Shown: positions 1 to 44,288 of the stretch, in pieces
Position numbering within the stretch: the stretch's first letter is position 1
Layout of the letters: each line of letters starts with the position of its first letter
Assembly: GCA_025201805.1 (NCBI GenBank)
Contig: MU619313.1
Span: 110,736 to 155,023 of the forward strand
Source: Parasitella parasitica NRRL 2501
Lineage: Eukaryota; Fungi; Mucoromycota
Direction: 5' to 3'
DNA: 44,288 nucleotides
Made by a program: the position numbers and the translations under genes
The notes under the pieces: generated by a model
The model's input: only the letters and a program-made list of their open reading frames with translations
The model's database searches: none
Told to the model about the DNA's origin: nothing

Positions 1-685
1 CCTGCAACGTAACATTCTAGCTGTCTTTTTTTGAACTTCATGTTTGGCGGCAGATATACAATAAAGCTAAGAAAAGAAAACCTTCGAGTTTTGGATGGGA
101 TGTCGTGTTTGCAACCAGTTTTTACCTTTGTTGGTCCAGATTCTCAATTTATCAATCTACCGTGTCCCTAGCCTGCCAAAGCAAGCTGTAGCTGCAATTT
201 CAGGAATCGCTGGCTTGTTTTCAATGTTTGGATTATGTCTCGTTGCTGTCTTGTCTTTAGTCGTCGATTTTGCTGATGTAACTGAAAATACACTGCATTT
301 AACAGAGAATTATGGTGAGACTTATGCATAACTTCTTGGTTATGATTGTTGTTGAGTGCGTGCATCATGAAAGTAAATTGGCTATTCAAGTGCTGATTTG
401 TCCGCAAGACTCACGACTGATCTAGCATTTGTTCTTCTTCATCATTAATAGCAATAAGGCGTCTTTTGCGACCATTAAAAGCAAATGACATAGTTGACAC
501 ATTATTAACAAGCTAAATAAGGGTTGATATGTATTGTTTTTTAATAGAATAAATCGAAAATGTGAAGGTTTATACATGATTTCTAACTTCAGGGCTCTAA
601 TAATAACGAGATTTCGTGGCAAGTCAGGATTTAATTTTACTGTGTATATAGATTAAAGAGTGGCTCTACTCGAAATTCAACAGTT

Positions 686-3167
686 TTATGTGTAGAAGAA
701 GCCTGTACCTAAGCCTGGCGGAACAGGCGGTACCTCAACAACACCATGAGGGATTTCGACTCTGTCGCCAGCAATTTGCAGCAGTTTGACTTTGACGCCT
801 ACTTCTGTTAATGTATGAAACAGTTCTGCAGTTTCCTTGGATGTGAATCTCTTGTCCAGAATCATACTAAACCCATCTTTCCATTCGGCAGCTTGCATTG
901 CATTAGTACAATAAAATTCAGCAATAGGCGTATACTTGTCAGAGTACAAGGCAAACGCAAGATTGTTATTATTGCTTTGTTGCTGATGATGATTCCCTGT
1001 AGATAGTATACCACTGTTGCTCGTGACATTTCCATCGATTCCTGACACTGATGAACCTAGGCCCGACGACGTGTTGGCTAAACTAGCGATAGATGCTTTT
1101 CGAATGGGTCGAATCTCATTCACTGAAGCAAGATCTATGCGATTAGGAAGCTTCTCGTAAGACTTTAATACGGGTGCGATCTTTTCAGAAAAGTCACCAT
1201 ACATGATGGATCTTTTGGATCGGCTTAATTTGTAGTATCGCCAGCGTTTACCCGCTGCAGTGGCTGTGTTGCCCAAGTGCGCGCCGCCTATACCAAGCGT
1301 GGAAGTGGCGCTGGCATTGGCCGAGGAAATGGATACCGAGGCATTATTATTGTTCGAACTAGCAGCAATTACAGACATTGCGCGCTGATTCGATAAAGGG
1401 CTGGGAAACCAAGCACCCTCCAATAAACAGCTGATCCTCTGCTGCTTTAGGAACTCGTAAGATTGCTTTGAAAGCCTCGTACGCAGATTACTGGGAGGGA
1501 GTGGGGAGGGGAGGGGGGGGTTTAAAAAATAAAAAGTATTCAATGCCCTGTATGTATCGCTAGCATGGAAAAGAAACTTACGCCACTGCATCTCGTCCTG
1601 ATAAATCGTCTGCCCATTCGAGTTCTTTTAGTCGACGATCGCGTATCTGTTGATAGGGAGTGCCAAACATATTTCTATCAAACTCATTGATATCCAAAGT
1701 AGACGCAAATGCAGACCTCAGCTGACTTCGCACAAGCGCTGACACTTTGGAAAAATCGTATGTTGTCGCTTCCATGTCATGAAATATTCTAAAGTATGTC
1801 TGCAACGTGGTAGCATGTACATGGTTGAAGCTTAGAATGAGGGGTTGGAATTCTGCAACGGTATCTAATACAATGTCTTAGTATTTCCATATTTCCACTG
1901 TACGGCAGCGACTTTTGCGCTTTACTTGTGGACGTAATGTTCCAATGGCTGCACAGCAGGTCTGTCACTTCAATGGTCGCCTTTGCAAACGGACATCGCT
2001 TTCCTTCGGGGCGATGAATTTGCTCCAAGATCAATTTTGCAAACAAATCTTGATTGTTCATTACAAACACATGCATCTCTTCAAGTCCCAATACACCTGC
2101 TCTACCAAACTCACGCTGTGGAACCTCAGTCTAAGCGTGTAAAATGTTGGATTATCAAGATTCACAACGGCACTCCAGCACACACAAGACTTACAGTGAA
2201 TCCAATTTTTCTCCATTTTTTAGCGCCAGGAATATCGATCTGATCTACCTTGGCAGCTTCCCAAATGTCTTTGAGCATATTTGCGTGTCGAGGGTTGTGC
2301 ACCGACACTGTCGCTCCATATCGCACGTTGATGTTCTGTATAAATGCTGTCTGGAACTCGAGTATCATTAGCTTGACCTCGGCGGATGGGTAATTTTTCA
2401 TTAGTTTCTAAAGTGACGATATTAGACTTGGCATACATCAGACAATCAATTGTACAGTACTAGTATGCTTTTCTTCAGATTCGAGTTGTCGTAGGCGTTA
2501 AAGAGCACACTTCGGTATTCGTCTGTTACATACTTGAGCATGGCTGTCAGCAACGACATGCTGGTAATCGACAGCAGATATTCCTGACTGATTAATCGGT
2601 CCACCAGCGTTTTGATCAGCTCGGGGTGCTTTTCAATTGCTTTATGCAAGACAGGATAACCGTAGCATGTTACTGGGGATGTGCTCTGCTCGTTGGCACA
2701 CACCAGCTTCAGCAAAATTGCAATAGCTGGACGAGCGATGGTCGCCAGCTGCTCTTTTACTACTATGTGTGCTATGCGCGCAATGAATTCGTCATCCAGC
2801 GACTCCCAACCAGTGCTGTGCTCCATTAGCGACAAAAACGAGTTCAATGCATAAGCTAGTGTATTTCCGCTGGAATTATTCACAATCTCGCATAACGACT
2901 CGAGCCCTCCCCTCTCCAGAAACTCGGCTGCGAATTCTTTTTCCTGTAAAGTGGATAGGATGAATTCGAACCATACGCTCCACCAAAAAGAGATTGCGTA
3001 CATACCTTTAAATAACCTTGTAAAGCAAAAGTAGCTATCTTGAGTGATTTGTCGTCCTTTGGAGTCATGAGATTGTTTGTGCTTTCTGATAGACTGAACC
3101 CTGAGGAAAGCCGTTTCAATGTTTCTTGTGTTGATGGTTTTGTATCCAAAGCATTTGACTGAGACAT
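686..3167 (-). CDS. ELMO/CED-12 family protein (ARM region, ELMO domain, atypical PH domain, C-terminal PxxP); 6 exons
   Basis: Exons join through GT-AG introns (about 2945-3005, 2409-2460, 2131-2194 and two more downstream). Motifs: FAAEFLERGG, NTLAYAL, KWRKIGF-TEVPQREFGRAGVLGL, CPFAKATIEVT, LKQQRISCLLEGAWF, WRYYKLS...YGDF, EWKDGF, VPPVPP. Confidence 0.88.
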
Positions 3168-4247
3168 GTTGTATGCTTAGTTGGTGGTAAAGTGAAGGGA
3201 ATATTTCTACTGTCGTTAGACAGAGTTAAATGACAGTGACTGCAATTATATGTTGTAAGGTTATTGTGCATGTACAGTATTTATGCATGGATCAAGAGAA
3301 TTCAGAAGCAACAGTCTATTATCGATACAGCCAGGCTCTACGTTGCATTTAAAGCTGGGGAAGGAGTCCATACGCACTGGAATTAGGCCGTGGTTCATTT
3401 TGTTTTCATCAGGGGAAACGCTTATCATGAGAGGTTGCCATCATGACAAGACAATATATACTTATAATGGCGCCAACGTCTTTGTTAACGTACATCTTCA
3501 GCCCTCCTTGCGTTCAGATACGTTCTAAATAAGCGCTTTTGTCCAAGCAGCATCCCAACTAGCATTCTCCACGTGATGCCGTTGATTTTGATAGTTGTGC
3601 AACATTTCTGAAATGAGTGTGGTTGATGATGATGATGATGAATTGGCTTGGGATCAGGTTCGATAGGTCACAGTGTAATGTAACGCTTGTTCGAATCTCC
3701 TGCTGCTGTACTTTCTTTGAAAACAACAATCTACCTGTTGCAGTACTAGTCTGAATGGAGACACGTATTACTCCATGGCAGCTATGGCCTTGAAAAGCCA
3801 AAGGTTCTTAGCTGTGTGAACAACCTTTTTAGCACACATCATTCTGCATAAAATTAAGTTTCAACAGGTCACCGTGTGCAACATTGATTGGGCTTATGCT
3901 TACATACACTGTACATCCCTCTTCACTAAAAATCAAAAAGTTGGTTTCATGTGCATTTGGGATGCCAAAAATCTTGAAATGAGCAAAATACGCTACATAG
4001 AAAGCTCTATTCCGCTGCTTATTGTTTGGCCCCATTATCAGCAAATAACCCTATGATACGTCGTCCCTGATTTCTGTGGGTTCATTTATTAGTGTCAACC
4101 TTTTGTAAATGTTCAAAATGTCTAGGTTTCGATTGGTCTGCTTCAAATGTTCTGTATAAAAAGTGGCCTAAAAGACCCAAAAGAAAAAAAAAAAAAAGTT
4201 TTCAAACAGGTTTCTCTTTTTCTTTCATCGACCTATATTACTTCACT

Positions 4248-4775
4248 ATGAGCACTTTAATACTCGAAAAGTATGACGACGACATGATTCTGTATCCCAA
4301 CGACGACCAGGAATCATTCTCCAGCGACCCACCATTCTCTTTAGTCGCTGAACTCTCCAGCAACGGCATTTTTCCAAACGAATGCCATTCTCCAGACTTT
4401 TCGAGTGAGGAGGACGACGACATGCCACATCACCCCCATGCGCCTCCACCGTCTCCACAAGCAAAACCCATACTTGATATTCTCGTCTCCGAGAAACTGA
4501 ACGCTTCATTAGGGACCTACTTGGTCGAAAACGATAGATTGGAAAACAATACAGCTGCTACGGAAACAAGCATATACTCTAACCATTTGGAAAAACATGC
4601 ACAAACCCTCGACGCTCTGCTTCGCAAGACGGTAGAAGGCAGAACCTTTAAACGAAATTTTAAGCGATCAAGTTTGCGAATGTGCAGCACAACGAGTTCA
4701 AGTAAGCAGCTATTAAAAAAAATCGTAGAAAACGAGCTCTGTCGAAAACTTGAACGAAGCGAGATTGTAGAATGA
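4248..4775 (+). CDS. Hypothetical protein (about 175 aa), acidic/Pro-rich N-terminal half and basic helical C-terminus
   Basis: Single ORF from ATG 4248 after a pyrimidine-rich leader, with protein-like composition and AATAAA at about 4885. No family recognised. Confidence 0.65.
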   Translation: MSTLILEKYDDDMILYPNDDQESFSSDPPFSLVAELSSNGIFPNECHSPDFSSEEDDDMPHHPHAPPPSPQAKPILDILVSEKLNASLGTYLVENDRLENNTAATETSIYSNHLEKHAQTLDALLRKTVEGRTFKRNFKRSSLRMCSTTSSSKQLLKKIVENELCRKLERSEIVE

Positions 4776-7700
4776 TTAATGAATGGAGAGACTTGGGACT
4801 ATAACTTTCTGTAGCATACTATATACATATATTCTTAAATACCCCCCCCCCAACCTCCCTCTTTCTCATTCACTATTAATTTCTAATAAAATCGTTCATC
4901 ATTTGTAAGCACTTGTCTTGGATTCCATTCTCTTTTTTTATACACTGTCATACGTTGAAACCAAAATGGTTGAATAGTCTGTGATTTATATACCCTGACA
5001 TAATAGTATAGTAGCTCTATCTGCTTGCTTGCTAATGTTGCTTGCATGTATCACCCTTACAAATCCTTACATGGTAAATACATGCACGTGGAAAACCCTG
5101 TTTGATATGATAATGTAAGCAAGGATCTGACTCGACTTATATGATGTTGATGTGTTTAATAGACCTTCTCCTAATTTGACTCGAGATCAATAGCAATAAC
5201 TACCAGTATATCAATCTAGTGTTGCTTAAAGCATCAGCACCACTATTCTTGATATAAGATAGCGAAATATCGCTAGTAGAATAGCCACATAAACCATCGA
5301 TTAGTAAACAAACAAGTTATACCATTATGGCATACAAGCATGATTTTGGAAATATATAAAGCATCCTCAACAAGATATATCAACAGTTTAGAATATAATG
5401 CCCAGTACCACCAAATATTGCAGGAACAAATATAAAGAAAACTGTAGCGCTCCATGGAACACCTTAAAATTCATTCCTCAGATTTGGCATTCATGTCCCA
5501 AAAACAGCAAAATTTAATAAAGTACTCGGGATGTATCTATGAAAATAGAACAATATATGTTGTACATTTGTAAAGAGGTAAATTAACTCTTATTAATGGG
5601 GATAAATACCTCAACAGCTTAAAATTCTACATAAATATTAACATTGCGGATTGTCCTTTTAAGGTAGAGTTGTCATCGTAACAATAGAATGGGCTGGAGA
5701 TTGAATAGTACACTCCACTGCATCTATGTTGGTCATATCAAGAGCCTTTCAACTTACTAGTTGGGCTCATGACTCATTCCAACTGAAAAGCATGAGTGTT
5801 TAGCAACTGTATGAAATGACGATAACAACTGCTGTCTCCAAAAATATACTTCAAAAAAAAAAAAAAAATAGTGGACTAACTATACGAAGTGAGATTATTA
5901 GTAATTTTATGTGATATTTAATTCTGGAACTAATAGCCTGCATTAACTCTTTGACCAAAAGTTTCGACTTGAGTGATAAGCATTTTTGGTTATAAGTCTA
6001 CTTTTTGCGCAAGTAATACATAAAATAGCAATCGTAGCCAAGTTTCCTTGTATGCCATAATGAGAAATCGCTGAAAATTGATAAAATAGAGATGCATCAT
6101 CCAGCAACTGGTTGTGAGTTCAGAGAAGCGACAAATTGTGATGGCTCTGAGCACTTGAGTTGAAAGAGTACAAATTCTACAGAATTATTAATCCCCTCCC
6201 CCCACATGCATTGCTAATTCTGCGATTCTCACTTTGTTTTGCCTATGGCGATAACATCACACAGCCCTTAAAGTTATCAGTAGGTGCTTATTTCGCAATC
6301 TCAGGGCTTAAAAGGTAAACTATTGCTTAAATAAAAACTGTTAAGCCATTAGATAGTTCACGATCGCAAAGCCAGCCAACCTGCAGTTTAATGTTGATAT
6401 TTATATTACAAAAAAGCTGCTTAGCAGATCATTTAAGAATAATAATAAAATAATAAAATAAAATATTCCAACCCGAAATGTTAAAGGGCGGATCAAATGA
6501 TTGACAAGATTAAAAAAAGGGAAATAATAAACGTTATTAATTTACTAGATTTATAATGGAGCAATAAAAGTAGTATATTTATATTTGTTCTATTTGGACA
6601 AGTTACGAGTAGTTGAGACTTGACAATCATAATATCAGATTGTTTATAACTCAATTCTGGACGTAATATGTTCTGAGCTAACTTGCATGGATATCGTTCT
6701 GTATATTATTGGTTGACATTTGTCACTCACTACTGGTAACCTGTTTATGTATTACATATTCAATTAACACTGCTATTCGAGTGCAAATACAAAATTATTT
6801 AATGTGTCAATTTCCCAACTGGAAATAAACTCAGAACTGAAATCAATTCAGTTACGCAACATGCCATGACATGGACAATAGATACAACCTATCGTCCCAT
6901 TCTCTAAATTCACGCTTACACCTTACCCCCCCCATCAATCCAATTAGATTCACTAATTTATGAACCATCATATTTTAAACGAGATATTTACTGATTAATT
7001 CCCAACAGTTTTATTTGAATAATTTCTCAATCTGATAAACCAATATTGACTAAATCTGCATATATTAATCGACCAGTGCGAACGAATCATAGTTGATATC
7101 ATCATTGTAGTTGTCAAACAACAGAAAGTAATTATCATACATTAACAAATATTTGGCCATAATAACGTCTGCTAAATAAGCGACAGCTCAGCATTGCCAA
7201 ACAAATTTACCTTAATCAATAAAAAATTGATATATACAAAATTAAAAGCAGAGTTATTGCCATATAAAAAGTGAATAAAAACGCTCGTAAATTAACATAA
7301 AATGCCAAAGAAAGCCTGGTTTATACTTTAATGAAACAGGAACAATCATCGCTTATTCGAGCGTAACTTGCTTTCCACTGGGCGATGTGTCTATCCAAAG
7401 TATCTGCAACACAGTTCCACGTTTTAGGCCATCGGCGTTTTAAATCATGTGATTTTGCTATGTGTCGTGGCCTTGAGTCAAGGAAGCTTTAGTTGTCAAT
7501 CCTGAAACCAGATAACAAATAAGTACAAAAACCCATATGAGGAAGAGTCAAATCGCCAGATCATGGAATATATTTTAGCACGGATAGCATAATTTCATTC
7601 CAGTTATGTACGAAAACAGGTTTAATTTTCATAATTTCAAACATTTGCTAAACAGACTGAGTAGAGCAGCGCTCGAAACTGAAAAACATAGCGATAATTC

Positions 7701-8544
7701 AGAATAAAAGCATTTATATCCATGAAAATATCGACATCGATAAGTTATCAATAGAATGGGAAAGTAATAAAGGCTATTATTTGTCAGATGCAAATCTAAT
7801 GATGTTATTTATTGGGAAGAAATTGTCTGTTTATATAGAGTCAATCCCACATGAATTAATCTATGAATACAATTAGGTCATGGACATTAATTACCATCAG
7901 ACAAGATTATAGTACGTTATTAATCAGGGCAAGACTTATTTAATCAGCTAATTGTTATGAATGTGAATCATTCACCGATAAATTTAACTTCTAAATTTAG
8001 AAAAAATAGAGCCAAATATACAAGACATTTCATTCATACTATTTACTATAGAATCATTGGCAACGTTAATCCTTCAAATCCGATCAGGAACGGTTGTCAT
8101 GACAACTGAACGGTAATAATGGTTACCATGTTGTATCCAGGGGATACAACAAATATTACTGGGAACCAGCTAGCTTTTATAAATTCTGCTACGTTGTTCC
8201 GGCAGAATAAAAGGTTATTTGACTAGAACTTTTCCAGGGATTGCGATATGCATCCATTAAATGTTACCAATCCAATCGAGCCATCCGATCCGTATTAAAA
8301 TCAAGCATTTAATAAATGATAATGTCTTTCAAAAAAAAACAAAAAAAAAACAAAAGAAGAAGCTCTTGCATTAGCACTGTGTTTCATGAGACATCTCGTA
8401 AAAAAGTTTCATCATCTCGACATCTTGGAACGCACAGATATGTGATAACAGAGGTAACTCAGTGGCTTAGTTTAGTTTTACATTTTTCCTCTGTTGTCAT
8501 CAGGCATAAAGTTTTTTTTTTTTCCTTTTCAGATAAAAATCATA

Positions 8545-10093
8545 ATGGAGAAAGAAGAGCCCATTACCCAATCTGAACAAGCTAAAAAGCCTAGAAAACG
8601 CTTTGTTGGAAAAGCTAAAAAAGCGGCAACGGCAGCAGCAGCTAACAGTGAAGCAGGTGGTGCAATTGAAGATGGAGCTGTTGGCTTCGCAAGTAAGTTT
8701 GTGTCGTTTTGTAAAGATCATGTCACTCACACTTTTGACAACATCAGGAGCGCCGAGAGCTCGTAGCAGTCGAGTAGCTAATCAAATACCTGACGAAATC
8801 TTGAACGATCCTTTGTTAAATAAATCTATTGAATTGGTAAATGCTTCTACCCTCATCACCTCTCAAAATCATGCATCGAATTGATTATTAATCTCACAAC
8901 TTCCAGATTCCTTCGAATTACAACTTTGAAATCCATAAAACTGTTTGGAGAGTCCGAAAATCCAAAGCAAAAAGAGGTTAGAGTGGGTCTGTCTGTCGAA
9001 AAGAAAAAGAGCCATGTTTTGACATTTGCTTTGTAGTTGCCCTTCAATTACCAGAAGGCCTTATGATGTTTGCTTGTGTGATTTCAGATATCCTTGAAGT
9101 GTAAGCCCTCTCTTTATTTGTGATGAAATACGGATCCAAAGTAACGCTTCAACTAGCTTCTGTGCTGCAGAGACTTTGATTATGGGAGATGTCACTTACG
9201 GCGCTTGTTGCGTTGACGACTACACAGCTCGGGCATTAGGGTGTGATTTTCTGGTTCACTACGGCCACAGCTGTCTTGTGCCTGTGGATGTCACCACCAT
9301 AGAGACTCTTTATGTCTTTGTGGATATTGGCATCGACACACAACATTTCATTGCCACAGTCAAAAAGAATTTTGAAAAGGGAAAGCGACTTGTGCTAGTT
9401 GGCACCATTCAATTCGCAGCCGCATTGCAAGCATCCAAAGCACTTTTGGAAGAAGATTTCACTGTATCCATTCCTCAATCAAAACCCTTATCACCAGGAG
9501 AAATATTGGGCTGTACATCCCCCAAACTCACAGACATAGACTACATTGTGTGCATCGGAGACGGTCGGTTCCATTTAGAGTCTATCATGATCCATAATCC
9601 AGATTTACCTGCATTCCAGTACAATCCTTACGCCAAGACATTCACTCGCGAGAGGTACGATCACATAGAGATGCATTCTCTTCGCAAGCACGCCATCTCA
9701 GTAGCAAAAGAGGCCAAAAAATATGGTCTAGTGTTGGGAACTTTGGGCCGTCAGGGCAAACCGCAAATTCTAGAATACCTTGAACAGGTTATCAAGGAAC
9801 AAGGAAAGGAGTCCGTCAACGTGTTACTGTCTGAACTTTTCCCTGGCAAACTGGAGCAATTTGAAGATGTTGATGCCTGGGTCCAGATTGCTTGTCCTAG
9901 ATTATCGATTGATTGGGGGTACGCTTTCTCTAAACCTTTGTTGACGCCTTATGAGGCATCAGTTGCGCTGGGAAAGGCAGAATGGCAAGACGTTTATCCC
10001 ATGGACTTTTATTCTAATGACAGTTTAGGACCATGGACTCCCAACCATGGCAGAGGCGCTCCTCATAAAAGAAGAACTGAAATTGCAAAGTAG
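8545..10093 (+). CDS. DPH1: Diphthamide biosynthesis protein 1 (2-(3-amino-3-carboxypropyl)histidine synthase subunit 1); 5 exons
   Basis: Spliced product contains [75 protein letters not shown] and [12 protein letters not shown], all typical of Dph1. Confidence 0.95.
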
Positions 10094-10421
10094 CATGTGC
10101 AAGTAGATAATAAAACACCCTTTTTTTTTTTTTTTTTCCTGTATTATTATTTAATATTATTAGTATTATTATTTGAATTGTTTGAATGGATACACAGATG
10201 GATTCGACGCTCACACACGGACATTTGATGAACAAAAATGCACGACAGTAGCGACGATACACAATGGTAGGACAGTAATAAATTAAAGTTTCTCATGCTA
10301 ATGTAATCTTGGATATACAGATCGAACACATTTATGAAATGCAATTTATTTTTAATAATGACTATATACCATTCAGGCCGATACCTTGCTTCTTCATCTT
10401 CTTTACTACACACATTGAAAA

Positions 10422-11351
10422 ATGGCTTTTCATTTTGCGGCACTCATACTCAGTATTTGCTCGTTTGTTTTACTACTGATAGCCAATATAGGTACCACAT
10501 TTGAAAGCACATTTCTACCCCAAATATATCTTGCCAGAATAGACCAAGCAGTAAATGGAAGGTCTATACGATACGGTGTATACAACTCCTGCTTGTACTA
10601 TAAAGAGGATACAAAATCGCCCCATTCCTGTTCAACCAAATCACCCGGTTACTCTTTTGACACGACACAATTTGCAGATGCGTGTGGTGCAGACTTGACA
10701 AACTCCACCATGGTGCAGGTGTATGCAGACGTTGTCAAAGATGCTCAATTGGTAACATTCAAAGGAATTGTGCTTATTATGCCTTCAGCGATTCTTGCAT
10801 TTTTCGCTCTAGTTTGTGAGTTGTCATTTTATACAGGCAACTATTCACTCATGTTCTTAACCACATCTATAGGCTCTTTGCTGATTCGAAGGCTGCGCAA
10901 TAACAACATCATACCGTTTATTGGCATATTCAGCAGCTTATTTGCATTTTTCGCGGGTGCAGCAGGTCTGGCCTTGACAATTGCTACCTTTTGGAAAGGA
11001 TTAGCGACACTAGAAGAACGTGTGGAAGGGCTGTCTCATCAATGGGGCCCTGCTATTTACTTGGTAGGCATAAGCAGTGGGTGCATTTTAATTACACTGG
11101 TATGCTTTGTGATTAGCTTGTTTGCGTACAAGACAGAAAGCTACGGAAGAGAGAAATTTGACCTGTATGACAACGATAAACCAATTGGTACGAGTGCGAT
11201 GTCTCCATTTGATGCACATCCAAAACAGGATGACTATGAATATGAACATGCCATTTCATCGCGTACAACTCGACACTATCCATCTTACCATCAACCAGTG
11301 CAAACATATCAACCACAAACAACTTACCAACAAGACAATTATTATTATTAG
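10422..11351 (+). CDS. SUR7/PalI (Rim9-like, claudin-fold) tetraspan membrane protein
   Basis: N-terminal TM helix, extracellular loop with YGVYNSC...C, three further TM helices (last one WGPAIYLV) and a Y/Q-rich tail. Probable in-frame intron at 10816-10872. Confidence 0.72.
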   Translation: MAFHFAALILSICSFVLLLIANIGTTFESTFLPQIYLARIDQAVNGRSIRYGVYNSCLYYKEDTKSPHSCSTKSPGYSFDTTQFADACGADLTNSTMVQVYADVVKDAQLVTFKGIVLIMPSAILAFFALVCELSFYTGNYSLMFLTTSIGSLLIRRLRNNNIIPFIGIFSSLFAFFAGAAGLALTIATFWKGLATLEERVEGLSHQWGPAIYLVGISSGCILITLVCFVISLFAYKTESYGREKFDLYDNDKPIGTSAMSPFDAHPKQDDYEYEHAISSRTTRHYPSYHQPVQTYQPQTTYQQDNYYY

Positions 11352-11818
11352 AAAAAGGGGCTTCAGACATAAGTCATGGAAGGTCTAATAATTCAATAAT
11401 AAAAGTATAGAAGGAATTAAGCGGTGGAGTTGACAGGATCTCTGAACCATTGAGTGTATCGACTCCCCCTTTGAAACCGTCTTTTTGAAGCTGCCACAGT
11501 CTCCCAGACAACACAGTGCATATAGCGAAAATCGGCTCAATCGCTGTGCCCTCATGCTCCCCCTCCCCTCCTCCCCTTCCTCAACGATGTTCTATATGTA
11601 TCATATGTTATGGCAAAGGATTTTTGGAAAAAGAAAAGTCTGTTGGACAAAAAGAGGCTTGAAAAAAAAAAATTGCGAGTATTAAAGACGGTGGGAATGG
11701 CTGCTGGCTGTACTCCTTTTTCCCTCTTGCTTTACTTATCGCCGTCTGTTGTCATTGAATAAACCCTTTTCTACATCTTGCATAAATATAAAACACTCCT
11801 TTTTCTCATTTCCACCAG

Positions 11819-14800
11819 ATGGATACTACATCTCAAATAGCAGCATTGAAAACACCAAAACCTACAATTGCATCTCGTAGGCCCATGCTCAATTCCCAGC
11901 GATCATTATCTGCTCTATCAATTAACACAAGTGCAACACACAGCGATTTACTAAAAAGAAATGTGAGCGACTCTTCGAATACTGGCAGTAATTGCCGCAC
12001 AACAAGTCCTACTCCTCCCCCCTTGTCGGCTTCCACTAGAATGAGCTCAGAAGAGCTTTCATCAAAGATCGCCGATAGTTTTCAGCAATTTTCAAGTATG
12101 CTATCTCAATTATCCAACAAGACATCATCCCAAAAATACCCAAATAAAGCAAATGCGGTTGTGAAATCTAGTGTGGTTACATTTTCAACTACTCCTGTCA
12201 CACCAGTACATGTTGTATCCTCAGGTCCTGCTGCTGCTATTGTCGTCCCCCCATTGTCACCTCTACCGCAATCGCAGCTATTACATGCAAAAATCAAGAG
12301 AAAATCCATTGATGAATCCAAGAAAAAGACTAAAAAGGCAGCGGCCCAAACGGAGGAAACTTTTAGCATCGATGACACAAAACTAGTATCTGAAGTCTAT
12401 TCTCATCATGCAGTTTTCAGTGAGCATGATAATTTAAACAATATCCCACTGTTGCTAGGCAACAGAAAACTGATTCAGCATTTATTATCCAGATGGTTAA
12501 ACCGTGCAGCATCCATTGGCGATCTGCATACGATGGAGCGTATGATATCTACCACTATCGTAGACATCAACGAAACAGACGACAAAAACACAGGGATCAC
12601 GCCGCTCATGTATGCTGCTTATTTTGGCCATGTCCAATGCTTGCAATTACTACTAGATCAAAAGCATAGTATTCAAATCAACCATCAAGACAAAAGTAAG
12701 TTTTCATTTCATGTCGTACATGCGATAATTGCATTTTAATAATTCCGCATTTTGATGTGAAAAAAGCAACTCATCATTTTCATAGACGGTTGGACAGCAT
12801 TGATTTGGGCTATTCATGGAAATCAGTTGGATACGGTGTCTGTTTTATTACGGCATGGTGCAGACAAGTCGATCAAGACCAAGCATGGCAGAACGGTGTA
12901 TCGATATCCTACTTTAATGGCTATAAAAGAGATTCTTGGACGAGAGCTAGCTGCACCGATCCCAAATACAACGCATATACCCCATAATTATGATAAATAC
13001 ATTCGAAAATCTATAGATAACGACGGTCATTTCAAGCATCATCATCATCAACACAAAGGCTCTAGCGGTACATCTTTTTCCAATTCAAACACAAACACCG
13101 AAATCACGGTGAATCCTAAAACACTGCCGCCTGACTTTAGTCAACTATTGCGCATCACACTACCTCCCAAAGAGCAACAGCAACGACGGAATCAAAAAGA
13201 CCCTGCTTACGTCTTGACCTCGGAAGAGGAGCAAGACATAAAACAGTGGGAAGCATCTCTCAAAGCATCCAACACATTCTCGTGGAATCAATGCCTTGCA
13301 GATCAAATGTTTGTGTTTAGCCAGGACGAAATGCACCATATGTTGTACCGTGCTCTGCATGTAACTAATACAAAATCGCTTGCCAATAAAAGCCCGTTGA
13401 GCAGTGAGTTATGGCAGCCCGCTAACATTGTTTTTTTAAGTGCTCGGTTTGCGCACTACTATTCGAGCAGGGAGCTATTGAACTTGCTACTGAATGCAAC
13501 AGCTGCGAAACTTTCGAGGATTATCAAGGTACCTACTAACTGTTTACCATGAAAAGCCCCAGACATCTAATGAAAATAACAATAGACTGCCTCCCGAGAC
13601 ACACAAACAATGGTATTTTGGATTGCCAATATGTGCCAGCTGTCAAGCTACCTAAAGAGAGACCCTGGCCTTTGCGTCGCCACGACAGAGGCTCAAGAAA
13701 CATTATCAGAATTGATATCTGAAGCATACAGCTATTTTATCACTGAGTCGCAAAAGAGACTCGGGAAAATCCTGTCTTCCATTATGGATTATGAGCCAAT
13801 TCATGAATTAAACCAAGTGAACTTTGCAGACGATTGGCAGCGTTTTTTCAGGCGAAGCAGCCACAACCCGAACAGCAGAAAATCGATTGACGTTTCATCC
13901 AGCAAATGTGCACCAGAATCAGCAGAGAGAAAGCATTCGCTCGATGCCGCCTCGTCAAGCAGTTCAGACGAAACAACGTGCATGCCGCAATCAATGACAC
14001 ACTTACTTACAGACCTACTGCACATGCTGCAATCCTACCACGTTCCAGCAGCGATTGTGATTCAAGCCATGGCGCAGTTCTTTCACTACCTATCCTGCGA
14101 GATATTCAACCGCGTGCTGACATACAAGAAATACCTGTGCCGTTCCAAGGCACTGCAGATTCGACTGAATCTATCCGCTTTGGAAGACTGGGTTCGCGTC
14201 CAAAAACTACCCGGCTCATTAAACCACTCCTTTGAGCCGCTTGTGCAGTTGCTCCAGCTCTTGCAATGCCTATCTCAATTGGACGATGTTCTTTTGTTTA
14301 GTAGTACAATCCAGACGTTCGACAAGCTCAACGCGCTGCATATAAAGCGGTGCACTCAAAATTATCGTTACGAGACAACTGAATCTCGATTACCAGATCA
14401 GGTCATTGAAATGGCCAATCAATGCGTATTAGATCACCAACTTTATTGGCGTAACCAGCAAAAAACATCGATCGAGATTGAGACGCGAGCAGCAAGGCCA
14501 GCGAGCATTTCCAGCCTGAATAGCTTGCTGTCTCCCACACGTCCTGGCTCATTGGAGTCGCCAACGACTGCATCACCAACGACTGCCACCACACCTACCA
14601 CCACAGCAACAATAACACCCGAAGAAAAGCGAAATTCCAAATATTTGCTTCCGTTTTCTATTTTGGAAACGACAGCATTACTTCAAGGTTGGACAAACGA
14701 ACAACACAAATATCTGAACGACAAGGATATCATGCTGTATTCAGATACCATCTACAAGGAAATCAAGCTGAAAAAGCAAGAGGAATTCAATGTATTGGAC

Positions 14801-14851
14801 AAGATATTTCCTACAATTACTGAGGAATGGCTGTATACCGTCGACAAATAA
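11819..14851 (+). CDS. Ankyrin-repeat and DIL (dilute) domain protein; 3 exons
   Basis: Ankyrin repeats (TGITPLMYAAYFGH, GWTALIWAIHGNQ). DIL domain (QFFHYLSCEIFNRVL...CRSKALQIRLNLSALEDW...LVQLLQLLQ). GT-AG introns at about 12696-12785 and 13529-13585. Confidence 0.85.
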
Positions 14852-15270
14852 AGACGTGTGTGGTTCTCTGTGTAGCAATGACAAAATCCCTTCTTTGTGT
14901 TTGAAAGAGCCTTTCTTTCTTTCTTTCTTTCTTTCCAGCATTTGATGTCTGTTTATACAATTTGCCCCGTTTGCAGTGCTGATTTATCAGCTTTATGGCA
15001 TTATTCGTGGTGTGCGCTTCAAAAGTAAGGGCTATTAGCTATAAAGATTAACAGATTGTGCCCTGATCTAACATTGGATACACTTGCACAATAGTGGACA
15101 TCATCATCACAATCCACGATACCGAGCCCCTGTGTCGAATGGTCTATGCTTTTACACCTTCTTTATAATTCATGAAAAAAAAATCTTAATGATATATAAC
15201 AAACACAAGATATAACGATAGCTTAAAATGCTAGTAATATCTTTAGAAAATGACCACCAGTTTTGCATGA

Positions 15271-15273
<3 letters not shown>

Positions 15274-15364
<91 letters not shown>

Positions 15365-15374
15365 NNNNNNNNNN
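15274..15374. other. Long poly-T run followed by a 10-N assembly gap
   Basis: About 90 T then nnnnnnnnnn at 15365-15374. Confidence 0.95.
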
Positions 15375-15448
15375 ACCCTTATAAATATATATATTATTCT
15401 CTTTGATTGCATGTATACTCTTCTTTCCTTTCTTTCGCCAACAATCAT

Positions 15449-16837
15449 ATGTCAAATAAAATTAAGGATAAAATTGTAGCATTTGGAAGGCACTTGACAA
15501 ATGATGAGCATAACTTTATAAATCAAATTGATAATGACACTGTCATTATTACACCAAGATACAACACATCAGGGCTTCAAGAACTAAAAGTAAGCACTCT
15601 CAAATGGTAATGCGGTTTATTACTTGGAACTGAAATTATTTCATACTCGTGTGTTAGGTGGGCGTCCTATTACCATTTAGTCAAAGCAATGATAACTTGA
15701 CGGCAGAGATAGTTTGGGGGTATATATATTTATAAATAGGCTTGCATAGTCTTTATTTCGTATACAGCTTATATATTCACTATTTCATATACATGCATAT
15801 ATAAAAGAGGCTCCTCTGCTATACGGATGGCTGCCAACATGATCAATCAACAACAGATCATTCCAGGTGCATACATTACCCTTATTGAAAAGGATTCATT
15901 TCCGAACAAAGATGCCGAAGATCAAGGCGCTGTAACTCAGGCCGTGTATGCCTCCGTTACTCTGCTACAGCAGGGTGTCATTGCTGTCATTGGTGATGTC
16001 TCTAGTTCTTGGACGACCCTGAGTGCGTTAATAACAAGTACCTTAGAAATACCGCAGTGTTCGTTTACTGCCAATGCTAGTAAGTATCTCTTTGTCCACC
16101 TTTTTTCCATGTTACCATGCCGACTCACACGCGCAAAAAGTCGGTTTCTCGGATAAGTCTCAATACAAATACTTTTATCGCACTATACCAACAAAAGTGA
16201 CACTGGCGGATGTCATGCTCGATTTTGTTGCAAGTCAGGGATGGAAAAACATTGGAGTCATTTACGAAAATCATCCATTAGGGCAGCAATGTAAGTACAA
16301 CGAGGCTTTATTTACAGCGTCATGGTCTGAATCTCTAGATTGTACACATATGCAGTCTATCAAAAAGTCATGAGCCAAGCTGGTTACCGCAACATCAATG
16401 TGATAAGCTATCAGCCCTTTATTTCCGCAGATACAACCGATTTACTGAAATACATAGAGTCAAGTGCCATGCGGATCATTCTAGTAGGTGTTACAGGCAC
16501 AAATCAAATCAGCCTCCTCAAACAGGCTGCGGAAAGAAATCTGACATCAGAGCAGTATGTTTGGCTGTTGATGGACGACAATTCGGCTAATCTGAGTGAT
16601 ATGATGCTCGCTGGTAGTCTGGATGGTGTTTTTATGTTTGATATGAAAATGTCGCTATACGGATATCCTCCCTTTGAAACATTTCTGGATGAGTGGACTC
16701 GTTTAGATCCGGAAGCGTAAATAATTTCTTTACCACATGTGCGATATATCAACTCATGACAATCATATTTACAAAGTTATCCCTATGCTGGAAGAAGAAA
16801 CGTATCAACGAATGAAGGGTATGTTGTATAGATTCAC

Positions 16838-16917
<80 letters not shown>

Positions 16918-19023
16918 ACTTGCATTTGTTCTAGGCCTGCTTTTTCGTGCATGATGACTCTGGCAAGAGGGTTTAATCAAACTGTATCCACCATCAGTGA
17001 CCACAAGTTAGGACTAGAAATGCTCTCAAATCGCTCACTGGGAGCCGTGATGACCCCGCGTGCCTTTGACACAGGTTATCTAAGCCCTGAAGGGCCCTTA
17101 CATTACGATAGTAATGGAGATTTGCTAACAGGGCAAGCCATTTCCTTTGCATTCGCATACAGTATAAAGACTAACGCGTACTGAATATATAGGAACCATC
17201 ATATTTACAACGTCCAATACGGTAGTCTTGTATCCATTGGTCGTAGCATTGCTGGTCGCTTAGAATTCACATCGCTTCCCAAGTATCATGATGGCACTAG
17301 TCAGGTATTTTTTTTTCTGCAGCCTTTTATATACAAATTATGTGTATCGTAATGCTTTATACAAAATAGTAGCCTCCAGCGGATTTGGCTCCTAGTCATG
17401 CATTAAATCCTGACTTTTCCAATTTGACATCTCAAATCATATTGGGCTTCACTGCCACCGGTATGTTGTTTACATGTCTTGTCCTCTTGCTGGTCATCTT
17501 CTTCAGAAAGCACGACATCTTCCGAGCATCGAGTCCTCTATTTTGCTGCTTTGAACTGCTAGGATTCTTGTTTACGTACGCGTCCGTCATATCCACTATG
17601 GGCATACCCACAAATGCTTCCTGCTTTCTGGTTCCAATCACATTCAATTTTGGCTTCTTGCTCGTTTTGGGAAACCTTATTGCAAAGAACTATCGAATAT
17701 ACCGCATATTCAACAATATATTTATATCGAGGACAGTGCTTACCGACTTCAAACTGATGAAATCAGTGTCGTTTATCATAGTTGTCAACATGACAGTCTT
17801 GATCATTGGATTGGCAGTGTCTCCACCTGAGCCGGTGCTTGTTCAAGTTACTCCCACAACACACTATTGGGTCTGTGATGCATCGCCAGCCATCAGCCGA
17901 ACCATATTTTTAAGCTTTGGTGCTATTTATGCCGGTGCCATGCTAATATTTGCAACGTTTTTAGCCTACAAGACGAGATTGGCCGGTAGACACTACGATC
18001 ATTATAATGAATGCAAGCAAATGGGCATATGCGTGTAGTAAGTACATCAATTCAGCCATAAATTACCCACACATTAACTAAACAGGTGTTCACATTTATA
18101 GCAACATTCTATTTTCTGCTCTGGTAGGATTCACAGCTATGATCAATCCACTGGCAAATTACTATCTCAAGTTCTATTCTGTTGCTGTTGCTATACTGTG
18201 GGCAACCACCTTTTCACTGGCAGTGCTGTTCATACCAAAAGTATATCTATTTTACAAGCAGTGGCAGAAAGCGACGACAGCAGATGAGCCGCCTTCATTT
18301 TCACCAACTACCACTGCCTGTCCAGAAAAAGAGGAAGTGGACGACGACCTGACGCTGTATTCATTTCTGAAATCAACAAATAAGGATCCATCCTCGTCGC
18401 ATTCTCCTAATTTTGTCGCGTTATCAAATGCTCACATTGCAGAGGACAACAAGAATATCAGCGTAGCGACAGAAGGCAGGTACGACAACACCAATGTATA
18501 CGTGGAGGTCCAAGAAGGCGATGTGCCCGTACGAAAAGCATTCAAGTATTTCCCGTTTCTATCCCAATGGAAGATGCGACGACTGATGATATTCCCGCGA
18601 CTTGGCTATATTTCTTACTACTCTGAAAAGACCAAGAAAGGCACAATGATTTCATACAGCCACGCGTCTGTTTGTAATAGCATAAACGAAGAAGAAGACT
18701 TTATATTGAAAATACACGGTCAGGATAAATACGATGTGTACATTCAGTTGGGTGATTTCATTACTATGGAGTCATGGAAAGCTTGTTTGAACCAAGATAT
18801 AATGAAGCAGCAAGAGCAGGAGGAGTATCTTTTTAGGAAAAGACCATCGTCAATCACCACCATCACCACCACCACAGCATCTACTTGCCACAACCGTCGT
18901 CCCCGTCGTCGAAGTAGAAGCCAACCTGTAAAAGAGCAGCCGTCGTATCCGTTACTAGTCTCTTCCGTATCTTCATCTTCATTATCCTCTTCGTTTCAGA
19001 AACAAAACAACGGAGAGCCTTAA
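15449..19023 (+). CDS. Class C (GABA-B/glutamate-like) GPCR: periplasmic-binding-protein (Venus flytrap) ectodomain, 7TM and PH-like cytoplasmic tail; multi-exon, start uncertain
   Basis: Ectodomain motifs LKVGVLLPF, GVIAVIGDVSSSWT, IPQCS, FSDKSQYKYFYRTIP, GWKNIGVIY. Seven hydrophobic helices with class C signatures IFRASSPLF, AKNYRIYRIF, LAYKTR...YNECKQMG and LFIPKV. Confidence 0.85.
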
Positions 19024-19644
19024 ATAAATTGCCATACGATGTTTTTCTAAGGAATACATGTTCACTTTGTTTGGCACATGAATAAACGGTATAGAATGTA
19101 GAATATTCCGGTTTTTTCTTCCTCTATTGCATCAAGTAAACACCCAAGTTTTGCTTATTGTGTAGCATTTGTTTGGGTCGGCGTGCTGGCAGCCTTCGGT
19201 ATCTTGCGACTCGATAATTTAAACATTCCATGTATACAACATTTATTTGAAGTTGTTTTTTTAGCTGAATCTGTGATGAATGGTTGAAAATAGAGCTTTT
19301 GGAAACTTTAATGTCGTCTATAACACAGGTGAATCGCATCCTTTGTATGTATTTGATGCAAGTAGAGTTTGCTCCAATTGCTCTAGCCGAAATATTGTTG
19401 GTCTGATTGCAGACTGGCTGGACCGTAATAGCAATAGAGCGAAAGCTCAGAACTAAGGTATTACAAGCATTGTACGTACATGAAATATGACAGGCAATGC
19501 ATAAATGGTGTTTATTTGGCTATGTATAAAATGCAGTAAAATACAGTAGATCATATCTTCACGGTGGATATATCAAGTGGTCCGTGAAATGATATGATAA
19601 GGAACGTAATCCAAACGAATATATAGATAGTACAAAAGCTTGCT

Positions 19645-22600
19645 TCAAAGGTTGTCGTATACATCTCCCATCCTCCCCGATAACCAGAACTCACGTTCTT
19701 CTTCTTCTTCTTCGTTGTCGCTATCGTCATTGTGTCTTCTCAATCGATGTCGTCTTCCAATTCTTGATAATGCAGCAATCATACTTCGCGTGATATATAT
19801 ATCTGAGCCAAGCGTCTGGTTATTTTGATGATTCAATGCAACGATTTCCTGCTCCTCATACAAATGGGACGATGCTGAATATGAGCTAGGGTTGTTTGGT
19901 TCCTTTCTTTTTAAAGTAGAGTGTGGTTTGGACTTTGGGGTAAATATTTTGGCTGTAGCATCGATGCCAGAGACAGCCAGGATTGGTAATGTAGGATGGC
20001 CCTTGGCTACATTAACAATGTCTCTATCTGCTTGCAAGATTTGAATAATTTTCGAAGTCTTTTTGTCCCACACAAAAAGGTACCCCCCGTCACTACCAGA
20101 CACAACGTATTCGCCATATGGCCCAAAGAAATCGACATCTTTAATGGTCTGCGCAAGACGTTTACGTGAGCTTAGCATTCCCACACCACTTTTGTTATCA
20201 CTATTTACCTCAATATTGCTATGTCCTGCATACTTTCTGCGTGGTCTCACTACACCCACATCTGCCTCCACAGATTGCTGCGTGCTTTCTCGAAACACAG
20301 CCAGCTCTTCCAAATCAAGGTCCGAGTCCTCGCTGTCGTCTCCTATGCCACCTCTTCTATAGATGTCCATGATTTGTCTACTCATGATACGGGTATATAA
20401 CGATACTTCATCTTCAGTCATGTGCTGATCCTCATCAATAGCTAATGAAGAAGTTGCTGATGATGATGAAGGTGAAGAAGCAGCAGTAACTCTCGTTGTT
20501 TGCGACTCGCTTGAGAGAGCCATGTCCCTCATGAAAAACTCTTCGACCTCTTGTGGACTGTACAGTGTAATGTACATGAGTTTTTCCCAAGTCCAACAAC
20601 TAACACCGCATTCTTCGATTTCCGCTTCGTCGTTCGACATATGCCCCTCACGAACTGCAGCATGTTGCCAATCAATAATGAATAAATGCATCATGCCCGA
20701 GTAGCTTCCATCGAACTGAGAGTAATTCGTTGCGGTGGGTGACAATGACGAGGTGGTAGCTGCCTCTTCTGCTTGCTTGAAAATTTCAAGTGCCTTCTTG
20801 ACATAGTCCAGCGATTTATCCAAACATGCCTTTCTATTATGTCCAGCAATTGACTCGTGTCCACCTCGCAATGCCCAATACCCAATGCCCAGGCACCAAT
20901 ACGCTTGCCACGTTTGTGTCGGCAGCAGCATCGCTTCTGCATCCTCCATCTTTTGCTGAATTTTTGTCAGTTCATATTCGAAAAAATACCGTGACCAAGC
21001 TGATTCGGGATCGTCATCTATTGTGCCTGAAAACCAGCTTTCTCTTCCTGTGCGCAGTTGACAAACAAGGTGCGCATCCATCATATATACACACGCAACG
21101 CCTATGCGACCATTTAAATCCATTGCCGGATGGTTTTTTTGAAGATCGTCATAAAAGTTGGCGATTGCGCTACTTGCAAAGCCATATTCCATCACCAGGA
21201 ATATACCTTCCCATGCATGTTTTAAATCAGGCGTTCTATTATCTAAAGATAAAGATGTTTCTACTGCTGCTGCTGCTGCTGCTGCTGATGGTGTTGTCGA
21301 TGATGACGAAGACGAAGACGAAGACGTCCACGATGATAAGGATGATGCTTCATTAGGCCATGTTCGACTTCTATTGCCATTGTCATCGGCGCTCCTGTTG
21401 GTGTTATTTACAATAGACGAATGAACAACATCGTCATTTATGTTGAACAAGAAGATGCCATCCGAAGACCAACTGCCTAAAAGTTCGTATCCGTTCGTAT
21501 CACTGAATTTGCATGCTGTAATGTGTTTCTCGGGTCGGCTAATGCCATCCAAAGTAGGTGAAAACCGCTTTATGCATCTCAATCTTTCCATTTTGTTGCC
21601 GCTTGGGGTGCTTTTGTTGAAGTCTCTGCCATTTGCTGTCATTCGGTCGTCGTGTAAGTAGATGTAATCATTCATGCCGGCCACAGCAAAATAATGCGGA
21701 AACAGCTTACTTATCGACATGCTATTTAGCTCGATATTGTATTGGCCATAATCCACAATCGGATTGGAGCAGCCAAAATGCAAGTCTTTACATTCAGGCA
21801 GCGGGTGCTGTCGAGCAGGTTTGCTTTGCGCAGTGATAAATGATCTTACGTTATGTGGTGAGCACATGTGCGGTGTTCTTCTATCAAAATGTCTAACAGT
21901 GCCTACGAACCTAGATGTTAATCAACGGTATATCTGCTTGTATGTATAAGAGAGAAAAAAAAAAGAAAAAGCCCTCCCCTCCCCAGTGATATAATTATAT
22001 ACATACCATCTTGTGAGCATGTCAGGAATTCAAACGGATTTCCATCATAAACGCATATCTTTTTTAGCTGATCACTGTGACAGACATACATGGAATCCAG
22101 CTGCTTTTCTGGGTTGGCTAGGTCAAATATCCGGATTTCTGAATCACCCGCCCCCGAAATGATAATGTTGTCGGATGTCTGTGGCATGAATTTTGCTGAA
22201 AAGATGTTTGCTCGGTGGCCTGGGTTGTTTGTCAGCCTGCTATATTGTGCCTCTGCTAGAATTTACGTATATACCTGTGTCGATGGTTGCTGCTATTTCG
22301 TAATTTTCAAACGGCAGGTAGATGTTGAGTTTTGTATCGTCTGATCCAGTGAGCAGCTTATCTCCTGCTGACGACCATCTACGTTTTAGGCTGGTTAGAT
22401 TGCCCATTAGCTACTAGTAAAACAGACTCACTCTAGTGTATTAACACACCCCGTGTGTCCAGGTAGCTCTCTTTCCAGCGTCATATGCGACATGATGTAT
22501 TGGTCGGAACACACCTGTTTATCTAATTTGCATCCCATTAGCAAAATCACACACACCAAGCAGCAGTAAAGTCAACCGCTCACCGAATAAGCGAGTAGGT

Positions 22601-22647
22601 CCAAATTGTCTTCTATGTCGCAATCTTTTTTGTATTCCAGCCGACAT
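19645..22647 (-). CDS. WD40-repeat DDB1-CUL4-associated factor (DCAF6/DCAF8/WDTC1 family) with a central helical insert
   Basis: Spliced N-terminus LERELPGHTGCVNTLEWS...LLTGSDDTKL, GHRANIFSAKFMP, SGAGDSEIRIFD, FLTCSQDGTVRHFD. C-terminal YAGHSNIE-TIKDVDFFG, VVSGSDGGYLFVWDK and LAVSGIDATAKIF. Confidence 0.85.
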
Positions 22648-23149
22648 TCTATTTCAGAGTCTTGTTGAGTAAAAAGAAAAAGGAAAAAGTCTACTCGTCG
22701 AAAAAAAAAAATTAAAAGGTGATAGCAAGGTGACGCAAACAAGCCGAAATATCCATCATGCCATGTCCGTATGTCTCTGCTGTGTGCATGTGTGTGTGTA
22801 CAGTCAAACCTTGGAAATTGGCGTTTTCACAAAAATAATTGTCACTTGCATAAAAATGAGGTTATAAATTTTTCAGATTTCTAAAACAATACGATTTGTG
22901 TAATACCTGTACTACGACAAGTTCTTTATAGAAATTACGTGAATTGGAAAGAAACCTGTAAAAATTTGTGCATGTCATAAGTATTACATTTCTTCCCCAT
23001 TATCAATACACAAAGCAAAATAATTACTAACAATATGGACCACAATACTATTGAAAATGATTTGATTCTTTTATTGCATGCTAGAAGTATGTGTGAATCT
23101 ACCAAAAGACAAAGAGTAAAATATTGAGTGTTTAATTTTGGAGGGATTG

Positions 23150-24030
23150 ACAGATCAAAACCGCCTACGGCCTATTCTTGGTTCCTTGTTCGTTGAGCAA
23201 ATAATTGCTATAACAATCCAGTAAAGTCATCACCTCTTCTTTCAATGACTGGACTAGATGAAGTAAAGACGGGAGTCTTCATTGTCTTAATATTATTAAT
23301 ACTGTTATTTCCTTTGTCTTCTCGCTGTGATGAATTTCACCTTCCAAAGACATCTTCTGCAACATCTTAGCGGCAACCTCTTTATCTTTCAACTCTTGAG
23401 CTCTCTTGCTTTTGTGCGCGGCAGCAGCGGCTTTATCATCGCTTCTCCACATGAGAATGTGAAAATTACTGTATCGTCTTATTTGTTAACATCGCATTTA
23501 CCTCCTCCAAGCTTTGCGAGCTGCTTTCTCCATTTCAGAAGTATAGTTACTACTACCTGACTTGTTGTTCTAAGTCTTTCCGTAAAGGTGCTCATCAATT
23601 TTTCAAACCTTTCTTGATCAACTTGTCTCTTTGAACTATTTGGTCACTATCTATACTATTCACACCCTCAAAAACCTTTTCCCATTGTTGTATTTGTTCA
23701 CCGTGGACTACACCATGTGGTCGAAATTTCACATAAGCTTGAAGAAGCTCTAGTGTCCTTACACATCTCTCTACATTAATGCAGCGAGGAGTCTTGTTTG
23801 CCTTTACTGTTGTTAACAACACATGACTGCTGGTTCCTGATCTTTGACGTTTTCTTCCGCCATCAGTTTCATCATGTTGAAAGTCTATTCAATAAAATAT
23901 TTATAACCTAGCAAAGTCTCTAATTTTGGCCAAGAATATTTGTCCATGCCAAGTAATTAAATTAGGCGGTTAAGTTACAATATTGTCCCTCTTCTTCTTT
24001 ACTGAATTTTGTTACTTTCTTTAATAGCAA
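23150..24030 (-). pseudogene. Decayed Myb/SANT-like DNA-binding gene of the kind carried by PIF/Harbinger elements
   Basis: ELLQAYVKFRPHGVVHGEQIQQWEKV...QRDKLIKK, then a frameshift to RFEKLMSTF, with further frameshifts before coiled-coil-like fragments (SEMEKAARKAW, KRAQELKDKEVAAKMLQKM). Boundaries approximate; family is inference. Confidence 0.45.
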
Positions 24031-24544
24031 TGGAAAATACAAAGAAAGGAGATAATGTATTATTTTACTTTTTATATACAAAAAAAAGAAATAGTATTAT
24101 CTGTTTTGATTATTATGGCCGCAAAAAAAAAGTAAGGTGATAGAATGCTGGAAGTATCAGCCGAAATACCATTTGTTAGTGAAGATTACCCAGAATGTGG
24201 CGCTAGTTTCAGGAGATTTTTATTTAATAATGCCATAGCGAAGATCATGTTCGTCATAAAAGATTAATCACGATAGTCAGCTTGAAGCGAAACAAATGTA
24301 ATAATGCCCTTACAAATCAAACTTTTTTTGCTAGAAAAGGACTTGACCTTGGCCTCAAAAGAAAGGAGGTTTGCAAAAAGCACAATAGATAAAACAGCCA
24401 AAGCGAGACATTGTGAGTAGTAATTATGTAAACTGCCTTTCTCATATTTTTCTGCTTACCAAACGTATGATCTAAAAAAGCCTAAAGGCAATGATCAATA
24501 CCGTGATGAATACAAGGAGATAAAAAAAACACCAGGTTTTACTG

Positions 24545-24769
24545 AGGGCCTAGGGTATTACACGCACCTAGTATCAGACATAACGGGTCCAGCCTAACGG
24601 CCTTCAAGCCTCACGCAATGCTGGATTCCTAAGTCATCGAGCCAAAGCCTTCAACTCAAATAGCCTCCGGTCACATTAAATAAAGGGCCAAGGGTATTAC
24701 GCGCACCTTGTACCAAACATAATGGGTCCAGCATCACAGCCTTCGAGTCTCACGCTATGCTGGATTCCT
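24545..24769. repeat. Two copies of an 86-nt GC-richer direct repeat (24545-24630 and 24684-24769, period 139 nt, 12 mismatches) with hairpin potential
   Basis: Direct alignment of AGGGCCWAGGGTATTACRCGCACC...ATGCTGGATTCCT. Confidence 0.9.
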
Positions 24770-24949
24770 CTATTTAAACTAAGTGCTATGTGAATTGTCA
24801 GAGAAAAAAGAAAAAAGAAAAAAGTTTTAGTAGTTTAAACCAGAGTATACTCACAATTTGGTATATGTGCGTGTGTGGGAGCGTCCGCTGAATTAATGCA
24901 TTCATTCCCATTTGCTAATTCATGCTGGCAAGATTTAATTGTTTTTATT

Positions 24950-27900
24950 TTAATCAATAAGCTTGGCAAATGCCATGGTATTTTTTGAAAAGTAGTCGGC
25001 AATGACATCAAATCCGTCTTCATCATGATCCAATTGGTCAAAGAACATATCGTGTCTGTCCGCATTGGCTTCCTGTGTCCTTCTGATCTCGCTAATCATA
25101 CGATGCTGGATAGCACATTGGGGACACTCTCTGTCGTTATCTCCTAGGCAGCTATTTTCAAACGAATTTGGTTGGCCAATCATACATTATCGCTTCGTCA
25201 ACTTTGAAACACACATACCGTTGATGATAAGAATGTCTGCACAAAAAGTGAATGGCAGGCAGATCCAGGTTACCCTCACAGCCTGTACATTTCTGCACTT
25301 GGAAGATGCGAGCACTGGGCGTCTGTGAGTCACGACGATTAAGCTTCCTCAAAGCCGCACTGCTTACCTGGTTTGCAATTCTTCGATCTCCTTTCTGCGC
25401 TTCTCTGTTTCTTCTCTGTAGCTCCTAATCAGCTCCTCGTTCTATCCACAGCTAATGAGTACTGCTGCATTTCAGAGTGTCAGTAGTATGTGCATACCTG
25501 CGTTAATTCCGCACGTTCATGCTTGATTCTCTTGCCGATATATCCCTTCAATAAGCCAATGGTGGCTACATTGGATCTCGACAAAGCTTGGACAACCTGG
25601 ATGGGAGGTAGCAAATCCTTGTCGTCAATGTGCTTCATAACCGATGCTAGTTCTTCGGTGGATCTAGCCATGACTTCGGGCGTGGAAGAAAAGTAGGTCA
25701 AAACCATGGGATACAGCGAGGAATCCTTTGGCCTAAATGAATGAACGCGGTGCACCCCTTATCAGCACAAATTTGCAACGAGAGAGAGAAGAAGAAAAAA
25801 AAGGAATAACGTACCCGTATTTTCTAACGCCTTCAATGACACGATCAGTTTGCCCCTTTTCCATCCAGTAGCGCAAAATGTCTGTATACATGCCCGTTTT
25901 TTCATACAAATAGACAATGCCCTCGTCAAACTGCTTCAGTTGACACAGGACTAGCGCTTGATTCGTGTCATAGTTAACGCTGTCGTCATGTAGCAAAGCC
26001 AGCGCCTTTTGACGGAGCTCTCTCTTACGTTTCTGTCGTTCACGGGCTGATGTAGGCTCTTTGATATCGTCCATCAGGTACAATTCCAGTAGGGTGTTCC
26101 AGATAGTCTTGCGCTCTTCCTGCTCCTGTGCAGACCAGTGGCGCAGTCCATTGACAATGGTGGCAGCGTCTGACATGGGCGATGTAATGCCTGTTGTTGT
26201 TGTTGTTGCTGGTGAGAAGCTGCTATTGCTGGCTGTGCCCCACAGCTTGTCAAAGACAGATTCCAAAAACGTGGTCAAATAATCAGGACGATCTACAAAA
26301 GCAGGCATAAATTTGCGGGGCGAGGGAGGAGAATAGCTCAAGCGTCCGCCTGCATTCTTTGTTTGTGCAAGCTTGCTCAATGTGGGTGTTTGCGAGCTGC
26401 TGTTATTGAGCAAGGTAGCGCTGTTTTCACTGAAAATGGAAGAGGCACTATCTACAGCCGAGGGGCCTCCAAAGGGCAGGTTTGAGAGAGCCTTGGTGTT
26501 GTCGCTGGGAGCAGGGGATTTGGGATCTGTCGGCGTTGTTGATTTGTTGACGGTGGCCAAAGGAAGCGTGCCAGTGCACAATTCAATCAGCAGTTGAGTT
26601 GTTTCTTCAGGCAAATGGCAGAGCAATGTTTTGCTGTATTTCTGGAGGTTTTTATCGGCTTCGTACGGGCCCAACTTTTTGATATACGTCAACGAAGTGT
26701 CGTATTTCTTCATGTCCTCAATCACAATATCGAGATACATGTCGTGTTCCTGAAACTTTTCGGCAAGATAAATGGCGTGGTCAAAATACCCAGCCTGTCG
26801 ACAGACACTTATTGCTGTTTCCAAGTCAAAATTGAGGTCGGTATCGGTTTTGATAAACAGGTCAAGGCGAGATACATCCTTCAGCTTGGTGTAACAATTC
26901 AAGAGCAGCGTTGTGTGGTCCGCATTTGCTAGTCCTTTTGCGTGTAATTCATGCAGATAGCTTGTCAGGTTATAGATTCTTTGGGCGTCTAGAAACTGTT
27001 GTATGTTTAGCTCACAAAGGACGCTCACATGATTCTGCCTACTGTTACCTTGCGAATAACATAAGAAGGCTCCAACTGCCCGATAGTGCGGATATACTGC
27101 TCCATGGAGCCGTCGTAGTCGCCCTTGCTGTACAGATGATCGCCGTATTTTTTGAAAATCTCAGAGATACTTGTGTCGTCGTATTTTTGCATATGCGCTA
27201 GATTAATAGCCAAAACGTACAGATTCAGTTTGAACAAGATTTCCAGTTTTGTTGGGGTGTCTTTTTCGTCCAAATGGTACAGCTATCAAGCGCCGTAAGT
27301 CTCCTCCTCCTCCAACACACACACACACACACACACATACGCCATAGACGCAATAGACGTTACCTTTCCATCCATGCCAACAATCCAAATCGAATTCCAC
27401 TCGCAAAATATGCCGCGAATGCCACCCAAAAAGGTGCCAACGTAGGCTACAAACTTGTTGGCTGTGTCGAAAATGGCAATCTTTGTAAGTTCGTTAGTTG
27501 ATGTTCTTTTAGGGTTGAAGTTGAGCGATGCACGCGCACCGCTTGACAAATGCGCTGAGGTGGTGACAGGAGGAGACACAATGACCAAATAGCTTGACTT
27601 GAACCATGTCAGCGATGATTTCGGTGTGTCATACGCAAAACAGGGGCCTCTGCCCGTGGGATCATACAAATAAATTGCTTCATCGCGGCCCACCACCATC
27701 TCCTGCTGATCATTCATGACTGCGCACCCCAATCCACAGCCCTGTTCATCCAAAACGGTGATGGAAGGCTTCACCGCCGTTGTGTTGTAGGACATGATGT
27801 TGCTGGTTGTCACAATGAACAAGATGGTCGACTTTGTTTGCTCTCTGAACCCGAGGCCTGTGATGGGTTCCTCCCCTTCGTAAATCACCTTTTGCTTGGT

Positions 27901-28677
27901 TGTTTTATCTTTGGATAGATCGCCACGGATCAAAATGACAACCCCGTTTGCTAATCCAATGGCGAGCTGTGACATGTTCTCCAGGATAGCAAATGTGGAT
28001 ACTGGATACGTCTTTCCGCCGTGCTGAATTTTGATGGTGCGAAGCAGAGTAGGCACAATGATATCATCCGTGCCTACAATAGGTTTCAGGGCATCCAAGT
28101 CCCAGAATTTTACGACTGGAATGCCTGATACAGCGTCATCCTCCTATCGTCTCCAGCCAGTCAGTGAAAAACGAACGCACACACGCTATTTCCATTACTC
28201 ACGCCAACTGTAACTAGCACATTCTTTTGTCTCAACTGCTTCATATGACTTACTCGGCCGCCGTCATATGCAAGGAACTTTTGAGTTTTGAACGAACGAT
28301 CGACAATATAAACACTACCTGACGAATGTGTTTAGCAAAAAAAAAGAAAAAAAGAAAAAGAGAGCTGGTTAAGGTAAATATCATCAAAAATGGTGCAGAC
28401 TATTAGTATCAGTGGTGCCTAATCTATTGGTAAAATAAAAAAATAAAAAAAGGATATCAGACAGTACGATATGGCCACGGCCAGTGGCGAAAACTGAAAT
28501 ATCCTGCTTCTATTTTGTGGGTAGCAGAAGAAGGTAAAATTATCAGGTCCTTGCCAACACGACTTGTTTTGCTAGTTTATATACCTGAAAGATCGCAGGT
28601 GTCTTTCCTTTCTCTACAGGATCTGTGGCCTGCTGTTTGTCAAAAAAATTAAACTGTCTCCATTGTGCCAAAGACAT
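24950..28677 (-). CDS. VPS11: Vacuolar protein sorting 11 (Pep5; HOPS/CORVET core subunit); multi-exon, includes one AT-AC intron
   Basis: N-terminus WRQFNFFD and beta-propeller; KYGDHLYSKGDYDGSMEQYIRTIGQLEPSYVIRKFLDAQRIYNL; DHTTLLLNCYTKLKD; RING CTGCEGNLDLPAIHFLCRHSYHQRCL...CPQC; terminal FDVIADYFSK. Confidence 0.95.
28328..28457 (-). other. U12-type (minor spliceosome) AT-AC intron, intron 2 of VPS11
   Basis: 5' splice site ATATCCTTT, branch site TTTACCTTAACC (28378-28367) and 3' end ...AAACAC. Removing it restores GRGHIVLS-D-SSGSVYIVD in frame. Confidence 0.9.
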
Positions 28678-28823
28678 GTTTTTATTGTTATTATTTCAGA
28701 GGAAAGAAGGGAGAAGGGAAAGGACGATGTATCATGTTTATGAGTATTTTCAAGCTACCACGTTTCAGGGCCATTAAAGCACCGCAAATTATGCCCTTCT
28801 GATTGAGAATGCTTCTTGCTACA

Positions 28824-29170
28824 CTAGTAAAAGTAGTTGGGGGCAGGGGAATAGTAGTTGTATGGGCTTGTGTTTTGGTAAAGTAGTTGGCTCTGCAGTG
28901 GATTCGAGTAGTGGGGCTGTTGCAAATACATGGGTGGCCTACTATACAGATCATTGTACCCGCCATTTAGAGGATAGCCGTAGTAGTTCCTGTTCCATCG
29001 ATACTATGCATCACACAATGAGTTCTCCAAATGTAAAAAAGATTCGCTTATAGTTGCATTACCTGCTGTAGTGCATCATGAATAGGTGCACTCACACCAC
29101 CTAGTATCCCATTGTTATTGAAATACTGTTGCCAATACGGATCGTACATATAGCTTTGACTTGCCCCCAT
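28824..29170 (-). CDS. Two-exon 95-aa Tyr/Gln/Asn/Pro-rich microprotein with N-myristoylation motif (MGASQS); absent from the ORF track
   Basis: Exon 1 29170-29063, GT-AG intron 29062-29004 (59 nt), exon 2 29003-28824. Product: MGASQSYMYDPYWQQYFNNNGILGGVSAPIHDALQQYRWNRNYYGYPLNGGYNDLYSRPPMYLQQPHYSNPLQSQLLYQNTSPYNYYSPAPNYFY*. Confidence 0.75.
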
Positions 29171-30652
29171 GAGAAGATGTATAGATTGTTATTTGAATGC
29201 TTATGAGAAAAAGAAAAAAAGAAAAGAAAGACAGAGAAGAGAGAGAGTGAGGGGGAGAAAGAAGGGCAAAGGCCCATCATGTTGATCATAAATAGCCCTG
29301 TTTACGTTTGAATTTTCAAATGATTTTGTCAGATTTAGAAGGTTACCGTGATACATACATCAATGCAAAGCTATGAGCTAATTTTGAAAGCCCAAGTGTG
29401 CAAGTTATCTATACTGCCTGTATTCCATCATTGTTTTTTTATTATTATTTAATTCGGCCGTTTGTCACAAACTGTATTTATCGCTCACCGTGCTGTTTGC
29501 CACTTCATCGCCATCTTTGTTCACATATACACCTGCAATATATGCTATCATGAAAAACGTGGAGACAGTTGAGCTACAAATGATTGCATTTGCAGTCTAT
29601 GTGGCTCTGTACTCCTCCACAGCAGTAGAAGCATTCAGATCCCTGGTAAATAAACTGACGACATTTCGGCAAACATTAATATACTGCGATTTGACTACCA
29701 ACGGAACTGAATATTACATCTTTCAGATGATCTGAAAAAAAGTTTGGGTTTACTTTAAACATAAACCCCCCCCCCCCCCAAAAAAAAAAAGATGTTTTTA
29801 TGCTATATTCCATCAAACCAAAGCTACAGAACTCATTCTGGCTTCAAAAAAGAAACACTGCTTTTTGAAGGAGATGATCAAAAAACGTGTTCTGTACATT
29901 ACCATGTTGTGTTACATTTAGCTAGCTCACCTCATCTTGTGATAATACTATAATAGTTTTATTTGGCTGGTTTCAGCGGTCAGAGGTTTTAAAAACGGCT
30001 TTCCAGGTAACTTAATGCAGAGGTTTTAATATACCTTCTTTTCTGACCTGTTGCCGTACCTTACTATGGATCCCGCATCATACTCCCAGTCAAAACTGGC
30101 TGCTGCAACAGTGCAGCAGCAGCCAAAACCAATTCACACTCCGTCCTCGTTTTATTATCTCATCAAGCATTCAATTGAGACCCTTTCAACAGATTTTCAG
30201 TGATACCTCAACAGTCTACCAGATAATACACATTGTGTGGAGTAAGATTATTTATAGAGTCGAAGGATCCGTATATGACGTTATAAGTTTAAAATGTCTA
30301 CAAAGGAAAATCGTCGATTTGCCCTCTCTTTTTCTAATGAAAAATCGTTGAAAATCAATCCCCTATCTTTTTCCTGCAAATGTGTCGATAGCAGCTATGA
30401 GCTCTGGGATATCGTTTAAAGGACTTGAATTGCCTAAAAATACCATAAACTTTTAAATGAAAGGCTTTTTGTGTATATATATCAGTTGCTGTAGCATTTC
30501 ATGTCCAGGTTGTAAGAAAGCAAAAAAAAAAAAATACACACACACATACACATACACACACACACACATACACATACACATGCGTAAACATTGCTCAAAT
30601 AACAAGGATTTATTGTTTTCAAATATAAAGAAAAAGGCAGGCCTGTAATGTA

Positions 30653-32712
30653 CTACATTTTGGCTCCCATATAGGCACCTACTTTGAGTGATTGTCTAAC
30701 GCCCAAGTCCAACATAATCTCTTCGGATCCACCTGGTATTGCGTATGCGCGCACTTCGCGATACAATCTCTCGATTTTTTCACCTTGGCCTCCACGAGTG
30801 TATGATAAACCGCCAAAGATTTGAGCTGCCTCACGAGCACAGTATTCGAATGTTTGTGTCGCTTGTGCTTTGCACAGCGCTATAGGACCGCCTAATCGAA
30901 TGGGCAACAGCTGAGGTGGGAGTTTATTGGCCTGGTACGTCAGGATCTCCATCCAGGCATGAGTGGCCTCTACTTGCCTTATCATATGGGCAATCTTGTT
31001 ACGAATAACAGGATGGTCGATAAGCTTTTTGCCAAAAGTAACTCTCTTGTTGGCATACTATGGATTATATACAGAATTGTTGGTACGTTTGTGATGTAGC
31101 ATACGCAGTCAAAGTTCGACATCATTGTTATATGATATGTACCTTGATGGATTCTTCAATACAGACTCTTGCGAAACGGTTGGCCTGAATAACGATGCCC
31201 ATTCTTTCGCTCGAAAAATTCCACATAATGTACTTGAACCCCTTGTTCTCCTTACCAATGAGATTCTCTTTAGGTACTTTGACATCTTCAAATGTAACGT
31301 AAGCAGTGCCAGAGGGCCATACACCACTGCATTTCATCTGTCTAGTGCCTGGAATATATTAGCGTAAATAATAATAATAATTATAAAAAAAAAAAGAGTA
31401 TGTTCTCCTGCAGGACGTTCCCTGTATACTTACTAACGCCAGGCATCTCACGTTCAACTAAAAGAAGGGATATACCACCAAAACCTGGCTTACCAGTTCT
31501 GACAGCAACGCAGAAATAGTCGGCATATACACCATTGGTAATCCATTTCTTTTCACCATTCAACAAGTAATGATCGCCCATATCCCTTGCTTCGGTTTGA
31601 AGACCGGCGACATCTGACCCACCTGAGGGCTCTGTAATGGCAAGACAAATAGTCTTTGTACCAGCTAAACAGTCCGACACAACCTTGTCTTTGAGGTACT
31701 CTGAGCCAAAATGTAATATGGGAGGAAGACCAATGCCTAGTAGACGTTAATTAGCACAATTGCCATATACATCCTATGTTGTTGTTTTTTTTTTGGCTTT
31801 ACTAACCAAGACCTCCACAAAGTGCCCAGAGAACCTAAAGTGACATGTTAATTAGTTAAACGCCCTGTAGATGTGGCATCATTTTCAAGTACTTGCCCCG
31901 CCTGAACCACATCGCGAGAGCTCATCAGTAACAATAACAGAATGAAATGGATCCCATTCGTCAAGAGGAACGTCAGCAGGAAGAGGGTAAGGAAGATACT
32001 TGCCCTCACCGCCAAAGCTTACAACAGCCCCTAAAATACCTGCCTTGGCAGCCTTGACAAACATCTCTTTGGGTATTTGCTTAGCCTCATCCCAATCATA
32101 GCAGTTGGGCATGATTTCCTTTTCAACAAACTCGCGCACACATTTACGGACAGCACGATGCGAATCGTTGTAAAAGGGGCTGTGCCAGTCTTGATACCAC
32201 ATGGGATCTCCGTAAGGACATCCGTCGCCAAAGATCTCGCTCATAATCAGCGGGTTGTTCTCTGACGAGGGCTGATTTTGCTCGTCTAGCTCTTCAGTGG
32301 TCGTGATTTCTTCTTGCTCATTTTCTGTGCCATGGCTAATTTGGCCAATTTCGTACTTGGCAGCTAGAGTTTGCAAAACACTGGGGTTGTGGAATGCATC
32401 AAAAGACTTGGATGCATCCTCGCCGGCAGCTTTCAACAGCACTTTCTTGCCCCCTAAGCATGTCACGCAGTTGGTATTGTATGCACATTTTGCTATGTTT
32501 TATTGGCATTATCTCACCTGGATGTTCTTGCAAAAAGTTGGTAACATCGTAAACTTTACCGTGGATGATAACCCAACTGCCGTTGTAATGTTTATATATT
32601 GTTAGTCGATCTACCGCGTAGCAGAAACTGACGCATTCGAGTTGTATTACCAATCTGTATCAATTCTGTGCTTTGCGACTTCTTCAACGGTGAATTTTGT
32701 GTTGCTAGACAT
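30653..32712 (-). CDS. Cytochrome b5 domain-acyl-CoA dehydrogenase fusion with a C-terminal PTS1-like tripeptide (-AKM)
   Basis: b5 domain: [35 protein letters not shown]. ACAD domain: CLAITEPSGGSDVA, LNGEKKWITNG, QIFGGLSYTRGG...ERLYREVRAYAIPGGSEEIM. Includes GC-AG intron 31835-31896. Confidence 0.9.
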
Positions 32713-33726
32713 CCTAATAATGTACTGTACCAGGGAAAGAAAAGAGTGGTATAGTCAAGCAAGCAATTTATATAAAAAAAATAAACCGTTCTTTATTTGT
32801 TTGTACATGCAAGCAGTTGCGCCTATGAAAAGTATTTTCATATGTCAAGTAAACAGCCATGGGTAATAATTGTGTATGCTGAAATTGGCCCTCTCAATAA
32901 TGAGATGTACTGGAGTTCATAACAGCGACGGTAGCAAAACGTGGGATTGACATCACAATCGCTATAGACAGATTAGCACCTGTATCTTTGTAAAGCCTGA
33001 CGTATATAATTATCTGTTTGGTCTTTGCGTGCTCAGCTTGATAAACTTTACATTCATACATTCATACATGTACAAAACAGGCCATGCTCCACTCATTTAG
33101 CAAAGCTCCTTAAAATACAGTGTTTTTGAATAAATTTGGGTTTATTTTTGTTATGTTTGCAGAATAGTTTCATCGCATGCTGTCGTTGATCCATGTGATT
33201 TACTCCATATAGCTACGGAGCAAACGAAACGCCTTGTTTCCTTGCTTTTGACTTGTATCACTTCACGTGTACGAAAATTAACAATTTATGCAAATTAAGT
33301 TTTTTTTTCAGGAGATTTTCTGTGATACATTTTGCCTAAAACTGAAAAGGATCAACACAATAAACAGGAGATAATTACATATTTTGGATATTTATATGGA
33401 GTTTTGTCTTGCATCATTGCACATTTTAGATTAAATCCTATCTCCTCAAACTCATGAAACACGTTGAGATAATCAAATCGAATGCAATAGCATGTAGCAC
33501 CTCGATTTCATCACCGCCAAGCAGTCGTATGAAAAACTATCATTAAGGTTGTTTGAAAGGAGAAATGGGGTTTACTCGCCATAGAAATCAGGAACAAAAA
33601 AAAAAAAAAAAAGGGTCCACATAGTTTACATGCATATTATAGTTGGTCGAAATTTATTCAGAGATAGGCAGAAAGTATACATTAATTACTGTACAAAAGG
33701 TATTATATTTACAAGATCAAAACAAC

Positions 33727-35020
33727 CTAAATGATTTGTTGTCTTTGCTGCGTGCTACTTAGGATATGGCAATGGATCAAATCGTGCCCTTTTTGCTCGC
33801 AAAGAGCACAGATATTCATGATGCTATCGTCAAACAAATCTTCTTCATTTTCTTCTTCTTCTTCGGGTATAGGAGTATCTAATTTGTCTCGGATAGACCA
33901 ACGATAGTTTGCTGTATCACTGCCAGCAGTGAAATTTGTTGTGATCTTCAGTTGAAATTTGATGCCTTTCAGTTCCGTTGTCAGTAAACTGCAGTTTTGT
34001 TTTTCTTTTTTGAGCGAATCGACAAGAGTAGCTTCCTTGTTCATCTTGTCATTCAAGACCACCTCTAAAGTATCTATATCTTGTAATAGCAATCGTACTT
34101 GTTGGTGGTGTGATTTCAGCATGGCATCTTGCTCATCTTGCATCTTTTTACGTTCTAAATCCCAGATTTGTCTCGATTTTAGTTTGCTTTTCTCAAGCCC
34201 GGCTAATGTCGATTCGTATGACTCAATTGCTTCTAGGCCGGCCCTTCGTAAATCGTTCTGCTCCGTCAAAAGATCCCGTACTTTCTTCTTTTCATCCTCC
34301 AGCGATACTGTCATTTGCTGCATTTTTTGCCGGTGGATGTCTTCTAGTATGTCTATGCTCTCCATGCTAGCCTTTTTGACCTGTAAAATGGTGCTCTCTA
34401 ACTGTTCAATATGCTCATTTTTCTTTTTTTCCATTAATGAAGCTGCTTGCTTCAACTGGCTGTTTTCTCGTTCCAATGCTTTTATCCTTGCCATGAGGTC
34501 GTGGTTGTTGATTTTGGCAGGCAAGGGAGGAGGTGTGTTGATTGGAAAAGAAGGGAGATGTTTCAACTTCTGATGATGGTGATGTGGTGTGGAAGGCCTG
34601 TTCATCAGGCTCAAGTGTTGTTGTTGTTTGATGACTTTGATGGCTAATATAAACAAACCTGTCTTGGGAGGACAAACAAAGTAGCGCTTGCTATTCACAA
34701 ATAAATGATATTAATTAATTATGTGTGCACAAGGACAAACGAGCAATCAAAAACGTGCCCACGCTACTTTACCCATCAACAGATCCATCATTTTTTCCCA
34801 ATCCTGCGGAATCCAACTCGATGCCAGCCCAAGTGCCTGCCTTGAACTTTGTTGTGCCTATAAATCGTACTGTGCCGTGAAGACTGTTCACTTGGACCCT
34901 GTCACCGATATGAAGCTGATCTTGTATTAATTGCTGTTGGTTATGCTCTATAAAGTGGGTTGTTGGCGTTGAACGTGTTGCCATTGGTTTTCGTGAATCT
35001 GACCATGTCTTGCTTGACAT
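33727..35020 (-). CDS. CAP-Gly domain, coiled-coil and C-terminal CCHC zinc-knuckle protein (CLIP-170/Bik1/Tip1-like); 2 exons
   Basis: GTVRFIGTTKFKAGTWAGIELD...GKNDGSVDG-KRYFVC...GLF, a long heptad region, and CALCEQKGHDLIHC. Confidence 0.85.
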
Positions 35021-36345
35021 GTTTGAAAATTTCAGAATTAAGGAAAGTAGTGAAAGAGAGAGAAAGAGAGAGAGAGAGAGAGAAAAATAGGGGTTGGAAA
35101 CTTAAAGGTTCAAAATGATAATTAGTCGATTTGCTTCTGATTCATTATGCTGAAAAAGATATAAGGAGAAGAGGTGTAGTAGGTTACTTGTTATTATTTG
35201 GGGGGGGGGGATCTTGCGTTCTTCTTTATTTGTTAAAATACCTATGGAATTTCCAACCTTATTTAGTTTATTTTTAAAGGAGCTTGTCAATTTTCAAGTA
35301 ATACTGCAGAAACAACTTTTCACTTACACATATGATTAATCATTGATGGTAGATATTTAAAGTGTGCTGCCATGGTATGTTTTTGTTTCACCCTTCGAAC
35401 ATTGGACTTGTCAGCCAAGGGAACATGCAATTTTTACTCCACGCATCTTTTTGTATTCTAGTGGAGCCAACATTTTAAACTTAAAGCAAGTTTATTTTTA
35501 TTCAAGAAGTTTCTATGCTATCGTTAATTATGGAATGAAGCAGATGGTAGCGCGCTGAAAAAGGGATTTACTAGTAACCATGGTAACCAATGTAACACTG
35601 CAACTACTTTTCCACGTTTATTAAAGTTTGATCATACATTCAATAATGATCCAAACTATAAAACAAGTTAGTTGCTAGATTTTTGTGTTCACTTATTGAT
35701 GAGAATACGTGTAATACTCGGCACGACTTACCCTGTATCGATGATATTTCATGGTAATGATCCTGATCGATGATTTATTATTGTAGGTGCATGTATATAT
35801 AACCTAAATTACATATTTCAGGTGTTCAAATGTAAAACAAAAAACTCCCTTAAACTACAACGATGACAAATAGTTGAGTGTTGCTGGATTCTGAAAACAT
35901 AAATCCTCAGTCTTACTATGTTTGGAGCTCTCTCAAGCATTCGTGAAGCTAGTTGATTGTTGCAAATCCCATGTAGAGTGTCTCATTATCAGTTCCAAAA
36001 TAAAGTGACCAAACTGATGAATCTCAATGATTTGCCAAAAATCCTATGTATCGCTTTAATAATGATCATTTAGACATAAATTAACATAATTCAAATACAA
36101 TGATGGTATATTCAAGGCAAATTGATGATGGAGTTGATTTCCTGCATTGCCAAGTAGTTGGCTCAGATGATCTCTATTTACACAGTTACAAACAGATGGC
36201 CAGTTACATTGTGCCAAAATTTTTGTTTAAAAGGGAGACAGACTCTCTTTCGACGCTGGTTTCTCTTTTTCACTCCTTTTATTTTCCTTATCGTTCAATT
36301 AAACCACTACTACTTTGGATATATTAAAATACATAATATTCCGTC

Positions 36346-37232
36346 ATGTCAAGTCAAACTTATACTACAAGTATTACAGTCTTTAAGCAAAAGAATAGCT
36401 CCATTTCTTCTGTAAATTCAAGTATGAGCACGAGTAAACAGCCTACTTTATCCAAGAACAACGTTACCAGTATAAAGGTTTCAAAAAGTAATAAAAAACC
36501 CCACCAAAACAAACAACAACAAGAAGAAGAACCTAAACAAAAGTCTAGCAAAGCCGTTAATGTGAATAGCAATGTTGTCTGCGTCTCCGCACCAACGACT
36601 CCACAACAAAGAAGAACTGTTTTACCGGTAAAAGCTAGAAGAGTTGAGCGTAGAAAAGAAATTGTGTCCATGACAGAAGCTCTCAAAGCCGATTTAGACA
36701 CTCCATCATCTACAGAATCAGATGACTCTACCTCGTCCTCTCTTGACAAAACCCAAACAAAGAAGAACAATGGCCAAAGCATCAAGCAACACAATAAAAA
36801 GTCAATCCCCACTATCATTAACGCCACTACTTCCACTACTATTCTCTTTGCGGAATCCGCAAAAAAGAGGTAAAATTTCTACTTTTCTGTGAATATTTCT
36901 TTGGATGCGTGAATAACCCAAATGTTCTTATTAGAGAACATCAGCAAAGAAATCGTCGTAGGTCAAGTAGTGTTATTGATGTTAGAAACAGCCATGTTTA
37001 TGCTGGACCCACCTTTAATAATGCACCTGCGCCAAGTGCCCTGCCTATCCCAGCATTTTCACCAACTCTTTTATCGGTTGATATTATCACTACCACTGCG
37101 GGTGGAAACGACGATCTCAAAAGACACTCCAAAGATTTAATGAATCTTTTATCACCAAAGCCTCATCACCGTGAATTTGACAGTGATTTATCCGAAATCC
37201 AGAGAGGACTAAGGTCCATGTTGAAGATATAG
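36346..37232 (+). CDS. PNRC/Edc1-like mRNA decapping activator (disordered); 2 exons
   Basis: YAGPTFNNAPAPSALPIPAF (36999-37058) matches the PNRC/Edc1 YAG...LPxP motif, and the protein ends in LRSMLKI. Intron at about 36870-36933. Confidence 0.75.
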
Positions 37233-37370
37233 ACTGTAGATGGTTTTTTTTTTGTTTCCATGCGCAACCTTTACAATATCGATATACCCTCTCCCCCCTT
37301 ACTCCTTGTGTATATTTTCGTCGTTGATGTTGTAGAGAATGGATTCTTTTTTTTTTCTTGTTTTTTTTTT

Positions 37371-37380
37371 NNNNNNNNNN
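37371..37380. other. 10-N assembly gap next to a poly-T run
   Basis: nnnnnnnnnn in the sequence. Confidence 0.95.
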
Positions 37381-38399
37381 TTTCATCATATTTCTTACAT
37401 TGTACCATATCCTTTCTCACACCCCCACTATTGTCACTGTACTATATCTGAGATAAAGGAAAATTTTAATTCATTGCTTATGGCCGAGTTTTTGGGAAAA
37501 CATATCCCCTGAACCTCATATCCTGTCTAGGGCTACTTATTTCAACAAATCAATCATCTTTCCTCATCTCTAAGCCCGAACCCTAGATCATCCTCTCAAC
37601 AACTTAACGACCAAACGCCCCACAACTAGAAACCTGCTAATTGCTTGCTTTTTTTCCTGGCAATTTGGTTGGCCAACTATTATCCATTTTTTTCTTAAAG
37701 TCGACGAACTTTGCCACCCCATTGACCCCACATTTTTGAATAGTTTTCAAATAATACCAAGAAAAAGTTTTATTTAATCTTTACAAAATGGGATACTTTA
37801 GCTGGGTAACACTCGTTAATGCCTTATTTTAAGGTTAAACCTTTTCATTTAAAAAAATGAATTCATAATAATCTACTTAAAAAGCTTTTTCTTGGTGATA
37901 TTATAAACTAGAAATAGGATCTATTTCTAACAATTACGAGTTGTACTACATGGCTATATTATTGACTACAACTCGTGTTTCTGCAGGCCTGCTTGGCCTT
38001 CAAATAATAAAAAGTTTATAATGCACACTGTAGAATACTTTTTGTATGCTTGAAATATTTTATTAGGATTTTGATCGGTACGATTGTCAGCTGTGCAGTT
38101 GATGATTCATTAGAGACTGAGGGATTGAAAAGCAAAAAGTTATATTACGCCTAATATAGTGGAAGGAAAAGTTCCTGAATATCTGCATTGTCAGCTATGA
38201 AGTAACAAATTAACTATAGAACATTAACGGTTGTTCTGGTAGGTGTTGTTATTGTTGTCTTTTTTTTTTTACCTTCAATCTTTGATTTAACATGAATAGA
38301 TGAATCCAAATCAGTACTCATAGAAGTATAGACAAAGCAGTATTATTGTGTTTTATCTTCTGTATTAAATTCTTTTTAGGGGAGAAATCTCCAGTTTTA

Positions 38400-39330
38400 T
38401 TATATGTCATTTATTTTAGAGGGAGTGGAGGAAAAATACGGTATATACAGGGAAGCGAAATAAAAGGTTGGGTCTTGAGAGAAAGTTGAGAGGAAATATT
38501 TGCAACAAAGCGGTGAAGAGAGAGTAAGACATGCTCAGGATTGAACGGAACATATTGAAATACTTGACGAGAGTGGGCGGACCAGATATACTGTTGAATG
38601 CAAGCAAATACTTGGTAGACGGATAGATCAGGAAAAAGGAAGCGGGTGGAACGATCAAATACGGGCTCGAAACGTAGGAGGGCGATGTATTCTTTGTAGG
38701 CAAGATGGAGGAAACGAGCCGAAATGCGATGGGATAGGGCTTGGCGCCAGACAAGCAGTTTGACAGGACACGAGAAGAGAAAGAAGAAGAGCGACAGTGG
38801 GGACAGAGAGGAGTGAATTGGTCCGGGAGGTTGTGATGAAGTTTACAACGGATTGTTATTTTTTCATGTAGTATTCGAAACCAAGTATTGTGAGCATTCA
38901 ACGAGATCTGGAGAAATCAAAATCATGTTACATTTGCCAGCAGGCAACGGAGAATGATGAGATGAGGTAGCTAAAGGAGGGGCTTTAAAGCCGCAGTTAA
39001 TAGAAAGCGAGATGATAAAAGAATGTGAAGTAAAATCAAAGTTAATCAATAGTAAGGAGAGTAGTAGTAAGTGGAGATGGCTAATGTTGGGCGTGCACAA
39101 GTACGATGTCGAGGATTGGAAGGTCAAGGCGGATCGGTGCTCGTGTTTTATTTGCCAAGTTACCAAAGGTCCCGAACAATAATACATTTTAATAGACCAA
39201 TTCGGGTCGAGCTTCAGAGTAAGTGGTCGTTTATCCGGTTCGAGTATGAATTTGAAAATTGTGGAAGAAACGCTTTACACGATTGTGTGGAGGAGTAAAA
39301 GCCCAAAGTTTATGAGCAAAGAAAAGTAAT
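38400..39330 (-). mobile_element. Degenerate 3' part of a non-LTR (LINE, L1/Tx1-like) retrotransposon ORF2 including the zf-RVT region
   Basis: NAHNTWFRILHEKITIRCKLHHNLPDQFTPLCPHC resembles the zinc-binding region that follows RT. Frameshifts and stops are present, and the minus strand is strongly C/T-rich. Boundaries approximate. Confidence 0.7.
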
Positions 39331-39364
39331 CTCAGTTGAGAACATCCCCCTCTTTCATTTCACC

Positions 39365-40447
39365 ATGGCAGCCCAAATCTCAAAGAAGAGAAAGGTTTGT
39401 GAAAACCGTTAGACGTCGGTGGATGGATGGATGAATTTTAGAGTCGAATTTTGACACCAACAAAAAAGAAGATCTCCACAGATGCACTCTTTTGTGATTT
39501 ATTATTCATCTGGAATTCCATCAATGCTATCAAAAACATTTATTAAATGTTTCTTTCTCTTTTGTATATCTTTTGTATACATTTGTTTTTGTCATTATAG
39601 TTCGTAAGTGGATATCTTCTATTACAAGATCATCTCCGCATCAAGTGAATTGACAATGTCATTTGAAAATGCTTTTGATTTAGGTCGCTGACGGTGTGTT
39701 CTACGCTGAACTTAACGAATTCTTCACCCGTGAACTCGCGGAAGATGGCTATGCTGGCGTTGAGGTCCGTGTCACTCCTGCTCGTACCGAGTAAGTCGTC
39801 TTTTACAAAAACTCCAGCTTTTGAACTGTCGATTAACCAAAACACAAATAAGAATTATCATCCGTGCCACACACACTCAAAATGTCCTTGGCGAGAAGGG
39901 TCGTCGTATCCGTGAATTGACCACTCTTGTCCAAAAGCGTTTCAAATTCCCTGAGAATGCTGTTGAACTTTATGCTGAACGTGTTCAAAACCGTGGTCTC
40001 TGTGCCATCGCTCAATGTGAGTCTGTCAAGTTCAAACTTCTTAACGGTTTGGCTGTTCGTCGTGCCTGTTATGGTGTTGTTCGTTTTGTCATGGAATCTG
40101 GTGCTAAGGGTTGTGAGGTCGTTGTCTCTGGCAAGGTCCGTGCTGCTCGTGCCAAGGCCATGAAGTTCGCTGACGGTTTCATGATTCACTCTGGTAACCC
40201 TGCTCGTGATTTCATTACCACTGCTGTTCGCCACGTTGATCTGCGTCAGGGTGTCTTGGGTATTAAAGTCAAGATCATGTTGGATAATGATCCTACTGGT
40301 CGTAACGGCCCCAAGCAATGTCTTCCCGATATTGTTACCATTCTTGAGCCTAAGGATGAAACTGCTATTGTTGAGCCCACCGCTCAAGATTTTAGACCTG
40401 CTCCTGCTGCCGCCACTGTTACTCAAGATGCTGTTGAGGCTAACTAA
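39365..40447 (+). CDS. RPS3: 40S ribosomal protein S3 (uS3); exons 39365-39394, 39601-39603, 39684-39790, 39853-40447
   Basis: [70 protein letters not shown]...[12 protein letters not shown]; strong codon bias. Confidence 0.97.
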
Positions 40448-41254
40448 TTTTTTTTTATTGTTATTATGATGTGTAAAAATGCGACTAATAAACTACAAAT
40501 GGATGTATTTTTGAATTGTCAAGGCTTCAAACAATCACTGAAATGGGATTAACATTTTGGGTGTATCGAGCCTAATTTATGCCACTTGATTGGCTGCAAC
40601 CTTTCTTTTTTTTTCTAATATGTAGAAGATTACTGAATATGTGTTGGTTGGTAGCGCTATAGAGTGTATTGCTGATTCGAGTTCATAAAATTGTTGATGT
40701 CCAAGTATTAAAGTCATTTATATAAAAAAAAAACTAGGTGCATATCATCTATCTATACTATTTAATTTGCTGTTAAAAGCTAAAATAATCGAAAGGGTTG
40801 ATTATGCTACGGTAATTCAAGGAAGCTGTGATAGAAACAAAGAGTACATGAATTAACAACGATAAAGTATGTTTCGATGCAAGCTCAGCAGCAAATGCAT
40901 CTACAATGTCTTTTCATAAAGACAATCAACCTTTATAGGCTTATATTGTTGGCCTAGCATACAGAATTTTTGACTAGATTCCATGAACCAAGACATGCAA
41001 CGCTACTATCACTACCCAATTCTTTCAATAGCTCTCTGTTTGAAATACTGAAAGAGCGAATATTCATTGAAAAAATAAGAAATAGGCTTTTTTGTCTTTG
41101 TTTTTGTTTTTGTTTTTTGAATTCTTATTACCTGCTCCATTAGCGGACGCAATTATCAAAGGTTATTATTCCAACAAAATATAAATTTAAGCGGTGGATT
41201 AGACTAAATGTGGATGGACTTGATTCATTGGCCGAGTGATAGTCATTTTAAAAG

Positions 41255-43879
41255 ATGAGCCGTTTTCCGTATCCATGTATCTCTTTCAAGATGAAGCTAG
41301 CACCGTCTTCTTACTTTTGCTTATTTTTGGTATTGGCCGGATTATTCAGAGCAATTCAAGTATATTATTTATCTACAAGGGACTTGAGAGTAGCCAACAA
41401 AGATGACAATTGGTATCAACAGCAGCAGCAAAAAACTAACCGTGTCGTGCTGCAACACGCAGATTACCGAAATTCAAGTGAAAGAATGGCTAATCAACCT
41501 GATCAAATCTTTTATTTTATACAAGTCTCTGACTTGCACATCTCAAAATTTCAACCAAAGGGACATACCATTCATTTTCTGCATTTCTTACAATCCGCTT
41601 TGCCCATTATCAACCCTGAATTCGTTGTCGTTACTGGAGATTTAATAGACGCCAAAGATGAGACTAAAACAGTATCAGCTCAATATCCTCAAGAATGGCA
41701 GGTGTACAAGTCTGCTGTTGAACAAGGCGTCAACGACACAGCTTGGTACGATATGCGTGGAAACCATGATTGCTTCGACTTGATTTCATGGGAAGCAGAA
41801 AACAATCTCTACCGTCAATTTGGAAAAAGCTCAAAAATATTGGATGACGGTAAAGGTGTCTATAGTTGGCAAGTATCAAAGACATTTGGTAACTATAATT
41901 TCGTTGCCGTCGATTCATGGTATGCGTTTGGTTACATATGTGTATCATTGTTGGATGCGTACTCACAAAATTTATATTATGGAAAGTCCTAAGAAGGGGC
42001 CCTCCCGCCCATTCAACTTTTTTGGGTACTTGACTACCAACAGCATGGATCGATTGGTCTCACAGATTATGCCTGCTTCATTCAATCATACATTTTTGGT
42101 AAATTATATATCACATCATGTAGCCGCAACATCATGTTGATAATTATTTGCTAGTTTTCGCACTATCCAACCACAACCATGTTCTCAGGAGTGTCATCTG
42201 AAGGATACAGTTTTAAGGATTTAGCAGATCATTTCAGCATCTACTTTTGCGGGCATTTGCATAAGCTTGTTGCCGGATTTGGAGAGGTCCTCAAAACCTA
42301 TAGAAGAGGGTCAGATTCTTTGGAATTGGAAGTGGCTGATATGAAAGATCATGGCGCATATCGCATTGTTGCAGTGGATCACGACTTGATTTCCTTTATA
42401 GATGTTGAGCTGCCTATCGTACAGATCCCACCTGTAGCTTCCAATATTGTCCCACTCACACAGGGCCACAAGATTATCTGGCCCGACAAGATTCACCTTG
42501 CACCTATCGTTTTAATTACAAATCCTAAAGATTCTCGTTACACTCTGCCAACGAAAGAGCCCCTTCATGTGTCGCGTCTTAGTACTCACATTCGCCTATT
42601 GATCTTTTCAGAATTTGCGCCAAAGGATTTAAAGATACAGACATTTGTGGATGACAAGCATCATGCGTTCCCCGCAGAGTTTATCGGCATAATTGACCAT
42701 AAAAACAACATGCCTCTATGGGCGATCATCTGGGATCCTGTTGATTTTGATGATTTTGAAACGCATTCTCTGCGTGTCCAGGTAACTGCTCCCGACGGTC
42801 AAGTAGGAACCCATGAAATCCCATTTAGAATGGATAACATGAGGGTCAAAATTCAAGGTGGAACAGGTGAATGGATTATTTGGGCTCACATTTCTATTCT
42901 GGTCCGATTTTTGTCCATATTTGCAGTTATCGCCATGTTGATTACAATCACTGCCCCGAAAATTTACAACGACTATGAGAAAAATCAACAGCTGGATGCA
43001 AGACGCACTCTTCGAAACAGAATTTTGCTTTTGATTCATGAAACCGATGTTGGTATTAATCGTGGCATTTACGCCATTATTCAAAAGCACATGTTGGTAT
43101 GGATACATCGTATTTTACAATTCCCTGAAGAGCAACCTTACGTTTGGTCGCTATGTTTCATTTGCCTGTTAAGTCTTTTGACATTGCCATGGTTCCGTGC
43201 GGAATTTATTCCTTCTGGTAAGGATAAAAACGAGGGCATAGGCTGGTTTTACCTGTGGGGTTTATTATTTGGACAGCATCAGTGGATCCCTTTAGATACT
43301 TGGATGTTTGCCATTTTTCAGTTAACATTTAATGTTGGCATCTTTATACTATATTTTATATGGAAATCTTCAAGCGCCTTTCAGTTGAAATGCAAAGGGA
43401 CCGGACAAGCGCCCAGTCAACTTGTTTGCGATCGAATATGGTTCCAGGTACTCGTTTTGATCTACTGGGTGTGGCGATTCCAGGGACTCTCGGATTTGGC
43501 CGCGTTTTACGGAGGTGTTTATCCTACTTTGGTACTTAATTTACTCATTTGGTGGCTAATTGGTGTTGTAGCTGTCGTTCTCATTGGTAAAAACGGTTTG
43601 TATAATTCTATCAAAAATTACCATAAACAACAGCAAGCTGAACCTGTTGGCGTTCCACTCGAAATTTGCCCTAGTTGTATTGATGCAGTAGGCGGCGGAG
43701 AAGATCCTACTGATAGTTTTTTTGTCACCACTGCTGGTCAAGATGAAGAACAGCATACAAATACCCAAGAAGAGTCTAGAGGAATCCTGTTTGATGCTGA
43801 TGGTAGCGATAGCTCATCTTCTACTTTCAATTCAACAAATAGGGCATTTAGGAGAAATGCCACCAACAAGAAAGATTAG
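41255..43879 (+). CDS. TMEM62-like calcineurin-type metallophosphoesterase with an Ig-like middle region and multi-pass membrane C-terminus; 3 exons (start may be the next ATG, 41291)
   Basis: QVSDLHISKF, VVVTGDLIDAK, DMRGNHDCF, PKKGPSRPFNFFG, FSHYPT, CGHLH, LELEVADMKDHGAYRIVAVDHDLISF, ILITNPKD-like segment and several TM helices. Confidence 0.85.
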
Positions 43880-44288
43880 AGAGCTGCTCTCTCTCTCTTT
43901 CTCTCTCTTTCTCTCTCTTTCTTCTTTTTCCGTTTTTCTTAAAGTAAGGAAAACCTGTACACTAAATCCTGAAATTATTGGGACACTTACAAAAAAAAAT
44001 TAGAGACAAAATTTAATTTTAAAATCAGACAGGAAAAATGAAATAATTCAAACATTTGGAAAAAAAAATATGGGACAAGAAAAATAATTGTTTGTCGTAC
44101 CTATAACAATCTCAGTTGCCTCCGCTTCGGCTTCCAATGTGGTAAATGCTCTCAGAGCCACGCTTTATTTTTCATATATATAGTAATAATAAATTTGAAT
44201 CCCTTTCTTCCCTATATCTTTCAAAGCCGCGCATCGTGGAACAAACTATGAGTGATATCAATGATGATCAAACAACAAAATACCTTAC

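Follow-up and report, generated by a model that had tools for sequence, protein, structure and literature searches.

VPS11 and the anatomy of its second intron

The window, by which we mean the whole stretch of 44,288 nucleotides that was analysed, carries a VPS11 (PEP5) gene on its minus strand, and the second intron of this gene has the motifs of a minor-spliceosome (U12-type) AT-AC intron. Residues 1-1022 of VPS11 are collinear with P0068, the protein of Mucor mucedo whose gene lacks this intron, as found by tblastn against the window. VPS11 is single copy, its 270-aa exon having one match in the 32.8-Mb genome, and elsewhere the gene is intact. An (AC)11.5 microsatellite (GT on the gene strand) lies at 27315-27337 of the window, in the VPS11 intron 3' of the 270-aa exon. 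The features of the gene that concern us are the following.

24950 to 28677, minus strand: VPS11 (PEP5) coding region, with ATG at 28677 and stop at 24950 (open reading frame list and tblastn with P0068)
28585 to 28677, minus strand: exon 1, 31 codons, MSLAQWRQFNFFD...IFQ (direct reading and tblastn)
28510 to 28584, minus strand: intron 1, an ordinary GT-AG intron (GTATAT...AATAG) of 75 nt, at the same place in relatives
28458 to 28509, minus strand: exon 2, KQDISVFATGRGHIVLS and the first base of a D codon, ending ...CTGTCTG at 28458
28328 to 28457, minus strand: intron 2, putative U12-type AT-AC intron of 130 nt, phase 1 (motifs, frame and orthology)
28449 to 28457, minus strand: U12-type 5' splice site ATATCCTTT, in agreement with the consensus /RTATCCTTT
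28367 to 28378, minus strand: TTTACCTTAACC, the region around the branch motif
28368 to 28375, minus strand: branch-site motif ACCTTAAC, with 28369 or 28370 as the putative branch A; aligned by MAFFT with its orthologue CCCTTAAC in Parasitella
28337 to 28364, minus strand: pyrimidine-only run of 28 nt, including a CTTTTTTT-like tandem array
28330 to 28336, minus strand: GCTAAAC, a U2-like or weak U12-like branch motif, 2-5 nt before the AC and 11-14 nt before the CAG that ends at 28319
28328 to 28329, minus strand: 3' terminal AC, the putative 3' splice site, 41 nt from branch A 28369
28319 to 28321, minus strand: CAG, an alternative in-frame acceptor whose use would lose D-S-S
28203 to 28327, minus strand: exon 3, which completes the D codon and continues SSGSVYIVDRSFKTQKF...VTVG

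The preliminary description of this DNA had given the exon end ...CTGTCTG, the donor, the branch motif at 28378-28367 and the terminal AC, and every one of these strings and coordinates proved correct. The U2-like GCTAAAC (28336-28330) and the in-frame CAG ending at 28319, with its deletion of three residues, are likewise present as described. The motif ACCTTAAC matches the consensus TCCTTRAC at seven of eight positions, the first being A and not T, and the U12 candidate found in the genome has an AAGGA box to which it is complementary. The 8-mer RTATCCTT is not significant when taken alone, with five occurrences in the window against 3.3 expected, and therefore the case for intron 2 rests on reading frame and orthology. 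The other four sites (9088, 14730, 37407 and 42208) come without a branch motif and without exon context and were set aside as chance matches; a run of N, an assembly gap, is found at about 37370-37380 of the window, just upstream of one chance match to ATATCCTT. A subclass of U2-type introns also has AT-AC ends, with a donor that is like the U2-type consensus except for an A at +1 and that pairs with U1 and U6. The donor ATATCCTTT lacks that consensus and this class was rejected for intron 2.

Reading through intron 2 meets a TGA at 28386-28384, and the in-frame 3' sites upstream of the AC at 28328 all run into a TAA at 28334-28332. Joining 28458 to 28327 gives GRGHIVLSDSSGSVYIVD. When every in-frame combination of GT, GC or AT with AG or AC was enumerated, only the pair 28457/28328, giving GRGHIVLSDSSGSVYIVDRS, produced a peptide of orthologue length that is collinear with the intron-less orthologues. 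These served as rulers, Mucor mucedo (P0068, L060) reading GRGHIVLADSKGNVYIVDRS and the locus L007 reading GRGYIILADSKGNVYIVDRS. In the tblastn alignment the donor coincides with residue 49 (D) of P0068, and residue 50 aligns at 28325, so that nothing is lost or gained by the AT-AC join. This enumeration bears out the earlier claim that an AT to AC join keeps the D-x-x-G of this part of the protein and that no GT donor does so. The product of the AT donor with the CAG at 28319 has three residues deleted. For database searches the queries were single exons or database protein identifiers, and exon joins were used for frame tests only.

It might be supposed that the major spliceosome, aided by GCTAAAC and the new pyrimidine tract, removes an overlapping GT-AG intron and that the U12 signals are relics of a conversion to the U2 type. 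Two in-frame GT-AG pairs do exist (28462..28315 and 28478..28319), the 28-nt pyrimidine tract followed by CTAAA and an AG resembles a U2-type 3' region, and the U2 snRNP takes part in the splicing of certain minor introns whose branch sites are weak (Jacquier et al. 2022, PMC8848931). However, the donors of these pairs, GTCTGA and GTGGCC, are poor, and splicing at them would remove 6 or 10 residues from a propeller strand that is conserved and found in all orthologues. Moreover, both ATATCCTTT and the branch motif are intact, and AU-AC introns of the U12 type are reported to be poorly recognised by the major spliceosome (PMC10853781). Removal by the major spliceosome is therefore, in our judgement, very improbable.

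Orthologous introns and public gene models

The 270-aa exon is 83% identical to a protein of Rhizopus stolonifer, and the DNA of the locus is closest to that of Parasitella parasitica GCA_000938895.1 (78% over 4.5 kb), with Mucor-like loci at about 70-72%. Judged by these identities, the source of the window is a Mucoraceae mould, related to but distinct from assembly GCA_000938895.1. A scan of metagenomes for closer relatives returned six loci, none of them close.

A phase-1 AT-AC intron occurs at the same site of VPS11 in 11 loci, and in all of them it ends AC|AT and its removal restores D-x-x-G. The distances given below are from the putative branch A to the AC.

Parasitella parasitica (L059): intron of 85 nt, branch CCCTTAAC, 15 nt
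Rhizopus arrhizus and R. delemar (L033, L036): intron of 66 nt, branch TCCTTGAC, 12 nt
R. stolonifer (L006): intron of 81 nt, branch TCCTTAAC, 13 nt
Mucor-like contig (L040): intron of 65 nt, branch TCTTTAAC, 10 nt
Mucor-like contig (L038/39): intron of 83 nt, donor ATATTCTTT, branch TTCTTAAC, 17 nt
Mucor-like contig (L041): intron of 96 nt, branch TCCTTAAC, 22 nt
Umbelopsis (L008, L062): intron of 96 nt (L008), branch TCCTTGAC, 22 nt
Gigaspora margarita (L061): intron of 116 nt, donor ATATCCTTG, no clear branch motif, TGCTTAAC at 50 nt

The donor ATATCCTTT is identical in eight orthologous loci and is replaced by ATATTCTTT in one pair and by ATATCCTTG in Gigaspora. In the intron-bearing orthologues other than Gigaspora the branch motif stands 10-22 nt before the AC. 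In the pair L038/L039 (JGI 3300046675), ATATTCTTT and TTCTTAAC each carry C-to-T changes, with which G-U pairing to the snRNAs would persist.

The comparison of orthologues that had been proposed thus finds an intron of the same position and type in Rhizopus, Mucor-like contigs, Umbelopsis and Gigaspora, and its loss in Mucor mucedo. The loci without the intron, L060 of M. mucedo and the Logan contig L007 (SRR16940102), read GRGH/YI..LADSKGNVYIVDRS. As read from the DNA, they are precise losses of the putative U12-type intron, with the neighbouring GT-AG introns kept. The full-length, transcript-like Logan protein P0066 represents the intron-less form and its source is an intron-less relative. 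The deposited model of an Umbelopsis sp., P0085, uses exactly the AT-AC junction. A metagenome contig (L064, Ga0170475_132637014) contains, in bases 14-420, a Glomeromycota-like VPS11 that is intron-free across both N-terminal sites, where its sequence is ...GRGNIILADSSGYAHIVDRS...; a spliced RNA from a metatranscriptome may be its source, which would agree with AT-AC splicing at this site.

Many of the public VPS11 models are wrong at this intron. These include the models of L033/L036 (P0037, P0038), L006 (P0001) and L059 (P0074), and further P0072, P0084, P0086, P0149, P0102, P0106, P0108 and P0148. The errors are of several kinds: a start placed inside the intron (MGNRQLYF...), exons 2-3 skipped, residues invented, or read-through ('...ADIL...'). 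The string '...ADIL...', which is the translation of G|ATATCCTT, is carried at this place by the models of Racocetra, Acaulospora, Gigaspora and Actinomortierella; the DNA was inspected for Gigaspora only, and the string suggests that the intron is also present and read through in Racocetra, Acaulospora and Actinomortierella. It could be used as an easy marker of G|ATATCCTT introns that annotation has not recognised, and fixing this one site would repair the models of an otherwise conserved HOPS/CORVET subunit across Mucoromycota. In Phycomyces, Backusella, Blakeslea and Lichtheimia VPS11 is correctly modelled.

Minor-spliceosome components and other U12-type introns of the genome

An intron of this type implies a working minor spliceosome, as the preliminary description had pointed out, and a search of the genome returned candidates for all four minor snRNAs and a match to a minor-spliceosome protein:

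U11: 68.7 bits against a cut-off of 39, above it
U6atac: 64.5 bits against a cut-off of 33, above it, with the AAGGAGAGAA box intact
U12 (L001): 49.1 bits against a cut-off of 53, full length, with GAGUAAGGA and the Sm site intact
U4atac (L005): 47.9 bits against a cut-off of 53, full length
PDCD7 (U11/U12-59K): 35 bits against a cut-off of 27, above it

With the Rfam gathering score set at 53, standard annotation would miss both the U12 and the U4atac candidate. No match to zf-U11-48K (PF05253; cut-off 21.1) was obtained in the genome with a model of 25 positions searched exon by exon, a search too insensitive to be informative. Minor snRNAs and a few U12-type introns are known in Mucorales from earlier work (PMC2396436, PMC2846911, PMC10639083); a minor-spliceosome system in this group is therefore not new. 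With these candidates, the motifs of the intron and the presence of a same-phase intron in relatives from three orders or subphyla, the U12-type identity first proposed for intron 2 is upheld.

Other U12-type introns in the same genome were sought with a strict pattern (RTATCCTTT, a gap, TCCTTRAC), the reversed pattern serving as control. The strict pattern had 24 matches genome-wide against 5 in the control, and 13 of the 24 are short putative introns flanked by open frames on both sides, the donor and the end of the branch motif being 60-93 nt apart. The 3' sites of these 13 AT-AC introns and of two GT-AG candidates were inferred from the reading frames. From the branch A to the nearest frame-consistent AC the distances in the 13 are 11, 11, 11, 12, 12, 12, 13, 14, 15, 16, 20, 25 and 26 nt, and in L052, one of the GT-AG candidates, the 3' end is 16 nt from the branch. 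AT-AC ends predominate overwhelmingly among the U12-type candidates of this genome: 23 of the 24 strict matches begin with ATATCC, and the 13 credible short ones are AT-AC without exception. Among the U12-type introns of animals and plants, GT-AG is more frequent (PMC3584512).

The two longest distances among the AT-AC introns belong to L019 (G000:C46:14148-), at 26 nt, and L028 (G000:C102:61551-61643, minus strand), at 25 nt, the spacer of the latter containing a T13-G-T5 run. At least 16 pyrimidines directly after the branch motif were found at two loci genome-wide, VPS11 and L043, and at none in the control. The second of these, in a prefoldin-like gene (G000:C7:210120-213215, intron from about C7:211620), is a GT-AG candidate with a U12-like donor GTATCCTTT and the branch motif CCCTTAAC. 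Its AG follows the branch A at a distance of 32 nt and its spacer of 31 nt is mostly pyrimidine, which would make it a second stretched case. VPS11 would thus lie at the far end of a range of distances that is tailed even without it, and this hints at relaxed spacing in the lineage.

In two further candidates, L013 (G000:C23:204078-204167) and L023 (G000:C73:73765-73837), about 30 and 19 T respectively follow directly after the ATATCC donor. T-runs seem to expand freely inside these putative U12-type introns.

The stretched spacer, proposed splicing and nearest known systems

[quoted passage not shown] 2013, PMC3584512). A well-defined distance constraint has been described for minor introns, and a short branch distance has been linked with reliance on the minor spliceosome (Olthof et al. 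2024, PMC11347168). Intron 2 of VPS11 departs from this in two features that are typical but not defining: its spacing is 41 nt and it contains a 28-nt pyrimidine run.

The distance is 15 nt in the nearest relative, Parasitella (L059). When the closest loci were aligned with MAFFT, the branch motif of the window aligned with that of Parasitella (..gatgatatt..CCTTAACCA), after which Parasitella has 12 bases to the exon and the window 38, the approximately 26 extra nucleotides being CT-rich. Tandem Repeats Finder reports at 28339-28363 an array of period 8, with 3.1 copies and 94% matches. The extra 26 nt or so thus correspond to the CTTTTTTT-like tandem array, which points to slippage. The distant branch and the pyrimidine tract, both noted at the outset, are real departures when set against 10-22 nt in the orthologues and 11-26 nt in the AT-AC introns of the same genome. 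On this comparison the predicted 41-nt spacing is derived and an extreme outlier, at about three times the usual distance. The first reading of intron 2 as an atypical minor intron can be kept in the sense of a U12-type intron with outlier spacing; for the accompanying idea that it is in transition to the U2 type, the presence of the tract is the sole support.

There is no A between A28366 and A28333, and consequently, if the AC is used, the branch must be at least 38 nt away. The spacer has no purine past the AG at 28366-28365. This AG lies 3-4 nt beyond the predicted branch and is too near to it for use. An RNA structure that would shorten the path to the 3' site was considered and rejected, since the predicted fold of 28300-28470 is no more stable than those of shuffled sequences (z = 0.64).

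The usual spacing would be regained if intron 2 were an AT-AG intron of the U12 type, with donor ATATCCTTT, the branch in GCTAAAC (A28333-28331) and ligation at the CAG at 28319, yielding a Vps11 without D-S-S. The resulting 12-14 nt fits the known optimum, the CAG is in frame, and U12-type 3' ends are flexible, non-canonical termini being on record (PMC3584512, PMC10639083). Against this, GCTAAAC fits TCCTTAAC poorly and its predicted pairing with U12 is weaker. In duplex energies with the 5' region of U12, ACCTTAAC is about equal to the Parasitella site and exceeds GCTAAAC, a comparison of little weight given that the method is unconstrained and finds pairing for the 5' splice site as well. 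AT-AG combinations are also disfavoured (PMC3584512), and AC|AT is conserved in all intron-bearing orthologues. The three codons at stake are themselves kept: D-S-S-G is as in Umbelopsis and near the D-S-K-G of the intron-less relatives. Taken together, these points make the AT-AG intron an unlikely alternative.

It could also be that the long spacer impairs splicing, with retention or mis-splicing and a low VPS11 output, or that an assembly error has produced its apparent length. A distance constraint of this kind has been established in animals (PMC3584512), and the tract is of low complexity according to Tandem Repeats Finder. However, assembly is unlikely to have gone wrong by some 26 nt in so short and interrupted a tract, and T-rich spacers of 20-26 nt elsewhere in the genome and in relatives suggest tolerance. 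In addition, the sole copy of VPS11 is otherwise intact across 1022 aligned residues, and a productive splice must therefore exist. We regard impaired splicing or an assembly error as quite improbable.

We put at roughly three in four the probability that intron 2 is a U12-type AT-AC intron with branch A28369/70 and ligation at the second AC of ...AAACAC, and, jointly, that it was inherited from the common ancestor of Mucoromycota. In this proposal the U11/U12 di-snRNP would recognise ATATCCTTT and ACCTTAAC, the lariat would form at A28369 or A28370, and ligation at the second AC of ...AAACAC (28329-28328) would give ...HIVLS-D-SSGSVY.... Replication slippage would most likely be the process that expanded the CTTTTTTT-like repeat between branch and 3' end, taking the distance from about 15 to 41 nt. 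Because the spacer is purine-free, no AC or AG would compete before GCTAAACAC, and this may explain how the 3' site is still found. What the sequences show directly is the layout of intron 2, the logic of its reading frame, its orthology, its insertion and the occurrence of minor snRNA candidates; the use of the AT and AC ends, the position of the branch and the efficiency of splicing are our inference. We lean towards accurate AT-AC splicing of this intron of an essential gene, a tract of pure pyrimidine separating the 3' site from a branch at least 38 nt away.

If this is true, the minor-spliceosome spacing rule of 10-20 nt would not be intrinsic, at least in Mucoraceae, and the choice of the 3' site may fall on the first AC that can be used after a spacer devoid of purines; further stretched cases, at 25, 26 and 32 nt, occur in the same genome. 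Should RNA data confirm accurate splicing to the AC with the branch 41 nt upstream, the intron would be a notable variant. Relatives that differ almost only in the spacer (15 versus 41 nt) would also provide a natural test of a distance rule that has been established mainly in animal systems. The intron appears to be old, being found in Mucorales, Umbelopsis and Gigaspora, and its precise loss in some Mucor lineages would make it a marker for minor-intron loss. A literature search on VPS11 and minor introns found no paper linking the two.

The assignment of VPS11 intron 2 to the U12 type is supported, at the level of sequence comparison, by donor, branch motif, termini, orthology and machinery. 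With the canonical U12-type AT-AC introns (PMC3584512) it has in common the /ATATCCTTT donor, a TCCTTAAC-like branch motif complementary to U12, AT-AC termini, a non-zero phase and candidates for U11, U12, U4atac and U6atac in the genome; it differs from them in its 41-nt spacing and 28-nt tract, where the canonical introns have their optimum at 11-13 nt and normally no tract. The U12-type introns of Mucorales reported for Rhizopus oryzae and Phycomyces (Bartschat & Samuelsson 2010, PMC2846911) and for Mucor lusitanicus and Rhizopus microsporus (Larue & Roy 2023, PMC10639083) belong to the same group of fungi, with the same machinery and the same intron type. The minor-like and hybrid classes of Olthof et al. 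(2024, PMC11347168) are alike in combining minor signals with a major-type polypyrimidine tract, a likeness that is qualitative; those classes are defined by weight-matrix scores for the minor 5' splice site, the minor branch site and the major-type tract, whereas the VPS11 intron has a perfect minor 5' consensus and AT-AC ends, with which the major spliceosome copes poorly. Nearest of all are the orthologous VPS11 introns of Parasitella, Rhizopus spp., Mucor-like contigs and Umbelopsis spp., which share codon position, phase, ends, donor and an alignable branch motif, and which differ in having spacers of 10-22 nt (15 in Parasitella) where the window has about 26 nt of additional CTTTTTTT-like repeat.
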